Positions 1 through 64,000 of a stretch of DNA of 64,000 bases are shown piece after piece; the first letter of the stretch is position 1, and each line of letters starts with the position of its first letter. The notes beneath the pieces are model-generated. The model had not been told where the DNA came from. It ran no database searches and saw only the letters and a list, made by a program, of their open reading frames with translations. The DNA is taken from positions 1,178,001 to 1,242,000 of the forward strand of contig MU057711.1 in the NCBI GenBank assembly GCA_013265495.1, given 5' to 3'. A program made the position numbers and the translations under genes. Source of the DNA: Vicugna vicugna (taxonomy: Eukaryota).

Positions 1-2097
1 TCACAAGGTCTGGCTTCTCTGTTCCTCAGGCTGGTTTTCCTACACATCTGGGCCTTATTTTCTAGCTTTGTAGTGGCAAGAAAGGGGCAGCAACTCCGTC
101 TCCCTAGTTCCAGCTGCACTCCCTGGGGAGAACATTGCTGCTTTCTCTCCTAGACCCCCAGGAGAAGATTCACCATATCCAGGAGAGGATGCACCGTATC
201 TCGCTGGCTCAGCTTCTCTCTCATGTCAAATGTGGTGGCTGTAGGCTGGCTGCAGCTGCTATGGCCCTGCTTGGCTCTGCTGGGCTCCTCACCACGTATC
301 TTCCCATTCAGGGGTAGGAACAGTCTTTATGTCCCTATGTCACCAGGAAACTGAGCTGACCTATACAGTCAATCTGAAGCTTCTGCTCAGATGTGTTGGG
401 TCATGACCACTTACATTCTATTGGTCAAAGTCATCCACCCAGCTAAGACAGTACCATAGAGGCTGGGAGGTATGCTCTTTCCATGGAGGGAGAGGTGAGT
501 GAGCATTTGCAGACAGTAGCAGACTCAACCATAGCTCCCAACCTATATAAGCCAAGAGGGAAAAGGGGAGATTTTGCAAAGGAAAACTAGGGTACAATTT
601 GATGGAAGGAGGGTAAAGATCAGTCATCCTCCTTTGATTATAATCCCCCCCCCCATCCAGTCATTGAAATGTCTCTACCACCAAAGATATCACGCACCCT
701 CTGTTCCCAAATGAAGGGACTTGTAACCTGCAGGGGCAGACTATTTTGTATTTTAATTGCTCTGCCATCTCTCCAGGAAAAATAAATAGTGAAAAGTCTT
801 TCTTTAGCTCAAGCTATGCTATGGGCTTATACAAAAGGAAGTTGGGGAGAAAGGTGAAAAAATGACTTAGGACTCATTTTGGGAGCTTCACTGCAAGGAA
901 AAAGAAAGAAAGAAGCAAGGTGTGGAAGGAAAAAGCAAGATAGAAAACCATTCTCTCAAGAGCTCTTCATTCTAATCTGTGCAGAGCAATGAAAATACTT
1001 GCCACCCATACATCTTTTAGATCTGAGTAATGGATTTGTGAGCAAAGGCGGGAGTCTTGGTCAGTGCAGAGGGCAGAGTGCTTGAGCAATGGGAACATGA
1101 CTTCCTTCTCTTTGATGTGCATTTGGATGAACTATTTACTTGCACTTGCTTTTAATTTACTGGCCAACAATTACAGCTGGCTAACAGGCCAACAGGCTGG
1201 CACGATGCACCCAATTATCTCCTGAAAATGTATTTCTGTGATTGGAGCTTTAATTGCAGATTAAATCAAATGCTCATGAACCCAGTCACCATTGAGGGAA
1301 TGAGACCAGCTAATGGAATAATGAGAGTTCTGACTCCAATTCAGAGGTAGAGGGACATGGGGAAAAGAGATTTGTTTTCTTCTTCTTCTTCTTTTTTCTT
1401 AAAAATTGTCTTTGAAAATATGGATGCCATAAACCCTACCAGAAGGCAGTGATGTTATGAAATGGGCAGCTTGCTCCAATCAGACCACAAATGGAACACG
1501 AGACTGTTCTGTTTCCTGGGAGTCACTCTCACATCTGCCTGCTTGGGTTGGTGTGGGTGCCAAGGTTGGCACTCCCATTACTGCAGATCAAACAGCTACG
1601 TCTTTGAATTTCAAATTCGCTGAACAGGTGAACAGATTTTCCTCTCTGAATACCTTCATCTGCTGATCTCAGATGTAGAGCATTGCTGCAGGGTCACATG
1701 GGGAAGGAGCCTGTGTCCCTGGGACTGATTCATTTATGCAGATGTGACATATGCCCAGAGCCCATAAGCCAGAGGCAACTTTCCCTGCTAACTCATGGCG
1801 CTTAATTCAGATTACTCCCCTCTTATGAAGAGCCAATTTGCCAATTATCCCTGAAATTTCTGATTAGGTGCCTTTTACCTAAGATACTGTGCCGTGGGCT
1901 GTGGACTTCTGAGGTTTATTTAATTCCCTCTGAAAGATGACTGGGGCTTGGCTGAGAATCACAAGCAAGCCACCCTTTTCTGGTACAAGCCAGTCTTTTT
2001 TTTTTTCTTAGAGGTCTTGTACCTTTGGGTTTGCATCTGGACAACGTGGATTATAAACAGCAACAGCAACAACTGTAATAGCTACCGTTTATCTAGT

Positions 2098-2276
2098 GAA
2101 GTGGTTGTCTTTCTAGTTGCAAATTAGAACCACCTAGGGAGTCTTGAAAAGTACTGATGCTCAAGTTCCCACCTCCAGAGGTTCCAGTTTCATGGGTCTG
2201 AGCTGGGGACTGGGCATTAATATTTTTAAAAGCTCCCGGGGTGATTCTAGTGAGTGCCCAGGATTACAAATCATTC
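2098..2276. mobile_element. MER5A-like hAT-Charlie MITE inserted in a MIR (2060-2460)
   Basis: TTAGAACCACCTAGGGAG...GGTCTGAGCTGGGGACTGGGCATTAATATTTTTAAAAGCTCCCGGGGTGATTCTA. Confidence 0.8.
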
Positions 2277-3445
2277 ATTTCATGTCTACAATGTGCCAGG
2301 AAATGTGCAAAAAGATTTACACATAGTCACAGGAACTTGAATGAGGTAGGTATTATCCCTATTTTATAGACAGGGAAACGATGCCCAGAAAAATTTAGTA
2401 ACTCATCCAAGATCACCCAGCTAGTAGGTGGTGATGACAGAATATTGAGATTAGGTTCTCCAAAGTGCAGGAGAGATACAAGCACAGGGTGTTGGGACTG
2501 TTTGAAGTTTGAAGACCAGGGGAATTGAGACAGCCCGTAAACTGATGGAAGAAACAGGTGAGTGGCAGTGTTCTCCTTTTCCAGAAATAGGTGTGAGGAT
2601 ACACACGTAGTGCAATGTGAATGCACCATGCCTTTAGCTCAGCACAAAGCAGGAGATTTTACCCGGTTTCCATGAAGTACAGTTTACCCATGAATTTGAG
2701 AGATGCCTGAAAAGAGAGCTCTGTGTCCTCCTCTCTTTCCAGAAGAGCTGGTATTTGTCAGATAGATCTTTCTTTTCTCCTTCTGCCCTATAGAGGGAGA
2801 AGCCCTCCTTTTCTTGCTGTTGCACTCAAAAGGGAGCTGGGAGAAGCATCGAATGGCAACACAGAAAAGTCACATTTTGGGAGAGGGATGGCTGATGGGT
2901 GCTTTGGCAGGTGGGTTGGGACTGAAAGTGACCAAGGATAAAACAAGGGGATACTTCAGGCTGGCAGTGTACGTGAGGAGGGGTGGGGGTGGTGGGCTGT
3001 GAATCTGAATTGTTTTGAAAACCAGCTACAGAGACTAGCCTCTAGGTCTGACCACAGAGGAGCTTGGCCACTGTAGCATCTTACCCTCTGTTGTCAAAGG
3101 GACCAGCCCTGGCACTGGCTAAGGCTTTGCTTTTTGTCTTATCATCTTTGTGTTCAGTGCTCCTTACTACTATTTCTTACCCACTTGTCTCCCTGTCATG
3201 CTGTGCTGGTTGAAAGAACACCCATATGTTTGAGAAATGCCTTGGCCATGGATGTGGGGGCTGAGCAGGAAACAGACATGAGTTATCGTTTTGCCCTTCT
3301 GTCTCTATTCTTCTTGTTCCACATGCCAAGGATTACTTCTTGGGGGTAGACCAGCCATTCTAGAATCTTTTACCTGCCTTGCTCACTGATACATATCCAG
3401 TACAGTGCCTGGGACATAGTAGGAGCTGAATAAATACATATGTAT

Positions 3446-3613
3446 ATTTTTCAATGAAGTATGGTCAGTTACAATGTGTCAATTTCTGGTACACAGCATA
3501 ATGTCCCAGTCATGCATATACATATATACATATATATATTCATTTTAATATTCTTTTTCATTAAAGGTTATTATAAGATAATGAATACAGCACAGAGAAC
3601 TATATTCAATATC
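3446..3613 (-). mobile_element. Short young L1 3' end with a 5' inversion, inserted in an L2 tail
   Basis: Shares sequence with the element at 31537-31691 (GTCAGTTACAATGTGTCAATTTCTGGT). The last 26 bp are in the opposite orientation. Confidence 0.8.
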
Positions 3614-6021
3614 GGTAAATATATTTAAATGAATGGATAAATAAATGGAATGCAAGGAAAATAGGAGAATCACAGAATCAGCAACCCAGGACTTATGAAC
3701 ACCAGAAGCCATCAGAAGAAAAGTCTCCTACTTCTCCACTGGCACAGTGGTGTCATGTGGAGGTGGGATGTAGGATTGCCATGAAATGTCCCAGATTTTA
3801 TCCTCCACCCTTTCCAACATCCACTTACAAGTGAGGTGGAGTCGCATTGTGGAATCAGTGTGATTCTATATCTTTGCATGTTAAAATGAAATAATACCTC
3901 TCTCAAAGAGTTTTGGAAGGATTGAAAGAAGTAGTACCTGTACATTGCCTATCATAGTTCTCAGCAAATGCATTGAGCATAGTAAATGCTTAATGAACAG
4001 TAGTTAATAATTATTATCAAGAAGTAAGGTATGGTATGCCCCGTTGGCCCTGCATCCTAGGGACAATTTATCTATGACCTTTTAGTTAACTAGTTGTATT
4101 CTTCTAAGCCTTTTTACTCCCATTTACATTCATTTTCTTATTTCACTACCTATACTGAGTGCTGCTTAGCCAGACTCAGAGCTAGATTCTGGGGATGTAA
4201 TAATAAACAAGACAGAGTGTTCCCTGCTGCAATACCGGGGTGCTTCCCATGGAGATGACAGAGCCCATGTCCCAGGAGCCTCCCTTGGAGATCCTCCCAC
4301 TTCTCTCTGGTCATGGGGAATACCTGGCCTTCCTGTCACACAACTATAATGTCAATAACTTGACTCAGCTTGATTGGTGGCATCCACAATAGGAGGTGGA
4401 GAGCCACTCTTCCCTCTGTGGGAATGCTCTTTCCCTAGGACCTTGTTTGGCTCACCCCCTCTTCACTCAGAACTCCACACAAATGGTGCTTCCCAGGGCA
4501 GGGGGTGGGGTGGAATTTCTGTATCCCAATTCACTCTGCCCCATCACTCTGTGTTACATCACCTATTCTATTTTCTTCATAGCACCCATCAATGTCCAGT
4601 GATATTTTATTCATACAACCCTTTATTTGTATATAGTCTGTCTCCCTTTCTAGAATATAACCTCCATGAGGTCAGGGACAATATATACCCTTTTAATAGT
4701 TGGTACCATTGTACTTAGAAGGGCGACCGGCATATCATTATTTGATACATGATTGTGATTGAAAGTCTTTATGGTCTGTCTCCAAACTCCCAGAGGCTGC
4801 TTTGGGCATCTCCCAGAGCTTCTGGAAGGTAGAATTTTCTCTTGCAGGTTGAGAAGGGGTTCTTTTGACAATAGAGTCAAAGAAATCAGCCGTAACCAGT
4901 GGAGTTGACAGTGTCCTTTTAAGAGCTGGCATGGAACATTTGATAAAAATACAGTGAGAGATCAGAGCACAATGAATCATATTTAGGAGAAAATCTCTTT
5001 TGAAAAGCCCAGGGTAGGTCATGTTTTTTTCATGCTTGTCAACTTGGCTGAATAATTTGCTTAAAATAAATGGACGAGAATGGTAAGTTGCTATGTAAGG
5101 GAAATGAAACAGACTCCTAGCTTTGTGTGCAACACATTTCAGCTTCTGAAGGGTCTGGCTTGGGTGGTGGCGAGCTTTGTGGGTGGGGAGGTGGTTCATG
5201 AATTTAGACAGGTTTAATGTCTTCCTGGCTTCAGCACAAGATTTCTGGGGCATCAGCACATTAGCCAATTTCCAATGCAAACAGATTTGATCCATCACTG
5301 GTGTTGAAGAAAAGCCCTACCCCTCAGATCTGTCAGGTTCTCAAACATGAGCCAAATGAGTTAATATCTTCTCATTGTTGTCTTTATTAAGCCTTTGTTA
5401 AGCCAATCTTGAATAATGATGTGTCCCTGTCAGAGGTCTTTTAATAAAGTAAGGGTTGCTTTATATAACTTCTCCAGGGAGAACGCTGTGTCTTTAAAAT
5501 TGCAGGGAGCCACAATGTCCAGAATGTAAGCAGCAAGGCTAATCCCCACAGCACTGGGCCTGAGATTTTAGCAGCAGACCAAGGAGCAGCTCAGAATTTG
5601 TGGCACAGGCTTTGGAGGCAATATGCACAGGAAGCTAGATTTGGATGTCCTGTGGGCAGTAGAGGGAGGGGTTGGATGCTCTGGTGGCTGGGACAATGTA
5701 GGCTTAGTGCCTGTCTTACCACCATGGGAGATCCAGTTCGTGACTTAGTGCCAATGCCGTGGCACAGGGACAAATGGAGAAAAACCACATGGACTGGCCC
5801 AGTTCTCTTTGCCTCCACCTGTCTACAGATAGGGATGCGAGTCTCTGGGAAACCCACATTTGGTTTATTAGCAGTTCACAGCTTGCTCACCAGGCCCAAC
5901 CTGCCAGGACAGAGCTCAGTTTCTAAAATTGTCCCTCCTTCCTCCTTTTGTCAAGCTCCCCTTGCTGTCACCTAACCATTTTGCTGTAAAGAGCTGATAA
6001 ACAAAATCATACTAATGACTC

Positions 6022-6543
6022 AGGTGGTAGGTAGCTCACAAGATGGCCCCAGTGGTCCTGGCCTCCTAGTATTCACAGCCTGTATAATCCTGCTCCCTTC
6101 TCGCCAGTAGAATACTTCACGGTTGAGGGAATGCCCCTTCTGTGATTAGATTACAAAGGTGACTGTACTCTTACTAGAGGACTGTCTTGCTTTCTTAGCT
6201 TTCCCACACTTGGTGAAGCAAGAAGTCGTGTTGGAGAGGCCCCTGTGGCCAGGCACTGAGGGCAGCCTCTGGATGTCAGCCAGCAGGAAACAGGAGCTCT
6301 CAGCCCAATAACCCAAAGGAACTGAATCCTGCCAATAACCATGTGAGTTTAGAAGTCTGTCCTTCCCTGGTGAGCTTTCAGATGAGACTGCAGCCCTGGC
6401 TGACACGTAGACACCTGATGTAGATGACCCACCTAAGCCGTGTCCAGATTTCAGACCCACAGAAACCATGAGACAGTAAATGTGTGTCCTTTCAAAACAC
6501 TGAGCTTGTGGCGATTTGTTGGATGGCAACAGAGAACTTGCAT
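6022..6543 (+). mobile_element. MLT1 (MaLR) LTR
   Basis: AAGATGGCCCC...GGAACTGAATCCTGCCAATAACCATGTGAG...CAGATGAGACTGCAGCCCTGGCTGACAC...GACCCACAGAAACCATGAGA. Confidence 0.85.
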
Positions 6544-6959
6544 GAATGACAAAGACTTAGCGGGCATCGTGTTCTAGGGAGGGAATGTGTCAACAGGCTA
6601 CATCATGGTAACCAAAGAAGCATTTCTCTGATGGTGGTGATGAGCAGGATGGATAGCCCACAGAATATTAACAAGGAGAGACTGTGGGTAGTTTCTGGAG
6701 CTTGTTTTTGAGGTTTGCCAAGAGGGTATCACTTCGTTCAATTGTAAGGAACCATGGCATCTCTGTTTTTCAGTTTTTCCCTTCTGAAGAAAACTTCTCA
6801 AGTCTTAGCCATCCTGTCCCACAGAGGCAGGCATGCTCTGCCTTTCTGGGTGTTCATCTCTTGCTCTTTTATCAATCAACCAATCATCTGCCTTCTTTAG
6901 AATGGGAAGGCACACTCTGGCCACACCATGTGCCAAGAGCAGTTAAGAGTGAGGTCTTC

Positions 6960-7150
6960 AGAAATTTGGTTATGCCTCTCGCTTTGTCACCTAAGTGAAA
7001 TGACCTCTCAGTGTCTCAGTTTCCTCGCTGCAAAATAGAGTTAAAAATCATACCTGTCTCCATACGATCATTATAAAGGTTACATGTCAATCTCTTAGAG
7101 CTCAATATGGAGTACTTAGTAAATACTAAGTGATGAGTAAGTACTCAGTA
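6960..7150 (+). mobile_element. MIR SINE (one of many; others near 3820, 7410, 20440, 20800, 23850, 25670, 26930, 39600, 54120, 54750, 63780)
   Basis: MIR core CCTCTCAGTGTCTCAGTTTCCTCGCTGCAAAATAG. Confidence 0.75.
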
Positions 7151-8604
7151 AGTGTTAGGGGTTATTATGGCTTTAACAAGTTCTCCCCTTTAATGCTTGC
7201 CTGTCCCCAAGGCTCTGGCAATAGAATGCACATCTAGAGGTGATCTGTGTCTCCAAGTCATAGATTTCTTACAGAGGTAAGGATGCACCTGTGTCCCAGG
7301 GTCACTGCCTGTTTCCAGAGCACCCCACTCTCCTACTCCATGGACATTGGGAGAAGCCAGGACATCATGTCAGCTGTGCCCCAACCCTACCCCGGGACTT
7401 GAGTGGATCAGCTCCCCTTTCTGGATCTCAGTTTCTTCATCGGTGAGATAGGACTAAAGGCCACCCACTCTTCCTCCCAGGTTGTGGTGAGAGCTAGAGG
7501 GATGGGAATTTGAAGAGGACTGAGAAACTGAGACTCCATAATAGACTTAGAAAGCAAAATTGGAGAATGTAGGCAGAGGTCAGGGGAGACCTCAAGGAGG
7601 AGAAGACAGGAAGCAAAAATCAAGCCTCCAGGCTGCACAGGTACTGGTATCCTCATCCTGGGCCCCAGAGAGAATGCCCTCTCCCCCCGGGACAGTGGGT
7701 GCTTTATGCAGAGGTTGTGTCTCACCCTTTTCTGAGCCTGGAACACAGAAGGCCCTTGGCTGATGCTTGCTGAGTGAATGTCTGAGTGAGTGAGTAAAAC
7801 TGTGTTTTCTAAGTGCCTGTGGCCCACACATGACACATGTGTTCCCTGGATGCTTAGAGACTCCTGAGAAATAAAGACCTGACCGACGGGCCTTCTATCC
7901 TGGACGTGGGTCTGTTCCTGCCATGCTGAGGCCACGTCATGATTTTCACTCCAGCCGCGAGCCTGTGGGTGTCAGGCTCAGGCCCAGAGGGTCAGTGGGG
8001 GAGCCTGGCATAAGCACACAGTCCTGCTCCTGGAAGGGGAGGAAGTTGGCAGTATGGTGACCCAGAATGCCAAGGCCATTCTCAGGCTGCCTCAAGGTGG
8101 GTTAGCGGGTGGACGTTTGAATGGTGATGTCTGTTTCGCTGGTCACTCACGAGTCAGTGCATAAGAACCTGGAGTTGCCAGGTGACAGTCCGAGGTCAGA
8201 GGTTAGGATGCCCTGGAAAGGCCTGGACTGATGCCTGACAGTCTCTTTGGTGCCTGTAGGGATCCCAGGCAGATGGCCTCTGACTTGGCCCCAGGCCTGG
8301 TCACACTGAACACCACCATCTGACCTCCCACAGTCAAACCGAGGGTCCTGGAGGGACAGGATATGGCTGGTTCATCTCTGTCCTTGGTGCCTGGGGCTGG
8401 GAGTAAGCCAGTGCTAAATGAGGAAATAAATAAGCCAGTGAATGAATAAATGCACAGAAGAGGGCAGAGGAAAAAGTTCACATGTTCTGAAAAAGGCTGT
8501 AACCTGGAAGCCAGGAGACCTCACCTCCTGCATGACCCTGGGCTAATCACTTCCCTTCTTTCAATCCTCAGTTTCATCCTCCATAAAGAAGGGAGGCAGC
8601 CTAG

Positions 8605-8828
8605 ACCAGGTCACACACTGGGGACTCACAGGCCCTTCAGATCTTAAACATGTTTTGTTTGGCCAGCATTGGATTTTAAAAATATGAAACTTACATGTAT
8701 TTAGGCCAAGCACACACACTGCCCAGCTGTCCACAGGAGTAGCTCACCGCAGTACCCAATACCCTGCTTGCTTACACATTTATATGACTTGCTGACTCCC
8801 AAGGGCACCTGAGTTTGCTACCCCTGGC
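8605..8828. mobile_element. MER102-like hAT element
   Basis: TGTTTTGTTTGGCCAGCA...ACACATTTATATGACTTGC...TGAGTTTGCTACCCCTG. Confidence 0.5.
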
Positions 8829-8879
8829 ACTGGAATCCTCTAGGAGCACTTTTGGCTTTGTCATTCTTGAATTCTGCTA

Positions 8880-9012
8880 AAGCAAGAGGGAAAATAAATG
8901 GAGTAGAAGAGAAGAAAAGGGGCAGAGGGAGAGGGGAAGGGAAAGAGAAGAAATAAGGGAAGGTGGGGGAGGAGGACAGAGAAGTGGAGAAAGAGATCAG
9001 ATAAAAAGGAAA
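8880..9012. repeat. Polypurine (GA-rich) low-complexity tract
   Basis: Almost entirely A/G on the + strand. Confidence 0.85.
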
Positions 9013-10090
9013 GTTGTGTTCAAGATTCAACCTAACGTGTCCCTTGGGTTGAAAGAAAACCCTCAGCTACTTTTGAAGAAAAAAGCATCAAAAGAAAGAA
9101 ACAAAATCTGGCCTGGGAGAGACCCCCATTCCCTGGGCTCCCAGACAGTGTCCAGGAGGCCTGACCTCAGGCTGGGTCTGGGGATCGACGTCTGTTCCAC
9201 AAGGACTTCATCTTCTTCAAGGACCAGAATACCCCTCAGAATTGACTGACTGTGGGAAATAGCACAGGCCTTGCCTCTGGGTCTCCTCATGGCTGTGGGG
9301 GTCCAGGCTGTTTCTAGAGCCAAACCCAGGAGGAGCCAAGGGTGGGAGGGGCAGGGCCCAGAAGTTCTGTAGCCCTGGCCATGGTCCTGAATTATTAATG
9401 TTCATTTCAGTTATCCTCTGGTTCAGCAGAAATATGACAAAGCAATCTCAGATAATGAAATCACCCACATTTTCTGCTGTTCACAGCAGGCTTTCAGGGG
9501 CAAATTGTGCCCCCACCATCACAGCACTGATTGAGTTACATGGTTCTGGGTGAGGGTGGTATCGATTGGTGTGTAGGACACAGATTAGAGTGACCTGAGA
9601 ACCTTCCTTCCAGCAGGTCAGTGACTGCTCATGGGCGGCCTGTGAAAGAAAAATTTTTGAGGAACAAGCAACTTTCAATTCAAAGAGGGTCTCTTGTTGG
9701 GGGGCATCAGGAGGCCAGGCAGCCCTGGTCTAGCTTGGAACAGCTTCACCCTTCTCCCTGCTCCTCTTTCTCAGTCTACTGTCACTGGACCTTCACACCT
9801 TGAACTGTGCCCTGTTATGGCATCTCAGAACTCATCTAAGACTCACCTAAGCACTTTTATCGGAGAAGAAGGGACTTGCCTAGGGTTACGCTGCTTTCTT
9901 TTCCTTCCTTTCGTTCACTCTCCTGTACTGTCTCTCCATGCCTTTGACGTAAAATTAGAAAAAAAAATCCAGAATCCCAAAAACCAGAAAATAAATTTAC
10001 AATCAGTCACCCAGAAACTTCAGGACCCCAAATTGGGTATAGCAGATGTTCACCAATGTGCCGAATCTACCACTCAGTCATAGTCTATTT

Positions 10091-10372
10091 CTTTTTTTAA
10101 AAAATTTATTGAAATGTAGTTGATTTACAATGTTAGTTTCAGGTATACAGCAAAGTGATTCAGTTATACATATACGTACATACATATTTTCTTGTCAAAT
10201 TCTTTTCCATTAAATGTTATTACAAGAAATTGAATAGAGTTCCCTGTGCTATACAGTAGGTCCTTGTTGTTTATCTATTTTATATACAGTAATGTGTGTC
10301 AGTTAATTCCCAACCCCTAATTTATCCCTCCCCACCCTTTCCCCTTTGGTAACCATAGTTTGTTTTCTATGT
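10091..10372 (-). mobile_element. Young L1 3' UTR fragment
   Basis: T-rich tail, TTTATTGAA, AGTTCCCTGTGCTATACAGTAGGTCCTTG; degenerate TSD AGTCAT...TATTTCTT at 10076 and 10373. Confidence 0.85.
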
Positions 10373-10917
10373 AGTCATGCTTTATTTCTTGATGGTGATT
10401 AAATCGCCTCTTTGGTGATTGAAAACATCAGATTTAGTAGACTACGTTTTAAAATCGGGGATATCACATAAAAACCTAGAGGTACGATTCTCCTGAAATA
10501 TTGAAAGTTCTGGCTGTTCAAGCCCACAGAGGACCAATTGTCCAGTGATGAAACTCGAGAGTCAGTGTTCTTTATTTTTCTCCAATTCTTTGAACATTGG
10601 CAACATATGCAACCTTATAAGATCAGTTAACTAGCATATACCAATCCCCAAAATCAAAAGGAAGACAAAAGAAGAATTCGGTGGGTTTTGCCATAAATGT
10701 AAGTGGAATTCATATGACACTGTCCCTGGGGGTGGTTGTCTTCAAAGTGTTATTTCCTTTTGAAATATTAATAGTTAACCACTGTTCACCCATTTTCAAT
10801 TATTCTAATTTTAAACATTTATAAGCGATAGGAGTACCCTTACCCAAAGAATAAAAATATTTTCCAGGCTGCAGTAGAGGTGACCAAGTTAATTTCACCC
10901 TAGGTACGAGAGGATAG

Positions 10918-11387
10918 AAGTGTCAGGGTTCTCCAGAGAAGTGAAACCAACAAGATGCACACACCCACAGATTTATTATAAGGAATTTGCCTATACGATC
11001 ATGGGAGCTGGAAAGTTCTCTGATCTGCTCTCTGTGGGCTGGAGGCCCAGGAATGCTGGTGGTACAGGTTCAGTGCAAGCTGGGGGGCCTGAGAACCAGG
11101 GGCGCTGATAGTGAAAGTCTCAGTCCAAATGCGGAAAGAGACCAAAGCCCAAGCAGCCAGGTGAGGGTGGAGTCTTCCTCCCTGGGCTTTTTATTCTGTC
11201 CAGGCCCTCAGGGGATTGGATGAGGCCCATGCACACTGAGGAGGGCCATCAGCTTTACTCAGTCTACCAATTCAAATGCTAATCTCCTTTGGAAACCCTG
11301 TCACAGACACATCTAGAATAATGTCTAGACAAATATCTGAGTATCTCGGGTCCTGGTCAAGTTGATACATAAAATTAACCATCATAA
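10918..11387 (-). mobile_element. MLT2-type (ERVL) solo LTR
   Basis: GTCAGGGTTCTCCAGAGAA...CAAATGCTAATCTC...AAGTTGATACATAAAATTAACCATCATA, the reverse complement of the MLT2 start TGTGATGGTTAAT. Confidence 0.85.
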
Positions 11388-11400
11388 AGGGGTAAAATTA

Positions 11401-13294
11401 GAGGATTTCCGGTCAAGATGGCAGAATGATAGGACCAAGAACTTGCCTCTCCCCACGACTGCAATGAAACCACAACTGAATGCTAAACAACCATCAAAAA
11501 AAGACTGGAACCTAGCAAAAAAGACCTTCTGCAACTGGAAACATAAAGAGGGAATCAGAGCAAGAAGGTAGGAGGGGCATGCTCATGATATAATTGGGCC
11601 CCAAACCCCTTGGCTATGTGACCCACAAGCTGAAGATTTGTTAAGTTGCAGAGGCCCTCCCACAGGAATGAGAGCTCTAAGCCCCACATAAGGCTCCCCA
11701 GCCCAGGTCCTGGCATTGGGAAGAGAAGGAGACCCCAGGACATCTGGTTTTGAAGGCCAGGAGGGCTTGGCTCTGGAACCCTCTTGGGACTGGGGGAAAC
11801 GGAGACTCCATTCACTTGAGAAGCATACACGGAAACTCACGTGCATAGGTCCAAGGACAGAGCCAGTGATTTCATAGTAACCTGGGCCAGGCCTGCCTGC
11901 TGGATTTGGAGGGTCTTCTGAGGACAAGAGGGAAAGCTGGGACTCACTCAGGGGACATAAATGCTGGTGGCGGACATTCTGGGAGTGTTAATCTACATGA
12001 GCTTCCTTGGAGGCTGACACCTTGATTGGATCATTAGAACCAAGACCTAGCCCCACCCAACAGCCTTTAGAGAAGCCTCAGGCCAAACAACATACAGGGT
12101 GGGAACACAGCCACACCCATCAGCAGACTTCCTAAGTCACAAAGGCCTCTAGACACAGCCCTACCCACCAGAGGTCCAGGACCAAGCTTCACCCAGCAGA
12201 GGGCAGGCACTGGCTCCTCCTGCCAAAAACCTGCATAAGCCTCTAGTCCAGCCTCATCCAGCAGGGGCAGTTACTAGAAATAAGAAAACAATAATTCCAA
12301 AGCCTTTGGAAAGAATCCACAAACACGTAGAAAGATAGACGATATCAGATGGCAAAGGAATATCTACCAGGCCAAGGCACAAGATAAAACTCAGAAGAAG
12401 AAATAGGTGATGAGGAGGTAGGTAATTTATCTGAGAAAGAATTTAAAGTAATGATGGCCAAGATGTTCAGAGAAATCAAGAGGAGTATAGATGCACAGAG
12501 CGAAGTTTTTAGCAAAGAGTTGGAAAATATAAAGAATACCGAGAGTTGAAGAATAAAAATGAGTGAAATGAACAATACACTAGAAGGAACCAAGAATAGA
12601 CTAAATGAAGCAGAAGAACGGATCAGTGAGCTAAGAAGACAGATTAGTGGAAATCACTACTTCTGAACAGAAAAAAGAAAAAAGAATAAAAAGGAATGAG
12701 AATGGTTTAAGAGAACTCTGGGACATCATGAAGTGCTCTAATATTCGCATTATAGGGGTCCCAGAAAGAGAAGAGAGAGAGCAAAGACCTGAGAAAATTT
12801 TTGGAGAGATAATAACTGAAAACTTCCCCAACTTGGGAAAGGAAACAGTCACCCGAGTCCTGGAAGCACAGAGAGTACTGCACTGGATCAACCCAAAGAA
12901 AAACACAACAAAGTATATAGTCACCAAATTGACAACAATTAAGGATAAGGAGGAAATATTAAAATTAGCAAGAGAAAAGCAACAAATAACATACGAGGGA
13001 GCTCACATAAGGTTATCAGCTGATTTTTCAGAAGAAACTCTACAGGCCAGAAGGGAGTGGCACAATATATTTAAAATGATGCAAGGGGGAAACTTACAAA
13101 CAAGAATACTCTATACAGCAAGGCTCTCCTTCAGACCTGATGGAGAAGTCAAAAGCTTCACAGATAAACAAAAGCTAAAATATTTTAGCACCAACAAACC
13201 AGCTTTATAACAAATGTTAAAGGACCTTCCCTAGTCATTAAACCATAAAAGAGAACAAAAAGAAGAAAGAGAAAAACAAAAGGGACCTATAAAA
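11401..13294 (+). mobile_element. LINE-1 5' half (5' UTR, disrupted ORF1, inter-ORF region)
   Basis: Begins GAGGATTTCCGGTCAAGATGGC, containing the YY1-type motif typical of L1 5' ends. ORF 12647-13210 reads as L1 ORF1p (LRELWDIMKCSNIRIIGVPE, ENFPNL, IRLSADFSEETLQARREW). The N-terminal coiled-coil part (from ~12349) is out of frame or stopped. Confidence 0.95.
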
Positions 13295-13570
13295 GATTGC
13301 TTTGGCTTTTTGAGTCTTTTGTGGTTCCTTATAAATTGTGGAATTGTTTGTTCTAGTTCTTTGAGGAATGTTGCAAGTATTTTGATGCGGGTTGTGTTGG
13401 ATCTGTGGATTGCTTTGGGGAGTGTGGCCATTTTGATAGTGTTGATTCTTCCAATTCAAGAGCACAAGAAATCTTTCCATTTCTTTGTGTCATTTCAGTT
13501 TTCAGAGTATAGGTAACCTCCTTGGTTAAGTTCATTTCTTGGACTTTTGTTGTTTTTAATGTAATGGAAA
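13295..13570 (-). mobile_element. LINE-1 ORF2 fragment (post-RT region)
   Basis: Minus-strand translations MNLTKEV and MATLPKAIHRSNTTRIKILATFLKELEQTIPQFIRNHKR match L1 ORF2p (MAILPKAIYRFNAIPIK...ELEQ..LKFIWNHKR). Confidence 0.9.
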
Positions 13571-13627
13571 TATCTCTGCCAGTTATAAAATTCTGGGTTT
13601 TGAAGTGAAAAAAAGGTGAATGAAGGG

Positions 13628-13825
13628 CTGCAAATGGCAAAATATCCTCCTTTTTAATGGGTGAGTTGTATTTCATTACATGTCTATATATATACACATA
13701 TGCTGCATCTCCATTATCTACTCAACTATTGATGTGCACTTAGGATGCTTCCATATCTTGGCAATTATAAATAATGTTGCTGTTAATAGCAGGGTATATG
13801 TATCTTTCTGAGTTAATTCTTATTT
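13628..13825 (-). mobile_element. LINE-1 ORF2 C-terminal fragment
   Basis: Minus strand reads MKYNSPIKKEDILPFAA, matching the L1 [17 protein letters not shown] motif. Confidence 0.85.
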
Positions 13826-13949
13826 TGTGGTTGGCTTTATTCCTTTGATAACTATGTAAGTTTAAAAAGCTAAATCTCTAAACATTCTTTAAAACAATGA
13901 ACAGAACATATATGTAAATTAAAAGATAAATGTGCAGTAAACAAAAAAG

Positions 13950-14275
13950 ATCAAGCCATGAAAGCCATAGAAGAAACTTAAAAGACATATTACTAAATGA
14001 AAGAAGCCAGTCTCAAAGGACTACAAACTTATGATTCCAACCAAATGACATTCTGGAAAAGGCACAGCTACAGAAACAATAAAAAGATCGTGGTTTCCAG
14101 GGGTTTGGTGGTGGGGGAGGGAGGAATGAATAGATGGAGCACAAGGGATTTTTAGGGGAATGAAATTATTCTGTATGATACTATAGTGGCTACATGTCAT
14201 TATGCACTTGTCAAAACCCACAGAATGTACAACATCAAGAGTAAACCCTAATGTAAACTATGAAAAAAAAAAAGA
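13950..14275 (+). mobile_element. Old L1 (L1MC-like) 3' UTR fragment
   Basis: TAAATGAAAGAAGCCAGTCTCAAAGG...TGACATTCTGGAAAAGGC...AACCCTAATGTAAACTATG followed by an A-run; typical L1M 3' end. Confidence 0.8.
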
Positions 14276-15290
14276 ACTAATTCCTGAGTCAAACTAACGC
14301 TAAAGGGTTTGGAAGAAAAGTGGAAACCATCAGCGGAGTCACAGAAGGAAAGGCCAGTCAGTTCATAAAAAAACAGAAGCCAACAACAAAAACAATTATA
14401 AAAATGGTACAATGCATTGAACTGGAATCTATATCATGGAAGCATTTCAAAGAGAAAGAGAGACTGACTGTGTCAAATGAAGCTGATAAAGAAAAGTGTA
14501 GATTGAGAAATCTTTTTTTCCCATGATAGAATTATTCTAAAATGGGATTGTGGGGGAGACACAACTCTGCACATTCACACACACAAACAAAAGAATTTTG
14601 AATTTAAATGAGTGAATTTATGGCATGTAAATTATACCTCAAGAAACCTCTTCCAAAATGAAGGAGTGTTTAGCAGAGATTTACTCAACAGAGCTGCTCC
14701 CAGGTATGCATCTCACAGGGTAAATGAAAACAGATATTTAGAAAACAGATGCATGTATATATATAATCAAAAATATTTATTCATAATAACCCACACTTGA
14801 ACTAACCCAAATGTCCATTATTAAGAGAATAGATTAATATTTTGTGATATAATCTTACAAGGTCAAATTATTCAGCCCTACAAACTGAATGGCATATTCA
14901 AATAAAAACATGTAGCTCTAAAAACATTACTTAGAGCAAAAGAGACAGATATCAAAGTATACATTGTGATTTTTTTTCATTTTCATCAAGTTCAGCCACC
15001 ATCAGACTGATGGATGCATGTTGTGAGAGTGTGTGTGTTTCTACTGAAATGTGACAGAGGGTATATGTTCTGTGTTAATGGATGTGATTCAAACATGTGG
15101 TTCATACACTGACTTTTCCGATACTGTTGAGGGTTAGGAATTTTAAAGATTTGTGAAATCATAAACTTTACATTGACACATTTCACTTTATTTTTTATGG
15201 TATACAAATACAAACAAAAAAAAGAGGTCAGAAAAAATTGCCATTAGACAATAATGGAGAAAATGATATTTTAGTTACAACCCTCTCCTC

Positions 15291-15360
15291 TGACAGCCAC
15301 GCCTCCTCCCCACCGACACTGACCAGATAACTGACCAATCCAGGACGTCAGTTGGGTTCC
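15291..15360 (+). promoter_or_regulatory. Candidate proximal promoter of the cTAGE-like retrogene
   Basis: GCCACGCCTC (Sp/KLF GC-box-like) at 15296-15305, CCAAT at 15335-15339 and GGACGTCA (CRE-like, 7/8 match) at 15343-15350. All lie within 60 bp, about 100-150 bp upstream of the ATG, at an abrupt AT-rich to GC-rich transition. Confidence 0.45.
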
Positions 15361-15445
15361 AGGTGGAATGTTGGGGTGTCCTCTGGGGCTTGTTGTGGCT
15401 GGTGGCTCCATGGTAACTGGGCAGAGCCCTGGGTGGGTCAGTGCC

Positions 15446-16213
15446 ATGGAGGGGCTCCTGTCTTCTGTGGAGCTTGGCTTTGGGCTGATCCTTAGGAAGC
15501 TGAGTGTGGTCCTGGTTTTGCTGCTGTTCAATGGCCTGTGTTCTCAGTTCATGTTCCGGAGCCTCCAGTGGGAGACAGCGTTGAGTCTACCTGTCCTCAC
15601 CTTATTGCTGGGTGTCTCATTTACTTTCAGACTTATTCAGTCTGTTAGAAGTCAACTTAACAGAAGACATGAAAAGCAACTGGCAAAAACACTCACAGCA
15701 CAGATTAAGAAGAAATGCCACCTCATCGACCAGCTTTGTGTGGCTAAAAAGGATCATGCCAAGATGGAGACAACTGTAAAGAGTGCAAGGCTAGAGAAGG
15801 AGCCAGTAAATATACCCAGCCTTGCTGACACTTATACAAAGTTGATGACGATCAACCTGAGCTCGAGGAAGGAAATCAGTTTTCTCATCCAAGAACTGAA
15901 GAAAGAGAGATCCTTACAGTCTATACAGGAAGAGATGGTGGAGACACTAAAAGTGCTCAAGTTCCTGGAAGAGATCATGAGACTCAGCACATCACAAGGG
16001 GCTTTTACACACCAGCCAGGGGACCGAGCACCAAGTCCTGATGGTCCCTTTCCCAGGAGTGGGCCCTCGTCAAGCTGCGCTGTTCCCTCCGCTCAGGCCT
16101 CCCAAGCTGCCAGGCTGCATTCACTCACTCAGTCAGATCCCCACCTGAGCTGCACTGAGGCCAGAGGAGGGAGGACAAGCCCCTCCTTTGGACCAGAGTT
16201 CCTCAAACTTTAA
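15446..16213 (+). CDS. Intronless cTAGE5/MIA2 (cTAGE family)-derived retrogene, 255 aa: hydrophobic/TM segment, coiled coil, short Pro/Ser-rich tail
   Basis: Open frame 15368-16213; the ATG at 15446 has GCCATGG context. The translation is collinear with the cTAGE5 N-terminus as I recall it: ME..GLIL..L..V, WE, RLIQSVRSQL....EKQLAKTL (cf. RSFRSVRSRL....EKKLALML), ARLEKE (cf. ASFEKE), SLADTYTKL (cf. SLEATCEKL), EISFLIQELKKERS (cf. EILCLEKELKEEKS), SQGA (cf. SQVA). No introns, whereas the parent gene is multi-exon. In-frame upstream ATGs lie at 15368 and 15410. Confidence 0.8.
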   Translation: MEGLLSSVELGFGLILRKLSVVLVLLLFNGLCSQFMFRSLQWETALSLPVLTLLLGVSFTFRLIQSVRSQLNRRHEKQLAKTLTAQIKKKCHLIDQLCVAKKDHAKMETTVKSARLEKEPVNIPSLADTYTKLMTINLSSRKEISFLIQELKKERSLQSIQEEMVETLKVLKFLEEIMRLSTSQGAFTHQPGDRAPSPDGPFPRSGPSSSCAVPSAQASQAARLHSLTQSDPHLSCTEARGGRTSPSFGPEFLKL

Positions 16214-16742
16214 CAGTGAGCACAGCAGTGCGCTCCTTCATGGTCAACATCCCTCATCCAAAACATACTGGAACTCCCAAAACACACCATGAAGCGTGTT
16301 TTTTTTTTTTTTATGTCCAGCAAATGTTTGGATTATCTCTTATTAGTTGTGAAAGAAATGTTGTAATTGAAACTGATCTTCTACTTAGTTTGAATTATAT
16401 TAAGCCTCATTTCTCAAGACAGTTTGGGTAACTATCATATATCAGCAATGCAAGTGAAGTGTATATATAGTTATTCTCTATATATTATATTTGTATTATA
16501 GTATAAATATTGCATTATAATTTTAAAATGTATGCAATTTGTCAATATAAACTTTTAGATGGCCATAGCATTTATTTCTAGAGTTTAATTCTGAAGTCAT
16601 AAGTTTAAGTCAAAGAGCCTTTTTCACCTGAGTATGTATAGTTCAAAAAAAATAGATGAACTTTTTAAAGACGAAGCTAAATTGTACTCTTAGAAGAAAC
16701 TTTTATCGTTTAATTTTTATATTCTGTTATAGCAATACCCAT

Positions 16743-16754
16743 AATAAAAATAAA
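16743..16754 (+). terminator. Tandem AATAAA polyadenylation signals of the retrogene
   Basis: AATAAA at 16743-16748 and 16749-16754, at the end of a ~530-nt AT-rich 3' UTR and about 14-20 nt before a short A-run at 16768. Confidence 0.55.
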
Positions 16755-19199
16755 TTTGATAAATTTTAAAAAATTACATTGAGGATAGATGTGGTGTGAA
16801 ACATACACACGTGCTCAGAAAAGCTGCTCTGGGCCAGTCTGATGGTACTTTGGTGATGCTGGGTAATACTTGGTAATTGTCAGCTGTTGGGTAAAGCTAT
16901 TGGGTGACCCTTGGTCCTTGCTTTCTATGCCATTTGCATTGAGCTCTGGGATGCTCTCCATTCTCCTCTGCATCTCCTTAACAACTCCTGATGGCCTAGT
17001 CTTGGGACTCCCTTTTCCTCAGGCTCCCTTGGGCCGCTAGGGCTGAGGATGCCTTTGCGGAGCTAGTATGAGCTCATCATGTCTTGGCTGGGGTCAGGGC
17101 AGTGCAGTTGGTTTTCGCTGAGGCCAGGCTTGTGGGTTACAGTGTCTGCCCCTACCTCGCAGAAAGTGAGGCTAGAACATAGCAGTAAATACACAGGACA
17201 TCACCCTTTTAAATCGCAGGACTGGATCTTTGGCTCCCCGACATTAGGTACTCAAAAACAGCTCTGGCAAACAGTCAAACATTCACACAGAAGACCAGAA
17301 AAGACAACATCTACAAAGAATTGGGAGACAACTCACAGCTTTCCTGGAAGAATCTCTTTGGAGGTGGTCTTGTCAGGCTCTGTGCCTCCGGGCAGACTGA
17401 CCCTAGCCCAACCTCAGAATGGTGGAAGCCTCAGGCCTCGGACCCCTGCCTCCTCCCTGGATCCCCCCACAGGTCATGGGAAGGCTAACCCACCATTCCA
17501 ACAGCAAAGCCCCATGGTTTGCTTTGGGGCTGGGAACCTTGGGGCTGGGGCCTTGGAAACCCCTCACCTGCTTCTCCCCTCCCTGGCAAATGTCTCTTTA
17601 TCAGTTCCCAACGATCAGCTTCTCAGAGATCTTCTGGCTTTTATTTTCTCCCCATGAACATTATCTATTTGTCCAATTCATTCTGAAAATAGCCTGGCCC
17701 AGCCATCCCATAATGCCCCTAGCCTGTGTCACTCAAAACAGGGGCCCTGCAGGAGCTCCGAGCTCTTCTTCCTGTCCTTTCTCTTCTTTAATAAGCAGAC
17801 CCCGGGCTTCAGTCAATGCGTTTCCTCCAGATTCATGAGTTGGCTGCTTCTGCAGCGGCCCTAGATCCTGCAGATAAATCTCCCCCGGAGATGTCAACAC
17901 AGATAGAGGGGAACAGCTCCACCGGATCCTCAGAGAGGGGACCATGGAGACACCAGATTTATTACCCACCCTGTCCCTTAGGGTGTCTCCTCCTTGACCT
18001 TCAGGAAGAAGAAGGGCCAGTGTACAGTTTTTGCTGCCAGGGACTGAGATGCCAAAGGCGCTGCCTCCAGAGATGCCCTCCCTGCTTGTCCTTGGTGACA
18101 AGTGGAGAGCCCGGTTGTGGAAGATGGTAGGTGAGGGGCCTTAGCCCCCCAAGGAAGGGATGGCCATGCTGCTGGCCTTGCTGGGGACTCGCCGCTGCTG
18201 GAGGGAAATGCACTGATTTCTAGCCCTGCTCTCCAGGGTCACTCTGGGTTAGTTTTAGCTGCTTCTCTGCCCCTGGACGGGCCACACATTTTTCCTCCTT
18301 AGCCGCATCCAAGGCTCTCTTCTCGCACAGCCCCAGCACCCGCCCAAGCAAAATTGAGACACGTGCTTATGACAGTGTGTTTCCATGAAGACAGATCGCT
18401 CTCTCTCCAAGGTCAAAGCTCCCGCTGGCCAGGCTCTTTGGCAAATGATTCGTCAAACAGGGCAGCGGGCAGCAGAGAGTCAGCTCTCAGGCCCCTGGCT
18501 GGTCGACACGTCAAAACCTTTCAGAGGATTATTGTGCCCTGTAGAACTTTTCTCCTTCCACTGTCTGTCTGGGCCTCCCCTGCTGGCCCCCCCGACATGG
18601 AGGGATGAGTTGGCGCAGTATCAGAAATTATGACAGGGACCCAGAAGGCAAAACAAATCCTTCTGCAGAAATTGGGAAATTTCTCAGTCATTTTCCAAGG
18701 CAAGAGCCGTGGCCTCTTGTGAGATTTAAAAAACAGGACAGCAAAGACATTGTGCTTGTCCGCTTACTCGTCAGGCTCCCACATCTGCAAGCGGGACTGC
18801 GTCTTGTTCGCCACCGGCCCTTAGCACAGGGCTGGCTTTTGTAAACTTGTGTATGTACTCATGTGTTTACTATTTATTAAATGTCTACTATTAGCCTGGC
18901 CCTGGGCACAGAGTTCCTGTCCTCATGGAGCTTACTGCCTTGTAGAAGCTCTCACTCCATAACGAGGGGAAGGACATATAAAGGTATTAATGGATTCAGA
19001 GATGTTACAAAGTTTACTCTGGGAGGCACCCTCGAAACCACACCCAGGGACCCGGCCTCTGAAACTTGAGCCCTCCTGTGACGCCCTCCCCTCCTGGAGG
19101 GGTCCTCCTTTCTGAGGAATGGAAGACAGCATAAGCGATAGCACATCACTGTGAAGATGATTTAAAACGTGACTTCCCTGCTTGTCACTGATCTCTCCC

Positions 19200-19390
19200 T
19201 CTCTGAAGCCCACCTCTAATAGAACTGTCCACAGTTGATCATAAGCCCTGAGGTGCCCCCACCCCCATTCTTAAAGAGCTGACTTTCAAGAATGCTCAGC
19301 TGAAACCCTTTGGAGAGTTCAGGGTTTTGAGGGGCATGAGCTACCCATTCTCCTTGCTCAGCCCAAAAATAAATCTTTCTCTGCTTAACA
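19200..19390 (+). mobile_element. ERV LTR fragment
   Basis: GCTGAAACCCTTTGGAGAGTTCAGGGTTTTGAG...AATAAATCTTTCTCTGCT, typical of an ERV1 LTR R region. Confidence 0.55.
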
Positions 19391-19394
19391 AGAG

Positions 19395-19685
19395 AAAAAA
19401 TTGCCACGTGTAGCCCTACCAGAGGCCCACGTGGCAGGGAACCCACGGCTGCAGTGGAACACCTGCAAATTCCCGAGTCCTGTCAACAGCCTTGTAAGTG
19501 AGCTGGACGTGGCTCTTTCTCGGGTTGACCCTTGAGGTGACTGCAGCCTCAGTCAACCCCTCAATTCTAGCCTGGGACAGATCCTGAAACAGAGACCCCA
19601 GCTAAGCACAGTGAGACCCCTGGCCCACAGAAGCTATGAGATATTGGACGTTTGTTGTGTTTAACTGCTAAGTTTTGTAGTGGAG
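19395..19685 (+). mobile_element. MLT1 LTR fragment
   Basis: GAGGCCCACGTGGCAGGGAAC...GACTGCAGCCTCAGTCAAC...CCCACAGAAGCTATGAGATA...TGCTAAGTTTTG. Confidence 0.75.
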
Positions 19686-19919
19686 TTTTCGATTAGAGGT
19701 TATAGAAGAAGCCCTGTGGAAGTGAGGTGGCTAGGAAAGGCCCACCTGAGGACATCGTCTTGAAGGATGTGTAGGACCAGATGTACAAAAGGCTGGAAGA
19801 ATAGCATTGCAGGCAAAGGGAACAGCATGTACAAAGGCACTTAGGCAGGAAAGGGCTTGGATTATTTTGAGTCATGGCTACAAAGTCAGGCCTGGACAGT
19901 AGGCTTGTCCCTTTATTTC

Positions 19920-20398
19920 TTTAAAAAAAGGTATTTTTTTATTGAAATATAGTTGATTCACAATATTGTGTTAGTTTCTGGTGCACAGCATAGTGATCCA
20001 GTTATACATATTCTTTTCCATATTCTTTTTTATTATAGGTTATTACCAGATATTAAATATAGTTCCCTGTGTTACATTGTAGGGCCTTGTTGTCTATCTA
20101 TCTTATATATAGTAGTGTGTATCTGTTAAAACCAAACTCCTAATTTAGCCCTTCCCTCCTTTTCTCTTTGGTAATCATAGTTTGTCTTCTATGTCTGTGA
20201 GTCTGTTTCTGTTTTGTAAATAAGTTCATTTGTATCATTTTAAAAATTCTGCATGTAAGTGATATCATATATTTGTCTTTCTCTGTCAGACTTACTTCAC
20301 TTAGTATGATGATAGACTTAGCTCCATCCATGTTGCTGCATATGGCATTATTTCATTCTTTTTTATGGCTGAGTAGTATTCCATTGTATATATGTGGT
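19920..20398 (-). mobile_element. Young L1 3' end
   Basis: Minus ORF IILSEVSLTEKDKYMISLTC is an L1 motif; TSD TTGTCCCT(T/C)TATTTC at 19905-19919 and 20399-20413. Confidence 0.9.
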
Positions 20399-21807
20399 TT
20401 GTCCCTCTATTTCCACTGTCTTTATTTTCCAACTCAGCCTTGAAAAGTGGGCATTAATATTCCCACCACATTGCTGGGGGAAACTGAGGCAGAGAGTGGT
20501 CTGTCACCAGTAGAAGTTCACACAACTAGAAACAGAGCAGGACTTGGAGTCCCAGCCTAAGCTTTCATCATCTAGAACCTCTGTATTTGCTCATAACTCT
20601 TAGTACCATGTGACTTCTTCCAACCATTTATCAGACACCCCCCCACACACACTCCTGATACTACGTTCTAGGAACACATGGTTCCTGTCCTGATGTAGCT
20701 CATAACTTGGAGGGAGAGATAGAGAGAGGAAATGTTTTCCAGGGCTTTAATCTTTGTTCCTCATATAAACCCTGCAAGGCAGCTGAGCACGAACAGGCAT
20801 CATCCTTGTCCCCATTTACAGACAGAGAATGGGAAGCCCAGAGAGGATACTGGCCAGCAGGGGGCACCTTGTTAATGAAGGGGAAATGTGGTCTCGATCC
20901 CAGGTTCTCACACTCTTCCCTCTACGCTCAGGGTCCTAATTCATGCAGGAGCCCCTGAGAAAGGTGCTGAGTGCCAACAGACTCTTTATAATCAGCTCAG
21001 CTATCAAACTAGATTTGTATGCATCACAGTTGCTTGGTTGTGTACATGACAATTCTCACAAAGCAGCTGAATGTGGAAAACTGATGTATGGTACACGAAA
21101 ATCTTTGTACAGTTTTACTATAGGCTTTGCTTATAATAAGTAGACTTTCTGGTTCATTAATCATAAGAAATCGAGGAACAATCCAAACTTGCAGGGCAGT
21201 ATGTATCTCCCCAATGGGCAATTGACTTCTTGTCTTCTTAACTTCCACCATGCTTTGGTCTTAATTTAAATGTGACTTCCACAGAAAGGCCTGGCTTGAG
21301 TCCCAACCCCAGTTAGTGTTGTGCCCCTCCCAGCATCCCCGGCAGCTCCTTCTTGGCTCTTACCATGATGTGTAATAGACGACATTACTCGGGGGTCATT
21401 TATCCAACGTGTGTCTCCCACACTCAACTGTGAGCCTCAGGCAGGCAGAGCAGTGTGTTCAGAGTTCACTATTGAATCTCAGCCTAGCACTGCGTGTGGG
21501 GTGTGGTAGGAACCCGGTCAATTTTGTTAAAGTAAAATGGTGCCATTGACTCATCACCAACACACTATGGGGCACGTTGCTGAGTTGTGGGTGTGGGAGG
21601 GTGGTGTGGGATACCTTTGGGGTGGGGGTGAGGGTGTAACTGAACAACCAGAACCTAACAACAACAAAAATCATAATAGTGGTTCATATTGATTGAGCAC
21701 TTTATGGATGCATGTAAGTGTTTCAAGGGTACCACAAGTTAGGTGATTTCAAGGAATAACTTAGAGATAGGTATTCTTCACACAAATATTCTCCCATGCA
21801 AGTAATG

Positions 21808-21921
21808 AGGTGACCAACTTGTCCACGTTAGTCTGGGACTGTCTCACTGCTAAAACTGAAAGGCCTTAGCATACTAGGGACCCCCTCAGGCTCAGGCAAA
21901 ATGAGATGGCTGGTCCTCCCA
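21808..21921. mobile_element. MER94-like hAT-Blackjack MITE
   Basis: GGTGACCAACTTGTCC...GTCTGGGACTGTC...AAAACTGAAAG...GATGGCTGGTCCTCCC, with imperfect terminal inverted repeats. Confidence 0.65.
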
Positions 21922-22056
21922 GCAAGGGGAAAACAGTCAGTGGACTTTTGCCAAAAAAAAAAAAAAGAGATTTATACAAAAGAGGAGGGAGAGGAGGAAG
22001 AGAAAGAAATCAGCAGTGAGTCTGGGAACACTGAATCTTGCTTGCATTTGTCAGGG

Positions 22057-22060
<4 letters not shown>

Positions 22061-22098
<38 letters not shown>
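22061..22098. repeat. (GT)19 microsatellite
   Basis: Perfect dinucleotide run read directly. Confidence 0.98.
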
Positions 22099-22100
<2 letters not shown>

Positions 22101-25100
22101 AGAGGAGGTGGTAAACTGATTAGTTAGCAACTAGAAAAGAGGCCAGGTTGTGCATCCTGTCCTTGAGCAGGATAGTGAAGGATATGACAGAAAACAATTT
22201 TCATTGCATATGGTTTCTGCAGAAAACCTGTGCAGCGGGTGTGGCTGGCCACTCTGGGTCATGTCTGCCAGGTCCTTCTAGCAGCCCTCGCTGTAAGCGA
22301 GGCCAGCTCGTCACCACTTCCCTTAGCTGAATTCTCAGTAGCCTGTGCTAAGTTCTACAGTGCAGCATCAGCACCAGGCTTTGGGGACCCAGAGTCGGGG
22401 AGACCTCAGTTCCAAGATGAGGAGAGAAATTGGCAGTTGAGGAGGAAGAGTCTTCACTTTTCCTGTGTTTCAGGTGAAACTCTTCAGTTCTCAGTTACTT
22501 TTCCTAAATAAATGTTGCTTTGGGTCATCAGAGCATACACAGAGACCCTTCATGGTTATTTCTGGAATTCGTGGCCCCTTGGGAAGTTCTGCTCGCACCA
22601 TGGCACTGGCAGGTGAGGGTGAAAATTCTAGACGCTCATAACCCTTGGCTGTAGAAACACTCCATATTCTCAGGAAGCAGATAAAGATGTGTGAAAATAA
22701 ATTTCTCAGTGACATGAAACACATCCTGGGTTCTTAAGGATGAAGGGGTTCCTTAATGGAACAGAAAAATGATCCCATTTCTGTGTGGCTCTGAGGGCCA
22801 CCCACGAGATGAGGGAGAATGTTTTGTGCAGAAGGTAAGGGTGTGAGCAGGAGGGCTGGGCCCTATATTCTTGACCGAGACCAGTCCCTCATGTATTTGT
22901 CTGCATATTAAAATCCATTCCTTTCTTCATTCTTTCATTTTTGTCCATTTGTTTACTCATAAATTCCTTTATTCTTAGGTATTCGTGGTTTCACTTATTC
23001 CTTCATTTGTGCTCATTCCACCTCCCCACCCCTATTCTTAAAAGTTTTTACTGAACACTTACTATGTTGTCAGAGACGTGCTGAGTGTTCTGGGCCAGAA
23101 GGGGTCCCTGCCTCAGGGAGGAGCTCTCTTTCCCATTGTGGTGATAGATCCTTCCCCATAACCCTAGTCCAAGGTGTCTTTGGCTGAGTCCTGAGTGGTG
23201 GGCCTCAGAAGATGCCTGTCTGGGAACATTGGTCACTGCAGTTTGAGAAGAATTCCTGAATCCTCAGCATCATTGAGAGACTCAGTACAGAGCCCATGGG
23301 CTTTTTGGCCAGGCCTCCAGGGACTGGATCCCTGTGGGTGACCAATAAAATGATCCTGGCCCCCAAATAGATTTTCTCTTGACTCAGATGGTCGAAGGCT
23401 CGGTCTCCGTTTCTTGGCTTTGTTGGCCACGTTTACAAGGTGATGACGGAGGCAGAGCCCAGGCCTCCCTTGCCCATCAGCACAGCCCCAGGAATCTAGA
23501 AGTTACAGAGACAGAACTTCTGTATTTCTCAAAATACCCACAGGAAACCAAACCAAGTGGGAGTTCAGGGACCAGGCAACAAAACTCCAAGGAAGGCTGT
23601 CCAAGGCCATATGTCCCATCTTCCTGTGCCCTCCTGAGCACTCAGCCATGCTGGGCATCGTGGGGGACCCAAGAGGGAAGAAAGAACTCAGTCTTTGCTT
23701 TGCAAAGATGCAAGAAAATAACATGAAACACAAAAATAAACAATACTTGTATACAGTTTACAAAAAGGTTTTTACATTGCTCTTGTCTGAGCCTCCTTGG
23801 GGCTGTGTGAGGAGATGAGATAACATTGCCCTTTTTTGACATGTAAAGAGAGTACTGGAATTGTCCAAAGCCACACAGTGAATGGACAGCAGAGTCAGGA
23901 TTTGAACCCAGGTCTCTTTGATTCCAAATCACTCGTCTATGCCATGAGCCCACCTCACAGCTTGCAACCCCAGAGAGCTGGGGGATGACTTCCTTAGGTA
24001 AGAGGAGTTTGGAGAGAGGGAGAGGTCCCTGCCACTGGATGTGATCAGAGGAGGCTTCTTGGAGGAGGTGGAATCTTCTTTGGATTGAGGAGTCAGAGCT
24101 AATCATGAATCTGCCTTTGTTTTTACCTGCCACCCTCCTTAATAAAACAGGGAATGGGTTTCACCTGCTAGCTCTCACCTCTTCCTGGGGAATGGGATAC
24201 ACATCTCTTATTCCTCAGTAATATCGAGGCTTGGGCATGAGACCTGAATGGCTCAGAGAATTTAATCATTCAACAAGCAGCTTTGCCTAAGAGCAGAAGT
24301 AAGAACTGACGCGGAGTCCTCTCTATGGGTAAATATAATTAGCCTGGCTATTATGCTCCAAATCCTCCCTAAGCCCCTACGTTCAGGTGGCAAAGGAAAC
24401 TTGCTGGCTTTTGGTGACCCTCAAAACTGAGAGCCTTTGCTGGGGCTGCAGTAATTTGATTTATCTCAGAAACAAGCCAGCGTTACAAGGTTGGGTTTGC
24501 AATTTCAATATGCAGAGATTAATTTACATGCAGAGCTAATTAAGCAGCTGAAACACCCACTAATTGATTATTACATGAAAAAGAACACATCAATTTGGAG
24601 AAAAACACTCTATAAGGTTGTACAATATTTGCAGACTTAATTGTAAAGTGGAAATTCCTCTTTTAGTGGCCAATAAATTGAACCAATTAACCTTTGCTGG
24701 GATGGTCTCTTTAATCCCGGAGTCCAGGGCACTCGTCAGGAAAGCTTTGGTCTCTGCCTTTTCAAACTCAAAGTCAGAAAAAACAGCGGCTCTGGGCTGA
24801 TTTCCACACTTGGCACAGGACCGGTTCATAGTAAGAGCTCATAGTAAATGCTGTGAATAAATGTCCAAAGAGTCTACAGCAGTTATTTCCCATTTATTTT
24901 TTATTATGAGAGTTTTTCTGGATGATGCTCCTGGAAGGTATTATTATTATTCACCCCCCACCCCAATTTGTTTTGAAAGCTACACTGCATTCACAGAAAC
25001 CTAGTAAGTAACCCCCAGTCTCAAAGCTGGCAGGGAGTGGATTTGGGCCTTGAACTCAGATCTTCTGACCCCAGGTCCAATGCTTTTTTTTTTTTCCCAT

Positions 25101-27754
25101 TTCAAGCTCTTTCCTGTGTCCCAGTGACTAAGATGGACTATCTGTTGAGGCGGAATAAATCGTCACCCAAAGAGCATGATATGATGGGACCCAAAGGCCT
25201 CCAGCTTCAAAGCATCACCCCCTGGTTTGACACAGTGCTGGATCCCATCTCAGACAGTGATTCCCATGATTGAAGGAGGGGCTGGACCTTTAAGTCCCGT
25301 GTCACAGTGCAGAGACCTCTTTAAAGAGTCACCACCAACCTCTCCCAGTCACTGCCACCTTAGCAAATGTGCCTGTGTTAGGCAGATTCACTTTTTAGGT
25401 GGAGTCACAGACTACAAGGATTCAAGGGTATGGGACATGGGACAGATACATCTTGACAGGTCAGACAGAGGCATCATTGTCTGGGTGTGTGGCCAAGGAA
25501 GAAATGGTCCTGATGGAGAGGGAGGTCCTAAGTTGCTAGAGTCAGCACAAGAGCATTGGTACATGCAAGATTTTGAAGCAAAAAGGGTAAAGATTATGGG
25601 CAAAGGGACAAGGGAAAGGTGTACTGCTACTTCCTAATGTGTGGCGTTGAGAAAGTTGTGCAATGCTCCTTTTCCTTATCTGCAAAATGGGAGTCAGGAG
25701 ACCCCCCTTCCAGGCATGTGTGAGGCTTAAATGAGCCATCACCAGAAAGCTTTTAGCCCAGTGCCAAGTACTCAGGGACCGGCTGGCACCTGGGGCTCTT
25801 CCTGCAATGTCTGGGCAGCTTATTCCTCCAACACTGGACAGAGACTCAAAAGGCTTAATATCCAGTCCCGGGTCATTTGCAGACTCACTGAGGGCCCTCT
25901 GTCAATACCCTCCTCCTTCAGCCCTCACTTTTCCTCTATAAACTGAGGCAGGAGGACTGGATGATTTCTAAGGGCCTCTACACCCAATTCATTCATTTAT
26001 GGATTTGCTCAGTGATTATGTCTTGAGAGCCCACAGTGTGCTGGGCACAGGGCCAGGCTCTGGGGGTATAACTTGGAAAGACAAGGCCTCTGCTCTAAGG
26101 GAGCTGACGGTCAAGTGAAGGAAGCAGACCATAAACAAGTATGGGAGATACTTTCAGATAATGATCAGTTATGAAAAGGAAAGCGAGAGGATCTGTGTAC
26201 TCCGAACTGTTCTTTTTTCCCTCCCCAAAGTACATGAACCAATGCTGAGAAGTTTAAGGAGGAAAAGGAAAAAAAGGCAGGGGCCAGTGTTTATTAGAAG
26301 GATTAGAGATTCTCACGAAGTCCCAGGAAGAGCTGAACACCAAGCCTCAGGAAATCCAAGAACCAGACAAGTTCCAGGATCCCACAGCCAGCTTCCGTGG
26401 AGCCTCCTTTCTGGAAGGCTCCTAACAGCTTACCCCTCATTATCTCTGATTCTTTGATCTGCCCTGGATGTTAGCTTCTGTCTTCTCTCTTCTGTGGATT
26501 CTGTTTCTCATTCTGTGCAGTGGAAGACATGGTCAAGGTCACATGCTGAAGCCCTCCAGAGACTCGGTTCTCCCTTTCTCAGTCACAGCGCTACGTTCCC
26601 AGGGGAGGGCCTCTGATTGGCTCACCTAGGGTCAGGTGTCTACTGTGGGCCAATCAGCTGTAGCTTGAGAAGAGTGGACGCCACTGTGCAAACGTGGCGG
26701 CTGTAACCATAAGGGGAGAAAGCAGGAGGAACAGTTTCCAGAAAGCTGGGGTCAGGGGTGGGGAGCCACCAATTCTACACACAGATTAACCAGGCTGTGA
26801 TGCCCGGAGAGTCTCCCACATCCAGTTTACTTTTGAGTTGGAAGTCTTTTCCCAAACAAAAGATAGTGAAGAAGCATGCTGGAAGTTTGTTCTGGGTGTG
26901 GAATCCAAAGATTCTGAAACCAAGTCTTTGCTGACCTGATGCTTGACCTTAGACGAGTCATTTACTCTCTCTGAACCTTCAATGGAAACGTGTGATAATA
27001 ATACTAGAGTTATTGTGAAGTTCAAAGAAAAGCAAGGGTGAGAAGATGCTCCAAATTTCGCAGTAAGTTATAATATTTGGGGCTCTTAGAAAAGAATGGG
27101 AGCTACAGAGATGAGAAGAAGGGAACTTACTGGAGAACTCTGCAGGAGTTCAAAAAATCCCTCAAAAAATCCCCCCCTTTTTTTTTTCTTCCTTCCCCAA
27201 CAGCTTCACATTTGGTCCTCTTTGTCTGATTCACTATCGGGACATATGCATCCGTGTTTACAACCAGCATAGGTCATTCCCAGAATGCAGGCTATTGGCA
27301 GGTTTATAATTTTACCAGCTCAGCCTGGCAGATAGATACGTCTCCCCCCATGGAGCAGGACATTAATTTTTCTGAGTAAATGGAGCCAAGCTGTCTGGTG
27401 TTATCATCGGTGCAGGGCTTCACAGCCAGCAGGGAGGGAGGCTGCACCACTCCCCCCCCCAACCTAACCCCACTCTTCACAGTGGCATTCCAGCTTCCTC
27501 TCTCTGTGGGACTTTGGGGTCTTGCTGAGTCATCCTAGATGCCTCTCCTCAACCCCAAGACCTTCTGATTCTTCTCCAGAGTAGCTCTCCCCAATACTCC
27601 ATCCTTATTGCTAGCACACTGTCCATCACCACTATCTCTTGTCTACACGACTGCATCACTCTTCTAAATGGTTCCTTGCCTTGAGTCTCCCCCCTCCCCC
27701 AGATTTGAGCATGTCGCTTTCTTGCCTAAAACCCACTGGGTAAACCATGGTGCA

Positions 27755-28465
27755 TCTGTTAGGATGGCTGACATAGTAAACACAGTCAAGTGCTGCTGCT
27801 GATGCAGAGCAACTGGAACCCTAAAACGATTGTTATTGCTGAGAATGCAAGATGGCACCACTATGCTGGAAAGCTGTTTGGAAGTTCCTTAAGAATATAA
27901 ATGTACACTTAGAGTGTGACACAGCAATACCACTCCTAGGTTTTTTCCTAGAGAAATAAATATGTCTGTTCATACAAAGACCCTTACACAAATGTTTACT
28001 GCAGCTTGAGTCATAATTGCCCCAGACCACAAGCAACCCAAACGACCTTCAGCAGGTGAACAGATAAACAACCATATGATGGTGGAATACTACTCAGCAA
28101 CAAGAGAAAAGGGTTAACTATGATCCAGGCAACATCTTACTGATTCAGGATGAATCTTAAAGATATAATGGTGAGTAAAAGAAACCAATTTCAAAAAAAT
28201 TACATATTATAGGATTCTATACATTTGCAGAAACACAAAAATATAGTGATGGAGAACAGATCAGTGATTGCCAGGGGTTAGAAGTGGCGAGGGTGGGTGG
28301 GGAGAGGATGTGACTGTAAAGGAAGACTTTGAGGTTATGGAACTGTTTTGTATCTTGATTATGGTGGTGGTTATATGACTCTATACATGTGTTAAAATCC
28401 ATAGAATAGTACAAGAAAAGAAAACAGTCAATTTTACCAGATGATATTAAAAAATAAAAATAAAA
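27755..28465 (+). mobile_element. Old L1 (L1MD/ME-like) 3' region
   Basis: GCAGAGCAACTGGAAC, CAGCAATACCACTCCTAGG, GGAATACTACTCAGCAA, GAACAGATCAGTGATTGCCAGGGG; A-rich end. Confidence 0.85.
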
Positions 28466-29394
28466 GACCCCTTTGGGCAAAAATTCAAATTATTTGGAAT
28501 GATTTTAGAGCATCTCAAGTCTGGCTCCTGCCTTCCTCACCAATTCTGTCCTTGGCCCCTTTCTTTTTGATCTTTATGCATTGAAAATACCAAAATACTT
28601 CTAGCACTCCAAACAGACTAGAGGCAGTCTTGCCTCCAGGTTGAGCCTTCTGCCTTACTGATGTAGTTAACTCCTATTCATCCTTCAAAACACTGCTCAG
28701 AGACTCCTTTGTGTAGCTTCCTTTCTGTCATCTTCCTTAACGCCAGATTTAAGAACTCTCTGTTCTATGCTGATTCCAGATCTTGTAAATAATTTTACTA
28801 TTGTGTGTTACTCTTATAATCACCTATTGCCAGCTTCCCTGTGCCGAGTATGACTTTCCACATTTTGTCCCTAGGGTCTTCTTTGAAATGTGGAACCATC
28901 TTGGCCCATGCTCAGAGCCCAGGAGTGAGTGGTTACTGTCTGGGGCAACCCTCAACCACCTGGAGCAGGAGCCATCCTTCAGGCGGACAGTTCTGGGAGG
29001 TGGTCTGGACACTACCCAGAGATCTTGGTGGACTCTGGCCTTGGTTGTGCATGGTGGCAGTTGTGAAAACACACCATTTAAATGACTTTCCTTCTGCTCT
29101 GCCATTCTCTCTGCGCCTTCCCTCCCACTTCCTGGAATCACCTCCCAAGTTGACCACACCTGCACCCACATCTGTGTCTTGGGCTCCACTTTTGAGGGAA
29201 ATCAATCTAATACACCTTTTTTTTCTATTGCAGTCATAGAGGGAAGGTTGGATCTGCCGCGATTTGCAGGAGGAACTTTCCTGACAGGCCTCCACGCTCA
29301 GAGCCAGGAGACCATGACTCTGCCTCTTTCTGTTTAGGAGACCTTGAAGAAGTCTGCTTGTCTGAGCCTCCGTTTAGCTCCCCCATGCAGCTTA

Positions 29395-29760
29395 GTCTTT
29401 CCTGAAGCTGAGTTTGGGGGTACGAGATATTGATTAGGGACCAATTTCTGGGAAGTGAAGGGGAAGAGAGCGGGGCTGAGCAGAGGAGGAAGTCAAACTG
29501 CATTGGTGGCCTGACCGAGTAGTGGCCAGCCCCAGCCAAGAGACCTATGCTGCCTGTGAGATTTGCCTGGCCGGGCCTTTCTGTCCCCACCTCACTCAGT
29601 CACCAGATGTGACACTGGCAGCCCTGGGTGGGGTGTGACTGCAGATGACGCAGCTCCCTGCAGCTGAGGTGGACCCTGAATGTCTGCTGGCCACACTCTC
29701 TGCAGTTGGGCAGCCAGCCTTTCTGGGCCATCTGGGCAGCACGTGTCTGCATCTACTTAG
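29395..29760. mobile_element. Old ERVL LTR (LTR33-like)
   Basis: Similar to 53640-54060 and 60030-60440 (GGGGCTGAGCAGAGGGAGAAGTCAAACTGC, CAGTCACCAGATG). Confidence 0.55.
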
Positions 29761-31041
29761 GGCCCAAATGAAAATGCCACTGGGCTCCACTGAGCAAGGT
29801 ATGTGCATCCAGTGTGGAGTAGCGGGGACAGTGGTGACCGGGGTGTAGCCATTACTCAACTCCAGTTAACTTCTGCAAGCAGGCATATTGTTGCCAAACT
29901 CAAGAGACTCTGGGAATTTCACGATTTATATAAAATTTCTTGTCCTTAAACCAGCGCATAGTTAGCTACTTCAAGTTAGCTACTTCATAATACCTCTGAA
30001 TGCCTCTGGGTTGACTTCTGATTGGGAGAGTAGCATTTATCTTGGGCAGTTCTAGGAGCAGGAGAAAGCCTGAGGTTTTTCTGGGTGGGTCCAGAGCCAT
30101 CTCACAGAACTGGAGAACTCTTGTGGGGAAAAGGCTGGGCAGGACCTGGAAGGGGCATAAGGTTTCCCTGTGTGGACATCTACCACCTCCAGACATTTCT
30201 TACTCAGTACACATGATTGAAGTCCAGACCTTGAGTGCTTGTGTTGGAAGTGAACTGGTCTCAGACAGGGAAGGCAGGCTCTGTTGGGCCCCCAGAGGCG
30301 TGGCTTCAAAAGCTCTGGAATCGGTGGCCTGTGCAAAATGAGGCCACATCTGTTCTTGTGCACCTTAATTACACCTTCCCCGGGGCTGGCGGAGCCAGGA
30401 TTATGTGTGTTTAAGGCAGTATCTTCAGGCCTGTCCACTCACCCTTGCTAACGTGGCAGGCCAGGTTTTTAATTCCATGGGGTCAGGATGCTGGAGTATG
30501 ATTTCCCTAGTGAGTACTGCCAGACGCATCTCAGCTTGGAAGGAGGGGGTGGCATGGACCTAGGGGACTGAGGGAGAAACTCATGGCAGGTCCCAACAAA
30601 ACCAGCAGTGCCCTCTGGGTGGGGACTTCTGAAGTCACAGGGGGCACTGAGTGAGTTCTGGGGCATGCTGGCCAGGGGCTCATGCTGCTGGAGCTGCCTG
30701 CCCCAGACTCTTTCACTTCCTCTCGGAAAAGACTATGAATTCCCTGGCCGGGGGCTCCTAAGAGAGCCCAGGAGAACTCTCCCTCTCTGGTTCCTGTGCA
30801 TGGGTGGGCAGAGTGAGTGTTGAAGCCACCCTGGTTATTTTCCAAAGGTCAGCTAGGGTAACGGGGCCGTTTCTGGGAAACAATTTGCATCGGCTGCCAC
30901 AATGACTTATGGGGACATAAGGTGTTGGGTTTTGTCACATCTTTTGGTCTCCTGCGTTTGAATACTACTACGAAGACGAGAGGAATGTTGTTTGGGAATT
31001 GCTGTTGTGCAGGATGGAAGGGACCAAAGTGTTAAGTGCTA

Positions 31042-31480
31042 TAACAGTTATCTATTGTTCTATAAGAAACTTCTTTAAAATTTAGTGGCTAAAAACTAGA
31101 GCCATTTACTTCCTTGTGATTCTGTAAGATACCAATTTGATAAGGGTCTCCCCTGTGGCTGTAGTCATGTAGTGGCTTGGCTGGGGCTGAGTGGTCTTGT
31201 ATCTGGTGATTGGTGCTGGCTGTCAGCTGAGCCACACTTTCCCAGCAAGTTATTTTGGACTTTTTTTTTTTAACATAGTGGCTATGTTCCAAAAGTTGTG
31301 AGAAAGAAGACAAGCCCCATTGTACAAGATTATGCTCTGGTCATTCTTGCTAATGTTCTGTTGGCCAAGGCAAGCCACATGGCCAAGCCCAGATTCAAGG
31401 TGGGAGGGGCCTATGCAAGGTTGAGGATACAGGGAGACATGTTTCATGGGGACCATTACTATAATAATCTACCACAATGT
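31042..31480 (-). mobile_element. MLT1 LTR
   Basis: AGTTATCTATTG...AAAATTTAGTGGCT...CTGTTGGCCAAGGCAAGCCACATGGCCAAGCCCAGATTCAAGG...TCTACCACA. Confidence 0.75.
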
Positions 31481-31530
31481 GTTCAGGAAGAAGTTGGGTA
31501 CAATTCCTACTTCATTCATTCATCCATTCA

Positions 31531-31691
31531 CTAAAAAATTTTTTTTATTGAAATATTGTCAGTTACAATGTGTCAATTTCTGGTGTACAGCACCATGTCC
31601 CAGTCATGCATATATACATGTATTCATTTTCATATTTTTTTTCATTAAAGGTTATTATAAGATACTGAATATGATTCCCTGTCCTATGCAG
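31531..31691 (-). mobile_element. Short young L1 3' end inserted in an L2 tail
   Basis: Flanked by the direct repeat CATCCATTCA at 31521-31530 and 31692-31701; same family as 3446-3613. Confidence 0.85.
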
Positions 31692-32689
31692 CATCCATTC
31701 ATTTTTAATAAATATTTGTTGAGTATCAACAAGATGGCAGGTCCTTATGGGCACAGGGGATTTCACAGTGAACTGGACAAACATTCCTGCTCTCATGGAT
31801 TTTACAATCTAGTTGGGGAGTCAGACAATAAAATACGGTCAGATGGCATCACTTGTCTCAAATCAGGTAGAGGAGGATAGGGAGTGCAGGGCTCCCTGGC
31901 TCTGGGAGTTGTGGACAATGACCCTGGCAGAGCATGAAGTTGGCAAAGGGAGAGAAGACTGGGGTGCCCTGGTAAATGTTGGGTTAAGCAAAGGGATGTC
32001 TGACCCAGAGAAGGGTGGTTCTACTGACAGGGCTACATGGAGATGTTGCAACTTCTTTGGGGGAGAGCCTCCATCATCCAGCGAGGAGGGCAGGGAGCAG
32101 CTGAACCCTGGCTCTGTGAACACTCATATGGAATCCAAAGCTTCAGATAGAACTGGCCTGACAGGATCCCTCCCCAACAGCTACATAGCAGCACACATGG
32201 GAGGGAGAAAATACCCACTATGACCTTCCTTCCTTGTCCCCAAAACTAGAAGAACTGGAAACGGGAAGAAGAGGGAAAAATCTCAGATCTGGACCTTGTG
32301 CTTCTTTCTTTTCTCTGAGCAGCGTGAGGCTGGCTGGGGGAGGGAAGAAGGGGAGCTCTGAATCAAATCTGGAGATTAAAGGGGAAAAAATTACAGGTGT
32401 AAGCTTACACCATTATTTGAATAACTGGAAGAGGCCAAAGAGTTATGGAGGTGGCCCAAGGTATCATGGGTGGCCCTCTGAATTTAGAACGTGGAAGATT
32501 TGATGTCTAATGTTCTGCCTTCCCACCTGTTACCACAGAAGAATCATCTGGACCCCAGTAGGAAACCAACCCTCCAGCCGTGCACTGGATCCCACCCCCT
32601 CTTGACTCTTCAGGGAGCTTACTCCAGCAATCCTTTCCTCTACCTCTCACTGCAGCAGAAATTTCCTCCCTACCAGAGCTTTCTCTAAA

Positions 32690-34692
32690 ACATACCAGCA
32701 GTGCTGTCATCTTTCCCCACTTAAAAATGATACCTTGACCCCATTTATTGTGTCAGCTACAACTGCGTTTCTCTTCCCATCTCTGCAGTGCAGCCCCTCC
32801 TAGAGTTGTCTGTGTTTGCTGTCTCCAGTTCCTTCCCTCCCCTTTTCTCTTAAACCAGACCCCGTCTGACTTTTGCCCCCACCACTACACCAGAATAGCC
32901 ATTGGAAGGACCATCAATGACTTCCGTGTTGCCAAATCCAGCGGTCAATTCTGAGTTCTCACCTTGGTTGAACTGTCAGCAGCATTAGTCATGATCAGTT
33001 CTCCTCTTTGGTACCCTTTCTCCCCTGGGATCCCAGGACACTAAGCTCTGTTACCTTTCCTTCTTTACACTATTCATTCCTTCTCAGCTCTTTTCCGCAT
33101 CCTCCTCCTCTCACCATTTCTGAATGTTAGAATCTCCAGGACTTAGTTCTTGGCCCTCTTTTCTTGTGTGTCTTCCCTTGGTTTCACCCAGTCTTTAGGA
33201 CTCAAATACTATCTACACATCAGTGGCTTCCTAATTTATTTCTCCAGCCTGGACCTCTCTCTTTCACTCAAGACAAGTATACCCCGCTGCCTACTTGACA
33301 TTTCCACTAGGATGCTGTATCAGGCAGGAGAGACCGGTTATGCTTTGCTAACAATGACCTCAAATCTCAGTGGTATATCACGAAAAGGTTTATTTCTCAC
33401 TCATACTACGTATCCTCCATGCTCTGTACTATGTCATCATCACTGCAGGACTCAGGCTGTTGGAGCAGTTCCCATCTGGAACATTGCTGATCACAGTATA
33501 AGGGTGAATAGGAAACGTGGCAAGCCATAAACTGGTTCTTAAAATTTCTGCTTACATTTCATTGGCCAAATCAACTCCCATGGTCAATTTTGACATCAGT
33601 GAAGCAGGGAAAGATTGCAGACATTCATGGCAATTGCATAGTCTATCAGATATACCCAACAGACATCTCAAACTCATCTTATCCCAAACTGAACTCCTTT
33701 CCCCACAAACCTCCTCCCTTCAGTGTCCATCTCAGTCGATGTTGACTCAGTACTTCTGGTTACTCAAGTCAGAAATTTTGGTGTCCTTGATTTCTCTGTT
33801 TCACATCCCAAATTCAATCCTTCAAGATACGTCTTCGCAATACATCCAGAATCTGACCTCGACATCGACCACTCTGTCCATGCATCAACATCTCACTATT
33901 GGATTATTTTGATGGTCTCTCTCTCTCCTTTTTTTTTTTTTTCAGTGGAGATACTGGCGATTAAAGCCAGGACCTTGTGCATGCTAAGTATGTGCTCTGC
34001 CACTGAGCTATACCCTTCACCTTCTGATGATCTCAATGTCAGGCCTCCCTGCTTCTATCCCTGACCTTTCCCCACCCCCACCCCCCAATAGCCTATTCTG
34101 AACAGAGCAGCCAGAGTGATTCTTTTAAAACGTAAGTTACATCATTTCTTGCTTCTGCCTGAAATCCTTCAAAGGCTCCCAATTTCCCCCCCAGTAAAAC
34201 CCCATTTCCCCAAATGGCTCACAAGTTCCATCCAGTCTGGTCCCTGTCACTTCTCTAACCTCTTTTCCTACTATTCTCAGCATCACATACACCAGCATCC
34301 TTGCTGATCCTTCACCCAGCGTCTTGATGACTGCTGGTCCCTAGCCCGGAATCCTCTGTTCCCAGATGCCACCTGGCTCCCTCTCCCTTTCTTCCCAGCT
34401 TACCTTCTCTGTGCCGATCTCCCTGACCATCTAGTTGAAGTTTTCATCCTTTCTTTCGCAATCTCCGAATCCCACAGCATTTTCTCCTTTCTCATTTACT
34501 ATATAATTTCCTTATTATGTTTATTATTTGTCTGTTTTTATCAATCAAAGGGAAGCTCCAAAAAGGCAGCAATGTTTTGGTCCGTTTCACTCACTGTTGC
34601 GTGTCAAGTGTTTAGAACAGTGCCTGGCACATGGTAGCTTGGTATTTATCTATAGAATGAATTGAATGCATGCATGCATGAATGAATGAATA
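32690..34692 (+). mobile_element. LINE-2 fragment (RT region through 3' tail), interrupted by an MLT1-type LTR and a SINE
   Basis: The translation LNQTPSDFCPHHYTRIAIGRTINDFRVAKSSGQF resembles L2/CR1 RT (LQSGFRPHHSTETAL..TNDL..AKS.GQF). Ends with AGAACAGTGCCTGGCACATGGTAG and (AATG)n, the L2 3' terminus. Confidence 0.88.
33920..34024 (-). mobile_element. tRNA-Ala-derived SINE (camelid Vic-1-like)
   Basis: Reverse complement GGGTATAGCTCAGTGGCAGAGCACATACTTAGCATGCACAAGGTCCTGG plus A tail; TSD TGATG(G/A)TCTC at 33910 and 34025. Confidence 0.85.
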
Positions 34693-34710
34693 GCAATACA
34701 GTGTGATGAA

Positions 34711-34847
34711 TTTTTAAGAAACTTTTTATTTTGTCTTTTGGAGGGAAGGTAATTAGTTTTATTTATTTATTTTTAATGAGAGTGCTGGGCTTCATTACCC
34801 AGGACCTCATGCATGCTAGCACACACTGAACTGTACTCTCCCCGCCA
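34711..34847 (-). mobile_element. tRNA-Ala-derived SINE (longer variant)
   Basis: CCCAGGACCTCATGCATGCTAG body with the GGAGGGAAGGTAATTAG...TTTATTTATT extension also seen at 56041 and 57181; flanking TGATGAA repeat. Confidence 0.75.
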
Positions 34848-37060
34848 TGATGAAATTTTGAAAGTTCAAAAAGGATCTCAGGCTTTGAAAGTCATAGTAA
34901 GAAGAGTTCGGAATAATCCAGGATTGATTTCAAGTCTAATTGAATCTCAAGGTGGGATGGGGACCATTATAAGTGTGCAACAGTTTTGGTAATACGTGGA
35001 GGAATGACTTTTATTTTAAGAGTTATGTGGTCATGCTAATTAATTGTAACAAGTGATCCAGTCTTTCATCTATGGCAAGTATGTTGTGAAGTTTCCCTTT
35101 ACAAATAAATAAAATAAATCAAAGCAAGGGAAGAATAATTGGTACAGGTGATAGGTGGATATGGCAAAACCTGTGAAGATGCCGTGTGAGTGAGTGACAT
35201 TTGGGAACCCCCAGGCCGTACAGAGAAAGGAAGAGGCAGTGCTGATGGATGTGGCTGAGCCAGCTGGGCTCTGGGCAGGGCCTGGGCCCCTGGGAGTGAC
35301 TCGGATCCCCTCTGTGCAGAGCTGGCCACCTGCTGCCTAAGCCTGGGCTCCTGTGGGCTGCTGACTCCCGGAGAAGGGAGGCCCAGAAAGCAACCCTGCT
35401 TGTGGGGGTGCAGAGCAGCAATGGCACCTCCAATCTGTTACCGTCAAGTTATAATTGCCATCTTCCTGAAGTGTGGTTTGCCTCATTAGGCTTGAAATAA
35501 ACATCTTATATTTTTGTCACAATTTCCATTCTGGCTTTGTTTCTGCTGACCTCATTTCCTCCTCATGCTTCATCCTCTCCTGCTTTGCAGAATGAGGTGG
35601 GGCCAGTGTGCAATGGACCACGCTGTCACCAAGATGCTTGATATTTATATGGAGCCCTCAACTCAGATGCCAGGCCCAGACAAAAGACAGACCATGGGAA
35701 GCAGAGAGATGGAGAGACAGAAACACATAGTGAGAGGAACTGTTACAGTACAGAAGTCTCCACACCGCTCAAAGCCATTTGAAATCTTCAATGTCCAACC
35801 TTCTTCCTTATTCTTCACCCCAGGAAAAGGAGAGGAGCCACGGTTTCTACTCTGTTTTTCTCTTGCTGTCAAAGGCTCCACTCCAGTCATTCCTGTGCCC
35901 TTTTCATATAGAAAAGACTACATGAAGATGAAAAATGACCTGAGTCAGCCTCTTGGCTGAAGTAGGGCATCTCTCCAGCTTCTCCTAGTCACTCTTAAGA
36001 CAACTTCCCTTCAGTTTTTCTACCTTTAGAAAGATATCCATTTTGATGTGATTGGGTTCCATCTGTTCGCCCATCCATCCATCCGTCTATCCATCCAATG
36101 TATTTGATGATAGTTACTGGAGTCTTTGCTCTGTGGGGTGGGTTAGTGTAGAGGAAGGGCTGGAGAAGTTATATGGGGTCAATATTCACAGCCTTACAGC
36201 CAGCCTATGAGGAAGGTAAGATAAAGCTAACTTTCTGCTTGTACATGTAGAAAAGGTGAGATTGAGGGAGGATTAAGATGTGTCAAGGTTATAAAACAAG
36301 TGTGTGCTGGAGCAAGCTCAGAACCCAGGTCGTGTTCCACATCCTCCATCTGCGTGGGGGAGTTAAGGTTGGAGAAGAGGCTGGGGCTAGAAGCTGGACC
36401 GCTGCTTCCAGAGGAAACTGTGGTGCATTTTCCCCCACCCTAAATTTGTGTTACCTTATGCCCTGTCTTAATAGCAGCCCAATTCAGTGAACTTTTAGAA
36501 AAACTATTTAACCACACTCAGATGCATTTTTAAGTCCCTTCTACTTCCATTGGGGAACAAAAAAATCTCAGTTCCGACATAGGACTTGGACATTACAAGT
36601 AAAACCCAGGTTAGCTCTAAATTATCCACGTACGACCCAGAGAGCAGAAGGGGCACAGCATCTGAGTCTCCACATTTGCCATGTGCATTTTCTGGGCTTG
36701 CCTCTGTCCCTGGGATGTCAGATACAATGGAAATTTAAAACACATGAGACAGACACAAGGCCTGATCAAGAGCTTTGACCCAGGGCCAGCAGGGATTCTA
36801 TTTTTTCATTCTGTTCCTTGCTTTGATGGACACAGAATCTCATCTGTTGGGCTGATGCAGAGGATCAGACTAAGCAGAGACAGTGGCTGAAAAGCTTCCT
36901 GTGGAGCAGAAGAGGTGGCTAAGAGGGTTTTTCTGATATGCAGGGAAGGCAAAAATAGGAGAATGAGATGTAAGCACCTTATTTAGAGTAGCCCTTCACC
37001 TCCCTACCACGTCACTCCCATTTCTACTGTCTTCACAGCATCTGTGTTGCTCTGAAATTT

Positions 37061-37155
37061 CTTTTCTTTTCCTTAAGTTTTTTTTTTTTTAATGGAGGTA
37101 CTGGGGATTGGACATGCTAGGCATGTGCTCTGCCATCGAGCTAGTCCCCACTCCA
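37061..37155 (-). mobile_element. tRNA-Ala-derived SINE with internal deletion
   Basis: GGAGGTACTGGGGATTG...GAGCTA; perfect 12-bp TSD GCTCTGAAATTT at 37049-37060 and 37156-37167. Confidence 0.88.
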
Positions 37156-38043
37156 GCTCTGAAATTTATTATTCTTTGTTATTCACTTGTTATTGTCCGT
37201 CTTCTTACTAAAAGGAAAGCTCCGTGAGAGCAGGGATCTGGTCTACCTTGAGCAGATCTTCTAGAATGGCATCTGGCCCAGAGGTGCCAAATACATATTC
37301 ACTGACAGCAAGAACAAGGAAGTGATTGCTAAAAATGGTGTTGAGGGAGATCACCTGCAAAGCAGGACGGACAGGTAATAGACATGGCTGTGAAGGTGGC
37401 TGACCTTACCAAGAAGCAAAGAAATGCAGACAGTGGTGCCTAAGTTTACTGGCTTTGGATTTAGATCCGGTCCTCATCCCAATTTCCTCATCTATAAATG
37501 AGTTAAGACTATTTCTTGAGTACCTACTCTGTGCCAGGCTCCATGGTGATCTAGAGAAATCTACTTCTCCTGTGGACTGAATTCAGGCAGGTGTCCACTC
37601 CTATAAGTAAACAAAGGAGCACATATCCTGCAAGAACTAAAAGGGAAGAAGGACAAGGATGACTCTTCTAGGCAGTCAGAGAAGACCTGAAGGAACTGCT
37701 GAAGCCTGCCTGAAGGTGTGTGTGGAGGTCTTTCAGATAAGGGAGACAGCATGCACTAAGGAAGGCAGCTAGGAGCTCCAGCATTAAAGCAACTGCACTT
37801 AGATGTCACGGCATATATGAGATGTCGTGGGGCCCGAGGCAAGAAATGAATGTGGAGAGATAGGCATGGACCAGATATGCTTCATAGGCTTGTGAGGATT
37901 CCAGGGATCATTCATTCATTCATTTACCCATTTACATATTGAATAAATTTATTGGGTGCCTTCCATAGGTCAGGAATTATTCCCAGCACTGGGGATACAG
38001 TGGTAGAAAAACAGAAAAATTTCCTGCCCTTAAGATCATCTAT

Positions 38044-38326
38044 GCTACTAGGGATGTAATGTACAACATGACGATGGTTCCCAGTGCTGTTATGATGTAT
38101 ATGAAAGTTGTTAAGAAAGTAAATTCTAAGAGTTCTTATTATAAGGAGAAAATGTTTTCTTTATTTTTACCATTTCTTTTTTATGGTATCTATACAAGAT
38201 GATGGATGTTCACTAAACTTATTGTGATAATCATTTTACAATGTATGTAAGTCAAACCTTGATGCTGTATACCTGAAACACATACAATGACGTATGTCAA
38301 TTACATCTCAGCAAAACTTGGAGAAA
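38044..38326 (+). mobile_element. L1 3' UTR fragment inserted in an L2
   Basis: GGGATGTAATGTACAACATG...TATGTCAATTACATCTCA; TSD AAGA(T/G)CATCTAT at 38032-38043 and 38327-38338. Confidence 0.8.
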
Positions 38327-38597
38327 AAGAGCATCTATTCTAGCTGAGGAAGACAGATGCTAAACAGGAATAAGTAAATTATTTGAGTATGTTAGAAAGT
38401 AGTAACAGTTATGGAGAAAAATAGAACAAAGGAGGGGGCATGGAGAATGCCATGGGGAGGGATTTTTGCAGTGTCATGTAGTATGGTCAGGGCAGGCCTT
38501 AATGACTTGAAAGGAGATAATTCCCATAAAGATATAGAGATTTCAGCAGAGTGCTAGTACACATCAGGGCCTCAATAAGCCAATTAGCCAGTTAACT

Positions 38598-38745
38598 GTG
38601 ATGATGATGATGGTAGTGATGATGATAATGATGAGATGGTGATGATGGTGGTGATGATGGAAATGCTATTGGTGATGATGGTGCTGATGATGATAATGAT
38701 GGTGATGATGGAGATGGTGATGGTGATGATGAAGATGATGATGGA
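38598..38745. repeat. Degenerate (GAT/GGT)n trinucleotide repeat
   Basis: About 150 bp of GATGATGGT units; explains the Met/Val-rich ORF at 38636. Confidence 0.92.
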
Positions 38746-40334
38746 GAAAATAAAGAAGAAGGGCAAAGAGAAGGGGGAGGAGTCAGTAATGGGAAGTCCT
38801 TTGCGAGAACTCTTTCCTGACCAGCCCATCACCAGGAAGGACCTTTCTTCTCTCTTTTGCCTGTTACTGCCTCCTCTAGTTCTTGGGCCTGGTGGGGTCT
38901 CAGGTGGCCATTTTTAGCACCAGAAGAAGCGCACAAATGGTGGCGAATTCCTTCAGAAATTTATCTTCCAAAAATTGCTTTCCATCCATTTTGCTCCAAT
39001 TCTGCTTTATTTATTACCTAGCAGTGAGCAGATGGAGCCATTTTTTCTCAGGGCTGCCTGAAAGAGAAGCATTGCAATGGTGCAGCAGGCTCGGGGGCTG
39101 ATTTATGAGCTGTGTGCCCCCAGGAGCCAGGCCCAATGCCCCTACCCATACCTACAGCTGGCAGAATGTAACACTATCTGACCTGACTCCCTGTGGGCTG
39201 CCATTTGGGGAGGGTGCTATAGGTACTGACACGTTACCTGGTCAAAGAAATCTCATCTGCTCCCATCTTGTGCTGTTGGAGTCTCTCCCTCCAGGCCTCT
39301 AACCCTGGTCTCACCTCGGTGAGCAGGTGGGAGAGAAAATGTTTCTCAAGACAAAGGCAGTTTCCTACTGCCAAAGGAAACACTCGACCACATCTTTAAT
39401 CATCTGAGTTTTCAGAGAGCTGCTCAGTTGAGCCATTTAGAAGTTATTATAGAAGCTAATTTCTTCTTTGACATTTTCCATTGAATTTTCAGTTCCCTCA
39501 TTCAAACTTGAAAGGATTATGATCCCATAATGTGGCCTATAAACCCACATTATAACTACCAATTTGACCAAATCTTTATCTTTCCTGCTTACTTGGTGCA
39601 TGGCTGGGCAAGTTGTTGAGCTTCACCAAACCTTAGTTCCACATTTGTAAGATGGGGTGGCTCTTGGTGTCTGTCTCATAGGACCACGGTGAGGATTAAA
39701 TGAGGTAATGACTCAGGGGCCCCCACTTAGCCATCAGAGTCAGGAGACTTGGCTGCAACAAGATTAGGAAGGAGTTGGCTTCCTATTTTATTCCCCTTAC
39801 ATGATCTCCTGGCTTTTCTCCCAGCTGATATCTAGACCCTGTTTTGTTATTTGCTTGCTGACTGAATGTTGCTGGGCCCAGGGAGAGACCTAAAGAGCCA
39901 GAAGCCTGTTTACTTCTGTGTCTTCAGTGTTTTGAAGGATGCGATGACTATACTGTGCCCCAAGCTCCCGGACAGGAGGCAAGGGTTACAGTGGGGGAGG
40001 ACCATGGCGAGAGCTCAGCCACATTGGTCCTCCTGAAGGTGCTCCCTTCCTCCACCTCTTCCCATCAGAACGTGTCATACTGGGAGGGAGCTAGATTGGG
40101 AATGTCAGCGTATAACATCCTTGTGAAAGCTCCTCTCCCTGAATCAGTATTTACCTATGACATTAGGTAATCCCTTAACACATGGAAGACTTTCTGGATC
40201 AATGTACTTTCCTGAGTCTTCCAGGCCAATTGTGCACAAGGTCTCAGTCTCAGAAACCTGAGGTCCTGGTGGTTACCACCCCAACGGTTTGGGTCCTGTC
40301 TAATAACCCTCTTTCTCTTTATATATTCTCAATC

Positions 40335-40525
40335 AGCAGAGCCCAATAAAACTGTCTGCAACAATGGAAATGTTTTTTATCTTTGCTGGGCAATATGGTA
40401 GCCACCAGCCACAAGTGGTTATTGAGCCCATGTGGCTCATGTGACTAAGGGACTAAATTTTTAATTTAATTGAATTCATTTCAATAGCTATAGTGTGGCT
40501 AGGGCTACCATATTGAACAGCACAA
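40335..40525. mobile_element. MER3-like hAT-Charlie MITE
   Basis: CAATATGGTAGCCACCAGCCAC and its inverted copy GTGGCTAGGGCTACCATATTG. Confidence 0.8.
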
Positions 40526-41702
40526 GTCTTAACAGACTTTCTTTCATTTTACGGAGTTAGTATTTGCCGGAGATGAAGGGTGTGAGGGCCTCCAGGAGGC
40601 CAGCCCCCGTGCCAGGCTCTGCAAGGGGACACATGGGAAGAGAGGCTTAGTGGCTACTCCATGCCTTGGAAAAGTTTCACTTCTTACTCGGGAGGAGAGA
40701 TGGAGGTGAGACAATTGAAGGCAGAAGCAAGTGCTGGGTGAAGGATCTGCAGATGCTGTTAGTCTTGTCTGCCAAGCAGAGAGTAATTTCCTGGAGAGCA
40801 GGGGTCAGCTCAGCACAAGCTGAGTGCACAGTGGCTGCCTAATAAGGACAGATGTGCTAACAGGGACGTGGTCTCCAGTCAGGGGCTTGCTCAGCCATCC
40901 GGGCAGCTCGGCATGGCTGTGGGTGGGACATGGAAGGAAGAAACTCCTTGCCTGAGCTCCAGGGAGCTGAGCCCTGGTCCTGTCTCAGGTGAGGAGACAG
41001 AGCCCTGCAGAGATGCTGTCTAATCCCCCAAAACACCCCAAGTTTCCGCCCTCCAGCCCACCCAGCAGTACCACACTGGGTTCTCACAAGGGATGGCTGG
41101 TGACATCCAAACTTTCTTTCTTTGTGACTCTTTTTGGAATGGTGATCTGGCTGAACTCTCTGGAAGACACTAGAGGCACACCCCAGCCTCCTTGCCTGAT
41201 GGCTGTAATCACCAGCAAAACATTGAGGTTGGCTGGCTTGCTGGCCTCTCGATGCAGGGCAAGTGGGTTCTGTCCGTCTGTCCAGAATGAGTGGTTTCCC
41301 TGAGTCACACAGAGCCTGACTCTCCCTGGGAGCTGTGCCTTCCTCTGCTTTCACCCAGAGTAGCTCAGAGATAGTATTGGCTTCAGGATAACAACTTTTG
41401 CTCCATGAATGTCAGGGTAGATTTTTTTTTTGGTAAACAATTATTTTGAAAAATTTCCCCAACTTGTGCAGGAAGCAAATGGCTATAGTATTAATTTAAA
41501 AAACACTCATAGTGCTTTCTATGTGCCAAGACTGTTTTATGTGTTTTACAAATATGAATGTGCTTATGATTTATAACAATGCCAGGAGGAAGCTCTGTTT
41601 ATATTCCTGTCCTGAAGACTGAGGAAGCTGAGGCACAAGTAACTTAATTAACTTGCCCAAGGTTACATCGACAGTAAGAGGCAAGTTAGGAGATGAACCT
41701 GT

Positions 41703-41821
41703 AGGGTGACAAACCATCCCAATTTGCCTGGGACTGAGTGGTTGCCTGAGACCTTGGACTTCAGGTGTTAAAACCAGGACACTCCCAGGTATACCAGGAC
41801 GAGCTGGGCATCTTCTACCCT
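41703..41821. mobile_element. MER94-like hAT-Blackjack MITE next to a MIR (41490-41700)
   Basis: AGGGTGACAAACCATCCCAATTTGCCTGGGACTG...AAAACCAGGACACTCCCAGG...ACCCT. Confidence 0.7.
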
Positions 41822-41940
41822 GAGGAAGGCTAGCTCCAGATTTCCTGCTCTTAATTTCCATGCTTCATCTTCACAATGTGGGCACTGGAGGTACCTGGAA
41901 GAAGATTAGTGAATCAGAGTTAATTTTGTCCTATAGACAA

Positions 41941-41988
<48 letters not shown>
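41941..41988. repeat. (ATCT)12 microsatellite
   Basis: Perfect tetranucleotide run read directly. Confidence 0.98.
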
Positions 41989-44900
41989 GTCTGTCTATCT
42001 TTCCATCTCTCTATTTAGCTTTATCGTATATTTGTCCCATATATATATATAGCTGTATCCTATAGTCTTTCTATAAATGAGAAAGCTGAGGCCTGGCAAA
42101 TACTCACCCAGACCTCAGACCTCAGCGAAGTCAGATGCAGAGCTGGGACCACACTTTGATCTATGAAGTCCCAGCCTGGGCTCAGTCCCTGGGTTCCTGA
42201 AATTTATTTGTTCTTTTAAACCTCATATCTATGGAAAAGGGATTCAAAGTAGCCTAAAGGAAAGGATGTGATAACAAGTTGCCAAAATACAAACAGCGGG
42301 AAAAAAATCAAGACCAAAGTTTAATGCAAACACACCAGCTTTAGTAGGTAATTTGGGCTTGAGCTTCCTGGCATTCACAGTAAAAAAGGAAAGCCCTCAG
42401 AGTTTTCTCCAAGGAGACAGAAGGTTGTTATGTTTATAACTGAGTTATAATCTATTCAAGATTCTTGGATAGGAACTATTGACTAGGAGGCAGTGCTTCC
42501 TGCTAGTTTCCTATGAAGGCAGAAATGTGTTTCCATGGCGGCCCATGATACCAACCCTTTCTGAAAGACAGGGCATCTGGTTAAAACACAAGTCAGAAAA
42601 GTGACCCAGAAAGTGTCTGAGCTAAGGTGTTCCAGGTCTGAAGACCTCTGAGGGCTCAAACATAAATGCAAAAAACTCTGATGTGGGGTACACCTTATAG
42701 AACAGTTACAACTGATGGTCTGGAGGCCTGGAGCCCTGCCTGCTCCCCTGCCACCACAGCCCCGAGGCAGTCCACGCAGCTACAAAGACTCTGGAGTGAA
42801 TTCTCAACCCTGGAACTGCCCGAGGACAGACACAGGCCTTTGGAAGCCTGCTGGCACTTCCCCCACCTTGAAGGCACCCTGAGCTCTATCTAGGGTGGGT
42901 GCCCACCAGCATTGCTTCATCCTACCCTGTGCTCCAGAGGCCGGGTCCCAGCTGGGCACAAGCCGGCATTCCCTGGTCCCCTTGCCTGCAGCCAGGGGAT
43001 GGCTGACTGCTCAGCCGGGAGCCATCTGATCCTTCCTTGTTAATTTCTCATTAGGATTTTTGTTGGCTTTTCTTTTAAACAATTTCCTGGGTTTCATTCA
43101 AGGTCAAGGAGGAGGATGCCACTGAAGGAGGGGGGAGAGCCCCACCCTAATCAAATCTGAGAGGAGACAGGATAAAAATTAACCTTCATTTGAATATGTA
43201 AACAAACGCTGCGCTTGGTAACTTCCAGCAGTCCTTGGCTTGGGTCACCGAGGAGCGGCACAGTGATTCATCTGCCAGGTCTCTTCATGGCAGGAAAAAC
43301 TTTATTCTTAGAGGCTTTTTACACTTGAATAAGTGCTAAATAATAATAATAGGCCAAGTAACTCTTTCCCCTGGAAGGGTGTCAACACAGGCAGGATGGA
43401 GGAACTGAGAGTTCTAGGGAGTGAGGGGGTGACAAAATCTGGGTTGATGAATGCTGACATTCTGAATAAAATCACTCCATGCCTTCACCTAGGTCAAGAA
43501 ACGACATTGTTTTCCTGAGCCGCAGTGACAGCGAGGTGACAGAGATTAATAGCTTGGTATTGACTGAGCAACTTCGAGTTCCTTATCTCTGTCAAGTCAA
43601 GGCTGTGTCCAAGGGCTGGAAGTGTTATTAGACTTATAATTGCAAAGACATTTAAAGGGTTTCCCCTTAAGGGACTATGATATCCAATAAACCTTTCACA
43701 AAACCTCAAGCACTGGAGTACGAAGCCCGTCTGGGAGAGCGACGCGCTCCCAGCCAAGCGCCGGGAAACCTTGAAGCTGCCAGCATTGAATAATGTTTGA
43801 TTTATGAAGTTGGTTTTGAATTTGTATCAGTTGTTTTATTAAAAATATATGAAAGGAAGTTTTAAATATGAGCAAGCGCTGTAGGCGCTCAACTGCACTC
43901 AGCCGCCGCCGTCTGGCCCAGCCTCATGCTCCCTCCTGGCTCAGTTGGTCCCTCCATCCCATCCGGTGGGGAGCCAGAGGGCAGGAACCCATGGCTAATT
44001 TGTGGGCTTCACTTGGTCTGCTGAGATTAAGCCTCAATTAAGGTGCAGGGGCAGGAGAATGGGGAGTGGGCGGGTGCAGCGTGAGTCTGATCTGCCATCT
44101 GTTAGGTGGCCCAGGACATCTCTCAGCTGGGCTGCATCTACTTGTTAATAACAACAATGTCAACTCTGGAAGAGGTGTTCTGGCTTCCTTTCAGGTAGGC
44201 TGCAGCACCGGAGAATGAGGCAGGGTGAAGGTGGGTTTGTAGGAGACCTGTCTGGGGTCCTGGATGTAGAGACGGGGGACCGTGGAGCAGGTTAGGACTT
44301 TGGGCCTCACTTTACCCATCTTTCAAGTGACAGATCCCCTCCCTCCCCATCACTGCTTCCCACCCAAAAGTCCTCCTCAGAGCAGTAAGAGGAGCCCACC
44401 CAACAAGACAAGACCTTCAAGCCCAAGCTCCTGATCGTTTCAGGGCCAGAGGAACACCCCAGAGAGCGGAGTGCTAGTGGGAAGGGCAGGGGCTGAATGC
44501 CAGTGGGTGAGGCAGGCTGCTGGCATCCAGAAACGAGGTGTGTGGGATGTTGATGCTTGTTGGTCAAAGGGGCTTCCGTCTCCAGGGCCAGCCTAGGTGG
44601 CAGCCAGCACACAGACCATGGTTGGGGGTCAGGGCTTTTGTAGACACTTTGAAGGGCCCCTACTTCACATTTCACCCGGGAATGTCCTTATGTGAGGATG
44701 CTTCTCAAGGTGTGATGTACACTCGGCTGTACCCGCCCAGGCTTTCAGCGAGGAGCCCAGGGAGTGAGCAGCACGGAGGCCCCTGGGGACATCACTCTGT
44801 TCTCCCTGTCCCTCCTGCAGGGAGGAGGAAGCTGGCATCCCCCAGGCTCCGAGGGCCCTGCCTCAACTATCCCTCTGCGGCCCCCATGTCAGGCACAGAG

Positions 44901-46794
44901 TAGGAGCTTAATACATATTGGTTCAGGGAGTGGATAAAGGCCTCCGATCAGCTCCCATTCTCCCTCCCACACCACCAGTGCTGGTGAGGGCGGCCAGCCA
45001 GCAGGCCACAGCGGGGGGTGGAGGGAGCTCATTTCAGGCTTGACCTGGGAACCTCCAACAGGTGGGTGGTTTTAAAGGTCCTGAAGTACTCTGTACGCTA
45101 AGGCTGTACTCCGGTGAGGAAGCTGGGCGAGTGAGAGCTGTAGCAGGCTTCAGGGACAGGCCCTGGGAGCCCGTTTGTGGGGGTGGTCTCTCCCTCTCTC
45201 TCTCTACCTCCCTCCCGCAGTGAAGAGGAGGTCTGAGCATCCTTGAGGGGCTCACATCCACTTTTATATTACTACTGTATTGCCCTCACACCGCCGCCCT
45301 ATGCCAGGCATACTGGAGATAAATATGTGTTGAATGGATCAATGAATAAATGAAGCCATCCATCAATTTCAACCTCACCCCACCCCACCCCATTAATGCC
45401 ATCCCAGTGAGGCCGGCCAGCACACTGACTCTGCCAGGGAGCTGTGGGCATTGCAGACCCTGCCCTCCAGATCACAGTGTGACGTTTCTCCATCTTCCTC
45501 AACTCCATCTGCAGGTGTTACAATTCATCACTGCAGGCCTTCTAATGCCTTGGTACCACGTTGCACCTGAGCTGGGGCCTACACGGGCCAGGTGCTGGGT
45601 CCAGGCTGAAGGTCACAGGCAACACTTGGGTTTAAGGCACGGCTAGTATTCTTGAGCTGACAGTCCTCCAGGAGGTGGGCAGGAGGAGTGAGGGAGAGCA
45701 GGTCTGGCCCCTCGCCACACTCGGCACGGGCCTCCCACCCAAGGGGGCTCTATGTCAGTCAGCAAATGCTGGTCAGCAGGGAAGATGGCAGAGGGGTTTA
45801 CTCCCCACCTGCTGAGGTTGGGGGGGCCTTTCAGAACTCCCTGCCCCCCTGCCATGGCTGCTCCGTTCCCAGATCAGGTGGCCCTAGGCCTCCTCCGTCT
45901 CTCCTTCTTCCTGTTCCCTACTCCCCTCACTTGCTCTGGGTGGCCCGGGTGCTCTCTGATGTCCTCCATTGCCCTGCACAGCTCCTGGGTCCTGGAGACC
46001 CCGTGAGTTCTCCCACATGCTCAGGCTCACCTCATCTCTTCCTGCACCAGCTAAGCCCTGGGGCCCACGCACCTTGAGGGGACATAGTCCTGGGAGGTGT
46101 CATTGGAGATGGTGTCCCCTCTCAGGACACTGGACCCTGTCACCCTTTGTTCAGCCAGCCTCGTACCACACAAACTTCCAGCCTTGCCTCCTGGCTGGCA
46201 GCTTTGGGCCCTAGAACTTGTAAAATGCTTTGTTCTTCCCTGCCTGCTGGTAGTTTAGGCTGACTCAGTCTTTTGATGAGTTGAGCTCCTGTGATACTGA
46301 ATCTGAGGGATCGTGGGCTGTTTGGAATTTTGTCTTGAAGGTGAGCCTTTAACAGTCTGTGATGCTTTGTATTTTCCACCTGCTTCTGATTAAACTTGAG
46401 CAAATTTCAGTGCTGTAGGGTTTTAGCCACTCGAGACACCAAGGATTGGGAGAAGCAGAGAGGAACTTGGAAAGGACAGACAGAGAGGGAACTGTAAACA
46501 GTTCCCTTGAAGGGGTTCTTACGCCCTGCAGTGGCTCCCATGCCAGCTGCAGACTCAGATCACCTGGCTTTCTTTGCCCAGGTGAACTCCAGGCCGGTGC
46601 TGGGAGGAAAGTACAAAGCGCTCCCAAAGGGCAAATCAGCATGCCTCACAGAGGTTTCGCTGACCTGTGCGTCTTTCCCATGGGATTTTCCAGGGCTCAA
46701 TCATGTTACCTGATGAACTAGCCCATGCGGATAGGGGGAGCCTGAGGAGGTCTTCTCCTTCAAGAATCGGGCTGCCCTTTAATTGGAGGGAGGC

Positions 46795-47215
46795 AGTTAG
46801 GATTCTTTTGAAGCAAACGACAGAAATCCAAGCCAGGTTGATTTGATCCAAAGGAGAATGGACAGGCCCCAACAACTAAAAAGCAACTGTGGATTCAGAC
46901 AGCAGAATTCAAGGCTCAAACGTTTATTTTGGAACCTGGTCTCTCTCCATCTCTCCATGTTATTTTCCTCTGGGTCACTCATCTCACACAAGCTGGTTCC
47001 AAGTGGTACCACCAGCAGCCCCTGATTTACACTCCTTTCTTGGATGCTGTGGCGGACTTCTGGAGACTGAGTCTCACTGGACCCATCCAGGCTACGTGCC
47101 CATCTCTGAGCCAACCACGAAAGCCCGGAGGAGGTTGATTGGCCCAAACTGGGTCATGTGCCTAACCCTGGAGTCGGATCAATGCCACATAAACCACATA
47201 GATTCAGAGTGGGGT
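46795..47215 (-). mobile_element. MLT1J/K-type LTR
   Basis: CAGTTAGGATTCTTTTGAAGCAAACGACAGAAATCC...GATTGGCCCAAACTGGGTCATGTGCC. Confidence 0.7.
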
Positions 47216-49071
47216 GCAGGCAGGGGAGCAAAGCTAATGCCTATTAAAGGGCCACTGAGGACATTTGAATTTTCCAGCAGTCCTACCTTTGCTTAAGCCA
47301 TTTCTTCTACCTGGTGCTGTTACCCTCCCTCCCTGCTTTTCACCTTCACCGGCTCATGTCGAGTTAGTTGTTAATTTGATGTCCACGTGGAGAGATCTTT
47401 CCTTTTTCTATGTCTCAGTTTATGCAAAAAGAGAGGGTTAGAATAGACTCCATGACTTCTTCAAGCTCCTAAATACTAAGCTTTTCAAGGCTCAGCTGAA
47501 GTGCCACCTCCTCCAAGCAGGCCTCCAGTATGTCATCCATCTGCACAGCTCTGATTTTGACTTGAATCTTGGCTATTATGTGCACATTTTGCCTCCCTCT
47601 TATCCCATGAGCTCCTCCAGGGTAGAATCATGTGTGATTCATCCTGGATTCTTCCCTGATAGCACCTCACACACAGCAGGTACTCATAAGACTCTCAGAG
47701 TTAGAGGGACCTGGGTAACTTCTATATTTTGATCCCTCTTCTATACTAAAAAATAAAAAAATGGCAAAATGGGCCAACAAAAATTGTTTAGTTTGAATGT
47801 TTTCCTTGAACAAATAAATGCTTTCACACTGAAGCAAGCATAACACAATAACTTACTACTCTGCTCCCATAAAATACATATCTGAATAATTCTGACTACT
47901 GCAAAACATCAGAACATTTATGGCAAAATAATGACACCTCAGAACTTCTGAAACAACAGGCAGTGTTATATCAATTACCGTCTGAATGATAGGTATCCGT
48001 CACTCATAATCCCCCGACTTAATTCTGTTTTCAGTGTTCTACCACAGGTGGCAATGTCCTACAATGTAATTTGCTATTCACAAGGTAATTACAGGATTTA
48101 TTTTTAAGAACTTAATTCATAGTGCATGCCAGGTGGTGGGGTTGGGCGAGGGGACCCAGGTTTAAAGTTGGAGGATGGGGGTCTTATTTCAGTCCTCTTA
48201 TGCATCACTGTACGTTATGTAAAATGTCCTCTGGTGAAAACGTGGAGTCTACCTTTGAGGTCTTCTGTGAATCTGCAGCCACCCTCCTTTTTTCCTGTCC
48301 ACACCCGCCGTGATGAGCAGGGCACTCACTGGGCCTTTACTGTCACTGATTCAGAGACCTGACAGTGCAGTGGAGGTTTGGGGACTGACAGAAAGGGAGG
48401 GTGGTGCTGGGACCGGCTGGTATGGGCACATTTGGTGACTGTGATCACACTGCGGGAGGCTGGACAGCCTTCTCGGCCATGCATATGCATGGGCCAGCCC
48501 TGGGGAGCTGGGGAGTTGGCTGGTCTCCAGGAAGGGCACCATATGGAATGTGTGTGGGTTTTTTTTTTTCTTTCAAGACGACCAAAACAAAAGAAGTAAA
48601 AAAGGAAAAAAGGAGGAAGGAAAAGAAAGCTTAGAGATAGGATGGTACAAGATTAATGATTAAAAGAGTCATAAAGATCAGCGAACTGCTCCAGCCCTGA
48701 CATGGCCCAGATGGAGAAACTGATGAAGCGTCGGGGGGGCGTATCCAAGTCCAAAGGTGGAAGGAGATGCCAGGTATGCAGCACAGTCCCCTGGAGAAGC
48801 ATGATCTTCAGCTCCTGAGGCTTCCACTGGTCCCTCTTGGGATTTCCTAACAGGACAGCATGGCTATCTGTAGTTTCGCATTTCTGGATTCCTCTAACAA
48901 TCCAATAATTTCCTGGCCATTGGTGTTTTACATAATCAGTTCTCCAAACCTGTCACCCAAGATGATTCTTTTAAATTATATAAGCCTTTAAATTCCCCTT
49001 TTGGTTTAACGAAAAAATGTTTCATTGTGGTAAAGTAAGCTTAACGTAAAATTCACTATCTTCACCATTTT

Positions 49072-49789
49072 GGAAGATGATGTAATATTTATTGACAAGG
49101 AAATATTTGCACAGTGTATTCCTTTTTTAAAAATTCTGGCAATAAAACAGATAATGCAAAATTTATCTACTCAACAATTTCTTAGTATACAGTATAATGT
49201 CAACCATGGGCATTGTTGTGTGAGCCAGCCCCAGAACACCCTCCCCTTCTGCATGACTGAGACTCTACACCCACTGAAGAATACCTCTATCTTCCTCTCC
49301 ATCAGCTCCAGGCAACCACCAACCTGCCTTCTGTGCTATGAATTTGACTGCTTTAGACACCTCACCTAAACGGAATCATGTAGTATTCGTCTTTTTATGA
49401 CTGACTTATTTCACTTAGAATAATATCCTGAAGTTTCATCCACATTGTGGCATATGACAGAATTTTATTCTTTTTTTTAAGGCTGAATGATACTCCATTG
49501 TAGATATACCACATTTTCTTTATTTGTTCACCCACCGAAGAGCAGTTAAATTGTTGTCACTTCTTGGCTTTTGTAAATAATGCTTCAGTGAACATGAGGA
49601 TGCAAGTATCTCTTTGAAATCTTGTTTTCAGTTCTTCTGGGTATATACCCCAAAGTGGGATTGCATGATCATACGGTAGTTGTGTTTTTCATTTTTTGGT
49701 GGAGCCTCCGTATGGTTTTCCACAGTGTCTATACCATTTTCCATTCCCACCAATAGTGAATTGTTTCAGTTTCTCCACATCCTGGCCCC
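49072..49789 (-). mobile_element. Older L1 (L1MA-like) 3' end nested in another L1 3' fragment (49012-49885)
   Basis: L1 motifs (GGAATCATGTAGTATT, AAGGCTGAATGATACTCCATTG, CCATTCCCACCAA); TSD ATCTT(C/A)ACCATTTT at 49058-49071 and 49790-49803. Confidence 0.85.
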
Positions 49790-51476
49790 ATCTTAACCAT
49801 TTTTAAGCATCTGTTTCAGTAAAGTTAAGTATATTCACGTTGTTGTGCACCCCATCTTTAGAAACTTTTCACCTTGCAAACAGCTTAAGTCATTTGGATT
49901 GGCTTCTGTGATTTGCAATGAAAAAGCCCTAATTTATACACCCCCAGTAAAATGCACTCCAGTTCCCTGGTGCATCATGTCAGCACATTCTTAATTTGTA
50001 CCAGGGGGTGGGTTTGGGGATTATAGGAGAAAACGGTGCCCTAGGATTTCTGAGTTGGGCTGATAAGGCTCCAAGGGGTAGGAGAAGGAGGATGAGAACC
50101 CAGAGTAATTGATGTGTGGGATGACACATGTAGACCTCTGCTCCCTTGCTGTCCTGGAGAACTGTTATTTTTGCCTAACAAAAACACATGTTCATTCTCT
50201 TAGTCTAGTGGCTCCAAATTTAGCATCCCCTGGGGCACTTGTTCAAAATATCAATACCAGAGCCTTGCCTCTTCCTTCAGGATAGAGGATTCTTCAGGAA
50301 GACAAGCCTCAGGTCCAGATAATCTCCAAATTCAGAGGTTGAAGCAACTGTTTGCTTTTGGGACAGGAACTGCCGGCACCCCTCGTTGAGGGCTGCTTTT
50401 GAAATCACCTACCATACTATTACCATTGCATTTTCTTGTCTTTTCCTTCTACAAGGGCTGTTGAAGGTCACACCACAAACCGGATGTGTGTCATAACAGA
50501 GAGTTCTTCCCTGATAAAAGAGGTAGTTGGGGAACAAGTGCTTGGCTTGGTGATTTTAGAAGTCCTGATTTGTCAAAGCCAAGAATAGCCTTGTAATAAT
50601 AAAGGGAAAAAAATGCTTGCGATTCCAAAGGGAGTCATGATTTAGCGATAGTCCCGAAGGAAAATTAGGGTCTGTGTGTGACGGCTTCTCTCCTTCCTGC
50701 TGCCTCCTGAGAGATGATTACTCATTCGTAATTTATTAGCTAATTATGCACGGGCAAAGGAGTATGAATCACTTCATTTAGATGATAGCAATTAGCGAGG
50801 GCTTGTTGGAGTTCTTTCTGCTGCGGTTCTGAGTGTATTTAGACAACACAGGTGCTGCCTGGGCCAGGATAACTCTGGGGGAGATTCTCCGTTTCCCCTG
50901 CCCCTGCCAAGCCAGCAGGTCGTTCCATCCTAACTCCTCCCTGATCTTCTCTGACGGGACTGCTTTCTGATCTGTCTTCCCTTCACCTCTTACAGGTTCT
51001 GCAACCTTGGGCAAGTCATCTCACCTCTCTGGACCCCATCTGTAAAATGGAATCATCTACTCTCCCTGCTAGCATGGAGGAGGCTGGATGGATTTGGAAT
51101 CCCTGGATGTTTGGTTTGTTCCTAACACACCAGAAAGTGGAGAAAACACCGGTCCTGATAACCCACTGCTCCACGCTCACTGCAGGGATGCACTGTCCGT
51201 ATGCTTACGGATCCAGGCTCCAGGGTGTGCCTACCACCATGGCATTTATTAGCAAAGGGCAGCCAACAATCTCAGTGTCCAAGAACAGGAGAACAGCTAA
51301 ATGAAATGTGATGTATTCAAATGATGGAATCCTACCAATCAGTTACCAGGACTGACCTAAATCTCTGTATGTCAACATGGATAGTGGCAAATTGCCAAAT
51401 CATTATACAGTAGGATCTCATTCATGCCAAGAAATTGATATAAAATAATGTTACACATTTTCTGAGGAGAAGGATC

Positions 51477-51514
51477 TCAATCAGTCAATCAATCAATCAA
51501 TCAATCAATCAATC
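51477..51514. repeat. (TCAA)n microsatellite
   Basis: About 9 units with one TCAG variant. Confidence 0.95.
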
Positions 51515-52462
51515 CTCTATCTATATTTGTATTCTGATGAAGGATACTGCAGGTCCAGAACAACACATCAAATTAGGAGCTTAAAAGCATCAGAATATCA
51601 TGGATAAAAATCTCTTTGGTAACTGCTCTCCAATCCCAAATCCTTGATCTCTTCCACGGAGGGTGGGAGCTGGATTTGGGAGGGTGACAAAGAAGTTTAA
51701 CTGTATCAGCATATTCTAACTTAAAAAATGTGAACTAGGCAATTATGAACACCTGATGCCCCAACACTCTCCAAGGGTTCTGCCCTGGGACCCCCGAAGT
51801 TCTTCCCAGCCCACTGCCACCCTTGCTGCAGTCTTCCACCCCCCAGCTCCTCTCTTTACACTAAGACAGATTTTAATAAAGTTGCCGCATGTGGAATAGG
51901 ATTACCAGTTCATCTGATTTTCACTATTTGAAGTCCTAGGGGAAGAAAAGCCTTGTTTAACTCAATTCATAACACTATTAATCCAACCATAAACCTTCTG
52001 ACGACTTGAAAAGAGAGAGGAGAATTCATTACAGCCCATCGCTAAGCGTCAAATCCTTCCTCTCACACACCAGCAGGTGAGACTCTTGGAGGCCGCTGGC
52101 CCTGGGTCTCCCCGAAGGTCATTCTCAGAGCGGAGTCCCGGCACAGAGCTGACTGAATGGAGATTGTGTGGGAGCTCTCACTCCTTCCCTCTCCTTCCAC
52201 ACTCCCCATGTGGGGCAACTGGGGCCCAGAGAGGTTGTGTATGTTGGCCAAGGTCACAAAGCTAAAAAGCAACAGATTGGACTAACTCAGCTCTCCTGAT
52301 TTTATACCGAGGGATTCATTCATTGTAAAGATAGTTATAAATGTGCTTTTATAAGTTTACACACAATCATTCTACTTCTGGGTATCCAGTACAAGGAAGT
52401 AATTCTAAATATGGAAAAAGCTGTATCCTTAGTATGTTCATCACAGTATAATTCATAATTTT

Positions 52463-53203
52463 TTTATTGAATCAGAGTTGATTTACAGTGTATTAATATC
52501 TGGTGTACAGCACAGTGATTCATTTATACATATTCCTTTTCATATTCTTTTTCATTATAAGCCATTACAAGGTATTGAATATAGCTCCCTGTGCTATACA
52601 GTAGGACCTCACTGTTTATCTATTTTATATATAGTAGTTTGTATCTATGAACCCCAATTTATTCCTCTACCTTCTGTTTCCCCACTGGTAACCAGGAGTT
52701 TGTTTTCCATGTCTGTAAGACTGTCTCTTTTTTGCAAATAAGTTCATTTTGGTCCTTTATTTTTTTTAAAGATTCCACATGTAGGTGGCATCATATGGTA
52801 TTTTTCTTTCTCTTTCTGGCTTACTTCACTTAGAATGACGATCTCCAGGTCCATCTGTGTTGCTGCAAATGGCATTATTTTATTCTTTTTTATGGCTGAG
52901 TAGTATTCCATTGTATAAATATACCATAACTTCTTTATCCAGTCATCTGTTGATAGACATTTAGGTTGCTTCCATATCTTGGCTATTGTAAATGGCACTG
53001 CTATGAACACTAGAGTGCAGGTGTCTTTTTGAATTAGAGTTTGCCCCAGATAAATGCCCAGGCATAGGATTGCTGGATCATGGTATAAGTCTATATCTAG
53101 TTTTTAAAGGAATCTCCATACTGTTTTCCATAATGGCTGCCCCAAATTACATTCCCACCAGCAGTGTAGAAGGATTCCCTTTTCTCCACATCCTTTCCAG
53201 CCT
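52463..53203 (-). mobile_element. L1 3' end (ORF2 C-terminus and 3' UTR)
   Basis: Minus [77 protein letters not shown] at 52441 and 53204. Confidence 0.95.
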
Positions 53204-53639
53204 TCACAGTATTAACTCATAATTTTAAGTCCTGAATCAGGCTAAATGGATACCATTAGCAAAATTCTGTTAACAATTTATGACCAATGGTTATTATGCC
53301 ACCATCAAAAATGTTTCAAAGACTCAATAACAGGGCTAATACTCATACTGAAGAAAATATGGCAGGATGAAAATGGTCTATATAAAGTTGTTTGATTATA
53401 ATTTTATAAAATATACATGCATAGGAAAAGACTGGAAGAAACAGAGCATGTTGCCACACAAGGGCTTGTCAGTGATTCCCCACATGTTTAATAATAAGTG
53501 ATTGAACCAGTTTCAAGTTATTATAGTGTGATCCTGATATGTATTTCATTTTTGTGATTCTGTTCCCCCAAAATATTTTGTAATGTGCTACTATTGGTTT
53601 TTAATCGATATATTTCAATTTTGGAAAAGCAGTTTCACC

Positions 53640-54060
53640 TATTGTTTTAGGTCCATTTCCCTGTAAAAGAGACTTGGAGAAAGAGATTTGCATGTAGAAG
53701 TTTTGTGGGAAGAGCTCTCGGGACCAAGATCTGTAAGGGGTGAGGGACAGAGATGTGTGCAGAGGGAGAGGTTGGGCTGCAAGGAACTTGCAGCAAAATT
53801 CTCAGCTGATCCCATGGGGATCTCCGCAGTTGGGATGGGCCTCAGGATTCTCTGAATTGAGATGAGGGGACCAGCCTCTGCACCCACACAAAGGCAGGGA
53901 TTGGGTGGAGGCTGTCCCCAGGGAGAGGATGGAACCTTGGGAAAGGCAGCTTCCCTCAGCTCAAGGCAGCTCCTGGGGAGGGACTCAGCTCTCAGCCCCA
54001 AAGTGCCCTGAAGCTGAGGGAAGCTATTCCTTGGTCCTGAAAGAGGGATCTGGCAAGTGC
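53640..54060. mobile_element. Old ERVL LTR (LTR33-like)
   Basis: TAGGTCCATTTCCCTG...AGAGATTTGCATGTAGAAGTTTT...CAGAGGGAGAGGTTGGGCTGC...CTCAGCTGATCCCATGGGGATCTC. Confidence 0.6.
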
Positions 54061-55558
54061 ATTACCACATTGGGTAAACCTATCATAACACACACCCGTG
54101 CCTGGCAGCAAAGCATATTGACTGGGACTCATTTCATAGATGAGGAAATTGAGGTATAGAGCGCCTTTATGATTTTTCCAGGTCACAAAGCCAGAAAATG
54201 CATTTATTTAATAATCATGATTGCAAAGCCAGGACAAGAAGCCAGGTATCTTGACTTCCAGACTGTCCACTGCCCCACCCTGCCTGAGGCATAACCTTGA
54301 GAATTCTGCCCCAAAGCATCAGGATGTAAGACTAAGAAAGACCTGAGGATCTTGGGCTGTGCTCCAGGGGAGTCTGAGGCAAAGAGCAGGGCTTCCTTCA
54401 AGGGGGATGGAGGTGTCTGCCCACCCCTGGCAGGCCAGCTGGAAGGAACCAGGGAATGAAGCTCATTATATCACAGGACTCAAGAAACACAAGGTCTGGT
54501 CCTCCCAGGCCTGGGCACTGACAGCCGGCTGCCTGCCATCCCTGCAGAAGCTTCTCAAGAAACTGAAGCAGAGCAGGGAAGGTCAGTGAGCAACTTGATC
54601 CTTGATTTATCGGCAAATATTTCATGCAGCACTGGGGACACGGCAGGGAATGTGGCAGATGATGAGGGCCCTGCCCATGTAGGCGCTAGAGTTTTGTAGG
54701 GCATCCAAGAGAGGCAGTGATTGTACAGTTTCAGAGTCCAAGCTTGAGGACCAGACAGCCTAGGTTTGAAGCTTGTCTCTCCCACTCACAAGGTGTGAGA
54801 ACTGGGGTGCACCTCCCTCAACCTGCCTCATTTTCCTTACCTATGAAAATGGGATGTTGGTAGCAGCATGTACCTTCGAAATCCTTTCTAATCCACATTC
54901 ATGCCCATCACATCATTTAGTTCTTAAAACACTGGGGCAAGGTGGGCACTAGGAAATGTAACCCCACTGGTGGTGCTCATGGTCATGAGGTCTATGATGA
55001 ATCCATCCCAACCCCAGGGGCTGCTGCCCAACCCCGCCAGTGCCCAGGTGTTCCACCAGCCAGTGCCTCTTTAATCCCTGAGCAGAGAAGCTCATGCATT
55101 GCCACATCACCATGGCTCAGTGGCTTGGATAAGACCCCCTCACATTCACGTATGGCCTCTGGCTGCCCCTGACTACTGGGCTCCCCCTCACACGCCAGGG
55201 CCAAGTCAGCCTCAGTAGAGCTGGGGGTCCTCCCTGGGCCAGGCATAAACTCCTCTCCAGCTTGGGAAGATGTTCCATTTCCCAGACTCCAAGCAATATC
55301 ACCTACACTCTACAGAGACATTAACTGCTGCTCCTATGTGGTCAAATAATGATCACTCCTTAAACTTTTGGGAAAAAATGCTAAATATAAATGTAACACA
55401 GACAGATGATAAAAACATAGACAGCTCAAGAAGGCAAATCATGGAAATGACACACCTGTCTTCTCTTACCTTACCACACAACCTTCAGAATTTTGTTTCT
55501 CAGGGAAATTCACTTCTTGTGGTCTCTACCAGCCTATATATGTACACATGCTTTTTAA

Positions 55559-56025
55559 AAAAATTTTTTTTATTGGGTTATAGTCAGTTTGCAATATTGA
55601 GTCAACTTCTGGTGTATAGCACAATTCTTCAGTCAAACGTGAATATACATATATTCATTTTCATATTCTTTTTTACTGTGAGCTACTACAGGATATTCAA
55701 TATAGTTCCCTGTGCTATACAGTATAAACTTGTTTATCTATTTTATATATACCAGTCAGTATCTGCAAATCTCGAATTCCCAGTTTATCTCTTCCCACCC
55801 TCCTCCCCACTGGCAACTACAAGTCTGTATTCTATGTCTATGTGTCTGTTTCTGTTTCATATATAAGTTCATTTGTCTTTTGTTTTTTAGATTCCACATA
55901 TGAGTGATATCATATAGAATTTTTCTTTCTCTTTCTGGCTTCACTTAGAATGACATTCTCCAGATACATCCATGTTGTTGCAAATGGCATTATGTTGTCT
56001 TTTTTATGGCTGAGTAGTATTCCAT
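55559..56025 (-). mobile_element. Young L1 3' end
   Basis: L1 3' UTR motifs (ATAGTTCCCTGTGCTATACAG, TTAGATTCCACATATGAGTGATATCATA); TSD TACACAT(G/C)CTTTT at 55543 and 56026. Confidence 0.9.
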
Positions 56026-56040
56026 TACACATCCTTTTAA

Positions 56041-56176
56041 AAAAATTTTAGTGGGGGAGGTACTTAGGTTTATATTATATAAAAAATAAATAATATTTTT
56101 ATTGGAGGTACTGGGGATTGGACTCATGACCTTGTGCATGCTAAGCACACACTACCACCGAGCTATTACCCTTCCC
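56041..56176 (-). mobile_element. tRNA-Ala-derived SINE
   Basis: GGAGGTACTGGGGATTGG...ACCTTGTGCATGCTAAGCAC...GAGCTA. Confidence 0.85.
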
Positions 56177-56212
56177 TCTGCATTCTTAAACTGTATACAA
56201 ATGGGGTGATAA

Positions 56213-56849
56213 TGATGTGGGGTGTAAGGAGGGCCATGTCCCAGGTCTTGGTGGAGCCCCTGGGACGCGCTCCACCAGGTGTGGGTCCTTGGCTTCATAC
56301 AGGAAAGAATTCAAGTGCGAGCCACAGTTGAGTAAAGGTAGATTTAGTTAGGGAGATACATACTGCATAGAGTGCAAGGCAAGAGAAAGGCAAGGAAAGA
56401 GATGTGGGAATTGGGTTCTCAGGTTAAAGTAAAAGTAGGTGCACACTCCATAGACAGAGTGCGGTCCATCTCCAAAGAGGAGGGAGCAAAAAAGGGCAGC
56501 CAGACATGGTGTTGCCAATTTTTATGGGCTCGGTAGCTTCACATGCCTACAGGTGGGACCATTCCAACTACCCTGGGGAAGGCGCTGGGATTCCCAGGAA
56601 CTTGGCCACTGCCCACTCTTTGACCTTTTTTGGTTAGCCTTGGGACTGTCATGGTGCTTGCAGGCATGTTATTGATTGCGCTAATATGTTACAATGAGTA
56701 TATAATGAAGCTCAAGGTATACTAGAAGTCAATCCTCCCATCATCTTAATCCTTAAGGCCAACTGCGAGTTGAACCTTCTACCATTTTGGTGTTAATTGC
56801 AGTGTCATTCTTTGAATGGCTGTGCCCTGCCCCCTTCCCTCCTGTGTCA
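56213..56849 (-). mobile_element. ERV1-class solo LTR, 637 bp
   Basis: TG...CA termini with 4-bp TSD ATAA (56209-56212 and 56850-56853). Internal AAAGAATTCAAGTGCGAGCCA resembles MER4-group LTRs in antisense; the strand is inferred from that resemblance. Confidence 0.75.
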
Positions 56850-57180
56850 ATAATATAGATACAGTGCTGCATCTCACCCTTTCACTTAAGAATATTTCAT
56901 GGAGTCTACATATTAGTACATTTAAAACTATTCGATCTATTTTGATGGACATAGCAACAGTTCTAATTCTTTTACAGGCTACCTTTAATTTCTAATTCTC
57001 TAACATTTTTAATTTAATTCTCCTTCTTTTTAATATACTCACCATGCCTTATGTAAACACATAACTCTTGTTGGCTGTTCAGCTGTTGGCGACACAAACA
57101 ATGAGCATTTTGAATCTTGGAGACCATACCCTTAGGGTAAATCCTAGAGATAATGTTATTTTGAAGTTACACATGGGGAG

Positions 57181-57295
57181 TTTTTGGGGCGAGGATTAGG
57201 TTTATTTATTTACCTTAATTGAGGTACTGGGGATTGAAACTGGGACCTCTTGCATGCTAAGCACACATTCTACCACTGAGCTATACCCTCCCTGC
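57181..57295 (-). mobile_element. tRNA-Ala-derived SINE
   Basis: Reverse complement GGGAGGGTATAGCTCAGTGGTAGAATGTGTGCTTAGCATGCAAGAGGTCCCAGTTTCAATCCCCAGTACCTC, with A/B-box remnants and AGC anticodon; degenerate CATG-initiated TSD. Confidence 0.88.
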
Positions 57296-57904
57296 CATGT
57301 GGGATTTTTAAAAATAAAAATCCTGTATCACCTGTATCCCTCAAGATGAGGAAATGTTTTGTTGGAGACAATGCAAGTGTCCCTGTTGGGGCGGGGGCAC
57401 CACAAGTTTTAGTTGTATCTGCATTGTGAGTCCTATCCTCATATTGCATTTGGGGTTCAGAAGCAGACACAGCATGGACAACCCAAAGAACTGCCCATTT
57501 TTAGATAGCCAGTCAACCTCTGCTTCTTTACCCTAGATTTGGAAGGATTTAAGGGCTAGTGCTGGCTGATTACAAATCTAACCCGCGGTCTGCTGTCGAG
57601 TTACTAATTGGTCTTTGTGTCTCTTTCTGCTGATGCCTGGCAGTAAGCTGTGACCTGGACATGCTTTTTTTCTAGTTCTTTGGAAGGCAGGCCACTCAGC
57701 AGCATCAGTACAAATCCCTTCTCATATAGGGTGAGACCCAGGGGCAGGGGTCACGGCACATGTGAGTACCTATAGGTAACATCTATGGAGTACTTATTAC
57801 ATGCCAGACTGTTTTAAGTGCCTTGTGTGGATTAACTCATTTAATTCTTAGAACAAACATATAGTGTAGGTACAATTATCCACATTTACATAGGAGGGAA
57901 CTGT

Positions 57905-58295
57905 GGTGATTATTGGTGCTGCTCAGCAGATGGTTTTATGGTTTTCTTTCCAAGTATATGATGGGTTTGCTTATTCCTGCCCACTTTGAAATTAGCGATA
58001 GCCATGTGAGTTGCTTTGATTAAAAAAAAACTGTGAACAGAAGTGTCTTGCATCTCTTCTAGGCGGAAGCTTGAAGAGCCAGGGGGTGATTGGTTCCTTT
58101 CCCTCTGTCACAGAAACTGACAGTGCTCTTTATGCCAAGTACTCTGTCAATCAGGTCCCAAAGTGAGGATGATGTGGAGCGGGACCCCCAGGCAATCCAT
58201 GATGGACATGGAGTGTGAACACAAAGTAAATTTTATTTTTAGTCACTGTGATTCTGGGATTGTTTGTTATCATAGGGTAACTTATCTTATCCTGG
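57905..58295 (+). mobile_element. MLT1 LTR inserted in a MIR
   Basis: GCCATGTGAGTTGCTTTG...TGTGAACAGAAGTG...AGTCACTGTGATTCTGGGATTGTTTGTTA; MIR sequence on both sides (57770-57902 and 58296-58400). Confidence 0.7.
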
Positions 58296-61200
58296 AACAG
58301 GAAATGAAATCAGAGACATTAAGTAAGTTTCTCAAGGTCATACAGCTAATAAGTTGAAGAACAAGAATTTGAACCCAGATATTCTTGTGCCAGAATTTGC
58401 CTGCCTTTCTTACTCTAGTATATGGCCTGCCTGCTTAAGGACTCCCGGTTGGAACTTGAAGGGCAGAATCAAAAGCTCTTTCTAAAATTCTGAGTGTCTT
58501 TGGGAGTAGGGCTCCAGGATGTCAGGTTGACAGCCCCCTCATCATCTGGGCTTTTCAAGTTGAAAGTAACAGAAATGCAACTTAAACTGGTGTTTTATAT
58601 GCATATGTTTAAACAGTCAGTGAATAGAATTGGCTTAAGAACCAGGGCTTCAGACAGTTCCTCCAGACACTGTCTCCCCATCATTTGACTCTGCTTTCAT
58701 CTGTGTTGGCTTCAGTCTCAGGCAGCCTCCTGCCTTAGGGGAGCAACTTAGTGTCCCAGAGGGGATGCATTTTTATACTACCCGCCTCACAGGAAGTTTT
58801 TAAGGACTGGATGAGATGGTGTGTGTGAATGTGATTGAAGGAAAGAGAAGGATAAACATTGGTGGTCATCTAGCTGGTCTGTGTTAGCTGATGAGAGTTT
58901 ACACTTCCCCTGTCACTGGAGAGAGGAAGAATGAATGACATGGAGGGAAGGTCCTGCTGCAGAGATCAGGGCTGAGGTTCCAGCACACAAAACCCAGAGG
59001 GACTATTTCATTCCAGCCAGAGAGGAAGGGACCAGTGCCCATGGTGCAAGGTTATGGCAGAAGACATGGCTGTGGGGAGTGGCAGCAGCTGTGTACAGCC
59101 AGCACCTCAGAGTAGGACCTTCCTTTTCTAGGACTGGTGCTCATTCTCCAAGGGGAAGCCTCCTGTGGGCATATCTGTATGACAGGACCCCAACTGGTCT
59201 GGGAAGGGGGATATGTGACCAGGCGGAACCCATCAGGTTCTCTTCGCTGGGAGTACTACACTTGGGACAGAGACTAAGAAGCTTAGGCATCATTGTTCTT
59301 TTATTAGTAAAATTTTATTGAGCACCTACTAAATGCCTGATGTTGTCCTAGGTACTGGGGATTCAGCTCACTTTTTCTAGGTCAACATAAATTTTAAAAG
59401 ATAGATTTATTAGGATGCAACTAAATATACAGATAATTTCAGACAATAACTTCTCTAAAAGAAATAAAACAGAGGAGTATGACAAAGAATGACTAGGTAA
59501 TCAGAGAAGGCTTCTCTGAGAAGGGTCATTGAAGCTAAGTCCTGAAGGAGAACATTTTTATGGGAAGAAGTGGGGAAGCAGATTCCCAAAAGGAGGGACA
59601 GAAAGTACCCAGGTGGCAAAACTTGGCATTATGTATGGTCAGAAGGAAAGCCAGTGTGGATGGAAGATGGTGAGCAAGGGGGAGAGTGATATTTGTGAGT
59701 CTAGAGAAGTAGGTGGGGGCTGGATCATGCAAAGCCTTGATGGCCACAGCAAAGGGCTTGGTTTTTATCCTACATGCTCTACAAAGTTGAGTCCTGAGAA
59801 AGGCTGTCATGGTTAGGTGGATCCCTGGAGCTGTCCGGGGTCCTGCCCTCCCAGCACTCCGGCTTCTCAGCAATATGTGACAGAGTGAATCAGGCCCCTC
59901 ACCTCTCAACATCCTCTGTCACACTATCTTCATTTAGGGAAAATGTCAGCCAGAGCTAGCTCCTGCAGAAGCTAGCTTATCCTTCTTTCTGCTGGAAGCA
60001 TCTTGTCTAATGCACAAAAGTATCTTTGATCAGCTTCCCCAATCCCAGAGCCTGGGATGGGAATTTTGTGCAAGTGATCCACTGAGGGATTATGCTCAGA
60101 AGAACTTGTAATGCAGTGAGGAAGGCAGGATAGGGCAGGGGAAGAAGCAATAATGTGGTTTCAGCTGACATCTAGGCTCAGCCCAACTCCTCAGAAGGCC
60201 CTGGAGCACAAATAGTCCCATAGAATCACATTGTCTTGAGGCGCAGTGACCAGGCTTTTGTATCCTCGTGCCAGTCACTGCTTGCAGGACCCCAGGATTC
60301 TCTGGGCAAGATGGTTCCCATCAGTCAGGGAAATTCTCTGGAGAAAGTTGCAGCTGTGAGCCCTCAGCAGCCCAAATATGCAGCATACATGGTTTGTAAC
60401 TGGCCCAGTGATGCGGATTTGAATGGGGGCACCAACAGCACCTTATGTAAAGAACATGGTGTATTTCCTTGGAGGGAAGCTTGAGGCTGGGCCAAAGACC
60501 ATGGTAGATATGGAGGAAATGCACCAGACCCTGGCTGCAGAGGCCAGTTAATCCCTAGATTCTGTTAGTGAGCTCTGGGAGATACTGGGTGTTCTGCCCT
60601 GGTTGGGACTGGAATGGACACTGGACATCAGAACATGCTCGTCCTGGACCATAACTTGTGCTAAAGGCTCTGTAAATGACTTCACCTGTGATGCTGGCCA
60701 GCCTGCTATGGCTGAGGATCACTCTCCCTGTTCTACAAGTGGGGTCATGGAGGCTCAGAGAGGTTATGTGGCTGGCCTCAAGTTACACGGTTAGTTAATT
60801 GGTGGGATTTGACTGGCTCTGGACCTGGACCATGACAGTGTCTGGAGGAGTAGGGCTGGGAAAGGTGGGAAGGAAGAGCATCCTCGGTGAGTCTCTCTGG
60901 GGCCAGACTCGTGTTGGGGCATCTCAACCCCACCTGGAAAGCATGACAGGCTGCAATTTCTCACTTACTTTGTTCTTATTTATCTTTCTTTCAGGCTGAG
61001 GAACCCAAATTACATTTCTTTCTAGCTCCCACAGATGCCACATTTCTTCTCTCTGTCCATTGCTCATCCTCCTCCCTCCCTCCAGTGACTGCAGAGCCTG
61101 GCAGCAGCATGTAAGGTGCATAGTAATGGCCACGGTGGGAGCCCTGGCTCACTGCTCATTTCTGCCAGGTCCTGTGACACCTTAGCTGTGACCGTAAAAG

Positions 61201-61899
61201 CCATTTGCATGGAAGATTTGGGCTGGTGGGAGGTGTGGGTGGCTCAGAGTTTTCTGTTTAGTATGCCAACTCTGCAATCTTTGCCATAACTTCATATAGT
61301 TTGGGATATCCTTTACTTGCTTAAAAAAAATGGCTCATATTTATTACCCAAAGACATTTAGTTTAGAAAGAGACTTTATGACCACTACCATAAATAGAAA
61401 AAAGCACTTACTTACCATAACTACAAAACTTTAAAAATGATTAAAATGGCTTACAATTAAAATCAATTTGTGGATCAGCTGTGGTATATGTTTGACATTT
61501 TGGGAAACACTGGCATAGTTCAAAGAGTACAGGACTAGCTGTCAGGACGTTGTATCCTGGTTCAAACTCTTCTATTAACATAACAATGACAACAACAGCA
61601 GCAAGAATAAGAATAACATTCAATGTTTGTAGAGCATATATTAGCAGTCAAGTACTGTGTTAAATACTTTCTACTGATCATTTCATTTAATCCTCACATT
61701 CTTATTTTGGGGCCCAAAAAAAGCAGACTCTGGGCTGAGGATTTATGTGCAAATGATATTTTAAGGAGCTGCTCTTGGGAGAGGCAGGAAGGGAGTGACA
61801 AACTCTGGAGTAGGCTTTGGTTTTAGGGAGTGGGTGGGGAAAGTATAACAGGCAGGGAATGTTCTCTGTGAAATTCCAGTCATGGCAGAAACGCAACTC

Positions 61900-62340
61900 C
61901 GTTAGTTTGATTGTGTCAGAGAACCAAGTCAATATGGCTTCATCAAAAGGAATGTATTGCTTTAGTTTAACGAAAACGGTCAAGAGTAGCTTCAGGCAAG
62001 GCTGCACGTCCTTGGAGTTGTCTGCATCTCTGATCTCAGCTGTTGTTAATGTTGGATTCCTCCACGATGCAGGATCTCCCCACATGGTGGCTCCAGGCTT
62101 ACCTCAAGCCAGATTATAACCACAGTGGAAGGAGAGAAGCTGTTTCTCATATTCCTTCAAAAGCCCTAGGGAAGGCTCTCATTGGCCCAGAGTAAGTCAC
62201 ATGACTGCCTCTGAAGCAATCACTCTGACCAGGAGATGTGCTCTGATTGGCTAGCCTTGGCCACATGCCTGACCCCACATGCTAAGGAATGGGGGCTAGT
62301 CAGGCTTGCCTGAACCCCATGCACTGAGACTGGGGGATAG
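61900..62340 (-). mobile_element. MLT1J/K-type LTR
   Basis: AGCTTCAGGCAAGGCTG...CTCTCATTGGCCCAG...GTCACATGAC...CTGATTGGCTAGCCTTGGCCACATGCC. Confidence 0.7.
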
Positions 62341-64000
62341 AGACCTACATAGCAGAGAAGCTGGCTAGCAGAAAACAGCCCCATCTGCCTACATGTCAAG
62401 CCAGGTTTGCTCTGCAGGTCAGGGGAGAAGTGCAGAGGACAGCAATGAACTGCACACTTTTAAATGTGCTGACTACATTCCAGGAGGGGTTTCCCACTGG
62501 CAGCCCAGAATGCAATCAACCTGCTGCTTTTGCCAACCCCAGCACCTGTCATATTTCATCTTCTTTTAAATGGCTTCAAGGATATGAAAGTCATAAAAGC
62601 AAACCCAGGTAGGGTCAGAAGTGGCTGGCTCCTCTGTGTGGAGGGCTGTCACTTTTGGGCTCTTTACTCTGCCACATATTTGCATGGCCCCATCGTAGCT
62701 AAGCACAACCCCAGTAGATATTCAAATGAGGCTTAAGGGTCTGGGTGGAAATATATCACAACTGCTTGCCTGGCCCCAGGATATACTCAAAATAAAAAAG
62801 TACAGTGGAGATTACCTTCTTCATAATTGTTGTATATTTCTTTGACCTCACAGCATCTTAAGTCGGATTTCAAAGAAAAAAAATGTTGTTTCTGAGCAGC
62901 AGAGAAACATTTTAATGAACACCACAGGGTTTACTGATCACCGTTAATGAGTGAAAAACGAGTGTCCTGCAGGAACCTTCTGTCTATCTTTAGAAACCGC
63001 CCTGGATGATGGAGGGGCGGAGGTGATGGAACTGTGTGCGCGAGTCTGCAGACTAGAAAACAAAGACGTCATGTCTTTAAGGCTGTCTGTAATGGACACT
63101 TCAGGAGCCAGCAAAACTCGTTTGCACCTTTGTTGGTGCTCTTCCCAATCAATAGCAGTAGTTAAGCTGAGATTTACTGACTTCTGTTAAGAGCTGTGGC
63201 AGAAATATTCAAAGAAACGAAACTCAACAGAAACATTTCATTCTCACCAGGGCTCTTTATCCACCATGGTGATTTGGAGGATGCTTAATGAGAAAGGCTC
63301 TCTCTTGCCAGTATACACACTGTATATGTGTGTATGCGGATGTGTGCGTGCGCGCATGCGTCCGTGGCTTTAGTATCTGTTCATGAACAGACCCACAGTC
63401 TGCACCAGAACTGGGGAACTCTTTTGCTATTAAAAGTCACTGACTCACACTCCTGAAATCAATTGGAAGCCCAAGGAAGTAAAAAGCAATTTAATGTAGC
63501 CAGCTTATTTGCTTCTAGAAATGGGGACATTCTCCTTGTTAGCTTATTGAAATTAAGAGCAGGGAAAATAACAATCTATTAACTACACATAATAAATGAC
63601 ACAAAATATGCTTCAGTTTTATTTTAGAATGGAAGGGAGTGAGAGTGACAGAGATAGATAGGCAAAGATACAGATAGAGATGCACTTGAAATAAGCAAAG
63701 GACCACAGAGATAAGTGTAGAAGTAGTGACACAATGATTTATTGAATGCATATGAAGGACTGATCATCTTACTAATATGCCCCAAAGCCCAGGAGTGGGG
63801 AATCACATCCCCTTTATACAGATTAGGACAACAAGGTTTGGGAAGGTTAAGATATCTACTCAAAATAAAGTAAGTGGACGGGCTGTGGTCAACCCCAGGC
63901 AGCTTAACTCCAAGGCCTTTGCTCTGTGCCATGTCTGGACCGCTTGTTTGTTTCAAATGTTGCTGTCCAAGGGATTATGTATGTATGTGTATGAGTGTGC

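Follow-up and report, generated by a model that had tools for sequence, protein, structure and literature searches.

The window, by which we mean the whole stretch of 64,000 nucleotides analysed, contains at 15446-16213 what is most probably the coding sequence of a member of a multi-copy family of short cTAGE5-derived genes, carried on an L1 composite and most likely drifting neutrally. The original prediction of a single preserved, fast-evolving retrogene was not borne out. The locus belongs to a family with at least 160 protein matches in the genome (E≤10; 149 of 546 candidates scored), lies on a retrotransposed composite and has lost its canonical stop codon. Its frame is open mainly since the copy is young.

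The open frame and its homology to cTAGE5

The ORF scan of the window identified a stop-to-stop frame at 15335-16213 on the + strand with 292 codons; counted from the in-frame ATG at 15368 it has 281 codons, and the ATG at 15446 opens a protein of 255 amino acids. As predicted, no other stop-to-stop frame in the window was as long; among the 11 frames of at least 150 amino acids, those next in length reached 205 and 196 amino acids. The good Kozak context noted for ATG 15446 was found as well (G at -3, G at +4). Hydrophobic segments followed by a coiled-coil-like region were also recovered: hydropathy of the 255-residue protein showed its maximum at residues 16-31 and a second maximum at 54-55, aligned with the anchor of the parent protein, and a structure model (mean pLDDT 63) gave predicted long helices at 47-117 and 124-185. 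About 130 of the 240 coil-1 residues were present in the window protein, with membrane anchor and coil both being predicted features. In comparisons with Pfam and with the PDB sequences, chance sub-threshold matches only were obtained and no Pfam family exceeded the cut-off; no Pfam model covers this region. The public protein collection contained nothing identical or near-identical to the window protein, the top match reaching 69%. The frame was divided as follows.

15446 to 16072, + strand: 209 codons of coding sequence conserved across the family, with homology to residues 1 to about 192 of MIA2 in its cTAGE5 isoform and with a short Pro-rich tail
16073 to 16213, + strand: 46 codons and a TAA, read through from the coding part into what was formerly 3'UTR (alignments of 20 and 10 copies)

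A protein search of the kind proposed as a check gave significant cTAGE5/MIA2 matches. BLASTP aligned the window protein with the cTAGE5-type MIA2 isoform from Met1 onward, with 31% identity over 196 amino acids (E 4e-19). Using a profile of 10 family proteins, an exhaustive profile search found 251 proteins at E≤1e-3, including residues 2-194 of the raccoon dog MIA2 isoform X4 (806 aa; hmmsearch E 1.1e-25), reptile MIA2 and a crocodilian "cTAGE family member 5". With hhalign, the probability of the match was 99.5%. A word-indexed search for longer relatives of the window protein found none; MIA2/cTAGE5 surfaced by the exhaustive profile search. Thus, the claims that the N-terminal ~185 residues are collinear with cTAGE5 and that identity to the parent is well under half both stood. 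The exons of the parent MIA2 gene were scattered over C10971:691973-742481 (at least 50 kb), with aa 20-76 on a separate exon, whereas the family ORF was continuous across aa 1-193, where the parent has introns. The family ORF is therefore intronless, in agreement with the proposed retrogene origin from cTAGE5/MIA2.

The alignment to the parent stopped at parent residues 192-195. Beyond this point neither BLASTP nor hhalign gave a match to the second coiled coil (TANGO1-binding, aa 301-650), and by BLASTP no C-terminal proline-rich domain (Sec23/24-binding, aa 651-804) was present in the window protein. While collinear with cTAGE5, the short MIA2 isoform of the TANGO1 family, from Met1 through the anchor and some 130 residues of coil 1, the family therefore lacks the TANGO1- and Sec23/24-binding modules; it also differs in being intronless and multi-copy and in its own tail of ~20 amino acids. 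A kinship of this tail with cTAGE5 residues 516-533 was considered and rejected (18-aa match, E 0.54, non-significant). Coil 1 of human cTAGE5 (aa 61-300) has been described to bind Sec12 directly (PMC4164946).

Outside this genome, short homologues were found in a ground squirrel, a bat and a tree shrew, of which the latter two carry the family's tail. The family accordingly extends beyond primates and camelids. Judged by sequence, it most likely goes back to an ancient processed copy made from the short (cTAGE5) MIA2 transcript, the age of the founding retroposition following from these homologues; the poly(A) and target-site signs seen in the window date from the later composite. At about 750-780 aa, the primate CTAGE copies are almost complete in length and expanded by DNA-based duplication, whereas the family genes have ~209 codons, are older than the present lineage and spread as cargo of an L1-derived element. 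Like the family, the primate CTAGE retrogenes (CTAGE1/4/6/8/9/15) are described as products of retroposition from cTAGE5 mRNA followed by lineage-specific expansion (PMC4949931). In the literature on cTAGE in combination with camel, retrocopy, retroposition or retrogene, no description of the present family was found.

The 5.36-kb composite unit and its dispersed copies

The ORF had been placed outside any repeat. This was wrong, as it sits inside a 5.36-kb dispersed repeat unit (11407-16769), which is bounded by a target-site duplication and was composed of the following parts in addition to the coding frame.

11394 to 11406, + strand: 5' target-site duplication, AAAATTAGAGGAT (local alignment of the flanks; matches 16770-16786 except for a 4-bp insertion)
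11407 to 14262, + strand: ORF2-less L1 derivative (HAL1-like) with L1 5' end/UTR, decayed ORF1 (open part 12635-13210) and a 1,052-bp 3' portion
14263 to 14274, + strand: A12 run at the junction of L1 and transduced DNA (from the sequence; matches to the abundant L1 family stop at 14262)
14275 to 15445, + strand: upstream flank of the cTAGE5-like gene together with its 5'UTR, both transduced (common to composite copies; RNA depth rises within 15344-15430)
15335 to 15339, + strand: motif in the transduced flank which we take to be CCAAT
15344 to 15350, + strand: GACGTCA in the transduced flank, presumably CRE-like
16214 to 16769, + strand: 3'UTR with AATAAA signals (16743-16754); the copies share their 3' end at 16763-16776
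16770 to 16786, + strand: 3' target-site duplication, AAAATTA-CATT-GAGGAT

The L1 part was recognized by its ORF1 domains in Pfam (Transposase_22, 1e-16; Tnp_22_dsRBD, 1e-18; trimerisation domain, 1.7e-4). No reverse transcriptase or endonuclease was detected between 13249 and 15327, where none of 19 ORF fragments reached the Pfam cut-off, and only 1,052 bp lie between the end of ORF1 and the L1 3' end. When the unit was compared by self-BLAST with the remainder of the window, a single weak match appeared, and the L1 identity of the unit was therefore established genome-wide: a first look yielded 8573 candidates, and at 34 of the 40 places scored the matches were confined to 13211-14262. An unrelated locus, L060, aligned collinearly with 11407-14262 at 87-89%, and its L1 runs on past the equivalent of 14262. 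The L1 part in the window therefore ends early, at a premature poly(A). The transduced flank from 14735 or 14909 onward was also found in two copies without the L1 part (L032 and L033). The CpG of the CRE-like motif was kept in the window copy, while most copies carry TG.

We were aware of the fact that the alignment score of the window target-site duplication is weak, being reached by 29 of 500 shuffles; what counts is that the duplication directly abuts both ends of the unit. Convincing duplications were observed in three of five units, with 13 bp in the window apart from a 4-bp indel, 17 bp in L025 with a single mismatch, and an exact 13 bp in L027. The flanks of L028 gave a low-complexity match only, and L024 showed no duplication.

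The 160 protein matches corresponded to about 120 places by hand count. A search with the 3'UTR yielded 83 candidates, and all 40 that were scored matched at 82-88%. DNA far beyond the ORF was common to all 19 loci compared, with the 3' end falling at 2818-2831 of L001 (16763-16776 of the window) in 18 of them. Eight of the 19 started inside the fetched flank, at eight different points. After extension of eight loci to 10 kb, five reached 11404-11415 and three started at 12316, 12353 and 12730, respectively. One 3' end combined with varied 5' ends is the pattern seen in L1 3' transduction. Beside three of the protein matches, N gaps had created artefactual 'open frames' of 918, 568 and 550 amino acids.

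We propose the following origin. A family gene would encode a protein with a helix at the N-terminus, a hydrophobic anchor, about the first half of cTAGE5 coil 1 and a Pro-rich tail of ~20 amino acids. In this lineage, one such gene may have ended up 1.17 kb downstream of a HAL1-like L1 without ORF2. Read-through transcripts, probably driven by the L1 promoter, would have started at the L1 5' end and finished at the gene's own poly(A) signal. The L1 machinery, presumably ORF2p acting in trans, would then have reverse-transcribed and inserted these transcripts by 3' transduction, which may have produced the dozens of dispersed 5.4-kb composites together with their 5'-truncated versions. The window copy is a full-length composite bounded by a target-site duplication; without its canonical stop, it now reads 46 codons into the 3'UTR.

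Gene duplication by retroelement-mediated transduction is exemplified by SVA and AMAC1. To our knowledge, this route to gene-family expansion is documented mainly in a few primate cases. The present family is a clear case of a non-autonomous L1 derivative copying a whole gene, promoter included, dozens of times. With L1 3' transduction the unit shares read-through of an L1 past a weak poly(A), copying of downstream DNA, a poly(A) signal, target-site duplications and 5' truncation, a mechanism described elsewhere (PMC13756887; PMC9311842). It differs in having a driver devoid of ORF2 and, as cargo, a complete gene of 2.5 kb with its promoter, and in the recurrence of the same transduction in dozens of copies. 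In its behaviour the composite thus resembles a retroelement family in its own right. By their published description, the non-autonomous HAL1 ('half-L1') derivatives of L1 resemble the L1 part of the unit, which has an L1 5'UTR and ORF1, lacks ORF2 and is abundant. HAL1 elements are reported to contain ORF1 alone and to occur throughout mammals (PMC13756887, citing Bao and Jurka, 2010).

Stop loss in the window copy and RNA of the family

The family ORF comprises 209 codons followed by TAA. In alignments of 20 and 10 copies, the other copies carried T[ACG]T or TCT followed by TAA at the stop site, and one copy TGA. In the window copy, a private 3-bp deletion between 16071 and 16072 had removed the canonical TAA, and a 5-bp deletion followed further on. 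Because of this 3-bp deletion, residues 210-255 are translated 3'UTR; this read-through tail was disordered in the structure model (pLDDT about 40). Of the claim that the frame is strongly diverged and yet free of stops and frameshifts, divergence and openness stood, but the canonical stop is deleted and the last 46 residues do not belong to the family protein. Many other copies were split near aa 152-160, and a frameshifted master copy was considered as their common source. It was rejected: in six of seven extra copies the indels differed (-2, -4, -6, +2, +2, -14) within or beside a (GA)n tract, and L061 carried a 5-bp deletion slightly downstream of this tract. As the indel sizes differ between copies, the slippage events and the resulting frame splits were independent.

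RNA depth in X9 rose from 0-1 before 15344 to 66-921 within 15431-16213. For X2, an RNA-seq library of the reproductive system, the values were 0-51 upstream and 38-574 over the ORF. Family RNA thus covered the ORF in two studies. The loose contig ends at 16071 in both X2 and X9, on the other hand, continued with the canonical stop-bearing sequence and therefore come from other copies. RNA specific for the deletion junction between 16071 and 16072 was not found among the X2 and X9 contigs. Contigs at least 99% alike numbered 47 of 144 in X2 and 32 of 105 in X9, and transcription of the window copy is compatible with these.

It is unlikely that a functional, fast-evolving cTAGE5 retrogene has been preserved at the window locus, encoding a 255-residue ER-membrane protein expressed for example in testis. 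Such a gene would account for the open frame with its strong start context, the intact CCAAT and CRE-like motifs and family RNA in the reproductive-system library with a 5' edge near 15350-15430. Against it stand the membership in a family of more than 100 copies, the deletion of the canonical stop with 46 additional residues of predicted disorder, the canonical stop in the contigs breaking off at 16071, and the distance to the closest public protein. The combination of canonical ORF, locus-specific constraint and expression that would mark a functional gene was not found at the window locus.

Constraint and neutrality within the family

The terminal branch of the window copy measured 0.009 substitutions per site. 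Private changes amounted to 11 of 1217 positions in the flank, and to 0 nonsynonymous and 2 synonymous changes in the ORF, which are too few to test. From this branch length and the rates obtained in the analysis, the neutral probability of the frame staying open was calculated as about 0.6. As the private branch is this short, the open frame is unsurprising, which again speaks against the preserved retrogene. At this locus, an open frame in a young repeat copy is no evidence of a preserved gene. In comparison to its sister copy L002, the window ORF showed 8 nonsynonymous and 9 synonymous differences, with fewer nonsynonymous ones than expected under neutrality (p-value of 0.015). Together with a family-wide omega of ~0.5, this ratio would fit a preserved gene, and it may reflect constraint on the sub-lineage or on its source. 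Divergence from L002 was, however, equal in ORF (2.8%) and flank (2.2%). We consider the window copy itself to be probably without function and to be drifting neutrally.

Among 18 intact or open copies, pairwise NG86 omega showed a median of 0.53. Private substitutions gave an omega of about 1.01 in 17 broken copies (120 nonsynonymous, 41 synonymous, 10 stops) and of about 0.78 in 15 intact copies (77 nonsynonymous, 34 synonymous; p-value of 0.14). We attribute the moderate constraint between copies to selection acting on their source genes. In the alignment of 40 copies, the flanks carried 8.6-10.3 indels per kb, of which 9-10% were in-frame, against 1.3 per kb in the ORF (48% in-frame), a 6-8-fold depletion. 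This sample had been picked by protein score and is biased toward intact frames, while the list picked by 3'UTR was mostly broken. For this bias, we rejected taking the indel depletion at face value as constraint.

One further reading of these values is that the cargo ORF was kept for the composite element itself, its translation or its protein product favouring ORF2p capture or retrotransposition of the RNA, with selection acting on the element and not on the host. An omega of ~0.5 between copies and ~1 for private changes would agree with an ORF conserved on internal branches during amplification, as would the excess of in-frame indels and the start of full-length copies at the L1 5' end. 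Yet the short homologues of bat and tree shrew with the same tail, and the existence of L032 and L033, show that the ORF predates the composite and is conserved without L1. In addition, the indel sample is biased, and we know of no precedent for such a cis requirement of a cargo ORF. Altogether, an element-level role is very improbable.

Intact frames of 205-216 codons were found in 15 of 40 protein-selected copies. Of 39 copies chosen by 3'UTR, 7 were intact with frames in this size range, 3 had a late stop and 29 were broken, truncated or unknown. A rough neutral model predicted 3.7 intact copies (p-value of 0.069 for 7 of 39); with late-stop copies counted as intact, 10 of 39 exceeded the neutral expectation (p-value of 0.003). 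These counts, RNA in two studies and the primate CTAGE genes, for which expansion after retroposition and positive selection have been reported (PMC4949931), could indicate that many family members, possibly including the window copy, are functional host genes in a lineage-specific expansion of germline ER-exit-site modulators. The private changes of intact copies were, however, not significantly off neutral, and 29 of the 39 unbiased copies were broken, truncated or unknown. Mosaic divergence of ORF and flank was also seen in the pair L008/L053 with one broken member, which suggests gene conversion or recombinant sources and points away from selection. We regard a family of many functional genes as rather improbable, and a young, neutrally drifting copy as the better description of the window locus.

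Tentatively, and with considerable doubt, the preferred reading may be extended as follows. An ORF2-less L1 could have captured a complete, promoter-bearing and germline-expressed cTAGE5-derived gene and made it the cargo of a self-propagating composite with ~100 copies in a camelid-type genome, a substantial minority of them being kept open and transcribed in reproductive tissue; such a retrotransposon-driven expansion of truncated ER-exit-site proteins of the Sec12-binding type would be convergent with primate CTAGE. Short cTAGE5-derived genes, with the anchor and half of the Sec12-binding coil and without the TANGO1- and Sec23-binding parts, exist in several mammalian orders, and a modulating effect of their products on germ-cell ER exit sites is conceivable. 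Public camel gene models for the family were chimeric or duplicated (P0002, P0003, P0012), which should serve as a warning to annotators.

The reading frame and its kinship with cTAGE5/MIA2

The frame is stop-free from 15335 to 16213 on the + strand (292 codons by translation of the window), with in-frame ATGs at 15368 (281 codons, the start chosen in the original prediction) and 15446 (255 aa, protein P0001). As predicted, it is the longest stop-to-stop frame of the 64-kb window; 10 others reach at least 150 aa, with a maximum of 205 aa. The ORF region forms a GC-richer island (0.44-0.52) and is AT-rich on both sides.

No significant match was obtained for P0001 against Pfam or PDB sequences. 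A word-indexed search identified 12 relatives among proteins of similar length, all unnamed or "hypothetical/uncharacterized" camel proteins of at most 70% identity, and none among longer proteins. Using a profile built from 10 family members (A1), an exhaustive HMMER search yielded 251 proteins at E<=1e-3. The profile matched raccoon dog MIA2 isoform X4 (806 aa, a cTAGE5-type isoform; residues 2-194, E 1.1e-25) and, among the names looked up, MIA2 of lizards and one turtle and "cTAGE family member 5" of crocodilians. In a direct alignment P0001 was collinear with raccoon dog MIA2 from Met1 over 196 residues (31% identity, E 4e-19), hhalign gave a probability of 99.5%, and the ESM Atlas lead (TANGO1 homologue 0.90, MIA2-like 0.89) agreed with the MIA2 match. 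The collinearity with the cTAGE5 N-terminus that had been proposed, subject to a BLASTP check, was thus confirmed. The parent MIA2 gene of the same assembly (G000) is multi-exonic (contig C10971, 691973-742481), with residues 20-76 on a separate exon, and the family ORF is continuous where the parent has separate exons. The family is therefore a processed derivative of the short cTAGE5 transcript and, as anticipated, intronless.

PMC4164946 maps human cTAGE5 into coil 1 (61-300), which binds Sec12, coil 2 (301-650) and a proline-rich domain (651-804). Compared with this map, the family retains the anchor together with roughly half of coil 1, but neither coil 2 nor the proline-rich domain. The AlphaFold model of P0001 (mean pLDDT 63) is helical at 4-28, 47-117 and 124-185, and its tail is disordered. 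A search with MIA2 also returned single-frame, stop-free matches to MIA2 residues ~184-515 (29-41% identity), possibly intronless MIA2-like copies or unrelated coiled-coil genes, with open-frame lengths perhaps inflated by N runs, as at three other matches:

G000:C7434:331084-332064
G000:C8258:6139663-6140478
G000:C4677:2683393-2683989
G000:C9598:4390686-4391345

A dispersed unit with an ORF2-less L1

The window locus is one member of a large family of roughly a hundred copies. When P0001 was searched in six frames against the 2.03-Gb assembly, at least 160 matches reached E<=10 after scoring of 149 out of 546 candidates; identities were 32-86%, and the 150 matches listed fell, by hand count, into ~120 distinct places. 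A search restricted to the 3'UTR DNA found 83 candidates; 40 of them were scored, each with a match of 82-88%.

The ORF had been described as lying outside any repeat, which turned out to be wrong. Each of 19 loci set against the window locus shared DNA with it well beyond the ORF, and 18 of them had a common 3' end at window 16763-16776. Eight of the 19 started at eight different internal points, two of which are the A-run junction. When eight loci were extended to 10 kb, five reached 11404-11415 and three started at 12316, 12353 and 12730. These shared extents define a unit from 11407 to 16769, which encloses the ORF.

Features of the unit in the window
11407-14262 (2.86 kb), + strand: L1 derivative whose 5' end is L1-type and whose ORF1 carries the three Pfam L1-ORF1 domains
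Directly after 14262, + strand: A12 run, the early end of the L1 part within the unit (from sequence)
The 2.5 kb after A12, + strand: non-L1 segment with upstream flank, cTAGE5-like ORF and 3'UTR with AATAAA at 16743-16754
15335-15350, + strand: candidate CCAAT and CRE-like GACGTCA in the upstream flank, ~100 bp upstream of the ATG (from sequence)
11394-11406 and 16770-16786: target-site duplication of the window copy, AAAATTA(CATT)GAGGAT (flank comparison)

Among other full-length copies, two had target-site duplications (17 bp and 13 bp), one a low-complexity match only and one none. Downstream of ORF1, 19 ORF fragments matched no Pfam family at the cut-off, and no reverse transcriptase or endonuclease was seen. 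From ORF1 to the 3' part, the arrangement recurs collinearly, at 87-89%, in the unrelated locus L060 (G000:C5810:2595200-2599300, 990-3780). A genome search with the L1 part gave 8573 first-look candidates, with matches confined to 13211-14262 at 34 of the 40 scored places. Collinearity with L060 and the many matching places identify an abundant ORF2-less L1, HAL1-like by its architecture (5'UTR, ORF1, ~1 kb 3' part, without ORF2). The same internal junction of this derivative recurs at many unrelated loci.

Copies that share one 3' end at a downstream poly(A) signal, are 5'-truncated to different degrees, carry short A tails and target-site duplications and are spread over many contigs bear the signature of L1-mediated 3' transduction, the retrotransposition of a read-through transcript (mechanism as covered in PMC13756887). 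An L1 read-through transcript ending at the downstream signal would have been retrotransposed by the L1 machinery; as the driver is without ORF2, the unit would have to be mobilised in trans. The short cTAGE5-derived gene was amplified as 3'-transduced cargo of an ORF2-less L1.

Two sets of copies are without the L1 part. One is a tandem array, L032 (G000:C2580:40000-49999; period ~5.28 kb, neighbouring units 83.6% identical), whose ORF is a distant family member (~40% aa identity) frameshifted near aa 150. The other is a tandem pair of a divergent subfamily ~10 kb apart, L055 and L056 (G000:C5308:413700-416350 and 424109-426810), both with open 316-codon frames missing the canonical stop; the ORFs differ at 1.0% of positions, and the proteins are ~90% identical to the unnamed P0009 and P0022 over 155 aa. 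These copies indicate that the gene is older than its capture by L1. Similar ~5.28-kb arrays without the L1 part were seen on C868, C9603, C6368 and C2405, mostly small unplaced contigs. Judged by eye, 14780-14990 of the upstream flank common to L1-less copies resembles the degraded remains of an old L1 3' fragment lying in + orientation, which suggests that the ancestral short gene itself may have adjoined L1 debris.

Short homologues carrying the family tail motif were found in a bat (226 aa, 42% identity) and a tree shrew (253 aa, labelled "CTAGE8", 42%), and ground squirrel gave matches in low-quality gene models. The unnamed 199-211-aa proteins P0004-P0008 are assigned to other species, since the best match of P0004, the one tested, in G000 was at most 62% identical. 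Accordingly, the short form is old and its L1-borne burst lineage-specific. Our literature search returned only the primate CTAGE expansion, which PMC4949931 describes as positively selected and traces to an ancestral retroposition with later DNA duplications, and no description of this short family or its L1 vehicle. The public camel gene models P0002, P0003 and P0012 look mis-built: one has the N-terminus twice, and in two the N-terminal 40-50 residues are spliced to an unrelated stretch rich in Gly/Ala before the family ORF resumes.

Transcription and the lost stop codon

RNA coverage of the window locus was taken from four runs chosen from 24, assembled as short contigs mostly 95-99% alike. 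In run X9 (metatranscriptomic RNA) depth stayed between 0 and 1.15 across the 12 bins preceding 15344, reached 28 at 15344-15430 and 66-921 over 15431-16213, and was zero past 16474. Run X2 (RNA-seq labelled "reproductive system") showed 0-51 upstream and 38-574 over the ORF; run X1, of guessed kind, covered the flanks too and may be DNA, and run X24 gave no coverage. At several sites every RNA contig differed from the window sequence, and X2 and X9 contigs breaking off at 16071 carried on with canonical, stop-bearing sequence. Depth profile and stop-bearing contigs together indicate that family members are transcribed, and the start appears to lie in the promoter region next to the ORF, not solely in the L1. 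The RNA-seq check proposed for the retrogene thus recovered family RNA over the ORF (X2, X9), but the contigs that break off at 16071 come from other family members, with a stop that the window copy lacks. Of the 20 aligned copies, three had retained the CRE-like CpG (window copy, L004, L006), the others shown reading GATGTCA, GATATCA or GATGTTA; a 7-bp deletion just after the motif is common to L004 and the window copy.

Both copy alignments, one of 20 and one of 10, showed a frame ending in ...RSGPS plus C, Y or S and closed by TAA, with TGA instead in a single copy; by majority, 209 codons precede the stop. The window copy alone was without three bases (TTA) at the canonical stop and five more further on. 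Residues 210-255 of P0001, predicted as disordered by AlphaFold, are hence translated 3'UTR: the frame of the proposed 255-aa protein is open, but its last 46 residues are foreign to the family protein. L002 (C4354), the sister copy, retains the TAA and shows 17 differences over 617 ORF positions, so the stop loss is recent and private. A frameshift hot spot was noted at a purine (GA)n tract, GAACTGAAGAAAGAGAGA (window 15899-15916, codons ~152-158): six of seven extra copies examined had independent indels in or adjoining it (-2, -4, -6, +2, +2, -14), and the seventh a 5-bp deletion slightly downstream.

Constraint and neutral decay

Among 40 copies chosen by protein score, a sample biased towards intact frames, 15 were intact (205-216 codons), 8 nearly intact (stop loss, late stop at codon 194, or ACG start) and 17 broken. 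In this sample indels amounted to 1.3 per kb in the ORF (48% in-frame) versus 8.6-10.3 per kb in the flanks (9-10% in-frame), with equal substitution divergence. Of 39 loci chosen by 3'UTR similarity (window excluded), with ORF states read across from the protein search and copy alignments, 7 were intact, 3 had only a late CGA>TGA stop, and 29 were broken, truncated or unknown. A rough neutral model, using ML terminal branch lengths, the stop fraction of the flank mutation spectrum and private flank indels, gave a mean probability of 0.094, that is 3.7 intact copies expected of 39 (p 0.069 for 7, 0.003 for 10). The median pairwise NG86 omega of open copies was 0.53. For private substitutions omega was ~1.01 in broken (120 N, 41 S, 10 stops), 0.78 in intact (77 N:34 S, p 0.14) and 1.21 in nearly intact copies (21 N:6 S). 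These figures are read most simply as moderate constraint on the evolving source genes, with copies decaying in an essentially neutral way once inserted. Some pairs were mosaic (L009/L040, L008/L053, L014/L016, L013/L042, window copy/L004), the ORF being 3-6 times less diverged than the flanks in some and 1.5 times more in others, even in pairs with a frameshifted partner. Such mosaics point to ectopic gene conversion or recombinant source elements, and they make simple dN/dS readings weaker still.

The window copy has a terminal branch of 0.009 (ML), with 0 N and 2 S private changes in the ORF and 11/1217 in the flanks. Compared with L002, ORF (2.8%) and flank (2.2%) divergence were alike, and N:S was 8:9, below neutral (p 0.015), a hint of constraint that should not be set aside. 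Given this short private branch, arithmetic from neutral rates puts the chance of the frame still being open at ~0.6. Of the preserved cTAGE5 retrogene originally predicted, the cTAGE5 origin holds, and the observation behind it was largely right, but not the lone preserved gene: the locus is one of ~100 copies of a short cTAGE5-derived gene, a young one in which the stop codon has been lost. A function of this copy is unlikely. For some family members a function is plausible: they would be ER-membrane proteins that retain half of the coil binding Sec12 and are expressed in reproductive tissue.
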